Source: Verrucomicrobiota bacterium (GTDB taxonomy: Bacteria > Verrucomicrobiota > Verrucomicrobiia > Limisphaerales > Palsa-1400). Taken from it: a stretch of DNA of 64,000 nucleotides. The stretch covers positions 64,001 to 128,000 of the forward strand of contig JBEKYR010000007.1 of NCBI GenBank assembly GCA_049510745.1. Reading direction: 5' to 3'. Made by a program: the position numbers and the translations under genes. The notes under the pieces are model-generated. The model was not told where the DNA came from, did not search any database, and saw nothing but the letters and a program-made list of their open reading frames with translations. This document shows positions 1 to 64,000 of this stretch, in pieces (position 1 is the stretch's first letter; each line of letters starts with the position of its first letter).

Positions 1-1
1 C

Positions 2-673
2 GGCCAGCGGTATATATTATGCAAGGGCGGGCGAGGCGGGTTGGGAAACCGCAACTTCGCCACCGCGCGGCGGCAGACGCCGCGCTTTGCCCAACCGGGA
101 GAGGCGGGGAGCGAAGGCGAGTTTTTGCTCGAACTGCGGACCATCGCGGACGTCGGCCTGGTCGGTTTTCCCAACGCGGGCAAATCGACCTTGCTGGGCG
201 CCGTTTCGCAAGCGCATCCAAAGGTCGCCCCTTATCCGTTCACCACGCTTCATCCGCAAATCGGGGTTGTCGAGTATCCCGATTACGTGCGATTGACGAT
301 GTGCGACGTGCCGGGCCTGGTGGCCGGCTCGCATCGGAATGTCGGCCTGGGCCACAAGTTTCTCCGGCATGTCGAACGCTGCAAGCTGCTGGTGCTGTTG
401 CTGGACATGGCGGGAACGGACGGCCGGGAGCCGGCGGACGATTACAAGCAGTTGCTGGATGAATTGGCGTTGTACGACCCCGGCTTGCTGGAAAAACCCC
501 GCCTCGTCGTGGCCAACAAGATGGATGAACCCGTGGCGGAGACAAATCTGAAGAAATTCAAGCGCAAAATCCGCCGCGTCCCTGTTCTCCCGATTTCGGC
601 CGCGTTCGACCAAGGCCTGGAGCATTTCAAAAATGCCATGCGCAAGGCCGCGGCCACTGAGGCGGAGGCGTGA
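2..673 (+). CDS. obgE: Obg/CgtA GTPase (5' truncated by window edge)
   Basis: Frame open from base 2 (KGGRGGLGNRNF); LELRTIADVGLVGFPNAGKST, YPFTTL, DVPG and NKMD motifs. Confidence 0.95.
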   Translation, partial: GQRYILCKGGRGGLGNRNFATARRQTPRFAQPGEAGSEGEFLLELRTIADVGLVGFPNAGKSTLLGAVSQAHPKVAPYPFTTLHPQIGVVEYPDYVRLTMCDVPGLVAGSHRNVGLGHKFLRHVERCKLLVLLLDMAGTDGREPADDYKQLLDELALYDPGLLEKPRLVVANKMDEPVAETNLKKFKRKIRRVPVLPISAAFDQGLEHFKNAMRKAAATEAEA

Positions 674-714
674 AACGCTGAACTCCGTTTTCTGCTTCGC
701 GGCAAATACTCTCT

Positions 715-1818
715 ATGCTCAAAGCTGGAATCGTCGGATTGCCCAACGTCGGCAAAAGCACCCTCTTTAACGCCCTGACCCGGACACGCAAAGCGCCCGC
801 CGCCAATTACCCTTTCTGCACGATTGATCCCAACCTCGGCATCGTGACGGTGCCGGACGCGCGTTTGGAGGCGCTGGCCCCGATCGCGAAAACGACGGTG
901 ATAATTCCCGCGGTGATCGAATTTGTGGATATCGCCGGGTTGGTCAAGGGGGCCTCGCAAGGAGAAGGGCTGGGCAACAAATTCCTCAGCCACATCCGGG
1001 AAGTCGATGCCATTATCCAAGTCGTCCGTTGCTTCGAGGACCCGGACGTCCATCATGTCGCCGGGGCCATTGATCCGGTCCGCGACATTGAAACGGTCAC
1101 GACGGAATTGGTGTTGGCCGATTTGGAAGCCGTGCAGAAGCGCCTGGAGAAAAGCGCCAAGGAGGTCAAGCGGGGCGACAAACTGGCGATGGAAGAGGCC
1201 AGGGTCCTGAAGAAGTTCCAGAGCCACTTCGATTCCGGCCAGCCTGGGATCACTTTGCATTTGACGCCGGAGGAGCGGGCTTTAGCCAGATCATTCTATC
1301 TGCTGACCGATAAACCGACCATTTTCGCCGCAAACGTTAAAGAAGCCGACTTGGCCGGAGCCGCGTCCAACCCCTTTGTTGAACAGGTCAGGAACTACGC
1401 GCGCAAACACCACGCCTGCGAAACGGTCGTCATTTGCGCCCAGATTGAAAGCGACCTGATCGACCTGGCAGCCGACGAGTCGAAGGCGTTTTTGAAGGAA
1501 TTGGGGGTGGAGGAATCCGGGGTTGGCACGCTTATCGGGAGCACGTATCGCTTGCTGGGGCTTCGCACCTTTTTTACGGCCAGTGAGAAGGAAGTCCGGG
1601 CCTGGACGATTCACGCCGGCGACACTGCGCCGAAAGCGGCGGGGGTCGTCCACAGCGATTTCGAACGCGGTTTCATCAAAGCGGAAACCGTCGCGTACGC
1701 GGATTTGGTGCGCTGTGGGTCCATTGCCGTCGCCCGGGATAAGGGGCTTTACCGAATGGAGGGCAAAGAGTACGTGGTGCAGGATGGGGACGTGATTCTG
1801 TTCAAATTCAACGTATGA
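715..1818 (+). CDS. ychF: Redox-regulated ribosome-binding ATPase YchF
   Basis: [42 protein letters not shown]-terminal [12 protein letters not shown] and [12 protein letters not shown]. Confidence 0.97.
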
Positions 1819-1952
1819 TGCGGGATCTTCACGCAAAACCAATGAGTTCTTTTCACGCAATATGCGTGGAATTTTAGCGCAAGCGGGTGAAAACAGGGAA
1901 GAACGGGGGGTAAACGGGGCGAAAAACGGGATTTTTGGCGTTTTTTGGCCTG

Positions 1953-1968
1953 TGGCACTATCCGTGCT
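1953..1968 (+). promoter_or_regulatory. Putative sigma-54 (-24/-12) promoter of the pilin-like gene
   Basis: TGGCACTATCCGTGCT: GG (1954-55) N10 GC (1966-67), about 80 bp upstream of ATG 2048. Confidence 0.7.
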
Positions 1969-2047
1969 TGAAAGAAGGCAAATCGAGTCGGCACTGATAA
2001 CAGAGTAATTACAGAGCGCAGTCGATTCCAAATTAACCTAAGAAAAC

Positions 2048-2923
2048 ATGAAAGAATTACGGAACAGAAAAGTCGGAGCTTTCACTCTCATTGAGTTGTT
2101 AGTTGTCATCGCCATCATCGCCATTCTTGCCAGTATGCTGCTGCCGGCGCTGGCTCGCGCCAAACAAAAGGCGCAGAGAATTTCGTGCATCAACAACCTG
2201 AAGCAGGTCGGCACCGCGTATCGCATTTGGGCCAATGACAACGGCGACCGGTTTCCATGCCAGCAGACCATAGCCTTGGGCGGCATGTCGGACTTGGTCA
2301 CCACCAGCGGGACCGTTTCCCAGTTCGCCTTCCTCGACTACGCCCTCATGCAGAACGAAATGGGCCAATCGGCGAAAATCGTGTGCTGCCCGTCCGACGA
2401 TCGCACGCCCAACACCAACTTCTATTGGGGAAATAACCCTTCGGTCAACAGCAGCTATTTTACGCAAACGGCTTCGGGCACCTTCAACACTACCAACTGC
2501 TCCTATTGGGTTGGGGTTGGCGCCAATGACACCTACCCGCAGTCGCTTCTGGGTGGGGATCGCAACCTCGGTTGCACCGGCGCGACCGGAACCTCTCAGG
2601 ATCAGAACTACGGCTTCTCTCCACCCCAGATCTCTTCAACACAAGGCGCTGACGTTGCGATTTATACTAACGGATCCTTGGATACGGCCGTTCAGGCCTA
2701 CAGCGTCCCCGGCACCGGCTTGGTAGGCTGGTCTGCCAAACTGCATTCCGCCGGCAACCTGGCGGGCGCCGGTGACATCCTTCTTGGTGACGGCAGTTCC
2801 CAACAGGTGACCTCGGGTGGTCTCCGTCTAAACTGGATCAAGAATGCCGTCGATGCCGGTCAATGGGGCGGTGGGATCTCGACGCAGCCGGCCTATGCTG
2901 CCATTCGCCTGTTGTTCCCGTAA
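2048..2923 (+). CDS. Prepilin-type N-terminal cleavage/methylation domain protein (PVC H-X-DG class pilin-like)
   Basis: [36 protein letters not shown], and C-terminal H-X14-DG. Confidence 0.9.
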
Positions 2924-2949
2924 TCCGGCCAGCTAGTCCGTTCTTTCGC

Positions 2950-2978
2950 AAAGGCATCCGCAAGGATGCCTTTTTTTA
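2950..2978 (+). terminator. Intrinsic terminator of the pilin-like gene
   Basis: AAGGCATCC-GCAA-GGATGCCTT hairpin followed by a T-run. Confidence 0.9.
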
Positions 2979-3944
2979 TTCCTCCGCCCCGGCTGTCCGC
3001 TGGATGATTTCAGAGAGCGGGGTCGCCGGTTGGAAGCCGACGTACCGGGCCAGCTTTTCGATGATTGGTTTGCGCCGCAGCATGTCCTGGAACCCGGGCG
3101 CGTAGGCTTTCTCGTAAGGCACAGACTCGATGACTGAGGACGACTTGAGCAGGGCAATGACCGTCTCCGCCAGTTTGCCAATGCTGATTTCCTCCGAACC
3201 GCCGACGTTGAAGATTTCCCCGCGGGCAGCGGCGCAAGAGCCCAGGCGGACCAAAGCTTCCACGGTGTCGCCCACGTAACAGAAGCACCGCGTCTGGCGG
3301 CCATCCCCGAACACTTTGAGCGGCTCGCCGCGGCGCGCGGCCCGGATGAAGCGCGGCAAAACCATCCCGTATTGGCCGGTCTGCCGGGGGCCGACCGTAT
3401 TGAAGAGCCTGGCGATGACAACCGGCGTCTTATGCTCTTTGGCATGGGCCAGCGCCAAAAACTCATCCATCAGCTTCGAGCAGGCATAACTCCACCGGCT
3501 CAAGTGCGGCGGGCCGATGAGCAAGTCGTCCTCCTCGGAAAACGCCGCCTTCCGGCTCTTGCCATAAACCTCCGAAGTCGAGGCGAGCAGAATCGGCACG
3601 CCCTTGGCGCTGACGGCGTCCAGGATAAAGCGCGTCTCGCGCAGGTTGGTTTCGATGGTCCTGACACCGTAAGCCATGACCAATTCGACGCCGACCGCCG
3701 CCGCCAGATGGTAAACGGCCCCGGCCTTGGCGACCAACTCTCCCAAAGCGCGGCATTCGGAAACCTTCGATTCGATCACGACCAGGTCCGGATGCGAGCG
3801 CACGGCCCGCAAATTCTCCAGACGCCCCGTGGAGAGGTCATCGAGCACCGTGACGGAATGGCCATCGGCCAGCAAACGTTCGACCAAATGAGAGCCGATG
3901 AATCCGGCGCCGCCGGTCACCAGGATGTTTGTTTTGCCGCCCAC
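2976..3944 (-). CDS. NAD-dependent nucleotide-sugar epimerase/dehydratase
   Basis: VTGGAGFIGSHL, STSEVYG, YACSK (YxxxK), RLFNTVGPRQ. Confidence 0.92.
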   Translation of the reverse strand: MGGKTNILVTGGAGFIGSHLVERLLADGHSVTVLDDLSTGRLENLRAVRSHPDLVVIESKVSECRALGELVAKAGAVYHLAAAVGVELVMAYGVRTIETNLRETRFILDAVSAKGVPILLASTSEVYGKSRKAAFSEEDDLLIGPPHLSRWSYACSKLMDEFLALAHAKEHKTPVVIARLFNTVGPRQTGQYGMVLPRFIRAARRGEPLKVFGDGRQTRCFCYVGDTVEALVRLGSCAAARGEIFNVGGSEEISIGKLAETVIALLKSSSVIESVPYEKAYAPGFQDMLRRKPIIEKLARYVGFQPATPLSEIIQRTAGAEE

Positions 3945-4076
3945 GACCGCCCCATTGTGCGGGGGGACCGGGCTGGACTCAAGCAGGAACAGCGGGAGCG
4001 ACGCGTTTTCGTTTGATTTCGTCTTGCGGCCAGGCGGGCGGCGTCCTACACTCAGGCACGGTGTTCAGCCGGTACA

Positions 4077-4760
4077 ATGATTGAACTGATCCAATTTCCC
4101 TGGAGCCCGTTCTGCCTGGTGCAGCGGCGCATTTTGGAATACGCCTGCGTTCCGCATAAACTCACGAACATCCCCAACCAGGACCGCTCGCTGGTCTGGC
4201 GCCTGACCCGCCGGCGCTATTACGGCGTGCCCATCATCCGGGACGGCCGCACGGTGGTGTTTGAGACCGATGACGATTCGCAGGTGATCGCCAAATACAT
4301 CAACGAAAAATTCCAGCTCGACCTGTTCCCCAAATCGTTCCGGGGCGTGGACCGGATTATGTGGCGGTACATCGAGAATGAAATCGAGGGCTCTTGCTTC
4401 AAGCTCAATGACATTTACTGGGAGGAGTTTGTGCCCAAGGCCGGGCGCCTGGCGTTTTTGCGCCATAAGGAACGGAAATTCGGGCGCGGCTGCCTGGACC
4501 AATGGCGGACGGCACAGCCGCAGTTGATTGCGGACCTGACGCAGAAGCTGGTCCCCTTTGAAACGATGCTGGCGGAGCGGCCCTTCTTGTTGCCAGGACA
4601 GGCGCATTTCCTCGACTTCGACCTTTGGGGCATGCTGGCCAATTTTCTCCATACCGGGCATTACCAGTTGCCGGCCATTCACAGTTGTTTGAATGACTGG
4701 TTCGCGCGGATGTCCAAACTCAAGCGAGCCGCCATCCAAAGTGAAAAACTACATTCTTGA
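4077..4760 (+). CDS. Glutathione S-transferase family protein
   Basis: N-terminal thioredoxin-like SPFC...VPII...DSQVIAKY; C-terminal PFLLPG...DF.LWG. Confidence 0.75.
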   Translation: MIELIQFPWSPFCLVQRRILEYACVPHKLTNIPNQDRSLVWRLTRRRYYGVPIIRDGRTVVFETDDDSQVIAKYINEKFQLDLFPKSFRGVDRIMWRYIENEIEGSCFKLNDIYWEEFVPKAGRLAFLRHKERKFGRGCLDQWRTAQPQLIADLTQKLVPFETMLAERPFLLPGQAHFLDFDLWGMLANFLHTGHYQLPAIHSCLNDWFARMSKLKRAAIQSEKLHS

Positions 4761-6048
4761 CACCAATGTTCTGCTGCACGACCCCAATTCACTCCTGGCC
4801 TTCAAGGGCAACGCCGTCCTGATCCCAATCGAAGTCATCGAGGAAATCGACCGTTTCAAACGGGAGTCATCCGAGTTGGGCCAGAACGCCCGCACCGTTT
4901 CGCGCGCGCTGGACGCCTTGCGCGCCAAAGGCCACCTCAACAAGGGGGTCAAACTCGACAACGGGGGCACCTTGCGCATCATTTTTCACGACCGCAATGG
5001 CGAGGCCACTTCTCCCTTTGGCAACAACACCGTCGATAGCCGCATTGTCAGCCTGGCCCTGGCGGTGCATAAGGCCGAACCCAAAGTGCCCGCCATCCTG
5101 GTCACCAAAGACATCAACCTGCGCCTCAAGGCCGACATCCTGGGCCTGCCCGCCGAGGATTACGAAACCGACCGCGTGCTGTTGACAGACCTTTACACCG
5201 GCATGATCGAGTTGACGGTCACGGCGGAGAAAATGTCCCGCTTCCGCGTCGAAAGCGAACTGGATTTGAACGGCCGCGGCAAATACTTTCCCAACGAATA
5301 CTGCACGCTACAGGAAGAAACCAACCCCAAGCGCACTGCCCTGGCCAAGGTGGACCTGACCGGGACGAAATTGGTTCCGATCCTGGATTGCCGCGAGGGC
5401 ATCTGGGGCATCAAACCGCGCAACCGCGAACAACAATTCGCCTTCGACGCCCTGCTCGACGACCGGGTCAAGCTGGTGACGTTGATGGGCAAGGCCGGCA
5501 CGGGCAAAACCCTCATGGCCATGGCCGCCGGACTGAAACGAACGGTGCTGGACCGCGAATTCCGCCGCCTGGTCGTCGCCCGCCCCACCGTCTCGATGGG
5601 CCGCGAACTGGGTTTCCTTCCCGGTTCGCTGGAGGAGAAGTTGAACCCGTGGATGCAGCCGATCCACGACGCGCTGGAACTGTTGAGCGATTTGAACATG
5701 GGCTCCGACCACCGCCGCAGCACCGATTTGATGCGCTCGGGCACGATTGTGGTCGAGGCCCTCAGCTATATTCGCGGGAGGAGCATCGCCCATCAGTTCA
5801 TGGTCATCGACGAGGCGCAGAACCTGACGCCGCTCGAAGTCAAGACTATTATTACGCGGGTCGGGACGGGCACCAAGATCATTTTCACGGGCGACCCCTA
5901 CCAGATCGACAACCCGTATGTCGATTCCTCCTCCAACGGCTTCAACTACATCATCAGCCGGTTCCGCGACCAGGCGATTTCGGCCCACATCGAACTGCAA
6001 AAGGGGGAGCGCTCGGAACTGGCGGAGCTGGCGGCGAATATTTTATGA
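4741..6048 (+). CDS. phoH: PIN-PhoH (PhoH2-type) protein
   Basis: GTG start; YILDTNVLLHDP PIN domain, GKAGTGKT Walker A, LGFLPG, IRGRS, IDEAQN, GDP.QID. Confidence 0.93.
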   Translation: MKNYILDTNVLLHDPNSLLAFKGNAVLIPIEVIEEIDRFKRESSELGQNARTVSRALDALRAKGHLNKGVKLDNGGTLRIIFHDRNGEATSPFGNNTVDSRIVSLALAVHKAEPKVPAILVTKDINLRLKADILGLPAEDYETDRVLLTDLYTGMIELTVTAEKMSRFRVESELDLNGRGKYFPNEYCTLQEETNPKRTALAKVDLTGTKLVPILDCREGIWGIKPRNREQQFAFDALLDDRVKLVTLMGKAGTGKTLMAMAAGLKRTVLDREFRRLVVARPTVSMGRELGFLPGSLEEKLNPWMQPIHDALELLSDLNMGSDHRRSTDLMRSGTIVVEALSYIRGRSIAHQFMVIDEAQNLTPLEVKTIITRVGTGTKIIFTGDPYQIDNPYVDSSSNGFNYIISRFRDQAISAHIELQKGERSELAELAANIL

Positions 6049-6049
6049 T

Positions 6050-8896
6050 TTACTTCTTTGGAACCAGGCGCAACAAGGGCCGGGGTTCCTTCAGGATGGG
6101 CTGAATGAAGCCTTGGCGGCCGCCGCCTCGCCCCCCGGAGAGCCGGTCCTTCAATAATTCCAGGCGCGATTCAAAATTCAGCACAGGCTTCGCTCCAAGG
6201 TCGGTGCCCCATACCCACAAGGTCCCGTCCGAGGTCAGGCCAAACCACGTTTCTCCGGCGACCCACACATCGACCCAGTCCGAGCGGGAGCCGATCTGGC
6301 GCCACAAACCCACCCAAGGGCGGCCGGCAGTCCATAAGGTGCCATCAGACCGCACCCGGTCTTGCGTTTGGTACGACACCGAGTGAACGTGGTCCGCGGC
6401 CCAATCCGAACTTATGAAAGAACAAACGGCGCTGGCGCCGGCTTGGGCATTCGGCAAACCAACCCCTGCTTCCCACAATTCACCCGCCCGATTTCGGACC
6501 AGGCCGCCGGCGTCAAGTCCGATCCAATTCGTCTCCGCACAAACCTGTGTCGGGAAGGTCAGGTTCGTGTGGAACCAGAGAGACCCGACCCGCGAACCGG
6601 CCAGACTGCCCCACGCCCACAGCGTTCCGTCGGACCGCAGGCCGAACATCGCTCCGCCCCGGATGGAAACGGCCGTCCAATTGCTCGCGGTTCCGACCTG
6701 AACCCATCGATTGGAATTGGCATGAATGAGCTGCTGGATCGCTATGCCACGGTCATCCCGGTTCCAGAGCGTTCCGTCTTTTCTGAGGGCAATCATGTGA
6801 TTCCAGCCAACGCAAATGTCAGTCCAATCCCGGCCGGGGAACGCCGGCTGGGGATCGTTGTGCATGTTGCCGTAGTGGTAGCCCCATTCCCAGACCGTTC
6901 CATCGGCGCGCAAACCGAGGCAATACGAGCCGTCTCCAGTCGCCTTGACCCAATTGCGGGCGGCGCCGATTTGCTCCGGGACGGCGGCGCGCCGCATCGT
7001 GGGCGGACCGGTCCACCCCCAGCGCCAAAGAGTGCCATCGGGCAGGACCAAAAACACTCCGTTGCGTGGAAGGACGGGAAAGATTCTGACCGGGCCGTTG
7101 CTTTGTGTGATTGACACAAGGACGGGCGGGGGAAATTGGGAACGGGTGCGGGCCAGCACCACGCCGGCCAGCGCCAGCACGGCGGCCAGACAGACGACGA
7201 CCGGCTTGCGGAAACGCGGGGCAACGATGCGCCCGGCGAATCCGACCATAGCCGCCGCCATTTTTCCCGGGAATTGCCGCCAGCGAAAATGCGTCCGCTC
7301 CGGGATGAGCGGCCGCTGCGCCAACTCGCGGAACCTCACGCGCAACGATCTCCAGGCGCGCAGTCCGTAAAAAAGGTCCGCCAGAAGCCCCGTGCCCAGC
7401 CATAGCCCCAGCGTGAAACGCTCGCCCGGCGTCTGGCGCGTCAGGTCCAGCAAGGAACACGCGTTCCAGACGGCCAGGATGCCGGCGAACGCAATCCAAG
7501 GGACGACCAAAATGCGAACGACCGCCGTCATGGTGGCGCGCGTCTGGCTCCGGGCCGTGAGCGCCGCCAGCATGGCCACCCAAATTAACGCCGCCACGTC
7601 CGCCACCAACATGATGACGATGACCAGCAAAGTATAGACTTCCTCGCGCGCGTTGTGCCGGCGGACCATCATTCCGGCGAAGATCAATTCCACGGCCACC
7701 ACGACCAGCAGCGGGCGGAGAAATTGCCGGCGCAAAGCGCGCACCTGGCCACCCAGGATGTCGCCGACCATCAGTGGCGTGACGAGCAACAATTCAAAGG
7801 CGCCGGAGCGGCGGTCTTCACCCAAGCGGTGTCCGGCCTCCAGCGTGATCCAGAGTTTGAAGGTGGAATTGAGGAGCACGGCGACCACAAAATAGGTGGA
7901 TTCGTCCAGCCAAAGGCGGCCCTCCTTAATCCATCCATAGACCCACCAAACCGCTGCCAGCCCCAGGAAGATCCAGACATGGACCGGCTTGAGCCGGGCG
8001 CGCGCCGCCAGCCAGAAGAAGGCGTTGGCGTCCAGCGCTCTTCTGCGGAAGGCGGCTCGTTGGGCCGGGCCGCCGTAATTGAGGAGCGGGCCGAGTTCCC
8101 GCCAACGCCACCGGCCCGACGCCGCCACCGCCGGTTTGTCGGACCAGGCGTGGGGCACAATCGAGCAGGCCAAAAACACAAAGAGCCACGCCAGCAAATG
8201 AGTCAAACCCACCGACCACCAAAAATCCGCCGCCATGGTCGCGTATAAACGGTCGGCGCAGAGGGCAAACGAATACAGGGGGCACAAATAAAAGAGTGGC
8301 GGCAGAAACACATTTGTGGCCGCAGCCAGCGCGAGGCCGCAGCCCGCCAGCCCGCCCACCACCAGCGCAAAGAGGAAGAAGTTCGCCGCCATTGCCGCCC
8401 GGTATTCCCGCGTCGCCGCCGATGCCAGGATGCCGATGGCCAGGGAAAGAAAGAAGGTGTTCGCCAGGACCAACACCATCCGCCAAAGTTCGCCGTTGGT
8501 CATCCCGCCCAACAGCAGCGGGATTGCCAGGACGGGGAAGACGGCCAGCAACGCGTAAAAGGCCGACAGCGAGGTTGCCACGAGCTTTCCCAAAACGACA
8601 TCGTAACCTTTCAAGTCGGTCAGGAAGAGCAGCCCCAGGGTTCCTTCCCGTTTTTCCCGGCTCAGGCAGTCGGCGGTCGAGCTTCGACCCACAGTCAAGC
8701 AAAAGAGAATCGACAGGCCGGACAATCCCCAGAAGAGCACCGTGCCGAGTTTGGCCTGGGGTTGGAAGAAGTTGACCAGAGCGGCGGCCACGCCGATGAG
8801 CACGGCCAGGAAGGCGACCCCGACCCGACTCCAATAGGTGACGGGGCGGCGCGAACCTTCCCGCAACTCCCGATCCACAATGGGCAGGAATCTCAT
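6050..8896 (-). CDS. ABC-2 permease-like polytopic membrane protein fused to a C-terminal RCC1/BLIP-II-like repeat domain
   Basis: MRFLPIVDRELR start; two permease-type modules (EKREGTLGLLFLT, EDRRSGAFELLLVTP); repeated DGTLWxWG motifs. Start moved from 8986 to ATG 8896. Confidence 0.75.
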   Translation of the reverse strand: MRFLPIVDRELREGSRRPVTYWSRVGVAFLAVLIGVAAALVNFFQPQAKLGTVLFWGLSGLSILFCLTVGRSSTADCLSREKREGTLGLLFLTDLKGYDVVLGKLVATSLSAFYALLAVFPVLAIPLLLGGMTNGELWRMVLVLANTFFLSLAIGILASAATREYRAAMAANFFLFALVVGGLAGCGLALAAATNVFLPPLFYLCPLYSFALCADRLYATMAADFWWSVGLTHLLAWLFVFLACSIVPHAWSDKPAVAASGRWRWRELGPLLNYGGPAQRAAFRRRALDANAFFWLAARARLKPVHVWIFLGLAAVWWVYGWIKEGRLWLDESTYFVVAVLLNSTFKLWITLEAGHRLGEDRRSGAFELLLVTPLMVGDILGGQVRALRRQFLRPLLVVVAVELIFAGMMVRRHNAREEVYTLLVIVIMLVADVAALIWVAMLAALTARSQTRATMTAVVRILVVPWIAFAGILAVWNACSLLDLTRQTPGERFTLGLWLGTGLLADLFYGLRAWRSLRVRFRELAQRPLIPERTHFRWRQFPGKMAAAMVGFAGRIVAPRFRKPVVVCLAAVLALAGVVLARTRSQFPPPVLVSITQSNGPVRIFPVLPRNGVFLVLPDGTLWRWGWTGPPTMRRAAVPEQIGAARNWVKATGDGSYCLGLRADGTVWEWGYHYGNMHNDPQPAFPGRDWTDICVGWNHMIALRKDGTLWNRDDRGIAIQQLIHANSNRWVQVGTASNWTAVSIRGGAMFGLRSDGTLWAWGSLAGSRVGSLWFHTNLTFPTQVCAETNWIGLDAGGLVRNRAGELWEAGVGLPNAQAGASAVCSFISSDWAADHVHSVSYQTQDRVRSDGTLWTAGRPWVGLWRQIGSRSDWVDVWVAGETWFGLTSDGTLWVWGTDLGAKPVLNFESRLELLKDRLSGGRGGGRQGFIQPILKEPRPLLRLVPKK

Positions 8897-8997
8897 GCTT
8901 GGCAGGGGAAGTTTTGAAGATTGGCCCGGCGATGTCAACGCGGGGCGGCGCCGAAAATGATTGCCAACTTCCCGCGCCGGGGGCATTGGAGAACCCG

Positions 8998-9636
8998 ATG
9001 TGCGGCCGATATTCGCTGACGAAAAAGGAACTGCGGCTGGTTTCGCAACTGCCGCCGGCAGAGGTGCAGCTTCATCTTCAGCCGCGCTTCAACATCGCGC
9101 CGACGCAAAACGCGCCGGTGATTATCATGGAAGACGGGCAAATGGCACCGCGGGAAATGCGCTGGGGCCTGCAACCCGCCTGGTCGCCCGGACCCATCAT
9201 CAACGCCAGGGCCGAAACGTTGACCGCCAAACCAGCCTTTCGCCGCGCCTTTTTGCATGGCCGCTGTTTGGTCCCCGCGGATGGCTTTTACGAGTGGCGC
9301 CGGCCGGACAAAGCCCCGTTTCGCTTTGTCGCGCCGGAGGGGGAGGCGTTTTGTTTCGCGGGGATTTGGGATCAGGCCCTTGTCCAGAAGGCGGCGGGGC
9401 CTGTGAGGGCGTATGCCATTCTGACGACGGGTGCGAGCGCGGAAGTGCTGCCGATTCACGCGCGCATGCCGCTGATCCTGGCGCCGGCCGACTACGGCGG
9501 GTGGCTGGCCGACGGGGCGCGGGCGGAAGAGATTCTGAGGACGCCCTGCGCGGCCCGGTTGCGCCGCTACCCCGTCAGCACGCTGGTCAACAGCCCGTTG
9601 AACGAGGACCCACGATGCGTGGAACAGCAGAATTGA
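8998..9636 (+). CDS. SOS response-associated peptidase (SRAP/YedK family)
   Basis: MCGRY N-terminus, FNIAPTQ, INARAET, RCLVPADGFYEW, IHARMP, VNSP.N. Confidence 0.93.
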   Translation: MCGRYSLTKKELRLVSQLPPAEVQLHLQPRFNIAPTQNAPVIIMEDGQMAPREMRWGLQPAWSPGPIINARAETLTAKPAFRRAFLHGRCLVPADGFYEWRRPDKAPFRFVAPEGEAFCFAGIWDQALVQKAAGPVRAYAILTTGASAEVLPIHARMPLILAPADYGGWLADGARAEEILRTPCAARLRRYPVSTLVNSPLNEDPRCVEQQN

Positions 9637-9662
9637 TTTTCCCGTTTTTTGCCCGTTGTCCT

Positions 9663-9690
9663 TTGACAGCCGCAACGGCTTGGTTATACT
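9663..9690 (+). promoter_or_regulatory. Sigma-70-type promoter of the repeat-rod protein gene
   Basis: TTGACA-N16-TATACT, 20 bp upstream of ATG 9711. Confidence 0.7.
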
Positions 9691-9710
9691 CCCTCCGACA
9701 AGAACCGCCC

Positions 9711-12700
9711 ATGAAACCGCTGATACGCCGCTGCATCGGGTTGCTCGCCCTCCAACTCGCCTCCACCCTTCACGCCCAGCCCATTCTGATCCAGCCGCAG
9801 AACCAGACCATCGGCGGCACCAGCGTCAGCAATCTGCGCATCCTCAAGCAATCGGCCGACGGCACGGAAACCATCTTGATGGTCGATTTTATATACGACG
9901 GCGTCAACGGGCCTTCCGCGCGGGTCTTGCCCGTTATCACCGACAAAAAGGTGCCCAACGTCTCCAGTTGGTTCGGGGCGGACCCCGTCACCATTGGCAG
10001 CGGCCACGGCACCATCTCCTTGCGCGTCAAGTTTTTCAATGATGATCCCGGCGTGCCGCCGCAGGTCACCACCGATCACGTCCGCATCATGATTATGTCG
10101 GACACCGGCAACGCTGTTATCAGCCAGGGCATTTTCTCCAGGACCATCAAGTGGGGCAGTGCCACTGCTCCGGTTGCCACCGCGCCGCCGCCGCCCGCCG
10201 CTACCGCGCCTCCGCCCCAACCCCAAGACCAAGCCAGCCTCCGCGCCCTGGCGGAAGCCCAGCGCATCGCGGAAGAAAAGGCCAGAGCCGAAGCCAAAGC
10301 CCAGCAGGAAGCCAGGCTCAAAGCCGAAGCCGAAGAAAAAGCGCGCCAGGAAGCCGAAGCCAAGCGCCTGGCGGAGGAAAAAGCCAGGGCCGAAGTCGAA
10401 GCCAAAGCCCGCGAGGAGGCCAGGTTAAAAGCGGAAGCAGAAGAAAAGGCCCGGCAAGAAGCCGAAGCCAAACGATTGGCCGACGAAAAAGCCAGGGCCG
10501 AAGCCGAAGTCAAGGCCCGCGAAGAAGCCCGGCTCAAGGCCGAAGCCGAAGAACGGGCGCGCCAGGAAGCCGAAGCCAAGCGGCTGGCCGAAGAAAGAGC
10601 CAAAGCCGAAGCCGAAGCCAAAGCCCGCGAGGAAGCCCGACTCAAGGCTGAAGCCGAAGAACGGGCGCGCCAGGAAGCCGAAGCCCGGCGATTAGCCGAG
10701 GAAAAGACCAAGGCTGAAGCCGAAGCCAAAGCCCGCGAAGAAGCCAGACTAAAAGCGGAGGCCGAAGAAAAAGCGCGCCAGGAAGCCGAAGCCAAGCGGC
10801 TGGCCGAAGAAAAGGCCAAGGCCGAAGCCGAAGCCAAAGCCCAGGAGGAGGCCAGGCTCAAAGCCGAAGCCGAAGAGAAGGCCCGCCAGGAAGCCGAAGC
10901 CAGGCGGCTGGCCGAAGAAAAGGCCAAAGCTGAAGCTGAAGCCAAAGCCCGCGAGGAAGCCCGGCTCAAGGCCGAAGCCGAAGAAAGAGCCAAGGCCGAA
11001 GCCGCAGCCAAACGACTGGCCGAGGAAAAAGCCAAGGCCGAAGCCGAAGCCAAGGCCCGCGAGGAAGCCAGATTGAAAGCCGAAGCCGAAGAAAGAGCGC
11101 GCCAGGAAGCCGAAGCCAAGCGGCTAGCCGAAGAAAAAGCCAAAGCCGAAGCCGCTGCCAAAGCCCGCGAGGAAGCTAGATTAAAAGCCGAAGCCGAAGA
11201 AAAAGCGCGTCAGGAAGCCGAAGCCAAGCGGCTGGCCGAAGAAAAAGCCAAGGCCGAAGCCGAAGCCAAAGCCCGGGAAGAAGCCAGATTAAAAGCGGAA
11301 GCCGAAGAAAAGGCCCGGCAAGAAGCCGAAGCCAAGCGGTTGGCCGACGAGAAAGCCAAAGCCGAAGCCGAAGCCAAAGCTCGCGAAGAAGCCAGACTAA
11401 AAGCGGAAGCGGAAGAAAAAGCCCGCCAGGAAGCCGAAGCCAAGCGGCTGGCCGAAGAAAAGGCCAAGGCCGAGGCCGAAGCCAAAGCTCGCGAGGAGGC
11501 CAGGCTCAAAGCCGAGGCGGAAGAAAAAGCCCGCCATGACGCCGAAGCCAAGCGGCTGGCCGAAGAAAAAGCCAAGGCCGAGGCCGAAGCCAAAGCGTTG
11601 GTTGAAGCCAAAGCTCGTGAAGAAGCCAAAGCCCGCGAGGAAGCCAGGCTCAAAGCCGAAGCGGAAGAAAAGGCCCGCCATGAAGCCGAAGCCAAGCGGC
11701 TGGCCGAGGAAAAAGCCAAGGCCGAAGCAGAAGCCAAAGCCCGCGAAGAAGCCAGATTGAAAGCCGAAGCCGAAGAAAAGGCCCGGCAGGAAGCCGAAGC
11801 CAAGCGGCTGGCTGAAGAAAAAGCCAAAGCCGAAGCCGAAGCCAAGGCCCGCGAAGAAGCCAGATTGAAAGCCGAAGCCGAAGAAAAAGCGCGCCAAGAA
11901 GCCGAAGCCAAGCGGCTGGCCGAAGAAAAAGCCAAGGCCGAAGCCGAAGCCAAGGCCCGCGAAGAAGCCCGGCTCAAGGCCGAAGCCGAAGAGAAGGCGC
12001 GCCAGGAAGCCGAAGCCAGGCGGCTGGCCGAAGAAAAGGCCAAGGCCGAAGCCGAAGCCAAAGCTCGCGAAGAAGCCCGGCTCAAGGCTGAAGCCGAAGA
12101 AAGAGCCAAAGCCGAAGCTGCAGCCAAACGATTGGCCGAAGAAAAGGCCAAGGCCGAAGCCGAAGCCAAGGCCCGCGAAGAAGCCAGATTGAAAGCCGAA
12201 GCCGAAGAAAAGGCCAGGCAGGCCGCAGAAGCCAAGCGGCTGGCCGAGGAAAAAGCCAAAGCCGAAGCCGAGGCTAAAGCCCAGGAGGAAGCCAGATTAA
12301 AAGCGGAAGCCGAAGAAAAAGCGCGCCAGGAAGCCGAAGCCAAACGGCTGGCCGAAGAAAAAGCCAAAGCCGAGGCCGAAGCCAAGGCCCGCGAGGAAGC
12401 CCGACTCAAGGCCGAAGCCGAAGAGAAGGCCCGCCAGGAAGCCGAAGCCAAGCGGCTGGCCGAGGAAAAAGCCAAGGCCGAAGCCGAAGCCAAGGCCCGC
12501 GAAGAAGCCCGATTGAAGGCGGAAGCCGAAGAAAAGGCGCGCCACGAGGCGGAGGCCAAACGGCTGGCCGAAGAAAAGGCCAAGGCCGAAGCCGAGGCCA
12601 AACGGTTGGCCGAGGAAAAAGCCAAAGCCGAAGCCGAGGCCAAAGCCCGCGAAGAAGCCCGCCTCAAGGCCGAAGCCGAGGAGAAGGCGCGCCAGGAAGC

Positions 12701-13784
12701 CGAAGCCAAACGCTTGGCCGAAGAAAGAGCCAAGGCCGAGGCCGAAGCCAAGCGACTGGCCGAAGAAAAAGCCAGAGCCGAGGCCGAAGCCAAGCGGATT
12801 GCCGAGGAAAAAGCCAAGGCCGAGGCCGAAGCCAAACGGATTGCCGAGGAAAAAGCCAAGGCCGAGGCCGAAGCCAAGCGGATTGCCGAGGAAAAAGCCA
12901 AGGCCGAGGCCGAAGCCAAACGGATTGCCGAAGAAAAGGCCAAAGCCGAGGCCGAAGCCAAGCGCCTGGCCGAAGAAAGGGCCAAGGCAGTGGCCACAGC
13001 CCCGCCGGCCCAAGCCGCTCCGGCCCCCAGGAAAGCGGCGTTTGCCATTTCTTCAAAGGCCCGCAGCAAAGTCACCAACATTGACGTTGTGAACCGGAAC
13101 ATCGACCGCACCGAGATGACCATTGCGGTCGAGTATCAATACGCCAAGGATGATGCTTTGCCGAGAATGGGTGTCGATCTGGCCAGCACGGACGAGCCGC
13201 TGGCCTCCGACTGTTTCACCTGCGCTCCCGTCGATATTGGCAAGGGCAGCCGCAATTTCGTCATGTTCCCTGTCAAACTGAACGCCGCCGCCGCCGCGCA
13301 AACCTTCAAACGGGCCACCCTGCCGACCGACAAGGTCTGGGTTTACCTCACCGACGACGCCGGCTTGAAATCCTACATTTTCCAGGGAACCATGCTCCTG
13401 GTCTGGCACATGCCCGGCGGCGCCGCGGCCGCCCCCGCCGCCGCCACTTCCCGCAACACGGTGGAAATCGACAATTTCAAACAGAACGACTATTTCAGCG
13501 GCTACATCACGGTCAAGTACAACCTTATCCCCGCCGGCGGCAAACTCCGCCTCCGCATCCAGGACTCCTCCAACCCCGCCGTCGCCGACTACTTCGCTTC
13601 CGACGACATCCCGGTGAAAGCGGGGCCGGGCCTGCAATTGATCAAGATCGCCGTGCCCAAGGAATCGAAGTCGCCGGACGTGTTTAACGCCGACACCATC
13701 GAAGTCCAACTGCTCGACGACAAGGACGCGGTCCTGACCAGCGCCAAGAAGCAAACGCCGATGAGCTGGGCGAAGCCGAAATAA
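9711..13784 (+). CDS. Secreted protein with a very long TolA-like E/K/A repeat helix and three beta-rich domains
   Basis: Signal peptide MKPLIRRCIGLLALQLASTLHA; repeats cover about 10250-12990; globular ends. Start supported by upstream promoter. Confidence 0.85.
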   Translation: MKPLIRRCIGLLALQLASTLHAQPILIQPQNQTIGGTSVSNLRILKQSADGTETILMVDFIYDGVNGPSARVLPVITDKKVPNVSSWFGADPVTIGSGHGTISLRVKFFNDDPGVPPQVTTDHVRIMIMSDTGNAVISQGIFSRTIKWGSATAPVATAPPPPAATAPPPQPQDQASLRALAEAQRIAEEKARAEAKAQQEARLKAEAEEKARQEAEAKRLAEEKARAEVEAKAREEARLKAEAEEKARQEAEAKRLADEKARAEAEVKAREEARLKAEAEERARQEAEAKRLAEERAKAEAEAKAREEARLKAEAEERARQEAEARRLAEEKTKAEAEAKAREEARLKAEAEEKARQEAEAKRLAEEKAKAEAEAKAQEEARLKAEAEEKARQEAEARRLAEEKAKAEAEAKAREEARLKAEAEERAKAEAAAKRLAEEKAKAEAEAKAREEARLKAEAEERARQEAEAKRLAEEKAKAEAAAKAREEARLKAEAEEKARQEAEAKRLAEEKAKAEAEAKAREEARLKAEAEEKARQEAEAKRLADEKAKAEAEAKAREEARLKAEAEEKARQEAEAKRLAEEKAKAEAEAKAREEARLKAEAEEKARHDAEAKRLAEEKAKAEAEAKALVEAKAREEAKAREEARLKAEAEEKARHEAEAKRLAEEKAKAEAEAKAREEARLKAEAEEKARQEAEAKRLAEEKAKAEAEAKAREEARLKAEAEEKARQEAEAKRLAEEKAKAEAEAKAREEARLKAEAEEKARQEAEARRLAEEKAKAEAEAKAREEARLKAEAEERAKAEAAAKRLAEEKAKAEAEAKAREEARLKAEAEEKARQAAEAKRLAEEKAKAEAEAKAQEEARLKAEAEEKARQEAEAKRLAEEKAKAEAEAKAREEARLKAEAEEKARQEAEAKRLAEEKAKAEAEAKAREEARLKAEAEEKARHEAEAKRLAEEKAKAEAEAKRLAEEKAKAEAEAKAREEARLKAEAEEKARQEAEAKRLAEERAKAEAEAKRLAEEKARAEAEAKRIAEEKAKAEAEAKRIAEEKAKAEAEAKRIAEEKAKAEAEAKRIAEEKAKAEAEAKRLAEERAKAVATAPPAQAAPAPRKAAFAISSKARSKVTNIDVVNRNIDRTEMTIAVEYQYAKDDALPRMGVDLASTDEPLASDCFTCAPVDIGKGSRNFVMFPVKLNAAAAAQTFKRATLPTDKVWVYLTDDAGLKSYIFQGTMLLVWHMPGGAAAAPAAATSRNTVEIDNFKQNDYFSGYITVKYNLIPAGGKLRLRIQDSSNPAVADYFASDDIPVKAGPGLQLIKIAVPKESKSPDVFNADTIEVQLLDDKDAVLTSAKKQTPMSWAKPK
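10250..12990 (+). repeat. Coding tandem repeat: 108-bp (36-aa) units followed by 42-bp (14-aa) units
   Basis: Unit EEKARQEAEAKRLAEEKAKAEAEAKAREEARLKAEA. Same register at 10561/11101 and 12001/12541 (540 = 5x108). Tail of EEKAKAEAEAKRIA units. Confidence 0.95.
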
Positions 13785-13843
13785 GGGCCGGACTTGCAAA
13801 TCAGCGCCGTCGGTTTAGGTTCTGGCAAGCCAGCGTATTGCCG

Positions 13844-14095
13844 ATGAAATCCGACCAGGAGTTAATTGAGGAAATCCAGAGGGAACTGGCGCCCGGCTCG
13901 AGCCTGGGCCGGCAGATCGGCGAGCTGGCTTCGCGCCTGGAGGCGGCTCAAGCGAAGGCGGAGGCACTGCAGCGCGAGAACGCAGCCTTGAAAGCAAAGT
14001 TGCAGGCCGCCGGCCACAAGGAATCCGACATCAGCCAGGAAACCCTTCGCGGCATCGCCGACGTGATGCGCTCCGGGGCGCGGCCCTCGGATTGA
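13844..14095 (+). CDS. Small coiled-coil hypothetical protein
   Basis: 83-aa ORF with heptad pattern LEAAQAKAEALQRENAALKAKL, followed by a terminator. Confidence 0.65.
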   Translation: MKSDQELIEEIQRELAPGSSLGRQIGELASRLEAAQAKAEALQRENAALKAKLQAAGHKESDISQETLRGIADVMRSGARPSD

Positions 14096-14096
14096 G

Positions 14097-14129
14097 CGCG
14101 CCGCCACCCGCGGGAGCGGCGTGGTTTTT
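14097..14129 (+). terminator. Putative intrinsic terminator
   Basis: CGCGCCGC...GCGGCGTG stem followed by GTTTTT. Confidence 0.6.
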
Positions 14130-14213
14130 CCGGGATCGAACTGCTGAACCGCTGATGAGGATGACGAATCGCCTTGAGACTTCCGCAAAAACGTCTATGT
14201 ACCAGCGCTGTTG

Positions 14214-16034
14214 ATGGACCTGATTCACTTAAGTCTCAAACGCGTTGTTGTCGGCAATTACAAAAGCATCAAGCGCATTGAGTTGGATGACTTGAACAAC
14301 ATTGCGCTCCTGATGGGACGGAACAACGCCGGCAAATCCAATTGCCTGGACGCGTTCAAATTTCTCTCCGAAGCCTCCGTGAGCCTCGCGCGCGCCGTCG
14401 CGGTCCGCGGCAGCAGCCTGACCGATGTCATCCATCGCAAACGCGCTGACGAAACGATTGAGTTTCTGCTCGAGTTCGTTCCCGTTCCCCGGAAACGGAT
14501 CGAATTCATCCACCGCCTCTTTGCCGGGAATCAGCACATGTCGGCGGCCGACGCGATCAATTCCGGTTTTCTCTCCTCCTTGATCCTCAAAGTCGCGCTG
14601 GCCCAGGAGAGCTTCAGCGAGGAACTGTCCACTCCCAATGTGGTGGGGGACCGGCCCTTCGTGATTTTTTCCATCCAGGGGACGCCGCACAGCGTGGAGG
14701 CGTCCTGCGGGCAATTGGAGGCCCTGTGCAAACGATGCGGCGGCGAATTGCCGTCCGAGCCGGTGCCGCTGGAGACGAAAGCGGAGGGGTTGGAGCCGTA
14801 CCGATTGCGACTGGGGCGGCCGGAGGCGGCGGGAGCGTTTCCGGTTTCGCAGGAACTGGCCGAGGCGGTCTGGCAACAGTTCGCCCATCTGGAATGGGCC
14901 GATCCGTTGCGCAAAATGCCCACCTCCTCCCCCATCCTCGGCCAGCACACCCTGGCGGCCGATGTGTCCAATCTGCCCGACGTCTTGCACTGGCTCTACA
15001 ACAACAAGCCCAAACAATTCCGCAAGATCGAATCCGAAGTCTCGAAACTGGTCCCGAATCTGGGCAAGCTCTACACCCCGACCCTCCAGAACGCCGCCAC
15101 CCTGGGGCTGATCGACGATGCCGACGAAGACCTGGTGTATTCCATCAACCAGATGAGTTTCGGCACCCGCTCCGTCGTGGCCATCATCGCCAAGATCATC
15201 CTGGCCCAGCCGGGCGCCTGGGTCTGCATCGAGGAACCGGAAACCTACCTTCATCCCAAAGCCCAACTGGGCCTGTTCCACTTCCTGCGCGAGGAGGCGA
15301 AAAACAAACGGATTTTTGTCACGACCCATTCCACCGCCATTGCCGCCTCGTGCCCGCTCCCCTCCCTTTTCATCGTGCAGCGGGACGCCGGGCAATCGAC
15401 CGTGGCCTTGCCGGTCACGCCGGCCGAGGCTTTCGAGGTCATCGAGCAATTGGGGGTCAAGCCTTCCTTCAGCTTCGAGGCGGATGCGATTGTGTTTGTC
15501 GAAGAGGCCGATCATGTGGCGATCTTCGAGGCCTGGGCGCGGAAATTTCAATTCCACATCAAGGTGCAGTTTCTGGACGCGGAAGGCGCCTGCACGCTGC
15601 ATTACCACGCCAATACCCGCATCGCCTTGAGCAAGTTCGTCCATACCCTGGTCTTCGCCGTCTTCGGCAACGGCAGCGAGATGGCCAGCCGCACCCGGAA
15701 AACGATCGTCGAACAATTGCAACTGCCGCCGGAGCAGGTGGTCACGATGGACTTCCCGGAACTGGAAGGCTACCTGCTCGATCCGAAGGCGATTCTCCGC
15801 GCCTTTCCCGCCGTCACCCTTCCGCCGGCGGAGTTGGAAGCGCTCCTGGACCCGGCCCGGACGATGCCGGACCAGAAAAAGGCCTTGAGTGAATTGTTGA
15901 CACAATTCCGAATCGGCGAATACGACAGCCGCCTGGGCGCGCGCATCGCTGAAGCGATGGACGAACTGCCTGCGTGCGTCCGGCAATTGTTCGAGCAGAT
16001 TGACGCCAGCTCCAAACCGTATTGGAAGATTTGA
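14214..16034 (+). CDS. OLD/AAA_15-like ABC ATPase with a degenerate TOPRIM-like C-terminal domain
   Basis: NYKSI, GRNNAGKS Walker A, MSFGT signature, IEEPETYLHP Walker B/D-loop, TTHS H-loop, IVFVEE, ELEGYLL. Confidence 0.8.
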   Translation: MDLIHLSLKRVVVGNYKSIKRIELDDLNNIALLMGRNNAGKSNCLDAFKFLSEASVSLARAVAVRGSSLTDVIHRKRADETIEFLLEFVPVPRKRIEFIHRLFAGNQHMSAADAINSGFLSSLILKVALAQESFSEELSTPNVVGDRPFVIFSIQGTPHSVEASCGQLEALCKRCGGELPSEPVPLETKAEGLEPYRLRLGRPEAAGAFPVSQELAEAVWQQFAHLEWADPLRKMPTSSPILGQHTLAADVSNLPDVLHWLYNNKPKQFRKIESEVSKLVPNLGKLYTPTLQNAATLGLIDDADEDLVYSINQMSFGTRSVVAIIAKIILAQPGAWVCIEEPETYLHPKAQLGLFHFLREEAKNKRIFVTTHSTAIAASCPLPSLFIVQRDAGQSTVALPVTPAEAFEVIEQLGVKPSFSFEADAIVFVEEADHVAIFEAWARKFQFHIKVQFLDAEGACTLHYHANTRIALSKFVHTLVFAVFGNGSEMASRTRKTIVEQLQLPPEQVVTMDFPELEGYLLDPKAILRAFPAVTLPPAELEALLDPARTMPDQKKALSELLTQFRIGEYDSRLGARIAEAMDELPACVRQLFEQIDASSKPYWKI

Positions 16035-16068
16035 ACAATCCGGGTTAGTTTGTGGCGGTCAAAATGCT

Positions 16069-17166
16069 TTGAACTCGAAGTCCACACTGCAACTTTTGCG
16101 GTTCAGCCCGGCGCGCTGGCTGCTGGCCCTCCTGCTGGCCGTTTCGGCCTGGCCGGCCGGCGCGCAGCCTGCCGCGATTTCCGTTTCGAGAGGCGCGGCC
16201 GTGCCGGTTTCGGCCGCGCTGGCCATGCCCGGACCCGCCCCGGATCACCGGCTGGAACTGCCCGCCGTCTTTCGCAAGGCGGCGCCCGCCTCGATGGCTG
16301 ACTTGCAGGCCATCCAGAAATGCGTCGAGGCGCTGGTTCCCCAGGTTTCTCCGGCCGTGGTCGCGGTGGAAGTCGGCGTGGCCAGCGGCAGCGGGGTCAT
16401 CATCTCCGCCGATGGCCTGGTGCTGACGGCCGGGCACGTATGCGAAAGTCCCAATCGCAATGTCCGCTTTGAATTTCCCGACGGCAAAACGGCCAGGGGC
16501 AAGACGCTGGGTCTGGATGACGACGCCGACACCGGCTTGATGAAAATCACGGACCCCGGCCCCTGGCCCCATGTGGCTGTCGGAGATTTGGAGCAGGCGC
16601 GCCCGGGCGATTGGGTGCTGGCGCTGGGCCATCCCGGCGGTTTTGATGTCAAGCGTTCGCTGGTCGTGCGCCTGGGGCGCATCATCCGCCTGGCGCCGGG
16701 CGTGCTGCAAACCGATTGCATGATCAGTCCGGGCGACTCCGGCGGGCCTCTTTTCGACATGCAGGGCCGGGTCATCGGCATCCACACCGCCATCAGCAGT
16801 TCCAGCGCTGAAAATTTCCACGTGCCGATCACCGAATTCTACGACACCTGGAATCAATTGGTTCTGACGCCCCGCGCGGACGGCCGCCCGCGCCCTCCGC
16901 CGGCCTACGCCGGCGTCAGCGTCGTGGATGACGCCGCCGGCTGCCGCCTCCGTGCGATTGACAACAACAGTCCCGCCTCGAAGGCCGGGCTGAAAATCGA
17001 CGACGTGATCCTCAAAGTGGAAGGGCGCACCCTCGCGGCCTCGGCGTCCTTTGCGCGCTGGGTGGCCGAGGCCGGCCCCGGTGAAACGTTGGCTCTGCAA
17101 GTCAAGCGCGGCGACAAACTCCTCTCCTTGAATTTGAAACTCCAACCCCCGCCGCAGAACAACTGA
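16069..17166 (+). CDS. S1C/HtrA-like serine protease with PDZ domain
   Basis: GSGVII, LTAGH, DTGL, GDSGGP; C-terminal PDZ (SPASKAGLKIDDVI). Start codon uncertain (TTG). Confidence 0.88.
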   Translation: MNSKSTLQLLRFSPARWLLALLLAVSAWPAGAQPAAISVSRGAAVPVSAALAMPGPAPDHRLELPAVFRKAAPASMADLQAIQKCVEALVPQVSPAVVAVEVGVASGSGVIISADGLVLTAGHVCESPNRNVRFEFPDGKTARGKTLGLDDDADTGLMKITDPGPWPHVAVGDLEQARPGDWVLALGHPGGFDVKRSLVVRLGRIIRLAPGVLQTDCMISPGDSGGPLFDMQGRVIGIHTAISSSSAENFHVPITEFYDTWNQLVLTPRADGRPRPPPAYAGVSVVDDAAGCRLRAIDNNSPASKAGLKIDDVILKVEGRTLAASASFARWVAEAGPGETLALQVKRGDKLLSLNLKLQPPPQNN

Positions 17167-17173
17167 GAGCCTG

Positions 17174-18217
17174 ATGAATCTCCCGCGTTTCCATCCCGCC
17201 CGCTGGCTGCTGGCCGCCGCGCTCTTGTGGGGCGGTCTGCCCCGGATGGCGCCGGCGCAGGACTTGTCCCTGTATCCCGCCCTGCCGCATTCCCGTTTTC
17301 GCAGCGGCGAAGAAACCTTGGCGGCGTTTGCGCCCGTCTCGGCGGCGGCGCGGGATTCGATCGTGGAAGTGAATGTCGATGGAGACGCGGTGGCGCTGGG
17401 CACGGTCGTCGAGGCCGGCGGGCTGGCCCTGACCAAAGCCAGCGAGATCAAGCCGGGCAAACTGACCTGCTGGCTCGCCGCCGGGAAAGAGGTCGCGGCC
17501 GAGGTGCTCGCCATTGACGAGGACGACGATGTGGCGCTGCTGCGCGTGCAGGCCCAGGGGTTGAAGCCGATCCGATGGGCGGCGCAGAAGGTGGCGGTCG
17601 GGCAATGGGCCATTACGCCCGCCCTGGCCGAAACTCCGCAAGCCGTCGGCATCATTAGCGCCCTGTCGCGCAGAATCCGGCCCGAGCGCGCTTTTATCGG
17701 TGTGGACTGGGACCCCAACCAAAGCAACTCCGTGCCCGAGGTCCACGCGCTCGAACCCGGACTGGGCGCCGAAAAGGCCGGCGTCAAACCGGGCGACGTC
17801 ATCGTGGCTGTCAACAACGAACTGGTCACGACGCGCGAGCGGGTTTCGGAGATTTTGCGCGACTTCCGCGAGGGCCAGACCGTCCAGCTCCGTTTGGACC
17901 GCGACGGCCGGCAGATCGACGCGGAGGTCAAGTTGATGGCGCCGAGATCGGCAGGTTTTGCCCGGCAGCGCAACAATCGCCTGGCGGGCGACACCAGCCA
18001 GCGCGCCGAGGGATTCGACGAGGCCATCGAGCACGACACGGTTCTGCCACCCTGGCTGTGCGGCGGCCCGCTGGTGAACCTGGACGGCGAAGCCATCGGG
18101 CTGAACATCGCGCGGGCCAGCCGGGTCGCGACCTACGCGCTGCCCGCCCCCCTGGCGCAGAAGATACTCCAAACTCTCAAGGCCGCGCCCGCGTCAGCCC
18201 GTCAAACCGGCAAATGA
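17174..18217 (+). CDS. HtrA-like PDZ protein lacking catalytic His/Ser
   Basis: Signal peptide; LTKASE in place of TAGH; inserted PDZ (GAEKAGVKPGDVI); PWLCGGPL in place of GDSGGP. Confidence 0.8.
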   Translation: MNLPRFHPARWLLAAALLWGGLPRMAPAQDLSLYPALPHSRFRSGEETLAAFAPVSAAARDSIVEVNVDGDAVALGTVVEAGGLALTKASEIKPGKLTCWLAAGKEVAAEVLAIDEDDDVALLRVQAQGLKPIRWAAQKVAVGQWAITPALAETPQAVGIISALSRRIRPERAFIGVDWDPNQSNSVPEVHALEPGLGAEKAGVKPGDVIVAVNNELVTTRERVSEILRDFREGQTVQLRLDRDGRQIDAEVKLMAPRSAGFARQRNNRLAGDTSQRAEGFDEAIEHDTVLPPWLCGGPLVNLDGEAIGLNIARASRVATYALPAPLAQKILQTLKAAPASARQTGK

Positions 18218-18238
18218 CTTTGGAGTTTGAAATTTCAA

Positions 18239-19066
18239 TTACTTCCCAAGGTTCGCGTGCAGCACGGCGAAGGTCCTTAAAAACCAAGCCATCTCGTTGC
18301 GCTTGCTTTCGACCGTGGCCACAACGTCCGAATGCGACAGCACTCCGGTTTTTTCGTCGCCGCCGGCCTTGTTGGTGATGCAGGAAACGCCCACCACCGC
18401 CAGGCCGCATTGCCGCGCCACGATCGCTTCCGGCACGGTGCTCATGCCGACGGCGTCGGCGCCCAGGCGGCGGAAGGCGCGGATTTCCGCGGGCGTTTCG
18501 TAGTTCGGGCCGGACACGGCCAGGTACACGCCCGTGCGCAACCGGAGCCGGCTGGCCTTGGCCGCTTTCTTGGCCACCTCGATCAGGCGCCGGTCATAGA
18601 CCCGCGTCAGATCGACAAACTGCGGCAGGCCCGGATAAGTCGGCCCGCGCAACGGATTGGCCCCCATGAAATTGATGTGGTCGTCCAGCGCCATGAAGTC
18701 GCCCGCGCGGAACGAGGTGTTGACCGCGCCCGCCGCGTTGGTCAACAATAAAGTCCGCACCCCGAACTCCGCCAGCACCCGCACCGGAAACGTCAGCCGC
18801 TCCATCTCGTGCCCCTCGTAGTAATGCGCCCGCCCCTTGAGCACGACGACCGGGACCGTCTCGAATTTGCCAAACACCAGCTTGCCCGCGTGGCCGGTCA
18901 CGCCGACCGTCGGAAACCCGGCAATCTGGCTGTAGGCAATCTCGCGCGCCACCTCCAACTCGTCCAGGGCGTGCTGGAAACCGCTGCCCAGCACCATGCC
19001 CAGCGCGGGCCGGAGCGGCGTTTCTTTCTTCAACTGCGCCGCCGTCGTTTTCGGATCAAAACTCAT
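18239..19066 (-). CDS. punA: Purine-nucleoside phosphorylase (trimeric family)
   Basis: LGSG, GHAG, GRAHYYEG, TNAAG, DHIN, GPNYETPAE, VGMSTVPE. Confidence 0.93.
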   Translation of the reverse strand: MSFDPKTTAAQLKKETPLRPALGMVLGSGFQHALDELEVAREIAYSQIAGFPTVGVTGHAGKLVFGKFETVPVVVLKGRAHYYEGHEMERLTFPVRVLAEFGVRTLLLTNAAGAVNTSFRAGDFMALDDHINFMGANPLRGPTYPGLPQFVDLTRVYDRRLIEVAKKAAKASRLRLRTGVYLAVSGPNYETPAEIRAFRRLGADAVGMSTVPEAIVARQCGLAVVGVSCITNKAGGDEKTGVLSHSDVVATVESKRNEMAWFLRTFAVLHANLGK

Positions 19067-19135
19067 CGTTGTGCCGGGATTATTGGCTCAGGTCCGCCGC
19101 CGAGCGCAATTCTTTTCGTGCGGCGCAATTGCGAG

Positions 19136-19897
19136 CTACAACCCCGTTGGATGATCCAGAAATGTCCAGGGGACGCCGAAGGTTCTTGATAACTCGGCGG
19201 CCAGGGCCTTGACTCCGAATGTTTCGGTCGCGTAATGGCCGCCGTAGAAAACGTTCAATCCCAATTCCTCCGCCAGCGCGCAGGTCCAGTGCGGGCCTTC
19301 GCCGGTGATGAACGTGTCCACTCCTTCCTGCGCCGCCAGTTTAAGCTGGCTCCCCGCGCCGCCCGTGACGACGCCAATCCGTTGGCATCGCCCGGCGCCG
19401 CCGGGCAGCACAACCGGCGCGCGGCCCAGGACGGCGGCCAGCTTTTTCGAAAGAGCTTCGCGCGAGATGTTCGTCCGCGTCCGCCAGCCGATGTGCCGGC
19501 CTTTTTCCAGGAAGAACGGCCGCAAGTTTTTAAAGCCCAGCGCGGCGCATAACTTCGCGTTGTTGCCCAGGCGCGGATGCGCGTCGAGCGGCAGGTGCGA
19601 ACTGTAAATGGCCAGATCGTTTCCGAGCAAGAGGCCGAGCATTTCCCGGCGGCGGCCCGTCCACGGAACGGTCGGACTCCAAAACAACCCGTGATGCACG
19701 AGCAGCAGGCGCGCTTGCGCGGCGATGGCCAGTTTGATGGTGGCCAGCGACGCATCGACCGCGGCCGCGATTTTCGTCACGGCCCCCGAGTTTTCCACTT
19801 GCAGGCCGTTGACGGCGCCGTCCCAGTCGGAAAAAGTTTCGGGGCGGAGAATTTTCTGGCAGTGGCGGACGATTTTGGCCAGGGGCGCTGTTGGCAT
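19136..19897 (-). CDS. Nif3/YbgI-family dinuclear metal-centre protein
   Basis: NGLQVE, VHHGLFW, HLPLDAH..GNN, FITGE, GHYATE.FG, DHPTGL. Confidence 0.92.
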   Translation of the reverse strand: MPTAPLAKIVRHCQKILRPETFSDWDGAVNGLQVENSGAVTKIAAAVDASLATIKLAIAAQARLLLVHHGLFWSPTVPWTGRRREMLGLLLGNDLAIYSSHLPLDAHPRLGNNAKLCAALGFKNLRPFFLEKGRHIGWRTRTNISREALSKKLAAVLGRAPVVLPGGAGRCQRIGVVTGGAGSQLKLAAQEGVDTFITGEGPHWTCALAEELGLNVFYGGHYATETFGVKALAAELSRTFGVPWTFLDHPTGL

Positions 19898-20009
19898 GGC
19901 TGCAGGAGAACAAAAACGGCGGAGATTTTCAACACGGGAAAAATTTTTGCAACCCGTTGTTGAATTCCTCAGCGGTCTTCTTATAGTGCGAGAGGAGTTT
20001 GAAATAGAA

Positions 20010-21947
20010 ATGAGCCAAGTTGCCTCGCCGACCGCTCCCTGGGACATCCAGGCCGCGCGCGCCCTTTACAACATCAATCGTTGGGGGGTGAAGTACTTCG
20101 ACATCAATGAAGCCGGGCACGTCGTCGCCATGCCGTTGCGCGAGAACGGGGCGGTGGTGGATTTGACGGACGTGATCGAAGAGGCCAAGGGCCGGGGTTT
20201 GAAGTTTCCGGTGCTCATTCGTTTCCAGGATATATTGCGCGACCGGGTGGAGGCGATCAACCAGGCCTTCGCCGCGTCCATCGCCGAGTTCACTTATCAA
20301 AACAAATACCGCGGCGTCTTTCCGATCAAGGTCAACCAACTGCGCGAGGTGGTGGAGGAGATTCTGGACGCGGGCAAACCTTACCAATTCGGCCTGGAAG
20401 TGGGGAGCAAGCCGGAGTTGTTCGCCGGTCTGGCCCTGCAGAACCAGCCGGGCTGCCTCATCGTTTGCAACGGCTACAAGGACGCGCTCTTCATCCGCAT
20501 GGCGCTGATGGGCATCAAGCTGGGCAAAAAGGTGGTCCTGGTGGTCGAGAAGATCGAGGAGTTGAAACAAATCATCGTCGTCTCGCGCCAGATGGGGGTC
20601 GAGCCGCTCATCGGCATCCGCGTCCGTTTGATCAGCAAGGGAGCGGGCAAATGGGCCGACAGCGGCGGGGAGAACGCGAAGTTCGGGCTGAACACCGCCG
20701 AGCTGCTGGCCGCCGCCGATATTTTGCGCGCGGAAAAAATGGAGCATTGCCTGCGGCTGCTGCATTTCCACATTGGCTCGCAGGTGCCGGACATCCTGAC
20801 GATCAAGAAAGCGGTGCAGGAAGCGGCGCGCTTTTACGCCAAACTCTACAAAATGGGTTTTGCCATCGAATCGCTCGATGTCGGCGGCGGTTTGGGGGTC
20901 GATTACGACGGCAGCCGCTCGGCCTTTGACAGTTCGACCAATTACACCCTGCAGGAGTACACCAACGACATTGTTTTTTACATCGCCGAGGTTTGCAACC
21001 AGGAGCAAGTGCCCCATCCGCAGATCATCAGTGAAAGCGGGCGCGCCATTGTCGCCCACCACAGCGTGTTGCTGGTGGAGACGTTCGGCACGATCGAGAA
21101 AACCGGCTCCGGCCCGCCCATGGCCTACGGCGAAAACGAGCACGCGCTGGTGCGCGATCTTCTGGACATCCGCAAGAACCTGCCGCTGCTCAACAAATTG
21201 GAGGCCTTGCACGACGCGACCGACCGGCGGGAAGAGGCGCAGCACATGTTTGCGCTGGGCCTGCTGGAATTGAGCGACAAGGCGAAAATCGAGACGCTTT
21301 ACTGGGAAATCGGGCAGGGGGTCGTGCAGAGTTTTCGCGGCCAGGGGTATGCGCCGGAGGAAATTCGCAAGCTCGAGGACAACCTCGGCGACCAGTACCT
21401 TTGCAATTTTTCCGTCTTCCAATCGCTGCTCGACCATTGGGCGCTGGGCCAGCTCTTCCCCATCATGCCCGTCAGCCGGCTCAACGAGAGGCCGACCCGC
21501 GAAGCCACCCTGGTGGATATCACGTGCGATTCGGACGGCGAGGTGAAGAAATTCATCGACTTGTTCGACGTGCGCGACACCCTGCCGTTGCACGCTCCGC
21601 GCCTCAACGGCAACGGCCCCGAACCGTATTATTTGGGGTTTTTCCTCATGGGCGCCTATCAGGACATCATGGGCGATCTGCACAATCTTTTCGGACGCGT
21701 CAACGAACTGCATGTCTTCCTGGACCCGGACGAGCCGTCCGGCTATTACGTCGAGGAAATCATCGAAGGCTCGACCATCGTGCAGACGCTGACCTCGGTG
21801 CAATACGATGAAAACGAATTGAAGCGCCAGATGAAGATGCAAATCGACGAGGCCATCAAGTCCGACCGCCTCAAGCCCTCGGAAGGCATGCGCCTGCTGG
21901 ACGATTATGAACGCGGCCTCAAGGAGTACACCTACCTGACCATTTGA
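20010..21947 (+). CDS. speA: Biosynthetic arginine decarboxylase
   Basis: FPIKVNQ, GLEVGSKPEL, CNGYKD, HFHIGSQ, DVGGGLGVDYDG, TCDSDG, GAYQDIMGDLHNLFG. Confidence 0.96.
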   Translation: MSQVASPTAPWDIQAARALYNINRWGVKYFDINEAGHVVAMPLRENGAVVDLTDVIEEAKGRGLKFPVLIRFQDILRDRVEAINQAFAASIAEFTYQNKYRGVFPIKVNQLREVVEEILDAGKPYQFGLEVGSKPELFAGLALQNQPGCLIVCNGYKDALFIRMALMGIKLGKKVVLVVEKIEELKQIIVVSRQMGVEPLIGIRVRLISKGAGKWADSGGENAKFGLNTAELLAAADILRAEKMEHCLRLLHFHIGSQVPDILTIKKAVQEAARFYAKLYKMGFAIESLDVGGGLGVDYDGSRSAFDSSTNYTLQEYTNDIVFYIAEVCNQEQVPHPQIISESGRAIVAHHSVLLVETFGTIEKTGSGPPMAYGENEHALVRDLLDIRKNLPLLNKLEALHDATDRREEAQHMFALGLLELSDKAKIETLYWEIGQGVVQSFRGQGYAPEEIRKLEDNLGDQYLCNFSVFQSLLDHWALGQLFPIMPVSRLNERPTREATLVDITCDSDGEVKKFIDLFDVRDTLPLHAPRLNGNGPEPYYLGFFLMGAYQDIMGDLHNLFGRVNELHVFLDPDEPSGYYVEEIIEGSTIVQTLTSVQYDENELKRQMKMQIDEAIKSDRLKPSEGMRLLDDYERGLKEYTYLTI

Positions 21948-21953
21948 ACCGGG

Positions 21954-22640
21954 ATGGATGCCGCCAAAGCCGATCTCATGCGCGCCCTCGGGCGGTTGGC
22001 GCGCGGTCTGTCAACGCTGTTTTGGTGCCTGCCGTTGACGCTGGTGGCGCAGGTGGAGACGGGGCGGACGGACTGGGTGGGGTTTTTGGGCGCGTTTGCT
22101 TTTGTGCCGGCGTTGGTTCTCAGCGGCCTGCTCTGGCATGGGCTGCGCCAACTGCGGGATTTTCAGAGGCAGGAGCGCGTCTGGCAGCAGGCACTGGATC
22201 GGGCGGAGTTTCTCGCCATCGTCAACGCTGGCTTGTCGCCGTTTTTGTTTTGGTGGCACCGCTTTCCCCTCGTCCCGCTTTACATCGTTTGCGTCGATTT
22301 CCTGGCGGTGGCGGGCCTGCTTTTTTTGATGCAGCTCAACCGCGTGCTGCTTCGGCTCAGCGCGATGCTGCCCGATGAAATGCTGCGGTTGGAGACCCGG
22401 ACGTTCACCGGCTTGAACATCTGGATGCTGCTGGCCGTGTTGGCGGGCTTCAGCGCCGAGCGCATCCTGCGGGGCGTGCTGGGCGCGCCGCGGCTCCTGG
22501 GCGCTTTTCCGTGGGGGTTGCAAGAGGCGGCCGTGTGGCTGGCGTTATTCTTTGCGTTGATGCCGGTGGCGATGACCCTGGCGCTCCTGTGGAAAATCAA
22601 GGAGGCGATTTTCACCAGCCTGATTGAAACGGAGCGGTGA
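21954..22640 (+). CDS. Hypothetical multi-pass membrane protein
   Basis: About six hydrophobic segments; starts 6 bp after the speA stop. Confidence 0.7.
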   Translation: MDAAKADLMRALGRLARGLSTLFWCLPLTLVAQVETGRTDWVGFLGAFAFVPALVLSGLLWHGLRQLRDFQRQERVWQQALDRAEFLAIVNAGLSPFLFWWHRFPLVPLYIVCVDFLAVAGLLFLMQLNRVLLRLSAMLPDEMLRLETRTFTGLNIWMLLAVLAGFSAERILRGVLGAPRLLGAFPWGLQEAAVWLALFFALMPVAMTLALLWKIKEAIFTSLIETER

Positions 22641-22685
22641 ATTTGTCCGTGTTCAAGTCACACTTCGGGCATCCAGCCTTTCCTG

Positions 22686-25600
22686 TTACGGCGTTATGAG
22701 CATGGCGCGGTAAAACTGGTCGGGATTGGCCGTGTTGGTGTCGGTGAAAGACCAGTTGCCGTTGGCATCGGCAGCGTTGGTGACCAGAGGCTGCCAGTTT
22801 ACGGGCGGTGTGAGGTTGGCCGCCACCTGCAGCACATACGAATAGCCCGGCGTGCCGGTGAATTGAAACTGCACGCCTTGTCCGGCGCCCAAGGCGGCGC
22901 TCAAGGGTGGCAAAGCCACGTTCAGAGTGGCTATGCTGCTCGTGACGCTGCCGTAAGGGCTTGTCACCACCACGTCGTACATTCCAGCACTGCCCCCGGT
23001 TACATTCGACAGCAGGAGTAGCGGGGTTTGATAAAGAACCTCGCGGATGCGGTTATTGTGCATGTCCGCAATGAAAACGTCCCCGGCCGCATTCACGGCC
23101 ACGCCAATGGGAAGGGCCAGTTCGGCATCGACAGGCCATCCACCATCGCCGAGAAAACCCTCCGTCCCATTGCCTGCCAGTGTGGTGATTGTGCCCGTGT
23201 TTGCGACTTTGCGGACTCGGAAATTACCGCCGTCGGCGATAAACAGATTGCCGAACCCATCAACGGCCACAGCGTACGGATGGTTCAGGGCGGCATTGGT
23301 CGCCGCACCGCCGTCACCTGAGAATCCCGCAGTCCCATTGCCCGCGACGGTGGCAACAAGGCCGTTGGTTCCAATCTGCCGAATTCGAGAATTCCCTAAG
23401 TCCGCGATGAATAAATTGCCGGAGCTATCAAAGGCGATGCCCCAAGGACCATGAAACGTGGCATTGGTGGCCGGGCCGCCATCGCCCGAAAAACCGGGCG
23501 CGCCCGTGCCTGCCACGGTGGTGATGGAGCCGCTGGCGCTCACTTCCCGTATGCGGTTGCTGGACGTATCCGCAATGAACAGATTGCCCAGACTGTTTAC
23601 GGCCAGTCCACGAGGAGAGGAGAGACTGGCATTGGTCGCCAAGACCCCATTGCCGGAGGAGTTGGTTCCGCCACCCGCCGCGGTGGTGATGATGCCGTTG
23701 GTTCCGACTTTACGAATCACATCATTTTCCAAATCCACGATGAACAAGTTGCCAAGATTGTCCGCCGCGACAGCAACAGGTTCCGACATGGTTGCGTTGG
23801 TTGCCGGGCCTCCATTGCCGGTATAACCATACGATCCGTTTCCTGCCACAGTGCTGGTAATGCCATTGGTCCGTATCTCACGAACGAGGTCGTTTCCCAC
23901 ATCGCAATAAAGGAGATTGCCTGAAGGGTCCAGCGCCACTGCGATAGGCTCCCGAATGCAGGCATTGACGGCCGCGCCTCCGTCCCCGATGCCACCGCCT
24001 GCAACCGTATTGATGACGCCGCCAACTTTTGTCTGACGCACACGACCGTTGTCGGTGTCCGCAATGATAACGTTCCCCAGAGAGTCCACCGCCAGGCCTT
24101 GAGGATAACCCAATTCCGCGTTGACCGCCGGGCCGCCATCGCCCGAATAGCCGCCCACTCCCCCCCGCCCCGCGACCGTGGTGATGATCCCATTGGTTCC
24201 GACTTCGCGGATGACGCTATTATTGCCATCGGCAATGAACAGGCTGCCGGAGGCGTCCACGGCCACAGCCGTCGGATAGTAGAGAGAGGCGTTGGTCGCC
24301 GGGCCGCCGTTTCCAGAGTAACCTCCTGAGCCGCCGTCGCCGGCCACCGTCGTGATAATGCCGTTGGTGGCCACCTCCCGGATGCGCTGGTTATATTGAT
24401 CCGCGATAAACAGATTGCCCGAGGCGTCCAGCGCCAACCCGCCAGGATAAGACAAGAGGGCGTTGGCGGCCGGGCCGCCATCGCCGGAGAATCCATTCGT
24501 GCCATTGCCCGCCACCGTGGTAATAATGCCGTTGGCAGCCAACTTACGGATGCAGTTGTTGCCGCTGTCGGCGATGAACAGGTTGCCGTAAATGTCCACG
24601 GCCACGCCGGAAGGGCCGTTGAGTTCGGCATTCGTGCCCGCCCCGCCGTCGCCAAAATATCCATACTTGCCGTTCCCTGCTATCGTAGTGATGATGCCAT
24701 TGGTGTTCACTTGGCGGATGCGGTTGTTGAGCATATCCGCTATGAACAGGTTGCCGAGGTTGTCCACCGCCACGGCAGCGGGAAGAGCCAGGCTGGCACT
24801 GGTGGCTGCGCCGCCGTCACCCGAGTAGCTCCCGAAACTGTCGTAGGTCACCTTTCCCGCCACCGTCGTGAGAATGCCGTTGACCGCCACTTTGCAGATT
24901 CGGTTATTGTACTGGTCAGTAACAAATAGATTTCCCATGGCGTCCATCGCCACGGCGCATGGATCATCGAGCATGGTATTGGTCGCCCAACCGCCCGTGT
25001 CCTCGCCCGCAACGGTGATGATGACGGGATTGGGAAAACTCACGCCGTTGAGTTGCCACTGGTAAGTGAACGGGCCGGTGCCGGAAACCGCGACGGTGAA
25101 CGAGGCCGTGCCCGCCGCAAGCGCCGTTTGGCTGGCAGGTTCGGAGTCAATGACCGGCGCCAATCCAACGGTCAAAGCCGCCACGGCGCTGGTCACGCTG
25201 CCGTAGTTGTTCGTGACCACAACGGTGTAATTGCCGGCTTCATTGGTGGAAACGTTTGTCAGAGTCAAAATTGAGTCCGTGGCGCCGCTTAGGTTCGTGC
25301 CATCAAACTGCCACTGATATGACAAAGGGTCTGTCCCGTCCGCGGTGACAGTGAAAGCGGCACTGTAGCCAATCCCGGCAGCCTCGGACGCCGGCTGGAC
25401 TGTGATCGAGGGCGGATACAACACGGTCAAGGTGGCCACCGCGCTGGTGACGCTGCCGTAAGGACCCGTCACGATGACGTCGTAATTGCCCGCGTTGTTG
25501 AAAGCCACATTGTTCACGAGAAAGGCCGGGCCTTGAAGGATCACTTTGGCAATTCGAGGTGGCTCAACCACACTTTGCGTCATAAAGATGTTCCCATAAG

Positions 25601-28295
25601 CGTCCGCCGCCAATCCGATCGGATCTCCCAAATAGGCGTTCGTTGCATTTTGGCCAACGAAGCCGCTTTCGTATCCGCCGCCGGCGACGGTCGTGATAAT
25701 TCCGTTGGTTGACACCCGCCGGATGCGCCTGTTCTCTCCATCTGCTATGAACAAATTGCCGTAAATATCCAAAACGACGTCGTAAGGGTGGAAAAGCGAA
25801 GTGTTGGTGGCTGCAACGCCATCGCCGGAGTAGCCATCCTTTCCGTTTCCGGCCACAGTGGAAATAATGCCGTTGGTCCCGACTTCGCGGATGCGATTGT
25901 TCCCGGAATCGGCAATAAAAAGATCGCCACTGCCGTCAAGCGCCACGCCCGAGGGGACGTTGAGCTTGGCGCTGGTTGCCGGACCGCCGTCGCCCGCGTA
26001 GCTTCCCACGCTCGGGTAACTGGGGCCGCTTCCGGCAACGGTGGTAATGATCCCGTTAGTGGCAACCTTCCTGATCCGGTTGTTGTAGGTGTCGGCAATG
26101 AAAAGCTGGCCCGTCGCGTCCACCGCCACGGACTCGGGCGCATAGAGCCGGGCGTTGGTCGCCTGGCCGGCGTCGCCGGTGTAGCCGTTGGTTAGGTACC
26201 CGGCAAAAGTCGTAATGATGCCATTGGTATTGACCTTGCGGATGCGGTCATTGTCAGTGTCAGCAATAAACAGGTTTCCGAGAGCGTCCGCGGCCACTCC
26301 ATCAGGCATGTTCAGGCTGGCGTTGGTCCCCTGGCCGCCATCGCCGGAATACCCGCGCCTGCCCTTTCCCGCCACCGTGGTAATAATGCCGGCGGCATTC
26401 ACCTTGCGGATGCAATTGGTTCCGAAGTCGGCGATAAAGACGTTGCCGTGTGTGTCCACGCTGAGATGGGCGGGGTTCGTTAATTCGGCGTTGGTCGCCG
26501 GCACTCCGTCACCGCTATAGCCCGCCGCGCTGGAGCCTGCGAACAGCGTGATAATATGGTTGGGCAGATTGGTCCCATTGAACTGCCATTGGTAGGTGAA
26601 AGGGCCTGTGCCGGAAACCGCGACGTCGAACGTGGCGCTGCTCCCGAGGAGGTTTGTCTGGTTCGACGGTTGAACGACAAGGGCGGGCGAATATCCGACC
26701 GCCAGCGTCGCCACGCTGCTGGTGACGCTGCCATACGCATTGGTAATGACGACGGAATAGGAGCCTTGATCCGAAAGCTCAGTTGGGTCCAAGGACAACG
26801 TCGCCGTCTGCGATCCGTTGATGCGGCTGCCATCGATTATGTTCGTCCTATCGAGTTCCCATTGGCAGATCAGTGGCGGGGTTCCAATCGCCACCACCGT
26901 GAGACTATTGCTGCTCCCCACGATCACCATGCTGCTTGACGGTTGAGTTGTAATGGCGGGCGATGAGAGAACGTTTAGTGTCGCGACAGTACTGGTGACG
27001 CTTCCCGCGACCGACGTGATAATCACCTCATAAGATCCTTCATCAGCCCACGTGACGCTGTTGAGCAAAAGCCCTGGCCACCAACCGACCGCGCGGATGC
27101 GCATGTTGCTCTGATCGGCAATAAACACGTTGCCGACGGTGTCCACTATCACGCCTGATGGATAGTTCAGCGCCGCGGCAGTCGCCGGTCCGCCGTCGCC
27201 ATAGTAGGCGCGATTCTCGTTTCCCGCCACGGTGGAAATGATGCCATTGGTCCCTACTTTGCGGATACGGCTGTCGATAGAATCCGCAATATAAAGATTG
27301 CCGGCCCCATCCACAGCGACCCCCACTGGATTATCCAAGGCGGTATTGGTAGCCGGCACGTCATTCCCGTAAATGAGGCCGCCATTGCCGGCGACCGTTT
27401 CGATAATGCCGTTGGTACCGACTTTTCGGATGCGGGAGTTATCAGTATCAGCAATGAAGAGATTGCCATAGGCGTCCACGGCCACGCCATAGGGATTGCT
27501 CAACCCGGCATTGGTAGCAGGGCCGCCATCGCCCGAGAAATCTATGTCCCCGAAACCTGGTGGGCTACTGCCTGCGACAGTCGTGATGACGCCGCCGGTC
27601 GTGAACGCTCTGATTCGATTGTTGCCCGTATCCGCTATGAACAGGTTGCCGTTGGGGTCCATTGCAATGGCCGAGGGAACGCTGAATTCCGCGTTCGTGG
27701 CCGCGCCGCCATCGCCGGAAAAGCCGTTGGTGGTCGTCCCCGCCACTGTTAAGATAATCCCATTGGTCAACACCTCGCGCACGCAATTATTACCCGTATC
27801 CGCAATAAACAGGTTGCCGAAACCGTCCACCACCACGCCCGCCGGGCCGTTGAGTTCGGCGTTGGTCGCTGCGCCGCCGTCACCGCAATAGCCGTTGGTG
27901 CCATTGCCCGCAAAGGTGGAGATAAGCCCGTTGGACCCGACCTTGCGAATGCAACCGTTGCCGGAATCCGCGATGTAGAGATTGCCGGATGCATCGCGGG
28001 TGAGGCCTGAAGGCAAGTTCAAACTGGCATTGGTGGACTGATCGCCGTCACCGGAATAGCCCTCTGTCCCATCACCTCCAACTGTCATGATGGTCTGCGG
28101 CAGGTTGGCGCCGTCAAATTGCCATTCATAACCCAATGGACCGGTGCCGGAAACGGCCACGGTCAGCATCGCGTTGCTGCCGGCAAAAACGGTCTGGTTG
28201 GTGGGTTGTTGTGTAATCGCGGGCGTCGATTGCCCGCGCGCCATTCCCGCCGCAAAGAGCCACAAGCCAAAAAGGGTGAGGATTGTCCTTTTCAT
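22686..28295 (-). CDS. Large secreted NHL-repeat (teneurin-like) / Ig-like domain protein
   Basis: Signal peptide; many P.GVAVD..GNLFIAD..N.RIR.V..NGIITTVAG.G..G.SGDGG.ATNA repeats; Ig-like P.I..QP....YQWQ.G.NL...Y.V.VTN..GSVTS units. Confidence 0.9.
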   Translation of the reverse strand: MKRTILTLFGLWLFAAGMARGQSTPAITQQPTNQTVFAGSNAMLTVAVSGTGPLGYEWQFDGANLPQTIMTVGGDGTEGYSGDGDQSTNASLNLPSGLTRDASGNLYIADSGNGCIRKVGSNGLISTFAGNGTNGYCGDGGAATNAELNGPAGVVVDGFGNLFIADTGNNCVREVLTNGIILTVAGTTTNGFSGDGGAATNAEFSVPSAIAMDPNGNLFIADTGNNRIRAFTTGGVITTVAGSSPPGFGDIDFSGDGGPATNAGLSNPYGVAVDAYGNLFIADTDNSRIRKVGTNGIIETVAGNGGLIYGNDVPATNTALDNPVGVAVDGAGNLYIADSIDSRIRKVGTNGIISTVAGNENRAYYGDGGPATAAALNYPSGVIVDTVGNVFIADQSNMRIRAVGWWPGLLLNSVTWADEGSYEVIITSVAGSVTSTVATLNVLSSPAITTQPSSSMVIVGSSNSLTVVAIGTPPLICQWELDRTNIIDGSRINGSQTATLSLDPTELSDQGSYSVVITNAYGSVTSSVATLAVGYSPALVVQPSNQTNLLGSSATFDVAVSGTGPFTYQWQFNGTNLPNHIITLFAGSSAAGYSGDGVPATNAELTNPAHLSVDTHGNVFIADFGTNCIRKVNAAGIITTVAGKGRRGYSGDGGQGTNASLNMPDGVAADALGNLFIADTDNDRIRKVNTNGIITTFAGYLTNGYTGDAGQATNARLYAPESVAVDATGQLFIADTYNNRIRKVATNGIITTVAGSGPSYPSVGSYAGDGGPATSAKLNVPSGVALDGSGDLFIADSGNNRIREVGTNGIISTVAGNGKDGYSGDGVAATNTSLFHPYDVVLDIYGNLFIADGENRRIRRVSTNGIITTVAGGGYESGFVGQNATNAYLGDPIGLAADAYGNIFMTQSVVEPPRIAKVILQGPAFLVNNVAFNNAGNYDVIVTGPYGSVTSAVATLTVLYPPSITVQPASEAAGIGYSAAFTVTADGTDPLSYQWQFDGTNLSGATDSILTLTNVSTNEAGNYTVVVTNNYGSVTSAVAALTVGLAPVIDSEPASQTALAAGTASFTVAVSGTGPFTYQWQLNGVSFPNPVIITVAGEDTGGWATNTMLDDPCAVAMDAMGNLFVTDQYNNRICKVAVNGILTTVAGKVTYDSFGSYSGDGGAATSASLALPAAVAVDNLGNLFIADMLNNRIRQVNTNGIITTIAGNGKYGYFGDGGAGTNAELNGPSGVAVDIYGNLFIADSGNNCIRKLAANGIITTVAGNGTNGFSGDGGPAANALLSYPGGLALDASGNLFIADQYNQRIREVATNGIITTVAGDGGSGGYSGNGGPATNASLYYPTAVAVDASGSLFIADGNNSVIREVGTNGIITTVAGRGGVGGYSGDGGPAVNAELGYPQGLAVDSLGNVIIADTDNGRVRQTKVGGVINTVAGGGIGDGGAAVNACIREPIAVALDPSGNLLYCDVGNDLVREIRTNGITSTVAGNGSYGYTGNGGPATNATMSEPVAVAADNLGNLFIVDLENDVIRKVGTNGIITTAAGGGTNSSGNGVLATNASLSSPRGLAVNSLGNLFIADTSSNRIREVSASGSITTVAGTGAPGFSGDGGPATNATFHGPWGIAFDSSGNLFIADLGNSRIRQIGTNGLVATVAGNGTAGFSGDGGAATNAALNHPYAVAVDGFGNLFIADGGNFRVRKVANTGTITTLAGNGTEGFLGDGGWPVDAELALPIGVAVNAAGDVFIADMHNNRIREVLYQTPLLLLSNVTGGSAGMYDVVVTSPYGSVTSSIATLNVALPPLSAALGAGQGVQFQFTGTPGYSYVLQVAANLTPPVNWQPLVTNAADANGNWSFTDTNTANPDQFYRAMLITP

Positions 28296-28482
28296 GCTTG
28301 GGCTATCCTTGGGCAATTTCGTAGCTGCTTCAAGAAAGATCCAGTTGAAAAACGCACCATCCCTTGTCGTTTGAGGCGCAGAGGATAAGTAGGTTCAGGC
28401 GTCCTTCCGCAGCGCCTCGCTTCGTCGCCTTGGAATGTGACAGAGTTTAATTGAACGTGACAATCTGAATTGTCCGCGGACA

Positions 28483-29574
28483 CTAATTCAACAGGTTGTA
28501 CCAATTGTCCCGCTGGCGGGCCTCGTAGCCGAGTTCCTCGATCAGGCGCCGCATGTCCGCCACGCCCATGCGGTAAGTGGCGCCGGCCTGGGAAACCACG
28601 TTCTCTTCAATCATGATGCTGCCCAGGTCGTTGGCGCCGAATTGCAGCGCGATCTGGCCGATCTCCGGGCCTTGCGTGACCCACGAGCTTTGCACGCTGG
28701 GAAAATTGTCCAGGTAAATCCGGCTCAACGCCTGCGTGCGCAGGTATTCGTGCGCCCCGGCCGTCGGGGCCTTCAGCCGCGTGTGTTCGGCCTGGAACGT
28801 CCAGGCAATGAACGCCGTGAACCCTTTGCTTTTGTCCTGTTGCGCGCGCACCCGTTCCAGGTGCTCGATCCGGTCCTCGATCGTTTCGACGTGCCCGAAC
28901 ATCATCGTCGCCGTCGAGTTCAGCCCCAGGCGATGGGCCACGTCCATCACCTCCAGCCAGTCGTCGCTCATTGCTTTGAGCGGGGAAATGCGCCGGCGGA
29001 CGCGGTCCACCAGGATTTCCCCGCCGCCGCCCGGGATCGACCCCAGTCCCGCCCGCGCGAACCGGGAAATGATCTCCTCCAGCGGCAACCCGAAGACCTC
29101 GCGGAAATGGACGAATTCACTCGGGCTGAAGCCGTGGATGTTGACGGCGGGGAACTTGTGTTTTATATGCGACAGCAAATCGAGGTACCATTGCAGGGAA
29201 AGCTTCGGGTGATGGCCGCCTTGGAGGAGGATCTGGGTTCCGCCCAGGGCGAGGGTCTCCTCGATTTTGCGGTCCATTTCCTTCAGCGAGATGACGTAGG
29301 CGCCGGCGTCCTGCTCCGTGCGGTAGAAGGCGCAGAATTTGCAATAGACATTGCAGACATTGGTATAGTTGACGTTGCGGTCAACGATGTAGGTGACGAT
29401 CCGGTTGCCGCGGCCCTGGTGGGCGGCGGCGCGGGCCAGTTGGCGCCGGCGATGGGCCAGCATCCCCAGTTCCTCCAGTGGCAGGCGGCAGAGCCGGAGG
29501 GCCTCGTCCTGATCGACGCGCCCGCCGTTCCAGACCTTTTGCAGCAGGTCATCCGATGGCAATTCGCAAGTCAT
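28483..29574 (-). CDS. mqnC: Cyclic dehypoxanthinyl futalosine synthase (radical SAM)
   Basis: TYIVDRNVNYTNVCNVYCKFCAF, LLQGGHHP, SIPGGGGEIL, SSWVTQG, GANDLGSIMIEENVV. Confidence 0.92.
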   Translation of the reverse strand: MTCELPSDDLLQKVWNGGRVDQDEALRLCRLPLEELGMLAHRRRQLARAAAHQGRGNRIVTYIVDRNVNYTNVCNVYCKFCAFYRTEQDAGAYVISLKEMDRKIEETLALGGTQILLQGGHHPKLSLQWYLDLLSHIKHKFPAVNIHGFSPSEFVHFREVFGLPLEEIISRFARAGLGSIPGGGGEILVDRVRRRISPLKAMSDDWLEVMDVAHRLGLNSTATMMFGHVETIEDRIEHLERVRAQQDKSKGFTAFIAWTFQAEHTRLKAPTAGAHEYLRTQALSRIYLDNFPSVQSSWVTQGPEIGQIALQFGANDLGSIMIEENVVSQAGATYRMGVADMRRLIEELGYEARQRDNWYNLLN

Positions 29575-29640
29575 GCAATTCCGTTCAGTTTGCCGTCTGC
29601 GCAGCCAAAGTGCAATCGCTCGATCAGGGTTGCGTGTTCT

Positions 29641-29777
29641 CGGGTGCATTTCAGATTTCTGGGTTCCCCTCCTAATCTTGCTCCTAATCTTAATCTCTTC
29701 GCCCTCCTGCATTCGGATTAAGAGCAAGATTACGATTACGATTAAGCAAATCAACCCAAAAATGTGAAATACACCCG
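29641..29777. repeat. Palindromic MITE/REP-like intergenic element
   Basis: 25-bp terminal IR with 3 mismatches; inner 17-bp IR; TAATCT/GATTA hexamer runs. Confidence 0.75.
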
Positions 29778-29838
29778 CGCGCGCCGACGGCCACGCCGCG
29801 CTTGCCGAAAGCCGTCCGCCAAGGCATGTAATATCCCC

Positions 29839-30609
29839 ATGCGTCTCACGAGCGGCCTCAATCTCTCGCTCTGCCTGGCGACGGCCCTGATCGCCACGGC
29901 GGGACACGCCGCCACCGTCACGGTCTTCGCGGCGGCCAGCTTGACGGATTGTCTCAGGCAAATCGCCTCGGAGCACGAGCGGCGGACCGGGGACAAAATC
30001 ACGCTCAACTTCGCCGGCTCGAGCCTGCTGGCGCGGCAAATCGAGGAAGGCGCGCCGGCCGATATTTTCTTCTCCGCGGACGAATCGTGGATGGATGAAT
30101 TGGAGAAAAAGGGCCTGCTCCTCAAGGGCACCCGCCGGAGCCGGCTCTCCAATTCGCTGGTCATTATCGTGGCCAGGGACAGCCCGCTCGCCCTGGTTTC
30201 GCCGCGCGACTTGGCCAAACCGTCCGTCGCCCGCATCGCCCTGGCCGATCCGCAGGCCGTTCCGGCGGGGAAGTACGCCCGGCAGTTTTTGGAAAAGGAA
30301 AACCTTTGGGCCACTCTCCAAGCCAAGGTCGTGCCGACCGGCAATGTGCGCGGGGCCTTGGCGGCGGTGGAGTCCGGCGATGTCGAGGCGGCCATTGTCT
30401 ATAAGACCGACGCGGCCATATCGAAGCGGGTGAAAGTGGCTTATGAAGTGCCGTCAAGCGGCGGCCCCACGATCAGTTATCCAATGGCGGTGCTCAGCGG
30501 AACGAGGGAGCCGGCGGCGGCGAAACGATTCCTGGAATATCTCAACTCGCCATCGGCCGGGCGGGTCTTCGCGCAATTCGGCTTCATTGTTCGCGGCGAG
30601 GAGCGATGA
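29839..30609 (+). CDS. modA: Molybdate ABC transporter substrate-binding protein
   Basis: VFAAASL, FAGSS.LARQIE.GAPADIF.SA, VPAGKYA, NVR.AL, VY.TDA. Confidence 0.95.
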   Translation: MRLTSGLNLSLCLATALIATAGHAATVTVFAAASLTDCLRQIASEHERRTGDKITLNFAGSSLLARQIEEGAPADIFFSADESWMDELEKKGLLLKGTRRSRLSNSLVIIVARDSPLALVSPRDLAKPSVARIALADPQAVPAGKYARQFLEKENLWATLQAKVVPTGNVRGALAAVESGDVEAAIVYKTDAAISKRVKVAYEVPSSGGPTISYPMAVLSGTREPAAAKRFLEYLNSPSAGRVFAQFGFIVRGEER

Positions 30610-31271
30610 CAGCGGAATGGCAAATTGTCTGGTTCACCGCCTGGGTGTCCGCGTTGAGCACGCTGCTGATCCTGCCGTTTGGCCTGGCGCTGGCCTGGCT
30701 GCTGGCGCGTTATGACTGGCCGGGAAAATCGCTGGTGGAAACCCTCGTCACCCTGCCTCTAGTCATGCCCCCCGTGGCGACGGGATTGATTCTGCTCAAG
30801 GTCCTGGGCCGGCACGGGCTGATTGGACGGTTCTTTCACGACACACTGCGCCTGGACATCGCGTTCACCTGGCGCGCCGTGCTGGCGGCGTTGGCCGTGA
30901 TGTCCTTTCCCCTGCTGGTGCTCTCGACGCGCGTGGCTTTTGAACAAGTCAATCCGCGCCTCGAGCAAATTGCGCGCACGCTGGGGGCGGGGGAGTTGCG
31001 GGTGTTTTTTTCCATCACCGTTCCGCTGGCCCGGCGCGGCATCATCGGCGGGATGATCCTGGCCTTCGCGCGGGCCTTGGGCGAATTCGGGGCCACCATC
31101 ATGGTGGCCGGCAACATCCCGGGACAGACGGCCACGCTGTCCCTTTCCATTTACGAATCGGTCCAACTCGGCCAGGACGCCGCCGCGTTCCGGCTGCTGG
31201 GCATTTCGGTCGCGCTCGCGTTTGGCGCGGTCTGGACCAGCCTCTGGTTCCTGCGCCTCGGGCGGAAATGA
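30606..31271 (+). CDS. modB: Molybdate ABC transporter permease
   Basis: LPLVMPPVATG, ARTLGA, FARALGEFGAT..VAGNIPG.T. Confidence 0.95.
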   Translation: MTAEWQIVWFTAWVSALSTLLILPFGLALAWLLARYDWPGKSLVETLVTLPLVMPPVATGLILLKVLGRHGLIGRFFHDTLRLDIAFTWRAVLAALAVMSFPLLVLSTRVAFEQVNPRLEQIARTLGAGELRVFFSITVPLARRGIIGGMILAFARALGEFGATIMVAGNIPGQTATLSLSIYESVQLGQDAAAFRLLGISVALAFGAVWTSLWFLRLGRK

Positions 31272-31272
31272 A

Positions 31273-31983
31273 ATGAAACTCCTGCTCCGACGCATCTCCC
31301 TCCCGCTGGCGGACTTCGTGCTCGAAGTCGATGTCGAACTGCAAAGCCAGGTCACGGCCATTTTTGGCGCCTCCGGCGCGGGGAAGACTTCGCTGCTGGA
31401 TTTGATCGCGGGGCTGCGCCAGCCCGCCTCGGCCCTGATTCAACTGGAGGAGCGGGTGCTGACGGACACGGCGCGGGCCGAGGCGCTGCCGCCGCGCAGC
31501 CGGCAAATCGGCTACGTGCCGCAGGACCTGGCGCTTTTCCCGCATCTGTCCGTGCGGCAAAATCTTCTTTACGGGCAGAAGCGCGCGCCGGGGGAGGGAT
31601 CGCTCTTCAGTTTCGAGCACGTGGCCGGGGTATTGGAAATCGGGCCTCTGGCCGGGCGCGGCGTGACCGGCTTGTCCGGCGGCGAAAAGCAGCGGGTGGC
31701 GCTGGCGCGGGCCTTGTTGACCTCGCCCAAACTGCTCTTGCTGGACGAGCCGCTGGCCAGCCTGGATGAGGCCCTGAAGGCGAAAATCATCCCCTACCTT
31801 TTGCGCGTGCGGGAAGAATTCCGGGTGCCGATGCTCTATGTGAGCCACGACCGGCGCGAGGTCCAGGCGCTGTGCGACGAAGTGCTCGAATTGGCGCGCG
31901 GAAAAGTCATCCGCCGCGCCTCGCGCGAGGCCTGGCGCGCCAACGGGAACGGCGTGACCGATCAGGGGGCGGCATCGCAGTAG
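31273..31983 (+). CDS. modC: Molybdate ABC transporter ATP-binding protein (short, no TOBE domain)
   Basis: GASGAGKT, LSGGEKQRVA, LLLDEP, VSHD; last gene of the modAB operon. Confidence 0.9.
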   Translation: MKLLLRRISLPLADFVLEVDVELQSQVTAIFGASGAGKTSLLDLIAGLRQPASALIQLEERVLTDTARAEALPPRSRQIGYVPQDLALFPHLSVRQNLLYGQKRAPGEGSLFSFEHVAGVLEIGPLAGRGVTGLSGGEKQRVALARALLTSPKLLLLDEPLASLDEALKAKIIPYLLRVREEFRVPMLYVSHDRREVQALCDEVLELARGKVIRRASREAWRANGNGVTDQGAASQ

Positions 31984-32026
31984 GAAGCCCCAAATGTCAG
32001 GATAATCTCAGGACTGCTTGTGACCC

Positions 32027-33559
32027 TTACTGCTGCTGGAGACGGAAGAAGGCGGTTTGGCCGGTCGCGTCGTTGGTGAAGACATAATTGGTCCCGACCG
32101 TGGCAATCCCGCTGGTGATATTGCTCCAGCTTCCCGAGGACAAGTCAGACGCGGTCTGCAACACATAGTTTGGAACGGAGGCCGGCCACGAAATGACGAC
32201 TTGATCGCCCGTCGCGGAGATTCCCAGCGACGGCACAGGCAAGGTCAATGAAAACACCGCACCGTTGCCTCGAACGCCGCCGGTCAGCGTCGTTCCATAC
32301 AGTACGTTGCCAGAAAGTATCAGACCGGCAGACGGATACGTTCCGTCGCTGTTGATATCGGGATAGGGATAAGGCCAAGAAAATGCCGTGAAATCGTGCA
32401 GGCTGGTAAAATTCGAGCCGTCGGTGTTAACGGCGAACGCCGTGCCACCACCCGCGCTGCCGCCTTTGAGCGTCGTTCCATACAGCGTGTTGCCCGATAC
32501 AATCAAACCGGCATACGGATAAGCTCCATCGCCGCCGCTGAAATTATAGAGGTTCGTAAAACCCGAACCGTCGGTGTTGAGCGCAAAGACCGCGCCAATG
32601 CTCCCAGTGCCGCAAATGGCCGCCGTCCCATAGAGTGTGTTGCCCGATAACACCAACATCCCAGATGGAGGAAGATATTGATTCGCGCCGATAGGGAAAC
32701 TATATTGATTCGCGCCGGCGGGGAAACTATGGAGGTTTGTAAAAGCCGAGCCATCAGTGTTAATCCTGAACACCGTGCCACTTCCACCGGCGCCGCCCCA
32801 TCCTGTCGCTCCGTACAGTGTGCTGCCCGATATAATCAAACCGACATCCGGATCAGCTCCGTCGCTGTTGGTAAAAGGAGGAGGATTTGTAGTGAAACTG
32901 TACAGGATCGCAAAGCCTGAGCCATCGGTATTTATTGCGAACACCGTGCCGTTGCCATTGCTGCCGCCAGTGTTTGCGGTACCGTACAGCGTGTTGCCCG
33001 CTAAAGCCAAGCCGGCAAACGGAAGAGCGCCGCTGCCGTTGAAATTGGAAGGACCATTATTGTTGGTTGGAAAAGAGAGCGCCTCGAAGCTGTACAGGTT
33101 CGTGAAACCCAACCCATCGGTGTTGACGCTGAATACCGTCCCCATGCCGGCACTGCCGCCGTAGTGCGTTGTCCCGCAGAGCGTGTTGGAGAATAGAACC
33201 AAACCGACATTCGGATTGGCGCCGTCGCCGTTGGTTCCGAAATAGTAGTAGGAGTAGATGGAAGGAGGATTTGGAGCCGTGAAATTATGCAAATTCGTAA
33301 AGCCCGAGCCGTCGGTGTTGACCCTGAACACCGTGCCATAGCCAAAGCTGCCGCCATTTGGCGCCGTTCCATAGAGTGTGTTGCCCGATAAAATCACACC
33401 AGCAGGATTAATTCCGTCGGTGTTGGTGTAAACATTAAGGCCAAGAGGTGATGTGAAACTATATATCTCGCTGAAGGTGGCGGGCTGCGCGTGGACCGGC
33501 GGCAGGGCGCTCGAGGAAAACAGCGCCGCAACGAGCAATCCAGCCATCCTGAATTTCAT
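32027..33559 (-). CDS. Secreted choice-of-anchor GloVer-type tandem repeat protein
   Basis: Signal peptide; repeated L..SGNTLYGT...GG..G.GTVF.INTDGS.FTNL..F units; C-terminal FFRL domain. Confidence 0.85.
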   Translation of the reverse strand: MKFRMAGLLVAALFSSSALPPVHAQPATFSEIYSFTSPLGLNVYTNTDGINPAGVILSGNTLYGTAPNGGSFGYGTVFRVNTDGSGFTNLHNFTAPNPPSIYSYYYFGTNGDGANPNVGLVLFSNTLCGTTHYGGSAGMGTVFSVNTDGLGFTNLYSFEALSFPTNNNGPSNFNGSGALPFAGLALAGNTLYGTANTGGSNGNGTVFAINTDGSGFAILYSFTTNPPPFTNSDGADPDVGLIISGSTLYGATGWGGAGGSGTVFRINTDGSAFTNLHSFPAGANQYSFPIGANQYLPPSGMLVLSGNTLYGTAAICGTGSIGAVFALNTDGSGFTNLYNFSGGDGAYPYAGLIVSGNTLYGTTLKGGSAGGGTAFAVNTDGSNFTSLHDFTAFSWPYPYPDINSDGTYPSAGLILSGNVLYGTTLTGGVRGNGAVFSLTLPVPSLGISATGDQVVISWPASVPNYVLQTASDLSSGSWSNITSGIATVGTNYVFTNDATGQTAFFRLQQQ

Positions 33560-33637
33560 TCTGTCGCTCCGGTTCTCAGTTCCATTCTCCGGCCGCGAGC
33601 ATGGTCTCCTTTCCTCCACCAGTCACGATAAATTTTG

Positions 33638-33703
33638 CTTAATCCTGCTCCTAATCCCTGTCTTGCCCTTCAGTCCGGGAAGAGGACTAAAAGCAAGATT
33701 AAG
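33638..33703 (-). repeat. Second TAATC/GATTA palindromic element directly after the mbfA stop
   Basis: 20-nt arms (33638-33657 and 33684-33703) related to the 29673-29750 core; fully paired on the minus strand with 4 G-U pairs. Confidence 0.7.
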
Positions 33704-33704
33704 A

Positions 33705-34649
<945 letters not shown>

Positions 34650-34667
34650 AAGCAATTGGGCGTTACT

Positions 34668-35381
34668 TTAAAACTTCAGATTCCATTCATCCCGCGAGTA
34701 TTTCTCCGCCACCAGCCGGCGGCAATCCGGCGCCACCCGCAAGGGCGCCTCCGCCGGCCAGCAGGCGCGCAACGCGCCCCGGATGGCGGAGGCGGGCACA
34801 TCCAGGTTGGTCAGAAATCGGGCATGGGGCCGGCCCTGCCGATAATCTGGCTGACGGGACGGCATTGTCAAAAACCTTTCCATCAAACCGAGGTCGAAAG
34901 ACCACAAAAATGTGCCGTGAAACAGCAGCGCGCGGCGTTTGCGCCGCTGGGCGTTGCCGGAGAATTTCATCCCGCCGACGGCCAGATCGGTGATCCCCTG
35001 GACTTGCACGGCCCGGCCCAGCAGGGTGGACAAGGCCCGGCGGTGCCGCTCCATAATATGGCGGTTGGCGGAGGGGATGGTCCGCCAAGACGGGTCGGCT
35101 TCGATCTTCAAGACCAACGAATAGTTCAGGCAGCCCGGCCCTTGCAACACCGTGCCGCCGCCGCTGCACCGGCGGAACACCCCGATGCCCGCCCGCCGGC
35201 AGGCCTCCAGGTTCACCTCGCGCGCCACCGCGTTGGAGAAGCCGGCGACGACAAAATAGTCGCGCGGCTCCCAAAAGCGCAAAACCTCGCCGCCGGCCCC
35301 TTCGTCGCAGGCGTCGAGCAAGGCCTCATCGCAGGCCAGATTGGCGGCGGCGGAGGGCAGGGTTAGATCAAGGTATTCCAC
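34668..35381 (-). CDS. lplA: Lipoate-protein ligase A family protein
   Basis: NLACDEALL, RRCSGGGTV, KFSGNAQ, HGTFL; divergent from the PDH operon. Confidence 0.85.
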   Translation of the reverse strand: MEYLDLTLPSAAANLACDEALLDACDEGAGGEVLRFWEPRDYFVVAGFSNAVAREVNLEACRRAGIGVFRRCSGGGTVLQGPGCLNYSLVLKIEADPSWRTIPSANRHIMERHRRALSTLLGRAVQVQGITDLAVGGMKFSGNAQRRKRRALLFHGTFLWSFDLGLMERFLTMPSRQPDYRQGRPHARFLTNLDVPASAIRGALRACWPAEAPLRVAPDCRRLVAEKYSRDEWNLKF

Positions 35382-35521
35382 AGGTCGCCGCCGGGAGTCG
35401 GCTGTCGGTTTCGTATTTCATTTGTCACGAGCGAGTTTACGCCTTATAGTAAGGTCTTGCAGTCGGGACCGGTTTCAACTTTAAACATTAATTTTGAACT
35501 TTGAACTCTGAACTGGCGAAA

Positions 35522-38257
35522 ATGGAAACGGTAAAGACAGGAAAACTCAACACCCCTTCCTCTTTCCCGGCGAAACGCATCGGGGCAGAGTCGCAGGCGG
35601 CGTCGTTGGCGCGCGATCCGCTTCAGTCGCTGGAGGATGTGGTCGAGTTCCTGCTCAAGAACCAGGGCCGCGAGAAGGCCAGCCAGCTCCTCTCCAGCCT
35701 GGCCGAGCGCCTGCGCAGCGACGGTTTGGACGTGCCGCGCACGGTCAGCACGCCGTATGTGAATACGATACCGGTCGAGAACGAGCCGCCTTATCCCGGC
35801 AACCGGGAAATCGAGCGCCGCATCAAGAGTCTGGCCCGGTGGAACGCCATGGCCATGGTCGTCAATGCCAATCACGCGGACACCGGGGTTGGGGGCCATA
35901 TCTCCAGTTACGCCTCCATGGCCACGCTCTACGAGGTGGCGTACCATCATTTCTTTCACGGGGGCGACGGCGGGCGGCGGGCGGATTTGATTTATTTCCA
36001 GGGCCACACCACGCCGGGCAATTACGCCCGCGCTTTTTTGGAATATCGTCTGGACGAGGGGCATTTGCACAATTTCCGCGCGGAATTGGCCCAGGGCGGC
36101 GGCCTTTCCTCCTATCCCCATCCGTATTTGATGCCCGATTTCTGGCAGTTTCCGACCGTGTCCATGGGTTTGGGGCCGCTCATGTCCATTTACCAGGCCC
36201 GTTTCCTGCGCTATCTGTGCGCGCGCGGATTCCTCAAAGCGGAGGAAGAGCCGCGCGTCTGGGCCTTCGTCGGCGACGGTGAAAGCGACGAGCCGGAGAC
36301 GCTCGGATCGATCACGCTGGCGGCGCGGGAAAACCTGGACAACCTGGTCTGGGTCGTCAACTGCAATTTACAGCGCCTCGACGGCCCCGTGCGGGGCAAC
36401 GGCAAAATCATCCAGGAATTGGAGGGCCTCTTTCACGGGGCCGGCTGGAACGTGATCAAGGTGATCTGGGGTTCGAGTTGGGACGAACTTTTGGCGGCGG
36501 ATACCTCCGGCCTGCTTGTCAAACGCATGGGCGAAGCCGTCGATGGCGATTACCAAAAGTACACCGTCGAAACCGGCAGTTACATCCGCCGCCATTTCTT
36601 CGGCAAGTACCCCCAATTGCTGCGCCTGGTTGATCGTTGGTCGGACGATCAATTGACCCGTTTGGTGCGGGGCGGGCACGATCCCAAAAAGGTGTTCGCG
36701 GCCTACCAGGCGGCGGTCGGGCACAAAGGCGGCCCAACAGTCATCCTGGCCAAGACGATCAAGGGCTACGGGTTGGGCGAAGCCGGCGAGGGCCGCAACA
36801 TCTCCCACCAACAGAAAAAAATGAACGAAAAGGAGCTGCGGGAATTCCGCGCCCGATTCGACATTCCCATTCGGGACGAAGACGTGGTGGAAACGCCCTT
36901 CTATCGTCCGCCCAAGGACTCGCCGGAGATCAAGTACTTGCTGGCGCGCCGCCGGAAGCTGGGGGGATTTGTGCCCAAACGGGTGGTCAAGGCCGACCCG
37001 TTGCGCACGCCGCGGGCGGCGGCTTTCCCGGAGTTTTTCAAGGGATCGGGAGCGGCCGAACCCTCCACCACCATGAGTTTTGTCCGCCTTCTGAGCAGTC
37101 TGCTGCGCGACAAAACCGTTGGCCGCAACGTCGTGCCGATTATTCCCGACGAAGCGCGGACCTTCGGCATCGACGGGTTGTTTAAGGAGATTGGCATTTA
37201 TTCCTCCAAAGGGCAGCTTTACGAACCGGTGGACAAGCAGGGAATGAGCTATTATCGCGAGGCGAAGGACGGCCAGATTCTCGAGGAAGGGATTACGGAA
37301 GCGGGATCGATGGCGTCCTTTGTCGCCGCCGGCACGGCCTACGCGAATCTGGGCGTCAACATGATTCCGTTTTACATCTACTACTCGATGTTCGGCCCGC
37401 AGCGGGTCGGCGATGAAATCTGGCTGGCGGCCGACAGCCGGGCCAAGGGGTTTCTGCTCGGCGCGACCTCCGGCCGCACGACCCTCAACGGCGAGGGGTT
37501 GCAGCATCAGGACGGACACAGCCTGCTGGCGGCCAGCTCGGTGCCGACTTTGTACGCCTACGACCCCGCCTTTGCCTACGAGATTTCCGTCATCGTTTGT
37601 GACGGGATGCGCCGCATGTTCGAGGACGGCGAGGAAATTTTCTACTATCTCTGCCTTTACAATGAGAATTATCCCATGCCGCCCATGCCCGAAGGCGCGG
37701 AGGAGGGGATCGTCAAAGGCTTGTATAAATTCAACACCGGACCAGCCGGCCTGAAACATAAGGCGCAGATTTTTGGCAGCGGCAGCATTATCCGCTCGGC
37801 GTTGCGCGCGCAACAGATTCTCGCCGAACGCTACGATGTCTCCGCCGATGTCTGGAGCGCCACCAGCTACAAGAACTTGCGCAACGAAGCCTTGCTGGCC
37901 GAGCGCTGGAACCTGCTTCATCCCGCCGAGCCGCCGAAAAAGCCCCACGTCCAGCAACTCCTCGCCCGGGAAACCGGCCCGTTCATCGCCGTGTCCGACT
38001 ACATGAAAATCGTTCCCGATCAGATCGCCAAGTGGGTGCCGGGCGGCCTGACCACTTTGGGCACCGACGGCTTTGGCCGCAGCGATACGCGGCCCCGCTT
38101 GCGCCGCTTTTTTGAAATCGACGCCGAGTGCGTCGTCGTGGCCGCGTTGTCCGCGCTGGCGCGGCGGGGAGAGATCGAGAGCAAGGTCGCGGCCCGGGCC
38201 GTGAAAGACTTGAACGTCGATCCCGAAAAGGCCTTTCCGCAAATCGTCGCGTTTTAA
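35522..38257 (+). CDS. aceE: Pyruvate dehydrogenase E1 (homodimeric type)
   Basis: GGHISSYAS, LSSYPHP, FPTVSMGLGP, GDGE.DEPE TPP motif, GITEAG, GRTTLNGEGLQHQDG, LGTDGFGRSD. Confidence 0.97.
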   Translation: METVKTGKLNTPSSFPAKRIGAESQAASLARDPLQSLEDVVEFLLKNQGREKASQLLSSLAERLRSDGLDVPRTVSTPYVNTIPVENEPPYPGNREIERRIKSLARWNAMAMVVNANHADTGVGGHISSYASMATLYEVAYHHFFHGGDGGRRADLIYFQGHTTPGNYARAFLEYRLDEGHLHNFRAELAQGGGLSSYPHPYLMPDFWQFPTVSMGLGPLMSIYQARFLRYLCARGFLKAEEEPRVWAFVGDGESDEPETLGSITLAARENLDNLVWVVNCNLQRLDGPVRGNGKIIQELEGLFHGAGWNVIKVIWGSSWDELLAADTSGLLVKRMGEAVDGDYQKYTVETGSYIRRHFFGKYPQLLRLVDRWSDDQLTRLVRGGHDPKKVFAAYQAAVGHKGGPTVILAKTIKGYGLGEAGEGRNISHQQKKMNEKELREFRARFDIPIRDEDVVETPFYRPPKDSPEIKYLLARRRKLGGFVPKRVVKADPLRTPRAAAFPEFFKGSGAAEPSTTMSFVRLLSSLLRDKTVGRNVVPIIPDEARTFGIDGLFKEIGIYSSKGQLYEPVDKQGMSYYREAKDGQILEEGITEAGSMASFVAAGTAYANLGVNMIPFYIYYSMFGPQRVGDEIWLAADSRAKGFLLGATSGRTTLNGEGLQHQDGHSLLAASSVPTLYAYDPAFAYEISVIVCDGMRRMFEDGEEIFYYLCLYNENYPMPPMPEGAEEGIVKGLYKFNTGPAGLKHKAQIFGSGSIIRSALRAQQILAERYDVSADVWSATSYKNLRNEALLAERWNLLHPAEPPKKPHVQQLLARETGPFIAVSDYMKIVPDQIAKWVPGGLTTLGTDGFGRSDTRPRLRRFFEIDAECVVVAALSALARRGEIESKVAARAVKDLNVDPEKAFPQIVAF

Positions 38258-38266
38258 TTTGATTTT

Positions 38267-39541
38267 ATGGACCTGAAATTACCGCCGCTGGGTGAAGGAG
38301 TTGACTCGGGCAGCGTGGTCAGCCTTTTGGTCAAGGAGGGCGATCAAATCGCCAAAGGCCAGGGGATCATCGAACTGGAGACCGGCAAAGCGGTCGCTCC
38401 GGTGCCTTCCTCCGCCGGCGGGAAGGTGACCAAAATCCTGGTGTCAGTCGGCGACAAGATTTCGGTTGGGCAGACGATTCTATCGTTGGAGGGCGACGCC
38501 GCCGCTCCCGCCAAACCGGCCGCGGCCAAACCCGCCGCCACCCGTTCCACCCGCCCGGTTCCGCTTCCTGTGGAGGAAGGAGCCGCGGAGGAACCCTTGG
38601 CGGAGGAAGACGTTGACCCCAATGCGCCCGCCCCGGCCGCCTCGCCCACCCTCCGCCGCATGGCGCGGGAATTGGGCATCGACCTGCGGCGCATCCACGG
38701 CAGCGAAGCGGGCGGACGGATCGTGATGGACGATTTGCGGGGATACATCCGCCGCCTGCAATACCTGGCCGCGCAACCGAGGACAACCGCCGCCGGCGCT
38801 CCCGCCAAACCGCCGCCGGAACAAATTGATTTCAGCAAATGGGGACCCGTTGCCAAGCGCCCGATGACCTCCTTGCGCAAAGTCATCGCCCAGCGCATGA
38901 GCGACAGTTGGAACGCCGTGGCCCGCGTCACGCAATTTGACGAGGCGGACATAACCGCCCTGGAGGCCCTGCGTCAAAAGCACGCCCCGGCCTACGAAAA
39001 GAAGGGCGCCCGTTTGACCCTGACTGCGTTCGCGCTCAAGATCGTCGCTGAAGCCTTGAAGAAACACCCCGTTTTCAACGCCAGCCTGGACGAAATCGCA
39101 GGCGAGGTCGTTTACAAGGAGTATTATCACATCGGCCTGGCGGTCGATACCGACCAGGGACTGATCGTCCCGGTGTTGCGCGACGTGGACAAGAAAGACC
39201 TCCTGACCCTGTCGAGGGAGTTGGGCGAATTGGCTGTCAAGACGCGCGAGCGCAAAGTGTCGATGGACCAGTTGCAAGGGGGCAGCTTCACCCTTTCCAA
39301 CCAGGGCGGCATCGGTGGAAGCCATTTCACGCCGATCATCAACCGCCCGGAACTGGCCATTCTCGGCCTGGGGCGGGGCGCGCTCAAACCGGTTGTGCGC
39401 GACGGCAAGATCGAGCCGCGCCTGATGCTGCCGCTGGCTTTGTCCTACGATCATCGGGTGATTGACGGCGGCGCCGCGGTGCGGTGCATGCTCGATCTGG
39501 TGCGGGGATTTGAACAGTTCGATGAACAATTGATCGCCTAG
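38267..39541 (+). CDS. aceF: Dihydrolipoamide acetyltransferase E2
   Basis: Lipoyl domain ELETGKA; PSBD ASP.LRR.ARELGIDL; catalytic SYDHRVIDG. Confidence 0.93.
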   Translation: MDLKLPPLGEGVDSGSVVSLLVKEGDQIAKGQGIIELETGKAVAPVPSSAGGKVTKILVSVGDKISVGQTILSLEGDAAAPAKPAAAKPAATRSTRPVPLPVEEGAAEEPLAEEDVDPNAPAPAASPTLRRMARELGIDLRRIHGSEAGGRIVMDDLRGYIRRLQYLAAQPRTTAAGAPAKPPPEQIDFSKWGPVAKRPMTSLRKVIAQRMSDSWNAVARVTQFDEADITALEALRQKHAPAYEKKGARLTLTAFALKIVAEALKKHPVFNASLDEIAGEVVYKEYYHIGLAVDTDQGLIVPVLRDVDKKDLLTLSRELGELAVKTRERKVSMDQLQGGSFTLSNQGGIGGSHFTPIINRPELAILGLGRGALKPVVRDGKIEPRLMLPLALSYDHRVIDGGAAVRCMLDLVRGFEQFDEQLIA

Positions 39542-39559
39542 ATTCAACGAAAATTTACC

Positions 39560-40984
39560 GTGGATTCGATTCATACTGAAATCGTGGTGCTGGGGGCGGG
39601 ACCCGGCGGATACACCGCCGCTTTCTACGCCGCCGACCTGGGCCGAAAAGTCCTGCTTGTCGAGCAGGACAAAAAACTCGGCGGCGTCTGCCTCAATTGC
39701 GGCTGCATTCCCTCCAAGGCCCTCCTGCACGCCGCCAAAATGATTGTCGAGGCCAGGGAATCGGCCCAGCGCGGCGTCACCTTCGGCCCGCCCCAAATCG
39801 ATGCGGACAAATTGCGCGCCTGGAAAAACTCCATCGTGGACAAACTGGCCGCCGGGGTGGGTTTCCTGGCCAAAAAACGCGGCGTGCAGGTCCTGACGGG
39901 CCGCGGCTACTTCGAAGGCTCGCAGACCTTGCGCGTGGAAACCGCCGAGGGACAGCGCTTCGTCACGTTTGACAAGGCCATCGTCGCCGTCGGGTCCAAG
40001 GCCGCGTTGCCCAAGGTCTTTGACCTCGGCAACCCGCGCATCATGACCTCGACCGAAGCGTTGGAAGTTGAGGAAATTCCGGAGGACTTGCTGGTCGTCG
40101 GCGGCGGCTACATCGGCATGGAACTCGGCTCCGTCTATGCCAATCTCGGCAGCAAGGTCGTGGTCGTCGAGGCGCTGCAAAGCATCCTTTCCGGCGCGGA
40201 CCCGGATTTGATCCGCCCGGTCTTGCAGTACGCCCGGAAAACTTTCCGCGAACTTCGCTTCAATACCAAGGTCACGCAGATGTCAACCAAGGGGAAAAAA
40301 ATCCGCGTCGTCACCCAGGGGCCGGACAAGGCGGAGACGGAGGAATTGTTTGATCGCGTCCTGGTGTCCGTCGGGCGCGTTCCACGCTGCCACGATTTGG
40401 GCCTGGAAAACACCAAAGTCGTGCAGGACGAGCGCGGCTTCATCCAGGTCAACGACAAACAGGAAACCGACGACCCGGCCATCCTGGCCATCGGCGATAT
40501 TGCCGGGGGCGTCCTCCTGGCCCACAAAGCCTCCAAGGAAGCGCGCGTGGCGGTGGAGACCATTCTGGGCGAGCACAGCACTTCCGCCGGCGTCATCATT
40601 CCCGCGGTGGTCTTTACCGACCCGGAACTGGCCTGGTGCGGCTTGACCGAGGCCGAAGCGCGCGCCAAGGGTTTGGAGATCGACGTGGCGAAGTTCCCTT
40701 GGGGCGCTTCCGGCCGCGCGCTCACCTTCGACCGCCCCGACGGCCTGACAAAGTTGGTGGTCGATGCCGCAACGGAGCGCGTCATTGGCATCGGCATGGT
40801 GGGGCACGGAGCCGGCGAGTTGATTGCCGAGGGAGTCTTGGCCCTCGAAATGGGCGCGACGGTCCGCGACCTGGCCGAGACAGTTCATCCGCATCCCACA
40901 CTTTCGGAAACGATCATGGAAGCGGCCGAAGCTTATTACGGCGTCTCGACTCACACCTTCGCGCCCAGAAAGCACGAGGAATAA
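39560..40984 (+). CDS. lpdA: Dihydrolipoamide dehydrogenase E3
   Basis: GAGPGGY, GGVCLNCGCIPSK, GGGYIGME, HPHPTLSE. Confidence 0.96.
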   Translation: MDSIHTEIVVLGAGPGGYTAAFYAADLGRKVLLVEQDKKLGGVCLNCGCIPSKALLHAAKMIVEARESAQRGVTFGPPQIDADKLRAWKNSIVDKLAAGVGFLAKKRGVQVLTGRGYFEGSQTLRVETAEGQRFVTFDKAIVAVGSKAALPKVFDLGNPRIMTSTEALEVEEIPEDLLVVGGGYIGMELGSVYANLGSKVVVVEALQSILSGADPDLIRPVLQYARKTFRELRFNTKVTQMSTKGKKIRVVTQGPDKAETEELFDRVLVSVGRVPRCHDLGLENTKVVQDERGFIQVNDKQETDDPAILAIGDIAGGVLLAHKASKEARVAVETILGEHSTSAGVIIPAVVFTDPELAWCGLTEAEARAKGLEIDVAKFPWGASGRALTFDRPDGLTKLVVDAATERVIGIGMVGHGAGELIAEGVLALEMGATVRDLAETVHPHPTLSETIMEAAEAYYGVSTHTFAPRKHEE

Positions 40985-40988
40985 CGAG

Positions 40989-41690
40989 ATGAAAATCTGC
41001 CTTTTCGGCATTACCGGCATTCCCGCGGGAAAACACAACCTCAAGGACCCGCGCCTGGATCAAGCCGACAAACTGGTCGAGGCGCAACGCAAGACCTACG
41101 CCCAAGTCGATCTGGCCGACGAGAAGGAAATCGCCACCAGCGACGCCATCCTGACCAGCCGCTCCGCCTTCAGCGACCTGTTGATGAAAGACCTCGATTT
41201 CATCGAGACCCGGCTGGGCCGCGAGCCGGGCGAGGCGGAAAAGGCCGTGCTGCAAAAGATGGCCGAGAGCCTGGTCGGCGAGACGCCGGTGTCCGCGATG
41301 AGCTTGACAGCGGACGAACTGGGCGCCATTTCCGCGCACAACTTTTATACCAGCCGTCCGGTGATCGTGGCCGAGGCGGCGGAACTGGCCGCGCCCGAAG
41401 CGTTGCTGCTGCGGGCGTTTCAGCAGGGCGGGGGGATCAGCTTTCTGACTGTCGGCGGCAAGGAGAATCGCGCCTGGCCGATCCGGGCCGGCGCCACCGC
41501 CTGGGAAGCCGCCGGCACGATTCACAGCGACATCCAGAAAGGCTTCATCCGCGCGGAGATCATCAGCTTCGAGGATTTGGTGGCGGCGGGCGGCGAGACC
41601 CAGGCCAAACGCGCCGGCAAACTCCGCCTGGAACTCAAGACCTACGTCCTGCAGGACTACGACGTGGTCAACTTCCGGTTTAACAAGTGA
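40989..41690 (+). CDS. YchF C-terminal (DUF933/TGS) domain protein with a collapsed G-domain
   Basis: FLTVGGKE.RAW.I..GATA.EAAG.IHSDIQKGFIRAE...Y..QD.DVVNFRFN matches the YchF C-terminus; no GxxxxGKS. Confidence 0.85.
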   Translation: MKICLFGITGIPAGKHNLKDPRLDQADKLVEAQRKTYAQVDLADEKEIATSDAILTSRSAFSDLLMKDLDFIETRLGREPGEAEKAVLQKMAESLVGETPVSAMSLTADELGAISAHNFYTSRPVIVAEAAELAAPEALLLRAFQQGGGISFLTVGGKENRAWPIRAGATAWEAAGTIHSDIQKGFIRAEIISFEDLVAAGGETQAKRAGKLRLELKTYVLQDYDVVNFRFNK

Positions 41691-41737
41691 CTTCCTCCCT
41701 GCTTGCCTGTCGGCGGCGACGGTGGTAATTGTTAAGT

Positions 41738-41968
41738 ATGACTGTTGTTCACATGTCTGAAACGGGGCAAATTGTCGTGCCAAAAGATATCCGCGACCAA
41801 CACGGGTTTGGGTCGGGGAGCGCGTTTGCCGTTTTGGAAAGCAAGTCAGGTGATATTATCTTTCGCCCGGTCAAGGCCGAACCCAAGATGGACTTGGTTG
41901 ATCATTTGCTGCGGCTTAAGGGCGTCGAAATCCCGGAGCGGACCCACTTCTGTCCACCCCAGACGTGA
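41738..41968 (+). CDS. vapB: AbrB/MazE-type antitoxin
   Basis: MSETGQIVVPKDIR..G swapped-hairpin motif; 4-bp overlap with the PIN toxin gene. Confidence 0.82.
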   Translation: MTVVHMSETGQIVVPKDIRDQHGFGSGSAFAVLESKSGDIIFRPVKAEPKMDLVDHLLRLKGVEIPERTHFCPPQT

Positions 41969-42390
41969 CGTATTTGCTCGATACAAACGTCGTTTCCGAA
42001 GCCTCCAAGCCGGTGCCCGACGTGCATTGCGTGGCTTGGCTCAAGTCCAAACGAGGGGACTGCGCTCTTTCCACCATTAGCTTGGCGGAGCTGCGCTACG
42101 GGATCGAACGAATGCCCGACGGCAAGCGCAAATCGGCCGCGGAATCAGTCTTCCAGTTTCTTTGTGAGGACTACGCCGGTCGATTTCTGGAATTTGACGG
42201 GCCTTCTGCCGCCGAGTGGGGTCGCTATGCTGCCGAGCTGGAGGCAACACATGGGTCGGGCTGGTGGAAGCAGTTTGACTTGCGGGATACCCAGATTGCA
42301 GCCATCGCACGCGAATATGGCCTCACTGTGGCCACGCGCAACGTCCGGCATTTTCCATTCTGCCCGACGGAAAATCCGTTTCAGGCTTGA
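41965..42390 (+). CDS. vapC: VapC-family PIN toxin
   Basis: YLLDTNVVSE, ELRYGI, D.QIAAIA, VATRN..HF. Confidence 0.92.
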   Translation: MTYLLDTNVVSEASKPVPDVHCVAWLKSKRGDCALSTISLAELRYGIERMPDGKRKSAAESVFQFLCEDYAGRFLEFDGPSAAEWGRYAAELEATHGSGWWKQFDLRDTQIAAIAREYGLTVATRNVRHFPFCPTENPFQA

Positions 42391-42398
42391 CCGAACGG

Positions 42399-42944
42399 TT
42401 ATTTGAGCGCCGCCTCAACGGCCTGCACCAGGTCCGCCGCGTCCGGTTTGACGGCGGGATCGAAGCGTTTGACGACCTGGCCGTTGCGGTCAATTAGAAA
42501 TTTTTGAAAGTTCCATTTGATTTCGCCGGGAAAGGCGGAATCGGGGCCGGTCAAGGCGGCGTAGAGCGGGCATTTTTCCTTCCCCTTGACGTGGACCTTG
42601 GCCAGGAGCGGAAAAGTCACGCCGTATTTCTCCGTGCAGAACGCCTTGATCTCCTCCGCCGTGCCCGGTTCCTGCCCGAGAAAATCATTGGACGGCACCC
42701 CGATCACCACCAGGCCCTTGTCCTTGTATTTTTCGTAAAGGGCTTCCAGGCCCGCGTATTGCGGAGTGTAACCGCACTTGGAGGCGACGTTGACGAGCAG
42801 AACCACCTTGCCCGCGTACGATTTGAGCGACGTGTCGTTGCCGTTGATGTCTTTCAAGGGAATGGACTGCAGCGCGGAATCCTTGTCCGCCCGCGCGATC
42901 TGCGCCATCGCCATCACGGCCAAAAAGGAAAGAAGTGTCTTCAC
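42399..42944 (-). CDS. Glutathione peroxidase family protein (Cys-type, probably exported)
   Basis: NVASKCGYTPQY, PSNDFLGQEPG, WNF.KFLIDR.G; signal-like N-terminus from GTG 42944. Confidence 0.92.
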   Translation of the reverse strand: MKTLLSFLAVMAMAQIARADKDSALQSIPLKDINGNDTSLKSYAGKVVLLVNVASKCGYTPQYAGLEALYEKYKDKGLVVIGVPSNDFLGQEPGTAEEIKAFCTEKYGVTFPLLAKVHVKGKEKCPLYAALTGPDSAFPGEIKWNFQKFLIDRNGQVVKRFDPAVKPDAADLVQAVEAALK

Positions 42945-42988
42945 GACGGCCAATTTGCCACCGGCGCCGGCGATGTCAACGGCCTTTC

Positions 42989-44350
42989 GGTCGTGGCTAC
43001 TTTGAAAAAAGACTTCCGCCCGGCCCGGTTGGCATGATAAACTAAGGGTCATCTATGAGTGATGGCCCAGACGATACACCCAAGCCAGCACCCCAAGGCG
43101 ATGCCGCAGAGGAAGAGGAAGAGGTTATGCCAACCAACCGCAGTCGGGTTCAGCGTATCCGCATCTTTATCGGCAAAGGATTCTCCGCCCTTTTCCTCAA
43201 CAGGCGAAGTAAGCTCCGTGCTGGGATTTGTGGCGGCATTAGCGCATTTTTCATCACTTTCGGCGGCATCATGTTTAAGGTTCATCATACACCTCCGTGG
43301 GTCGCAATCTCGTTAGTCTCGTTTGGAATTCTTTGGCTCGTACCAGGCACCTGGCAATTTTGCGTAAATTATGGTTCCACCAACAAATTTGCGTATATAT
43401 GCTCTAGCTTTGTTCTGGTTCCGGTCATTATTGGAATCGCGTTGGCTTTCTGGTATGAATACCGCCCCGACCGAACCAAGCCGCCAGAGTTTGCAATCGC
43501 AAGCAGTCCGCTTGATTTGTCGGATTTTGGGGGCTTGGCGGCATCACAAGAAGCAGCGGCAAACCGCCGCAAACACATCCTTTCCATTTCAAATCCAAAT
43601 GGCGATGTTGCATTGACGAACATGCTGTTTTTCTTACAATTTCCAGAGTCGATTCTAAGTATAACTGGAGCCGGGTTTACGGCAGTTCCAAATTGGGAAC
43701 CACAACCAATCACGATTACAGGCACTACAAACCCGATATTTGTTGAGCCGTGGAAAACGAATGAACTGACTGGCTTATGGAGCATTTCGATTGACGAAAT
43801 CCGGCCTCTTTCCTCTTTAACTGCAACAATTATCACTTCAATTGGAGCCGAAGGGAATCCGTTTAGTGCTTGGATGACAAATGTAATGACTAACAAGTGG
43901 CCAAAAGTGGTTTGCTGGCATATCCGCACCAGCCAGTCGACAAGCAGTACAACATCGAATGTTAAGGCGGTTATAGCGGCCTTAGCTTTTGATTCATCAA
44001 ATCGGACATTTGCTGTGACATCCCAAAACATCATGGTCCTCGCTTCCCGGAGGGGTGAGGAAACAACGTTCTCTAATTCGCAACCCATTATTTTCATGCG
44101 ATATTGGAAAGGATATAAAGTGCCAGGAATCGGCGCGTCTCGGATTTTGACCGTTGATGGGCCTTGGGTGGGGCAATCAATGGCGTTTGCGGAAGTGATG
44201 ATGCAACGACCGACGAATAATACAACCACGTCTTTTGGGGGCGGAGTGCCATCTATCGACATAAAGCCAGACACAAATGCACCGCCGCCAACCCATTGAA
44301 TAAATCGCCTTTTCGTATGGACGCCATTCATTTCAAAGTAGCCCACTACC
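42989..44350. mobile_element. Non-autonomous IS-derived mobile cassette (IS1-like ends, no transposase)
   Basis: Left end GGTCGTGG-CTACTTTGAAA; right end (revcomp) GGTAGTGGGCTACTTTGAAA; GGCCTTTC duplicated at 42981-42988 and 44351-44358; low-GC interior. Confidence 0.85.
43055..44299 (+). CDS. Passenger gene: hypothetical membrane protein (about 3 TM segments plus S/T-rich domain)
   Basis: 414-aa ORF filling the cassette; AT-richer codons; TGn-TAAACT extended -10 at 43035-43043. Confidence 0.7.
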   Translation: MSDGPDDTPKPAPQGDAAEEEEEVMPTNRSRVQRIRIFIGKGFSALFLNRRSKLRAGICGGISAFFITFGGIMFKVHHTPPWVAISLVSFGILWLVPGTWQFCVNYGSTNKFAYICSSFVLVPVIIGIALAFWYEYRPDRTKPPEFAIASSPLDLSDFGGLAASQEAAANRRKHILSISNPNGDVALTNMLFFLQFPESILSITGAGFTAVPNWEPQPITITGTTNPIFVEPWKTNELTGLWSISIDEIRPLSSLTATIITSIGAEGNPFSAWMTNVMTNKWPKVVCWHIRTSQSTSSTTSNVKAVIAALAFDSSNRTFAVTSQNIMVLASRRGEETTFSNSQPIIFMRYWKGYKVPGIGASRILTVDGPWVGQSMAFAEVMMQRPTNNTTTSFGGGVPSIDIKPDTNAPPPTH

Positions 44351-44426
44351 GGCCTTTCGGTTTTCTTGGCGCCGGTTTCTGGCTCTTCCTCTTAACGAAC
44401 ACAGAACGCTGGCAAACTGAATCGCT

Positions 44427-46112
44427 TTGGCACAACCTGTTCTCTTGAAGAAATTTTCCATCGAATCCGCGGCGGCGGGGCGATATGGGCTGGCGGTGGT
44501 GGCGGGGTTGCTGACGAGCCTGGGGTTTGCGCCGGCGCAATTGGGCGGCGCAGCCTGGGTTGGTCCCGGCTTGATTTTGTTTTGCGGCCTGGGATGCGGC
44601 GGCGGCCGGGCCTTCCGGGTGGGGTGGGTGGCGGGTCTGGCGCATTTCCTCAGTTCGCTTTACTGGCTGCTGGCGATGCCCTTCGCCTGGCACGGCATTC
44701 CGCTGGCGCCCGCGCTGGCGTGGGTGGCCTTGAGCGCCTATTGCGCCGTGTTTTTCGGGCTTTGGGTCTGGTTTTGCTGGAAGGTTTTCCCGGGCGAAAT
44801 TTCCGCGCCGGAATTGTCCCTGCCCGGCCTCGTGGACCAATTCCTCTCCACCCCGCCATGGAAGCGGGTCGCTTGGGCCATCGTTTGCGCGGCCGGGTGG
44901 ACGGCCCTGGAAGTGGCGCGCGGGCGGGTGCTGGGCGGGTTCCCGTGGAATTTTCTGGCGGCCTCGCAATACCGGCTGACGCCTCTGATCCAAATCGCCT
45001 CGATCACCGGCGTGTGCGGCGTTTCGTTTCTGATGGCGTGGTTTTCTGTTGGCCTGGGCGCGGCCATGCTGGCGTTGGCGCGTTGTCCGTCAACACAAAG
45101 AATCTGGAGTGACGCCGCGTTGCCCTTGCTGGCGGTGGCCGGCGTGGTCAGTTTCGGCATGACCCAGTTTGCGCCCGCGCCCGCCTCCGGCCGGGAAATA
45201 AAAGTGGCCCTGGTGCAACCGAGCATCCCGCAAACGTTGATCTTCGATCCGAAAGAGGATGCCGCGCGTTTTCAGGAGGTCATCGCTCTTTCCGAGCAGG
45301 CTCTGGAAGCGAAGCCGGACCTGCTGCTCTGGCCGGAGTCGGCTGTTCCGAATCTCGGCGCGGAATGCCAGCAAGGCATCGCCCGCCTGCTGGGCCGCCA
45401 TCCGCTCTGGCTGATCTTTTGCGCCGACTCCAATGAACCGCTGCCCTCAGGGGCCAACGCCGATTTCAACAGCAGTTTCCTGGTCGATCCGGCGGGGGCG
45501 ATCCGGGCGATTTATCACAAACGCCGGCTGGTTATTTTTGGCGAATATATTCCCCTGGTCCGGTGGCTGCCCTTTCTCAGATGGCTGACGCCGATTGGCG
45601 ACGGTTTTACGCCGGGAGATCGCCCCGTCCCGTTCGAGATGACGCATCCCGATGCCAGGTGTTCGGTGCTGATCTGTTTCGAGGACATCTTTCCGCAAGA
45701 GGCCCGCGAACACGCGGGGCCGGACATTGACTTCTTGATCAACCTGACCAATGACGGGTGGTTCGGCAACGGCCCCGAACAACTGCAGCAGGCCGCCGGC
45801 GCGGTCTTTCGGGCGGTCGAGAACGGGATGCCGCTGCTGCGCTGCACCAACAACGGCCTGACCTGCTGGGTGGATGCGCAAGGGCGGTTGCGGCGGATCC
45901 AAGAGGCGGGCGGGAACATTTACGGCCCGGGTTTCATCACGCCCACGATCCCCTTGCCCCCGCCGGGCGGGCATCGCCGGACATTTTACAATCGTTATGG
46001 AGATTGGTTCGGCTGGAGCTGCTGCGGCCTGAGCGTTTGCGCCCTGATGCTGCCGCGGGGGCGCAGGCCATCCTCCGGCGCCGTGTCCACTGACTCGCAG
46101 GACAGTGCCTAA
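44427..46112 (+). CDS. lnt: Apolipoprotein N-acyltransferase
   Basis: GGFPW, LVQP.I, WPES, YHK..LV.FGEYIP, ICFED, TNDGWF, RAVENG. Start uncertain. Confidence 0.93.
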   Translation: MAQPVLLKKFSIESAAAGRYGLAVVAGLLTSLGFAPAQLGGAAWVGPGLILFCGLGCGGGRAFRVGWVAGLAHFLSSLYWLLAMPFAWHGIPLAPALAWVALSAYCAVFFGLWVWFCWKVFPGEISAPELSLPGLVDQFLSTPPWKRVAWAIVCAAGWTALEVARGRVLGGFPWNFLAASQYRLTPLIQIASITGVCGVSFLMAWFSVGLGAAMLALARCPSTQRIWSDAALPLLAVAGVVSFGMTQFAPAPASGREIKVALVQPSIPQTLIFDPKEDAARFQEVIALSEQALEAKPDLLLWPESAVPNLGAECQQGIARLLGRHPLWLIFCADSNEPLPSGANADFNSSFLVDPAGAIRAIYHKRRLVIFGEYIPLVRWLPFLRWLTPIGDGFTPGDRPVPFEMTHPDARCSVLICFEDIFPQEAREHAGPDIDFLINLTNDGWFGNGPEQLQQAAGAVFRAVENGMPLLRCTNNGLTCWVDAQGRLRRIQEAGGNIYGPGFITPTIPLPPPGGHRRTFYNRYGDWFGWSCCGLSVCALMLPRGRRPSSGAVSTDSQDSA

Positions 46113-46196
46113 AAAGCGAGACATCCGTTCAGGGCTGTTTTTGCAAGTGCCTCATACTAAGCTGCTTAAAGAATCCGCAAAACCGGCCATTTCCGC

Positions 46197-46212
46197 TGGT
46201 ACGAGGTATGCT
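46197..46212 (+). promoter_or_regulatory. Putative sigma-54 promoter
   Basis: TGGTACGAGGTATGCT: GG (46198-99) N10 GC (46210-11). Confidence 0.6.
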
Positions 46213-46223
46213 TTAAGAAAAGC

Positions 46224-46352
46224 ATGGATACTGGAATGCGCGTCTTATTTTATATCCGTTACTATTTGGTTCCGCCCGCTTCGTTTGGGTTGTTCGTGTT
46301 GGCGGAAGGTGTCTTTCTTTACGGGCTGTATCGCGCCATCCTGGGCCATTGA
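46224..46352 (+). CDS. Putative 42-aa hydrophobic microprotein
   Basis: MDTGMRVLFYIRYYLVPPASFGLFVLAEGVFLYGLYRAILGH*; ATG lies at the predicted sigma-54 start site; below the ORF-track size cutoff. Confidence 0.55.
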   Translation: MDTGMRVLFYIRYYLVPPASFGLFVLAEGVFLYGLYRAILGH

Positions 46353-46449
46353 CCGGGGGCCTGGGGAAGCAATACACGGCCGGGAACCCGCGTGATCGGG
46401 GCAATGCTCGATCTGCGCCGGGGGATTGCTCCAAACGGCAGCGCCAGTC

Positions 46450-46980
46450 TCAGAACTGGTCTTCCTTCTCTTTGAACAAAATGTTGAACGTCGTCATCGA
46501 GCCGTAGCAGCGCGAGATGTATTGCTGCATCTCGATCTTCTCGGCGTCCGACAATTGCGGGTGGCTGTTGATCTTCTGCTCCAACACCCGCAGGTTGTTG
46601 CGCATCATGACAATTTTGTGGAAAAAAACCTCCAGCGGCACTTCCTTGCTTTGCAGCGAAGCGTCCGCCGGACGCAAGACGAGCGTTCCGTTCTGCCAGC
46701 GGACGGCCAGCTTCCCGACGATGGTATCGTCCCGCTCCAGCCCCAGCTCCTTGAGCATGACGCCGACCGTTTCCGCGATCAACGTGGACAGCGGCGCCGT
46801 CAGGCCGCTGATCTCGGCCTGCGCCTCTGCCGGCTTCAAATCGCTGTGCTCGGGCGCGAGCGTGCGCAGACCGGAGTCGAACCGGATGTCGGCCAGGTGT
46901 TCGGAAACGCTCTTGACCGTTCCCACGCCGTAATCCGGGTGATGGACCATCATCCCGACGTGCATCGATTGAAGTCTCAT
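46450..46980 (-). CDS. Conserved hypothetical protein
   Basis: N-terminal SH3/Tudor-like HPDYGVG.V; helical C-terminus FFHKIVM.R..LRVLEQKIN...CYGSMTTFN.LF. Confidence 0.75.
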   Translation of the reverse strand: MRLQSMHVGMMVHHPDYGVGTVKSVSEHLADIRFDSGLRTLAPEHSDLKPAEAQAEISGLTAPLSTLIAETVGVMLKELGLERDDTIVGKLAVRWQNGTLVLRPADASLQSKEVPLEVFFHKIVMMRNNLRVLEQKINSHPQLSDAEKIEMQQYISRCYGSMTTFNILFKEKEDQF

Positions 46981-47081
46981 AGCGTGACAAAAAATCGTTC
47001 TTCCGTCTGATTGAAATGGGAGAAAAGTTTAAAAACGCCGGGCCATTTGCGCAAGCGCCTTTTGCCGGGCGGAACTTTTTT

Positions 47082-48455
47082 CTACTTCTCCACTATCTCC
47101 ATATCCTCGCCCAGGGCGCGTCGCAGCCGGGCGCGGGCCGCCGCGTAATCGTGCAGGGCCTGCGCCTGCGTCGTGCGCGCCTGGGTCAGCGCGGTCTGCG
47201 CGTTGAGCACGTCCAACTGCGTCGCGTTGCCCGCGGCGTGGCGCGCCTCGGCCAGGCGCAAGGCTTCCTGCGCCTGTTCCCGCACCAGCTTTTGCGATTC
47301 GAGCACCTCCCGCGCCTCGATAAAACTGGAATAGGCCGTGCGCACGTCCAGTTCGATCTGGCGCTGGCTTTCCTCAACATCCAGTTTCGCCCGCTCGTAA
47401 CGGGCCTGCGCTTCGCTGACTTTCCCGCGCGTGAGTTGCCCGTCAAAAATGTTCCAGCTCACTTGCGCCCCGGCGATCCATCCCGACAAGTCGGCGCTCA
47501 AATTGTTCTCGTACGGCGGGCTTTGCCACTGGTAACCGCCGAAGAGTGCCGCGCTCGGTTTGTAACCGGCGCGGGCGTTGGCCAGGTCCTCCCGGCGCAG
47601 GGCCTCCGTCTTGCGCAACGCGGCCAGTTCGAGCCGTTTTTCCAGCGCGCGGGGCAGCGCGGAAGGCAAATCGATCTCATACGGCTGCGCCTCCAGCGTG
47701 TCGCTCAAGGTCAGCGGCACATCCTCCGAAATGGTGTGGGGCAGGGTGACGCCCAGGAGATAAAGCAGGTTGTGTTTGCCCAGGCGATAATCGTTGCGCG
47801 CCTGGATCAAGCGCGGACGCTCATTGCCCAGCTCGACTTGCGCGCGCAGCACGTCAAACTGCGGCACGTTCCCCGCCTCGAAGCGCCGCTGCGTGTCCTC
47901 CAATTCGCGCGTCAACAATTCAACCGACGCCTCGTTGACCTCGATTTGCTGCGCCGCCACCAGCACGTCGTCGTAGGCCAGGCGCACGGCCAGGAGCGTG
48001 TCGGCCAGGACGGTTTGATAATTGAGAAGGGCCTGTTGGCGGGTCAGTTTGGCCGAGCGGAAGGCGGAGGTGAGCCGGCCCCCTTCATAAATGGACTGCT
48101 GCACCTTGATCTCGGCGGACCAGTTCTGATTGGGGAACTGGATGTAACTGCTCAACGGCGGCGGCAGGGGAAAGCTCTCGATGAGCGAAGGGTCCTCGGC
48201 GTTATAGGCGCCGCCGGCCGAGAATTTTGGCCAGGCGATGGCGCGCAACTGAATCTCGATGCCGTAAGAGGCCCGCAAGTCGGCCTGGCCTTTGAGAATG
48301 GCGCTGTTTTGGCGCAGGGCGATTTCCACCGCCCCGGCGCGGGAGAGGGGATGGGAAAGAATGTTTGACGCACCCGTTTGATTGGTTTGCGCGCGCGCGG
48401 TCCAAGTCATCCAGCCCGCCAGGAGACCGGCCGCCAGGGAAGATATTCGCATCAT
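47082..48455 (-). CDS. TolC-family outer membrane efflux protein
   Basis: Signal peptide; AVEIAL.QN, RFEAG....FDVLRAQV, AG.ATQLDVL.AQ. Confidence 0.9.
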   Translation of the reverse strand: MMRISSLAAGLLAGWMTWTARAQTNQTGASNILSHPLSRAGAVEIALRQNSAILKGQADLRASYGIEIQLRAIAWPKFSAGGAYNAEDPSLIESFPLPPPLSSYIQFPNQNWSAEIKVQQSIYEGGRLTSAFRSAKLTRQQALLNYQTVLADTLLAVRLAYDDVLVAAQQIEVNEASVELLTRELEDTQRRFEAGNVPQFDVLRAQVELGNERPRLIQARNDYRLGKHNLLYLLGVTLPHTISEDVPLTLSDTLEAQPYEIDLPSALPRALEKRLELAALRKTEALRREDLANARAGYKPSAALFGGYQWQSPPYENNLSADLSGWIAGAQVSWNIFDGQLTRGKVSEAQARYERAKLDVEESQRQIELDVRTAYSSFIEAREVLESQKLVREQAQEALRLAEARHAAGNATQLDVLNAQTALTQARTTQAQALHDYAAARARLRRALGEDMEIVEK

Positions 48456-48629
48456 ATTGACTTCACTCAACCCGGAAACCCCGCCGCCAACATTTGGAAG
48501 AACGGCCCGATTGTCAACGCTCTTTCGCCGCATTCGCGATAGTGCGGCTGCTTCGGCTTCATGTGTCTGAGAGGGAGTGCGACGTATATGCTGTCGAAAG
48601 CAGGGCAGCGCATTTGATACAAAGTCCAT

Positions 48630-48881
48630 GTGCCGAAACGAGACGCAAACGACATCAAACGACTGATTGGCGATCGGGTTCGGCGACTGCGGATTGAGCG
48701 TGGCATAAGTTCGCAGGAAAAGCTGGGGGAAATTGCGAACGATCTGCACCGCACGTTTATCGGCCGGGTGGAACGCGGCGAAACTAACATCAGCATTGAG
48801 AATCTGGACGCGATTGCCAAGGCGCTCGATGTCTCGTTGGCGGAGTTTTTCGAGCCATTTCAGAATAAAGGAGGGAGGTAA
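48630..48881 (+). CDS. XRE-family HTH regulator, probable RM controller (C) protein
   Basis: G.RVRRLR..RG.SQEKL....LHRTFIGRVERGE.NISI.NL..IA.AL; 6 bp before the putative endonuclease. Confidence 0.8.
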   Translation: MPKRDANDIKRLIGDRVRRLRIERGISSQEKLGEIANDLHRTFIGRVERGETNISIENLDAIAKALDVSLAEFFEPFQNKGGR

Positions 48882-48887
48882 TTCGGC

Positions 48888-49514
48888 ATGGCCAACCCGG
48901 AGCCGCAACTCGAGGCGGTTTTATCCAGAATTCGGAATCCGCGGAATTGGGCGGACGTTAAGACCATTTTTCAAGTCATCCAGAGCAACCCAAGTCTGCG
49001 CGGGTTTGTTTACGGCTACGTCGCGGAAATGGAATTTGAACGCCATTATCTTAAGGCCCGGAAGGGTATTGAGGGATTCTCCAAAGACGACGACCACCAC
49101 AAGACAAAGTCGGATCGGACGGTGACTTTCAAAGGCAAGCCGATTTCGATCCAAGTGAAGTCCGTCCAAACGAACAGTATCCGGTTTGACGGGGGCCGCT
49201 TTATGGCCAGAGTTCAGAACGACGCGAGCGACCGTCGTCGGGTGACATTGCCCAATCAGACGAAGGTGGAAACGACCTGTTATGTCGTCGGAGAATATGA
49301 CATTCTGGCTGTAAGTTTGCAGCCGTTCACCGGGAAATGGAGGTTTGCGTTCAAGGAGAACTCGAAATTACAACGAACCACCTCCGGGAAATACACGGCT
49401 GAACAACAGAGGTATTTGCTCGCCACTTTGGAAACCATTCACTTTCCGCTGGATGCTTCGTGGACGGAGGACTTTGACGCCATCCTCGAAGTCGTCCACC
49501 GCCAGAAACATTAG
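48888..49514 (+). CDS. Putative type II restriction endonuclease (PD-(D/E)xK-like)
   Basis: GYVAE...SD...IQVKS catalytic-like motif; located between the C-like gene and a convergent methyltransferase. Confidence 0.65.
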   Translation: MANPEPQLEAVLSRIRNPRNWADVKTIFQVIQSNPSLRGFVYGYVAEMEFERHYLKARKGIEGFSKDDDHHKTKSDRTVTFKGKPISIQVKSVQTNSIRFDGGRFMARVQNDASDRRRVTLPNQTKVETTCYVVGEYDILAVSLQPFTGKWRFAFKENSKLQRTTSGKYTAEQQRYLLATLETIHFPLDASWTEDFDAILEVVHRQKH

Positions 49515-50806
49515 GGCGACTTTTTCGCGCGGAAAGGCGCGCCTTTCTCCATCAATAGCAGTTGCTCGCCATTGGCGGAATAATTGCCCCAGTCCACCCG
49601 AAATGAATTCGTTGTGACCGCGCCTTTTCTCAATACCAGTATGCGGTCAATCAGAACCGACGACCGCTCGCCGTGTTCGGCGGCGTCATACTCCCATTTG
49701 AGCGAGTTGAAGACGAGCATGGGGCGGTTGTGGAGTTTGTAAGTGTCATTAATAATGCCCTCGATGTCAAAACCCTCTTTTTGCGCTTCCTCCGCGATGA
49801 GCAACGCGGAGTTGATGACTTTGACCGCGCCGTTGGCGCGGGTTTTCTTCACGTCGCCGACCACGATAACGAACGCGGAGTCCGGCTTCATGATGCGAAA
49901 CATTTCCCGGCAGACGTCGCGCATGAATTCGCGGTACGTATTTTCCAAGCCCGAACGCATGAGTTTCTTTTGCTCTTCGCGCCGCTTGTCGCCCAGCCAC
50001 CAAACACGCAGCCAGTTGTTCCACGAATAGTCCAGAACGCTTAGATAGGGCGGCGAAGTAAGAACAAAGTCCACACTCTCGTCCGGCAGCGGCACGGAGC
50101 GGGCGTCGCCCCTGAAAATCGCTCCTTTTCTGTCCGGAATCCCGGCACAGAGGCTGCGTTGCGCCTTGTTCATGGCACACTCGTAAACACCCCGCTCCGG
50201 CTTGACGAGTCCGTGTTCTTTGACGTAACGCTCCACATAGCCCGGCGTCGAGGACACGGTGTCCTTCATGCTCAACGAGAGAAACATATTCGACGGGCCA
50301 TGCAGAATCCCGCAAACCACTCCTTTCAGGAAGACGGCCTCGTCTGAATCGTCTTCCATCAGCACTGCCCGCAAGCGCAGGATTTCATCGAGCGTCTTCT
50401 CGGAATAAAAGATCAGCAGGTTCGGATCGTCCAACAATGCCAACCGCTTCGGTTGGCCGTCAGCCTCCCTCAACTTCTTTTTCAAATAACATTCGAACTC
50501 GCGCAACTCCATCGGCCGCGTTTTCGCCCGGGAAAGCGTATAGGCATAACCAAAGGCGTCGCTGGCGCTCGCCCGCCGATTCGAGAGCAGGGCCTCCAGC
50601 GGAGTTGTCCCTCCGCCGGAAAAAGGGTCGAACACCGTTTGTCCCGGAAGCGAATACTGCTGAATGAAAAAATGCGCCAGACTCGGGGGATATTGGCCAA
50701 TGTATTGCGAAAGCTTGTGCAAAGGATGCCCCCAGCCACGCGGAGCCGCCTTCCAAGTTGAAGGCAGTTGCGAACTGTCAATAAACTTTATCTCCCCGGT
50801 CAGCAT
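49511..50806 (-). CDS. DNA amino-methyltransferase (probably N4-cytosine, alpha-type motif order)
   Basis: Motif I DPFSGGGTT precedes motif IV TSPPY, with a long intervening region. Confidence 0.88.
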   Translation of the reverse strand: MLTGEIKFIDSSQLPSTWKAAPRGWGHPLHKLSQYIGQYPPSLAHFFIQQYSLPGQTVFDPFSGGGTTPLEALLSNRRASASDAFGYAYTLSRAKTRPMELREFECYLKKKLREADGQPKRLALLDDPNLLIFYSEKTLDEILRLRAVLMEDDSDEAVFLKGVVCGILHGPSNMFLSLSMKDTVSSTPGYVERYVKEHGLVKPERGVYECAMNKAQRSLCAGIPDRKGAIFRGDARSVPLPDESVDFVLTSPPYLSVLDYSWNNWLRVWWLGDKRREEQKKLMRSGLENTYREFMRDVCREMFRIMKPDSAFVIVVGDVKKTRANGAVKVINSALLIAEEAQKEGFDIEGIINDTYKLHNRPMLVFNSLKWEYDAAEHGERSSVLIDRILVLRKGAVTTNSFRVDWGNYSANGEQLLLMEKGAPFRAKKSP

Positions 50807-50836
50807 CGCATCATTTACGTAGCACAAGTCTGACGA

Positions 50837-50864
50837 ATTCTATTTAGGCCGATGGGGGTGTCAA
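50837..50864 (-). promoter_or_regulatory. Sigma-70-type promoter of the methyltransferase
   Basis: Minus strand TTGACA-N16-TAGAAT. Confidence 0.65.
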
Positions 50865-50914
50865 GCGGCAACTTCGGTGATTTCGATTTTCGCCGGATTT
50901 TCGTTGAATGGCGC

Positions 50915-51150
50915 TTGACGCGGGCGGCCGTTGAGGGCATTGTTCCGCGCAAGAAATGCGACTGACGGGAACAATTTATTTTGGCAAGCGCGCAGGCTGG
51001 AGCCTGGGGATGGCCCGGCGCGTCTCCCGTCCCGCCCGGCAGACGGCCCCTAAAGTCAATCACCCCGGCCAGCAGGAGGAACCAGCCTAGCGCCAACCGT
51101 CCAAGGATTTTTCCAGCCTGCTTGCCGAAAGGCCGGCGGGCTTTTTTTTT
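50915..51150 (+). promoter_or_regulatory. Promoter and structured leader/attenuator of the MFS gene
   Basis: TTGACG-N17-CATTGT; uORF 50956-51090; antiterminator 50983-51001; terminator 51115-51150. Confidence 0.7.
51115..51150 (+). terminator. Intrinsic terminator 3 nt upstream of the MFS start codon
   Basis: AGCCTGCTTGCC-GAAA-GGCCGGCGGGC followed by T9. Confidence 0.85.
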
Positions 51151-51153
51151 GCC

Positions 51154-52422
51154 ATGAACACAATCGAGCCAACCTTGCTGTCGCGTTTGCGGGCGCTGCC
51201 GCGCCCGGCCTGGATTCTGTTTTTGGGGACGTTTTTGAACAAGTTCGGCACGTTCGTCCTGCCGTTTCTAACCCTTTACTTGACTCAGCGCGGGTTTACG
51301 CTCAACGACGCCGGCCTGGCCATCAGCGCCTACGGCGTGGGCAGCCTTATGGCGTCGGCCCTCGGCGGACACCTGGCGGACACGATCGGGCGGCGCAAAA
51401 CCATCGCGCTCTCGATGTTCTCGGTGGCGGCGGCGATGATGCTGTTGTCGCAATCGCGCAGTCTGCCGGCCATCGTCGCGGCGACGTGGCTGGCGGGGCT
51501 GACGGGCGAGTTGTACCGGCCGGCGAGCAGCGCGCTGCTGGCGGACCTGGTGCCGCCGGAATTGCGGGTCACGGCCTATGCCGCCTACCGGATGGCGTTC
51601 AACGCGGGGTTCGCGTTTGGCCCGGCCACGGCGGGCTTTCTCGCCACGCGCGGCTATTTTTGGCTGTTCGCGGGCGACGCGGGGACTTCCGCTTTGTTCG
51701 GTTTGATTGCGCTGGCCGCGTTGCCGCGCGGTCTTCACACCCGGCGGGAGGAAGGCGGTTGGAGCGACGATGTCAAGGAGATGGCCGGGGACGGGAAGTT
51801 TCTCCGCGTCTTGTGCGGGGCCTTTTTCATCGCGCTGGTGTTCCTGCAAATCAGCTCGACGTTCAGCCTGCATGTCACGCGCCTGGGTTTCCCGGCGGCG
51901 GCCTACGGCCTGATCCTGTCGCTCAACGGCGTGCTGGTGGTGTTCTGCGAACTGCCGTTGACCTCGCTCACCCGGCGCTTTCCGCCGCGGTTGATGATGG
52001 CGGCGGGCTACTTGCTGATCGGGGCCGGGTTTTCCCTGAACGCCTTGGCGCGCTCGGCGCCGGCGCTGGTGGCATGCGTCGTCATTTTCACCCTCGGGGA
52101 AATGGTGACGATGCCCGTTTCCTCCGCCTATATCGCGGATTTGGCGCCGGCGCATCTGCGCGGGCGTTACATGGGGGCGTATTCGCTGACGTGGTCGGCG
52201 GCGTTGATCTTCGCTCCGCAAATGGGCATGAGGCTCTTTGGCGTGGCGCCGGCGGCGCTGTGGCTGGCGTGCGGGGCGCTGGCGGCGCTGGCGGCCATCA
52301 TCATCGTGCCGTTCTCCCGCGGCGGCGGCGGCTACGGCCCCAGCGACACCTGCACCAGATCGGCGGGCCGGAGCCATTGGGCGAAGGCGGCGCGGACTTC
52401 AGGTGCTGTCAACCCTAAATAA
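51154..52422 (+). CDS. MFS transporter (drug:H+ antiporter-like)
   Basis: GGHLADTIGRR motif A; about 12 TM segments; AP.HLRGRYMG. Confidence 0.92.
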   Translation: MNTIEPTLLSRLRALPRPAWILFLGTFLNKFGTFVLPFLTLYLTQRGFTLNDAGLAISAYGVGSLMASALGGHLADTIGRRKTIALSMFSVAAAMMLLSQSRSLPAIVAATWLAGLTGELYRPASSALLADLVPPELRVTAYAAYRMAFNAGFAFGPATAGFLATRGYFWLFAGDAGTSALFGLIALAALPRGLHTRREEGGWSDDVKEMAGDGKFLRVLCGAFFIALVFLQISSTFSLHVTRLGFPAAAYGLILSLNGVLVVFCELPLTSLTRRFPPRLMMAAGYLLIGAGFSLNALARSAPALVACVVIFTLGEMVTMPVSSAYIADLAPAHLRGRYMGAYSLTWSAALIFAPQMGMRLFGVAPAALWLACGALAALAAIIIVPFSRGGGGYGPSDTCTRSAGRSHWAKAARTSGAVNPK

Positions 52423-54989
52423 TACCGCGCCGCCCGCACCGGCTCGTCCAGCGGCAGGTCGTGGCCGGCCCGAAAAAGCCAGCCCTGGGCCACGCGCCCG
52501 ATGCTCGATTCGGAAAGCGGAATTTCGCGCAGGAGCAGGCCCTTGGCCTGGCTCAACTCCTCCGGTGTCACCTCCCGCTCCTGCATCGCCTTCAAATTGC
52601 TCAAAATGATGGCGCGCGCTTTGCCGACGTTGGGTGGATCGCACGCGTAGGAAACGCGGTAAATCGAGCGGCGCTGGCCGAATTGCAGCGCGGAATCGAC
52701 GAAATAGACCAGCCCGGCTTCCTCGCGCAGGTCGTGGTAGAGGCGCGTGGCGTAAAAAGCCCCGCCGAGGACGTGGTTGCCCAGCTCCAGCGCGTAGCGG
52801 TCCGCGTCGCCCAGGGTCAGGCCGACCGTTTCCGCCAGCACGACGTCGTCCTGCACGCGGCTGGCGTCGGGGACGCGCGTGGTCCAGGGTTTGTTGGGCG
52901 GGACGGCGGGCGGGATCGTCGGCGGCTTGGGTCCTTGCGCGGTCCATCCTCCAAAGTATTTGTCGATCGCAGTGGCGGCGCGTTCCGGGGTGACGTTGCC
53001 GATGACGACGATGGCAGCCAGGTCTGGGCGGAAGGCGTCGTGATGGAAACGGACCACGTCCTGCAGCTTGAGGCGCTTGATGGTGCGCGGGGTGGCCTGG
53101 CGCTGCGCCGGATCGTTGGCGGGGAACAGACCTTTCTTCATGGCGCGGTTCTGGAGGTAGGAAGGGCTTTTCAACTGGCCGGCCACCTCCGCCGCCAGGG
53201 AATGCTGAACGACGGCGAAGTCCTTCTCCGGCAGCGCGGGTGACAATTCGTTCTCGGCCAGCAACTGGACGCCGCGCTCGAAATTCTCGGACAATACCTG
53301 CAATGAAAAATCCGTCCCGGCCGATTCATTGGCGGCGATGTCATCGAGCGCCTTCTGAAACGCCAGGCGGTCGAGCGACTTGCTGCCGTAAGAGAAAAGC
53401 TGCGACAACACGCCGTCCACCCCTTCCTTGCCCTTGGCTTCTTCCAGGTCCGCGTTGCATTTGATCCGGCCATAGACATTGACGCTGTCGCTGGCGGATT
53501 CGGGCTGGACGATGAGGGTGAGGCCGTTGGAGAGAACGGTGACAACCGGATTGAGGGTGGAATGAGGCGGTTCGAGCCGTTGCACCGCGCGCATGGCCCA
53601 TTCCGGCAGCTTGACGGCGGTGGTTTCACCCGCGGCGAACGATTCCTTGCCGCCAAAACTTTTTTCGGAAACGGGCTTGCCCGAGGGCCGCGGCGTCAGG
53701 ATGGCGACAATGGCGTGATTGGTATCCAGATAGAGCCGGGCCACGCGGTTGACATCGGCGGCAGTGACCTGCCGGATGGCCTGCACGTCGTCTGCCGGAG
53801 ATTGGCGGCCCTCGACCGCCACCGCCTGGGACCAGGCCATGGCGAGGCCGGAGACGGAATCTTTCTGGAATTCAAGGCCGGCCACTTCGCGGCGCTTGGA
53901 GGCTTCCACCAAATCCCCGGAAATGCCGTTGCTGAGTTCGGTGGCGAGAATGTCGCGCATCTCCGCCAGCAAGGCGTTGGCGTTGGCGCCCGCCGGGAAG
54001 CCGGCAACAGCGTAACCCAGCCCGGCGCGCGTCAGTGTGTCGTAGGAAAATGAGGCGGAGAGCGCCTTGCCCTCCGGCACCAGGCTGTAGAGCCGTCCGC
54101 GCTGGCTGCTCAAGGCATCGGACATGACTTGCGCCGCCGCGTAATCGGGGCTGTCCGAGCCGGGCAGGCGGAAGGCGATGACCGCCATGCCGGTGGGCAG
54201 GTCCGTATCGAGCCGGATGGTCTGGGGCCGCACCGGTTGAAACTGGAAATCCGGCTTCGGAGGAAGCTCGCCTTTCGGCACGTCGCCGAACAACTCCTTG
54301 ACGGCGGCCAGGGCCGGTTCGGGCTGAACGTCGCCGCAGATGACCAGGACGGCGTTGTTGGGGACGTACCACGAGTCGTGGAATTGTTTGAGCATGGCGC
54401 CGGTGGTCTTGTCAAATGAAGGGCGTGATCCCAGGGCGTCCCGTTCGTAGGGCGTCCCCTTGAAGACAATCGCCAGAAGGTTGGTGTAGAAAACGTATTC
54501 GGGGTTGGACAAATCCTGGGCGACCTCCTGCTCGATGGCGCCCCGTTCCTTGCCCCACAGCGCCTCGGTGGACTCGATGCCGCGCATGCGCACCGCCTCG
54601 ATGTGGAGAGCGATGTCCAAATCTTCGGCGGGCGTGGTGAAGAAATACTGCGTGACCATCTGCTGCGTGTCGGCATCGAAATCCCCGCCGATGGCGGCGC
54701 TGAGATTGGCCAATTGCGCGGCGGAAAGGCCGGGGCTGCCGCGAAACATCATGTGTTCCTGGGCGTGGGCCATGCCGGGATAATCCGCCGGCGTCTCATC
54801 GGAGCCGACTTGATAATTGATGACCGTGGTGACGACAGGCGCCAGAGGATTGCGCACGATGACCACGCGCAAACCATTGGGCAGGACCGCCCGGGTGACA
54901 TTGTCTTCGGCCGCCGCGGCGGGGCGGACGCAGGGGGCGGCCAGCGCCAGGAAGCAGGCCGCCCTCGCAATCTTCGCGAGATTATTCAT
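52332..54989 (-). CDS. M16 (pitrilysin/PqqL-like) zinc peptidase, exported
   Basis: Signal peptide; L.NGLRV, GMAHAQEHMMFRG (HxxEH), second half L.NGL, LREE.GLVY. Confidence 0.92.
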   Translation of the reverse strand: MNNLAKIARAACFLALAAPCVRPAAAAEDNVTRAVLPNGLRVVIVRNPLAPVVTTVINYQVGSDETPADYPGMAHAQEHMMFRGSPGLSAAQLANLSAAIGGDFDADTQQMVTQYFFTTPAEDLDIALHIEAVRMRGIESTEALWGKERGAIEQEVAQDLSNPEYVFYTNLLAIVFKGTPYERDALGSRPSFDKTTGAMLKQFHDSWYVPNNAVLVICGDVQPEPALAAVKELFGDVPKGELPPKPDFQFQPVRPQTIRLDTDLPTGMAVIAFRLPGSDSPDYAAAQVMSDALSSQRGRLYSLVPEGKALSASFSYDTLTRAGLGYAVAGFPAGANANALLAEMRDILATELSNGISGDLVEASKRREVAGLEFQKDSVSGLAMAWSQAVAVEGRQSPADDVQAIRQVTAADVNRVARLYLDTNHAIVAILTPRPSGKPVSEKSFGGKESFAAGETTAVKLPEWAMRAVQRLEPPHSTLNPVVTVLSNGLTLIVQPESASDSVNVYGRIKCNADLEEAKGKEGVDGVLSQLFSYGSKSLDRLAFQKALDDIAANESAGTDFSLQVLSENFERGVQLLAENELSPALPEKDFAVVQHSLAAEVAGQLKSPSYLQNRAMKKGLFPANDPAQRQATPRTIKRLKLQDVVRFHHDAFRPDLAAIVVIGNVTPERAATAIDKYFGGWTAQGPKPPTIPPAVPPNKPWTTRVPDASRVQDDVVLAETVGLTLGDADRYALELGNHVLGGAFYATRLYHDLREEAGLVYFVDSALQFGQRRSIYRVSYACDPPNVGKARAIILSNLKAMQEREVTPEELSQAKGLLLREIPLSESSIGRVAQGWLFRAGHDLPLDEPVRAARYYLGLTAPEVRAAFAQWLRPADLVQVSLGP

Positions 54990-55048
54990 GCCTCAGTTTT
55001 GTGGATTGGCCCGAAGAGGTCAACGCCCGAAGGACGAGAAGTGAATTA

Positions 55049-56329
55049 TCAACAATAAACCAAAAGGGACTGCGAGATGGGGTTGATCCGGTCGTAGTTG
55101 AGGAGTTTGTCGATGTAGGTCGCGGTTAAGCGCTGCCCGTCGGGGATGAGGAGGATGCCGTTTTCGCTGTAAATTCCCTCGGCCAGGACCATGCCCGGCT
55201 GCAATTCGCCCAGGCGGACGGCCCGCTGTTTGCCCGGCACCACGGCTTTGGGGACCGAACGCAGAAAGATGCGCACGGCGTCCGGATCGAAGGCCGAGCC
55301 GCTGCCCTGGCTGATCATTTCGCTGGCGAGCTTGGGTTCCAGACTGCTTTCGGCATGGGCCACCGCCACCGCCAGCAAACGCCCCAGCCACGGGATTCTT
55401 TCCCCGCGCAACCGGTCGGGATAGCCCGCGCCGTCAAAGCGCTCGTGATGGCTGCGAATGGTCGGACCGACGGCGGTGAGAGGATGGGCGAACTTGGCCA
55501 ATTCCTCGCCGAGAATCGGGTGATGGTGAATCAAGGTCCATTCCGCGTCGCTCAAGGACTCGGGCGCCTCCTGCCATTTCTTGATTAACTGCCGCGGGAC
55601 GCCGACCAGGCCGATGTCGTAAATGTGGCCGCTGATTTCGAGGGTCTGCTTTTGCTCGGCGGTCAGATCGGCGCCGGCGGCCATGGCGGCGCAGAGGGCC
55701 GACACCCTTTTGGCCTGGTTTCCCAGGGTGGGATAAAAGGTACACATGGTTTGCACGCACAGAACGACCGACCGGCGCAGGTTCTCCTCCTGGGCGTGGG
55801 CGAATTCCTGCAACTGCGCGTTTTGCTCGGCCACGCGGGCGACCTGCGCCTCCAGCGCCCGGTTCAGTTCGCTCAACTGCGCGTTCATGGCCTGGGTGGC
55901 GGCCTGGAGCCGGGCGTTCTTGGAGATTAACTCGTGCCGTTGCACGGCGCTCTTGACCGTCGCCAGCAATTCCTCCCGCAGCCACGGCTTGACGATGAAC
56001 CGGTAGATTTCCCCCTTGTTGATGGCGTCGATCACCGTGCTCAGGCTCAACACGGCGGTGATGAGGATGCGGGTGGCGTCGGGCTGTGCCTCGCGGACCT
56101 GGGCCAGAAATTCCAGGCCCGATACCATCGGCATCTGCTGGTCAGTGATGACGACCGAGAATTGCTCCTCCTTCAGGACGCTCAGGGCGTGGATGGCGTG
56201 CGGAGAGGCGACTACGCGGTAGCCCTCGCGCAACAAAGTGTCGCGCAAGGCCACCAACACAATCTCTTCGTCGTCCACGATCAGGATCGGACGCGCCGCC
56301 TCGCCCGGATTGTGTGGGTCCAAAGACAT
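55049..56329 (-). CDS. Response regulator with HD-GYP-like output domain
   Basis: ILIVDDE, TDQQMP, FIVKPW; coiled coil; YDIG, HHERFDGAGYP. Confidence 0.9.
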   Translation of the reverse strand: MSLDPHNPGEAARPILIVDDEEIVLVALRDTLLREGYRVVASPHAIHALSVLKEEQFSVVITDQQMPMVSGLEFLAQVREAQPDATRILITAVLSLSTVIDAINKGEIYRFIVKPWLREELLATVKSAVQRHELISKNARLQAATQAMNAQLSELNRALEAQVARVAEQNAQLQEFAHAQEENLRRSVVLCVQTMCTFYPTLGNQAKRVSALCAAMAAGADLTAEQKQTLEISGHIYDIGLVGVPRQLIKKWQEAPESLSDAEWTLIHHHPILGEELAKFAHPLTAVGPTIRSHHERFDGAGYPDRLRGERIPWLGRLLAVAVAHAESSLEPKLASEMISQGSGSAFDPDAVRIFLRSVPKAVVPGKQRAVRLGELQPGMVLAEGIYSENGILLIPDGQRLTATYIDKLLNYDRINPISQSLLVYC

Positions 56330-56337
56330 TCGCCTGC

Positions 56338-58329
56338 TCAGCTCTTTTGATCAAAAAATGATTTCAGCTTCAGTAACATATCGGCTTCGGACAAGTCCGG
56401 GTTAAGGAGCAAATCAACGCCTTTGAGCAACTGGCTGTCCAGATCGTCCTGGTTGCAGCCGGCCAATTTCAAGACGACTTTCAGGTCTTTCTTTTGCTGG
56501 CGGACCTCGCCGGGCAGTGAATTGAGGGCGGGGTCATTGGGCTCGGCCAGGAGCAAGACGCCCGCGAACTGGTAATCGCTGGAATGCAGCAGCTCGCCCA
56601 GGCTGTCGGTGGAAGCGGCCACTACGATGTGGTAATTGTGGGATCGGAGCAACTCGGCGGTTTTATCGAGCATTTCCCCGGGTTGGCCCACCAGCAGCAG
56701 GCTGCGGCGGGCCAGGGGGGTGCGGCGGGCTTCTTCCTCGACCCGCGCGGACTCCGAAAAATCCGCCTCCGGCAGCCACAATTGGAAACTGGCGCCCACC
56801 GCCTCTTTGGATTCCACCGAGATCAGCCCCTGATGTTTCTCGATGGCGATGCGCGCGTTGTAGAGGCCCAGGCCGGAGCCTTTGGCCTTGGTGGTGAAAA
56901 ACGGATCGAAAATCGAGGCCAGATGCCGCTGCTTGATGCCGCAGCCGGTGTCTTGAATCGTCAGGCAGACACACGGCAACCGCGGCGTCACTCCCTTCTT
57001 GTTTTCCAGGGCCGGCAACGCCTCGTGCCGCGACGTGCGCAAGGTCAGGCGCCCCCCTTGGGGCATCGCGTCGGCCGCGTTGAGCATCAAATTGATGACC
57101 ACCTGCCGGAATTCCACCACGTCCAGGTAAACCGGCAGGGGCGCGCCGGCCAGTTCGGTTTTCACCTGGATGCGGCGGGGCAGAATCTTGGTGACCAGTT
57201 CGACCAGGTCGTTGGTGATGTCGTTCAGATTATGGTAATTGCGCTCGCCGGTCTGGCCCAGGTGCAGGTTGATCATGCGCTGCACCAATTGGCTGGCCTG
57301 CAACGAACTTTTCTTGATGAGCGACAACCCTTCGTGAAACGGATGCGCCGGCCGGAGGTCGCTCAAAAACGATTCGCTCAACGAATGGATGCCCGCGATG
57401 ATGTTGGTAAAGTCGTGCGCCATCCCCAGCGTCAGCACCGCCAGCGTTTCCTTCCACGCCGCGGTCGAAAGCCGCTTTTCCGCGATGGTCTGCCGGGTCA
57501 CGTCCAGCCACACCACTTCGTAGCCGAGCAGCAGGCCGCTCTGCGAAATGGCCGGCTGGCGGTGCTCCAAAATGTAGGCGACCCGCCCCGTCTGGGCGTG
57601 GCGGATGCGATAAGTATTGGTGACAGCGCTGCTGGTCAGGACGGCCCGCTTGAACTGGTGCTGCAATTCGGCCGCGTCGGCCTCATGCACCACGTCCCAG
57701 AAACGTCCGGGCTTGCCCGGCCAGTCCGCCGCGTCGATGCCCGTCAGCTCCTTGATATTCGGGCTGGCAAATTGCAGGCTGAAATCCGGCCGCTGGCTGA
57801 AAATGACGCAGGGCCAGCGGCGCGTCAGCCCTTCCAGGCGCGCCTCGGCCCGCAAGAGGCGCACGAACATTTCCCGCCGCGCGGCGTCGTTGCGCAAATG
57901 CTCGTCCCAGATGCCCTCTTCCAATTCGGCCAGCGGCGGGAGGGTCGAACTGAGACGGACGAACCGGTTCTGGGCCGCGCGCGCCGCTTCGAGCGTGAAC
58001 CACTGCGCAGGATGGGAATGCGCGGCGGTCAATTTGAGGTTCAGGCGCTCGAACGCCGCCGTGCTTTCCCGCACCGGGGCCAGCGATTTCTTCCATTCGG
58101 GCGACAGCGCGCCCATCGTGTCCCAAAACGATTGCCCGACGAGGCTGCCGGGAGCTTTTTCCAGCCAACTGCTCAACGGCTCGTTGATCTCCAGCATCCG
58201 GCCGGTTCCATCGAGCAGGGCGATGCCGCCCTCCAGCCAGCTCCGGGGCATGAACGATTCCAGGGATTTTTTTGGCGCCGGAGCGTTCTTGGCCGGTTCG
58301 ACTGTCGGCAGATCGACTTGCACGTCCAT
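56338..58329 (-). CDS. Cytoplasmic PAS-domain histidine kinase with a degenerate C-terminal receiver
   Basis: PAS (VHEAD, YRIRH, DVT); H-box GMAHDFTN, NLMLNAADAM, DTGCGI, FDPFFTTK, GSGLGL. Confidence 0.9.
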   Translation of the reverse strand: MDVQVDLPTVEPAKNAPAPKKSLESFMPRSWLEGGIALLDGTGRMLEINEPLSSWLEKAPGSLVGQSFWDTMGALSPEWKKSLAPVRESTAAFERLNLKLTAAHSHPAQWFTLEAARAAQNRFVRLSSTLPPLAELEEGIWDEHLRNDAARREMFVRLLRAEARLEGLTRRWPCVIFSQRPDFSLQFASPNIKELTGIDAADWPGKPGRFWDVVHEADAAELQHQFKRAVLTSSAVTNTYRIRHAQTGRVAYILEHRQPAISQSGLLLGYEVVWLDVTRQTIAEKRLSTAAWKETLAVLTLGMAHDFTNIIAGIHSLSESFLSDLRPAHPFHEGLSLIKKSSLQASQLVQRMINLHLGQTGERNYHNLNDITNDLVELVTKILPRRIQVKTELAGAPLPVYLDVVEFRQVVINLMLNAADAMPQGGRLTLRTSRHEALPALENKKGVTPRLPCVCLTIQDTGCGIKQRHLASIFDPFFTTKAKGSGLGLYNARIAIEKHQGLISVESKEAVGASFQLWLPEADFSESARVEEEARRTPLARRSLLLVGQPGEMLDKTAELLRSHNYHIVVAASTDSLGELLHSSDYQFAGVLLLAEPNDPALNSLPGEVRQQKKDLKVVLKLAGCNQDDLDSQLLKGVDLLLNPDLSEADMLLKLKSFFDQKS

Positions 58330-58390
58330 GAGATTCAGTTGCCCCAGCTTAGGACTTCCGGGGCGCAACTCAATCTCAAAATGCAACAGA

Positions 58391-59317
58391 TCAGAATGCT
58401 TTTATCAGCGTCAACGCCACCGTGTGCCCTTGCGCGCGGCTGTCCGCCATGAACTCATAGTCATAGCGCAACGACACAAATAACTTCATGCTTGGAAACG
58501 CGGCGCTGATCTCGGGACCGATTGCCGCCACCCGGCTGTAGGGAAATTCCTGGGCTGCAAATTGAATCCCCGCCGACGGGTCGTCTCCCTTGCTGGCCGT
58601 AACCCTCTGCTGGTAATAACCCACCACTCCACAATCAATCGTCTTGGTGACCGACTTGCTCACGCCCCATTCCAGCGTGTAAGCCTGCCCGGGTGTTACG
58701 TGCGTGTCGCGGTCCTCGGTGTTGAACTCATACCGGCTCAACGCCGAAACCGCCCAGGTCTTTGCCTCGTCGGGATACCAGGTTGCCCCCGCCGTCAGCA
58801 TCGGCGTCCAAAAGCCTGACCCCACGCGGGTCGTAGACGGACTGGCTGAATCGCCCGTCGGCATAAAGAGACCGACCCCCGCCGCCAAGTCGAATTGTTT
58901 CGGATGCCACGAAAGGGTGCTCTCGGCGAAGAGGTCGCCGATCCCAAAGGTGCCCTTGTCGAAATACGGACCTCCCGACGGACCCGCCTTCACGCTGAGG
59001 TACTGCAGCGGAAGCAAGGCGTCCACGCCGACGTTGCCGCCGAGCAACTTCGTGTCGGTGATCCAGATCGCGCGCGGCACGTTGGCATATATCAGCATGT
59101 CGAATTTGCCCGGGGCCTTCTGCCCGGCCGGGTCGTTCATCTGATCGGCCACATAGCACAGGTTGTAGTCCTTGACGTAAAAGCCGGGCGGCGGCAGCGA
59201 CGCGCCTTTGATTCCTTCAAGGCCTGTAACGTAATGCGCGTCGGGTTGGGCCTGGAGCGCGCCGGGAATGGCCGCCAGCGCCACGGCGAGGAGACAACGA
59301 ACGATATGAATTTTCAT
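58391..59317 (-). CDS. SphA/COG4313-type (MetA phenol-degradation family) outer-membrane channel
   Basis: Signal peptide; G.EG....LPPPG.Y, GIGD, PTG, alternating beta strands, C-terminal Phe. Confidence 0.8.
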   Translation of the reverse strand: MKIHIVRCLLAVALAAIPGALQAQPDAHYVTGLEGIKGASLPPPGFYVKDYNLCYVADQMNDPAGQKAPGKFDMLIYANVPRAIWITDTKLLGGNVGVDALLPLQYLSVKAGPSGGPYFDKGTFGIGDLFAESTLSWHPKQFDLAAGVGLFMPTGDSASPSTTRVGSGFWTPMLTAGATWYPDEAKTWAVSALSRYEFNTEDRDTHVTPGQAYTLEWGVSKSVTKTIDCGVVGYYQQRVTASKGDDPSAGIQFAAQEFPYSRVAAIGPEISAAFPSMKLFVSLRYDYEFMADSRAQGHTVALTLIKAF

Positions 59318-59343
59318 TGGATTTTGGTATTGTTGACTGTAGT

Positions 59344-60651
59344 TTAGACGTCCTGGATTTTGCCGAGCAGGTACGTTTCGTAGGCGCTGAGGTCCAGCAA
59401 CCCGTGCCCCGAAAGATTGAACAGGATCACGCGCTTCTTTCCCGCCTCGCGCGCCTGCTCCGCTTCCGTGATCACCGCCGCGATGGCATGGGCCGATTCC
59501 GGCGCGGGCACGACGCCCTCGGTGCGCGCAAAGAGAGTCCCGGCCTCAAACACCCGGGTTTGGTGAATGGCCTGCGCCTCGATCAACCCCAGCTTGAGCG
59601 CATGGCTCACCATCGGAGACATCCCGTGATAGCGCAGCCCGCCCGCATGGATCGACGGCGGCATGAACTTGTGCCCCAGCGTGTACATCATCAGCAGGGG
59701 CGTCGTTTCCGCCGTGTCGCCAAAATCGTAGCGCAACTCGCCCTTCGTCAGCGACGGGCAGGCGGAGGGTTCCACGGCCACGATGCGATAATTCTTCTTG
59801 TCCTTGATCTTCCTTTGCAGGAAGGGGAAGGCCAGTCCCGAGAAATTGCTCCCGCCGCCCGCGCAGGCATAGATCGAATCCGGTTCCTCGCCCGCCATTT
59901 CCATCTGCCGGATCGCTTCCTGGCCGATGACCGTCTGGTGCAGGCAAACGTGGTTCAGCACGCTGCCCAGCGAATACTTGGTGTGCGGATGGGTCACCGT
60001 ATCCTCGATCGCTTCGCTGATGGCGATGCCCAGGCTCCCCGGACAATGCGGGTCTTCGGCCAGCAGTTTGCGCCCGAAGGTGGTCTGATCGCTGGGACTG
60101 GCATGAACCGTCGCCCCCCACGTGTGCATCAGCATCCGGCGATACGGCTTCTGCTGGTAGCTGACCTTGACCATATAGACGTTGCACTCCAGTCCAAACA
60201 ACTGGCAGGCCAGGGCGAGCGACGATCCCCATTGGCCCGCGCCCGTTTCCGTCGCCAGCCTCTTGGTGCCGGCGGCCTTGTTGAAGTAAGCCTGCGGCAC
60301 CGAAGTATTGGGCTTGTGGCTGCCCGCCGGACTGGTGCCTTCGTACTTGTAATAGATGTGCGCCGGCGTTTTGAGCGCCCGCTCCAGCCGCACCGCCCGC
60401 AACAGGGGCGTCGGACGCCACAGCGCATAGACCTCGCGCACCGGTTCCGGGATTTCGATCCACCGGTCCGGGCACATTTCCTGCCGCACCAGGTTCTCCG
60501 GGAAAATCTGCGTCATCATCTCCAGCGACACCGGCTGGCGCGTGCCCGGATGCAGCGGCGGCGGAAGCGGTTCGGGAAAATCGGCCAGCAGATTGTACCA
60601 TTGTTTGGGGATATCCGCCTGCGACAACAAGAATCGAGTGGTTTGGCTCAT
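59344..60651 (-). CDS. trpB2: TrpB2-type tryptophan synthase beta-like PLP enzyme
   Basis: [60 protein letters not shown]. Confidence 0.93.
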
Positions 60652-60870
60652 AGAATCATGGGCATGCTTTGGTCCTGCTGAATCTCGTCAACATCATTCT
60701 GAGAATCTTGCCGGGACTATAATGGCCGGGCCGGGCCAGACTTCTCATATTTTGCCAATTCCTTTGCAGGAATTGCGGTCAACGACAGGAATCTGGAACA
60801 GCGCGCCGGGTGAGGGCCTGGCGGGCATCGACGTTGTAGCCGGGGTCGCGCAGACGCTGGAGTTTGCAGA

Positions 60871-61611
60871 TCAAGGCGCGGCGGCGCGCTTCCGGTATTC
60901 GTCCAGTATCGCCGCGGTGGCCGTGGCGCCGCAACGGCTCGCTCCCAGGTCGCGCGCGAGGATTAACCCGTCGAGGTTGCGCACGCCTCCGGCGGCTTTC
61001 ACCTGCACCCTTGGCGAACACGCCGCTCGCATCAGTTTCAGGTCCTCCGCCGTGGCGCCACGATAGCTGTATTTTCCGTCGGGCCCTTTGACGAAGCCGT
61101 AGCCGGTTGAGGTCTTCACCCAATCCGCGCCGGCCCGCTCGCTGATCTGGCAAAGCTTGCGCTTGAAGTCGCTGCTGCTCAGGCCGGCGCCGCCCTGGAT
61201 CAGATAATCGTTCTCAAAGATGACTTTTACCTTCGCGCCCCGCGCGTGCGCTTCGTCGCAAACGGCTTTGATGTCGCGCTCAACATAGTCCCAGTCGCCG
61301 CTCAATGCCTTGCCGACGTTGATCACCATGTCGATCTCGACCGCTCCGTCTTTGCAGGCCAACTCGGTTTCGTACCGTTTGGCTTCGGTGACACTGTTGC
61401 CGTGCGGGAAGCCGATGACGCAACCAACCCGGACGTCCGTGCCTTTGAGCAGTTCCACGGCGCGTTTGACGGCGTACGGTTTGATGCAGACTGCCGCCAC
61501 GCCGTATTTCGCGGCGAGCTGGCAGCCCTCCTCCAACTCCTGGTCCGTCATCGCCGGATGCAGGAGCGAGTGGTCTATCATCTTGGCCAGTTGTTCGTAC
61601 GTATATTTCAT
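60871..61611 (-). CDS. deoC: Deoxyribose-phosphate aldolase
   Basis: IDHSLL, IGFPHG, EIDMVIN, KVIFE, VKTSTG, VKAAGGVR, G.SR.G. Confidence 0.92.
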   Translation of the reverse strand: MKYTYEQLAKMIDHSLLHPAMTDQELEEGCQLAAKYGVAAVCIKPYAVKRAVELLKGTDVRVGCVIGFPHGNSVTEAKRYETELACKDGAVEIDMVINVGKALSGDWDYVERDIKAVCDEAHARGAKVKVIFENDYLIQGGAGLSSSDFKRKLCQISERAGADWVKTSTGYGFVKGPDGKYSYRGATAEDLKLMRAACSPRVQVKAAGGVRNLDGLILARDLGASRCGATATAAILDEYRKRAAAP

Positions 61612-61687
61612 AGATGCTCTGCTGCGGCACGAACCGGTCAGGTTTGGTCCGCGTCGCTGCCCCTCGCTGGCGTGGAGGGAGCCGGAC

Positions 61688-63205
61688 TCATTTGGCGACG
61701 GCGAACACAACGTCTTTTCCTTCCACCCCGCCGTCGTCCTTGCCGTCGCGCCCGACGCTGTAAACGACGTAGCCTTGCCCGCGCGTCGCGTAGCGGAGCG
61801 GTTGCTCGTCGTGCGGATCGATCGGAACGGCCGCGAGGTAGCTGGAACAAAGGTCACCCAGAACGGCGGGCAATCGGCCGCCGTTGGCCGCCCGAAAGCG
61901 TTCCACCGCCACCGCCGCCTGCGCGACGCGCACGGAGTCGAGACCGCGTATGCCGTGTTGGAGCTCTGGGCCGAAATTGGGCAGTAAAGAACTGGCCAAG
62001 ATGAGCTTTTGCTCTTTTGCCTCTTTTAGCATGCGCTCGCATTCCGCCGTGGCCTGCTGGCGCTGCGCCAGGAGCTTCCGGCTCACGTCAACCTGATACT
62101 TCCAGAAATCCAGGGCGAAATTCAAGTCGCGGTTGCCGGTGCGGCGCATGGTTTCCAGGTACGCCCTGATCTTGGGATCCATATCGCCAAGCCCCTGCGC
62201 CAGTTGCTCCGGTGGCAGTTGCAGCTTGTCAAGAGACATCGCGCGCTCGCCGAGCAGGGCACAAGTCGTCCCGTTGGTGTCCTCAGCCAGCGCGAACGCC
62301 CGCTGCAAATCCGCAAGCTGCGCCGGCGACAGGGCGAGCCGGTTGACGACGCACTCGGCCGCATATTGGGCGAAGCCCAGGCCCGAGGCCCGCACCAGTT
62401 GCGAAATCATGATCGGCTCGGCTTCGAGTGAGCGCGCCAGGGCCAACCCCAGCCGCACGGCTTGGCACGCCCCCTCCGCATCCTTCTGGTCCGCCTGATA
62501 AACTGCGGACAACTGGGCCATTTGGGCGGCTTGCTTCACTTGGCTCACGTGCTTGAGTTTCATGCTCGGGCCTTCCCTGAAATCAAGCGGGTAGCGGCTC
62601 TTGGCGCAGCGCGCCCCTTGCTCGAACTTCTCCAGCGCCGGGCGGTTCCTGGCCAGGAAATCTCCGATGGCTTTTTTCGCTGCCGCGGGCAGCGGCTGTC
62701 CGGGCGGCGGCAGCTTGCCTTTGCCAATTAACGGCAAGTCCGCGGAGTTGGCGTCCTGCGCCGAGATCTGAACAAGCTCGAAACCTGCCAGGAAAAAATC
62801 CGCCGCATTCTCGCCTGCGGGCGGTTGCTCGTACCAAACATTGAGTTCCGCGCCGGAGGCAGGTTCGCCGGCTTTGCGAATGGCCTCCAGTTTGGCCTGG
62901 CACTGCGCGTTCACCGTTTTGGCCGCTGATTTTCCCCAAATAAGCACGCTGCCAACGGCCACCGCGGCCAGCAGGAGCAGGCTGCCGATAGCCAGAGCGG
63001 TGATGCGCGCCCAGGAACGGCGGCCGCCTGGTTCGCGGGCTGGCATCCCCGGGCGCGAGGTTGGCCCGGCCGACGCAGGCGCCGGCTCGCGCGGGATGAT
63101 AATTAGCTGGCCACAGGCAGGGCAACTGGTTTGCGAGCCGGCGCAGGCGGCGTCCACCGCCAGGTGCCTCCCGCAGTTGGGGCAGGCGAATTTCAGATCG
63201 CTCAT
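61688..63205 (-). CDS. Hypothetical protein: zinc ribbon, TM segment, helical domain, GspG-like C-terminal motif
   Basis: CPNC...CPAC; TM segment; VP.DP....LRY...VYSVG.DG.DDGG. Confidence 0.75.
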   Translation of the reverse strand: MSDLKFACPNCGRHLAVDAACAGSQTSCPACGQLIIIPREPAPASAGPTSRPGMPAREPGGRRSWARITALAIGSLLLLAAVAVGSVLIWGKSAAKTVNAQCQAKLEAIRKAGEPASGAELNVWYEQPPAGENAADFFLAGFELVQISAQDANSADLPLIGKGKLPPPGQPLPAAAKKAIGDFLARNRPALEKFEQGARCAKSRYPLDFREGPSMKLKHVSQVKQAAQMAQLSAVYQADQKDAEGACQAVRLGLALARSLEAEPIMISQLVRASGLGFAQYAAECVVNRLALSPAQLADLQRAFALAEDTNGTTCALLGERAMSLDKLQLPPEQLAQGLGDMDPKIRAYLETMRRTGNRDLNFALDFWKYQVDVSRKLLAQRQQATAECERMLKEAKEQKLILASSLLPNFGPELQHGIRGLDSVRVAQAAVAVERFRAANGGRLPAVLGDLCSSYLAAVPIDPHDEQPLRYATRGQGYVVYSVGRDGKDDGGVEGKDVVFAVAK

Positions 63206-63332
63206 AGTTCAGTCAGGGACCTGATTTCGGTTCTCTTGCGCGTCAAGCAGAACAGCAATGCGGTCGCATGTCAATGCGTTTTCCAATGCCACTGCTTGCC
63301 TTTTGGCGGGGCGCGCTTTACCCTTCTCCACC

Positions 63333-64000
63333 ATGAACACCCGCACCCGCCGAAACCTATTACTGACAATGTGCGCTCTTCTTTCATCGGGAATTCTCTC
63401 CGTCCGCTCCCAGGACGCTGCGCTGGGCGACTTTGAAGCGCAGGACGACATCGGCTCGCCCAAGCTGGCCGGCTCGGCCGGCTACGACCCCGCCCGCCAG
63501 GAATACACCCTGGCCGGCGCGGGCACCAACCTCTGGTTCACCACCGACCAGTTCCATTTTCTGTGGAGGAAGATGAAGGGGGATTTCATTCTGCGCGCGC
63601 GGATTGAATTCGTCGGCAAAGGCGCCGTCGCCCACAGAAAAGCCGGCTGGATGGTGCGCCCGAGCCTCGAGACGGGCGCGCCCTACGCGGACGCCGCGGA
63701 GCACGGGGACGGCCTGACCTCCCTGCAGTTCCGCCGCGCCGCGGGCAGCAACACCGAACAAATCGTGCTCAACGTCAGCAACGCGAACGTACTGCAATTC
63801 GAGCGCCGGGGAAAAACTTATATTTTCTCGGCGGCGCGTTACGGGGAGCCGTTGGTCAGCGGGCAACTCACCAATTTTGATTTGGGCGACGAAGTGTACG
63901 CCGGGCTGTTCATTTGCTCGCATACGGCGGACGCGGTGGAGAAGGCCGTTTTCCGCGACGTGCGCCTCATCCGGCCCGCCCCGGAAGGGTTTGTGCCGTA
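63333..64000 (+). CDS. Exported protein with a ConA/beta-sandwich-like N-domain, as in TolB-like PD40 proteins (3' truncated)
   Basis: Own translation: MNTRTRRNLLLTMCALL...G.F..Q.DIG.P..AGS..YD....YTL.G.G.N.W...D.FHF.W....GDF...HRKAGWM.R...HGDGLTSLQFR. Absent from the ORF track because no stop occurs in the window. Confidence 0.75.
   Translation, partial: MNTRTRRNLLLTMCALLSSGILSVRSQDAALGDFEAQDDIGSPKLAGSAGYDPARQEYTLAGAGTNLWFTTDQFHFLWRKMKGDFILRARIEFVGKGAVAHRKAGWMVRPSLETGAPYADAAEHGDGLTSLQFRRAAGSNTEQIVLNVSNANVLQFERRGKTYIFSAARYGEPLVSGQLTNFDLGDEVYAGLFICSHTADAVEKAVFRDVRLIRPAPEGFVP

Follow-up and report, generated by a model that had tools for sequence, protein, structure and literature searches.

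We describe a family of IS1-related elements that inserts 15 bp upstream of the -35 boxes of sigma-70 promoters, in either orientation, as shown statistically on several hundred insertion flanks. A worn member of this family, transposase-free and with a single gene, lies in the 64,000-nucleotide stretch of DNA analysed here (the window). It is quite likely an internal-deletion derivative of a cargo-carrying, promoter-targeting IS1-type element.

The cassette and its locus

The cassette is located between two divergent host genes, one for a glutathione peroxidase and the other for apolipoprotein N-acyltransferase (lnt), both of which point away from it (Table 1). It is flanked by an exact 8-bp duplication, and its ends form an inverted repeat of 19/20 bp that includes a perfect core of 13 bp, the left end having one substitution and one missing base. 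It spans 1362 bp with a GC content of 48.5%, compared with 60.3% in the host genome, and contains one plausible gene, which is overlapped by an antisense frame of 325 aa. Coordinates and sequence thus agree with an earlier, sequence-only reading of this DNA in its description of the ends, the 8-bp duplication, the AT-richness and the single 414-aa gene.

A genome-wide scan for this anatomy looked for GG..CC units that contain a perfect internal inverted repeat of 13 bp and are flanked by an exact repeat of 8 bp. In the 5.6-Mb genome it yielded only two, the window cassette and a similar low-GC unit on contig C18. Therefore, the pairing of the ends is not a matter of chance. The cassette as a whole is single-copy in its genome; the 20-mer of its right end occurs six times at up to two mismatches, and a control, the 19-mer of the right end read backwards, does not occur in the genome.

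The TTGACA of the peroxidase gene (minus strand, 42979-42974) lies 1 bp outside the duplication and was left intact by the insertion. In local alignments, TGTCAA or GTCAA is retained at its position in the relatives G002, G004 and G010, and a TTG is weakly aligned with the TTGGCG position upstream of lnt in the same-genus genome G001. A promoter scan called neither the left-end promoter nor either host promoter. The empty site that the sequence-only reading had proposed to look for was not found: the junction of the peroxidase gene and lnt is syntenic in none of the 30 relatives searched, and four low-share peat runs yielded nothing but short contigs with the exact sequence of the filled allele, none of them joining across the cassette, which weighs neither way.

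Two further observations concern the neighbourhood. A PIN-domain (VapC-like) gene lies at 41965-42390, just downstream of the peroxidase gene and convergent with it. A block of lower GC content at 48630-50827 may be a restriction-modification islet; it has a small ORF without a Pfam match, a 208-aa ORF of unknown nature and a DNA methylase.

Table 1. Features of the cassette and the adjoining host genes, in window positions.
Feature	Position	Strand	Basis
Left target duplication, GGCCTTTC	42981..42988	.	Sequence; family duplications are 8 bp
Left inverted repeat, GGTCGTGGCTACTTTGAAA; one substitution and one base short of the family end	42989..43007	+	Sequence; profile of 51 ends; left-end alignment
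Putative left-end promoter region; TG-N-TAnnnT at 43035-43043; ahead of a small basic ORF of about 43 aa in intact relatives	43008..43043	+	Alignment of nine left ends; promoter activity inferred
Inferred deletion junction, 8-nt word TGATAAAC	43035..43045	+	Similarity to L206/L207 begins at 43035
Passenger gene, 414 aa	43055..44299	+	N-terminal membrane module and soluble beta-rich module
Right inverted repeat, exact family end; reverse-complemented, GGTAGTGGGCTACTTTGAAA	44331..44350	-	Sequence; end scans
Right target duplication, GGCCTTTC	44351..44358	.	Sequence
TTGGCG, candidate lnt -35, family register +16, without clear -10	44366..44371	+	TTG aligned in G001; weak
TTGACA, likely peroxidase -35, +10 from element end, off register	42974..42979	-	Sequence; kept in relatives
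Glutathione peroxidase family gene, start codon inferred	42399..42944	-	Pfam PF00255, E 5e-37
Apolipoprotein N-acyltransferase (lnt)	44427..46112	+	Pfam PF20154 and PF00795

The end family and its transposase

Ends of the window type mark two more units in the same genome: C2:26127-27202, with a duplication that agrees at 7/8 positions and a 98-aa C-terminal remnant of a transposase, and C8:219860-222039, with flanks that agree at 6/8 and no transposase. Another such end stands alone on C18. A second type of end bounds C2:212027-214677, which has a perfect duplication and a truncated transposase; judged by eye, its pair of genes for 386 and 160 aa resembles a toxin-antitoxin module of an HTH-peptidase and a PIN-like protein. 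A third type bounds C18:15493-17263, with an exact 8-bp duplication and with the lone window-type end inside it at 16760, so that these may possibly be nested elements. No intact transposase was found in the 94%-complete assembly of this genome.

At up to two mismatches, the window-type end is present in 9 of 18 genomes of the same taxonomic family and in none of 12 from other families, and the pattern of two end types recurs in 58 of the 401 genomes of the order. A GTDB-wide scan for exact ends returned at least 123 stretches; among the matches listed, most of the 80 with a title are from Acidobacteriota. The end motif therefore has other copies both in the genome and in its relatives, as the sequence-only reading had expected. 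It had also anticipated an autonomous transposase with the same ends, and intact elements of 3.0-3.2 kb with these ends and perfect 8-bp duplications indeed exist in the family-level relatives G009 and G014, each with a single transposase ORF of 276-279 aa and with different passengers.

Across 41 transposases, D66, D138 and E204 (the DDE triad), N207 and R211 are invariant. The best family model for two of them was the NCBIfam IS1 model, with 52.9 and 49.4 bits at a cut-off of 100; PF03400 gave 24.4 and 19.3 bits (cut-off 24.1). The IS1595 model NF033547 scored 19.5 bits against a cut-off of 75 for one transposase and did not match the other, so that of the two affiliations considered by the sequence-only reading, IS1 and IS1595, the latter is not supported. 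An affinity to IS1 is also suggested by the E-R-x-N motif that the transposase has in common with InsB (38% over 39 aa), and by the short ends of the form GG(T)nnTG, which start with GGT, as do those of E. coli IS1A, and are flanked by 8-bp duplications here and in most of the paired relatives. Homologues on alphaproteobacterial plasmids (51-55%) are mostly annotated as 'IS1 family transposase' and have passengers within paired ends. Among solved structures, the best match was ISCth4 (about 165 columns, TM 0.42), an IS256/Mutator-type transposase; this similarity reflects the common DDE core, not membership, and there was no Mutator model among the Pfam or NCBIfam matches of the family transposases. 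We take the family to be a single-ORF, passenger-carrying subgroup, the ISMhu11 group of ISfinder; a literature search on this name found no paper.

Some of these elements also contain tRNA-like genes. On the transposase strand, ARAGORN called them within 600 nt upstream of the transposase in 8 of 41 cases (14 with relaxed settings) and downstream in none (two when relaxed). Examples are C8:220997-221092 of the window's own genome and the loci L052, L053, L210, L435, L464 and L468. The anticodon is TTA ('stop') in six of the 14, and a 96-nt form ends in CCA; the window cassette has no such gene. Among the literature matches listed, no paper on such genes was found.

Insertion at a constant distance from promoters

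The sequence-only reading had remarked that the cassette sits just outside the TTGACA of the peroxidase gene, and from this remark we started a count of words in the flanks of family members, read outward from the element end. In a first set of 173 flanks, which contains six ends from the window's own genome, GTCAA or TTGAC occurred within 30 nt in 34 flanks, compared with 7.4 in shuffles, and the excess was confined to one position. A TTG starts at base 16 outward (+16) in 45 of the flanks, but in only about three elsewhere, with five at +15 and seven at +17. TAnnnT follows at a spacer of 16-18 in 20 of the 45 flanks with this TTG and in 15 of the 128 others (p 1.6e-5). The TTG at +16 is one-sided in 28 of 47 paired insertions and two-sided in none.

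A second set consisted of separate chromosomal flanks from the order (n=95, 86 of them next to the second end type). Here, TTG was found at +16 in 22 flanks over a background of 1.6, with two at +15 and none at +17; a -10 hexamer accompanied 5 of these 22 and 1 of the other 73 (p 0.002), and 18 of 27 paired insertions were one-sided and none two-sided. Pooled, the family has a TTG at +16 in 67 of 268 flanks, compared with 2 of 228 for E. coli IS1 (Fisher p 1e-17), the latter taken from four chromosomes with up to 30 loci each; all these p-values are optimistic, given the kin and repeated families in the sets. The peak persisted in every subset tried, among them one flank per locus (59/235), the set without multi-copy miniatures and the miniatures alone.

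The in-register words read TTGAC at 33 of the 67 sites. Enrichment of the -10 hexamer is restricted to spacers of 17 and 18 (14 and 11 of 67, with 0-1 at spacers 12-16 and 19-23), and several sites combine a well-placed -10 with a poor -35. The promoter may lie next to either end (left in 7 cases, right in 9). In 23 of 28 cases, the promoter side has a long ORF that points away from the element, compared with 13 of 22 for the other side, a weak contrast. In the window's own genome, all four paired elements of the first two end types have the TTG at +16 on one side. An alternative view of the C2 and C8 flanks, as insertions into a 10-bp tandem repeat, was rejected, as the +16 register explains them better.

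The rule has its exceptions. The C18 unit with the third end type has no TTG at +16, two of four plasmid elements have one, and about 35-40% of paired insertions lack it. The signal is weaker on viral contigs, with 4 of 19 paired insertions, 11 of 102 unpaired ends and none of the 11 unpaired ends near a transposase, in a set that may include chance matches of the 17-base pattern among the unpaired ends. A secondary TTG peak was observed at +6 to +8, inside the duplication and one helical turn from the main peak (at +6, in 10 of the 173 flanks and 6 of 38 viral flanks), and several viral duplications resemble CAAwwTTG.

As for the window itself, the proximity to the peroxidase -35 noted in the sequence-only reading is real, and so is the link to -35 boxes for the family, but this particular TTGACA stands at +10 and not at the register of +16. 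The in-register word is instead the TTGGCG on the lnt side, which has no TAnnnT at a spacer of 17-18; TTGGC occurs at only one of the 67 in-register sites, the window site. The window site is compatible with the +16 rule, but it is a poor example that fits only weakly.

How the promoter may be recognized

At this register, the target duplication lies about 43-50 bp upstream of the transcription start and 15 bp before the -35 hexamer, and the host promoters are left intact. In promoters, activators and the alpha-CTD sit between -43 and -50. The one-sidedness of the signal and the co-enriched -10 suggest that the whole promoter is recognized, most simply via bound sigma-70 holoenzyme, and on balance we favour the view that the family docks on promoter-bound sigma-70 RNA polymerase. 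A predicted complex of the transposase with region 4 of sigma-70 scored 0.00, which weighs neither for nor against this. The transposase or a small element-encoded protein could also read a word resembling TTGAC directly on the DNA, at a distance of 15 bp from the cut and free of polymerase; the share of TTGAC among the in-register sites and the small second peak, one helical turn closer, would suit such a mechanism. However, a symmetric DNA-reading dimer does not predict one-sidedness, and of 74 paired chromosomal insertions none has the motif on both sides. Direct read-out also sits badly with a -10 hexamer that is co-enriched at spacers of 17-18 only and with sites that have a correct -10 yet a poor -35, and we consider it unlikely. 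Still far less probable is that elements insert at random and that selection retains the promoter-sparing copies. Surviving insertions would generally be expected to be intergenic, but selection predicts a broad zone, whereas the peak is one base wide (45 versus 5 and 7; 22 versus 2 and 0), and E. coli IS1 has no such peak.

Diversity of elements and cargo

We catalogued 100 non-redundant elements bounded by duplications, four of them from the window's own genome. Only 8-bp repeats were scored, and the catalogue is biased towards exact ends and units of less than about 6 kb; very short transposase tails, such as the one in L130, escape the search. Nineteen elements have an intact transposase, three a broken full-length one and nine a remnant; 21 lack a transposase but have an ORF of at least 100 aa, 11 have neither a transposase nor a long ORF, and 37 are shorter than 400 bp. 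The last group includes nine palindromes of 32-38 bp (L099, L110, L112, L128, L143, L158, L163, L168 and L175), which consist of two abutted ends in perfect or near-perfect form, have 8-bp duplications (seven of them exact) and in 5/9 cases a TTG at +16. Such palindromes may have been left behind by excision or may be minimal mobile units. Elements also occur close together: a second family end starts 12 (L168) and 8 (L256) bases outside one element, as in stacking at one target, and one viral contig (L241-L243) has several small elements in a row.

Miniatures without transposase reach multiple copies in three genomes, as a 169-bp form in G003 (L021-L050, L061) and as a 91-bp form in G243 and G172 (L382, L412-L418), and they also insert in register. 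No transposase match was found in the 81%-complete assembly of G003. The 91-bp miniature is the only recurrent unit in a comparison of the 100 elements.

The cargo is diverse, as the sequence-only reading had supposed and as the catalogue and the PADLOC and Pfam scans bear out. From 74 passenger ORFs, 10 overlapping, doubtful or duplicate ones were dropped; among the remaining 64, 12 matched PADLOC families at E 1e-5, namely three methyltransferases, HEC-04, SspD, PDC-M63A and B, a PD-Lambda-2 B-like protein and four weak or generic matches. Pfam added ClpP-like SDH proteases (4), PIN domains (2) and GmrSD (2). The ClpP-like SDH proteases are passengers in L069, L077, L091 and L419, one of which is transposase-free.

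Origin of the window cassette

The first 55 bases of the window cassette follow the family left end, as seen in an alignment with eight other left ends, six of which have an exact TG-N-TAnnnT. In intact elements of the same family, this motif lies ahead of a short basic ORF (41-47 aa). Consequently, the TG-A-TAAACT that the sequence-only reading had attributed to the cargo as its own extended -10 turns out to be the conserved left-end promoter motif of the element.

The two closest homologues of the passenger, both on metagenome contigs (69% and 59-62% over the N-terminal module), directly follow the last codons of a transposase in 2/2 loci. The DNA similarity of the loci L206 and L207 to the window begins at 43035, where both carry a transposase tail. 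When the junctions are compared (TGATAAACTAAGGGTCATCTATG in the window, TGATAAACCGAGGGTCATCTATG in L207), TGATAAAC can be read as the -10 region of the left-end promoter as well as the tail of the transposase (Ile-Asn-stop, 43037-43045), of which three codons are all that is left in the window cassette. Because the left-end -10 motif coincides in part with these final codons of the transposase that was lost, it would mark the deletion junction. L206 is itself a distinct cassette that has lost its transposase; its ends are related, but its breakpoint differs and its C-terminal domain is unrelated, so that it represents a second, independent deletion of a like sort.

In the scenario that follows from this, an intact parent would have consisted of the left end and its promoter, the small basic gene, passengers, the single-ORF DDE transposase, a downstream passenger and the right end. 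This parent would have entered the gap between the divergent peroxidase and lnt genes and duplicated 8 bp, as shown for the family. A deletion between two near-copies of TGATAAAC would then have cut out the whole stretch between the left-end promoter and the last codons of the transposase, including the small gene, the other passengers and the transposase itself, and would have placed the remaining passenger under the left-end promoter of the element. No parent element for this locus was found in the relatives or in the own genome searched.

The deletion probably occurred in place rather than in an ancestor that was later moved in trans. The sequence-only reading had proposed the opposite, a gene-shuttling system that mobilizes cargo in trans; the cassette would then be a true mobile insertion cassette, a 1362-bp unit formed elsewhere and moved as a whole by a transposase in trans. 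The perfect duplication and the exact right end are in line with this, as are the 21 of 100 bounded elements that have a long ORF and no transposase. Movement in trans is clear for the miniatures: the gene-less 91-bp unit is present at seven sites in two genomes, and one unit, 169 bp in its sole whole copy, is behind the eight contig-end loci listed for G003, a genome with 30 ends. Yet none of the 21 cargo-bearing, transposase-free cassettes was found at two sites, although each genome was thinly sampled, and the window cassette is single-copy, with a damaged left end, in an assembly that is 94% complete and has no intact transposase. Moreover, the breakpoints differ among nine further elements that retain part of a transposase, as independent deletions predict. 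The sequence-only reading's further suggestion, that this copy is fixed because its left end is degraded, is plausible. We therefore regard transport of the finished cassette in trans as rather unlikely and prefer a deletion at the present locus.

The passenger protein

The passenger consists of an N-terminal membrane module (approximately aa 1-145) and a soluble, beta-rich module (approximately aa 140-395) with an Ig-like sandwich. Hydropathy peaks begin at aa 56 and 115, and by eye another run of hydrophobic residues, the third, can be made out near aa 82-98. A search of 1.84 billion representatives gave 47 matches including the protein itself. They form one set that shares the N-terminal 145 aa but has unrelated C-termini and another that shares aa 140-395 but has other N-termini; P0005 has both modules. 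A model of aa 111-414 (pLDDT 82) is built mostly of beta strands, and its Ig-like sandwich is weakly similar to many unrelated proteins; the best VIA match (Z 9.1, rmsd 5.0 over 130 residues) is one among many unrelated beta-sandwiches. Only a sub-threshold WD40 match was obtained in Pfam, none in NCBIfam, no PADLOC family at E 1e-5, and no Foldseek match at E 0.001, with all Atlas matches below 0.9.

Among the 401 genomes, a profile of the C-terminal module matches only the window's own genome. The N-module profile gave seven other weak matches, one within an intact element whose duplication is perfect (L204), one with a single end adjoining (L203) and five in low-GC islets without a convincing end. 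In the window's own genome (G000), C1:129861-130397 and C1:70409-71062 are low-GC single-gene islets, again without convincing ends, for membrane-anchored proteins that are weakly related to the passenger.

Taken together, the passenger appears to be a membrane-anchored protein made of two exchangeable modules. Its architecture and the cargo of the family lead us to the weak guess that it is most likely a cell-envelope binding or phage-exclusion factor; a role in defence would be possible, if doubtful. It illustrates the pool of membrane anchors and soluble domains that are recombined within these elements.

Relation to known systems

Like IS1 (E. coli IS1A, InsA/InsAB'), the family has short inverted ends starting with GGT, an 8-bp duplication and a DDE transposase with E-R-x-N. 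Unlike canonical IS1, it has one ORF of about 276 aa in place of the programmed insA/insB' frameshift, carries passengers on both sides, has elements that range in size from 32 bp to 4.2 kb, and keeps a fixed register to -35 boxes that is missing from E. coli IS1 (2/228), the window copy being transposase-free in addition. Transporter IS (tIS), mobile insertion cassettes (MICs) and MITEs are known classes (PMC3129680, PMC2266710, PMC9330008). By these descriptions, the intact relatives resemble tIS, as their paired ends enclose both a passenger and a transposase, and the window cassette resembles MICs such as MIC231 of the IS231 group, with paired IS ends around a passenger and no transposase (PMC3129680, PMC2266710, PMC9330008). 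It differs from MIC231, which belongs to the IS4 family, in its transposase deletion scar.

A comparable targeting is described for TnGBS/ISLre2 (p-MULT 3) and ISKra4, whose insertions lie 15-17 bp upstream of sigma-A -35 boxes, most often at 16 bp, and occur in both orientations where the ends are symmetric (PMC3942029). There, contact with RNA polymerase is proposed for these Mutator-like elements, untested by the authors, and the targeting is called unusual among prokaryotic transposases (PMC3942029). Our family shares with them the fixed distance upstream of -35 boxes and the freedom of either end to face the promoter, but it differs in its short transposase, for which the best family models are those of IS1. 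No report of a fixed -35 register in IS1-type elements was found in the literature searched, which extended to neither the main IS reviews nor ISfinder. Within the literature covered, the cassette family is therefore a new variant, an IS1-type transporter with a promoter-fixed targeting that has so far been described only for an unrelated group of transposons.

On its own, the window cassette is of an ordinary kind, the worn derivative of an IS that carries an uncharacterized gene and no transposase, and the importance of the finding rests on the family. A broader reading, which we put forward tentatively and with slightly less than even confidence, is that an IS1-related lineage of soil and peat bacteria acts as a promoter-guided gene shuttle, which would have acquired docking on sigma-70 independently of the Mutator-like elements and would carry defence genes and domain-shuffled membrane proteins. 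It would leave behind transposase-free expression cassettes, such as the one in the window, that are still mobile in trans. If true, a transposase of 276 aa able to move units of about 90 bp and more would offer a compact system for studies of polymerase-guided transposition, and the family a possible tool for safe-harbour insertion. It would also explain the origin of the isolated, AT-rich single-gene islets that lie between host genes.
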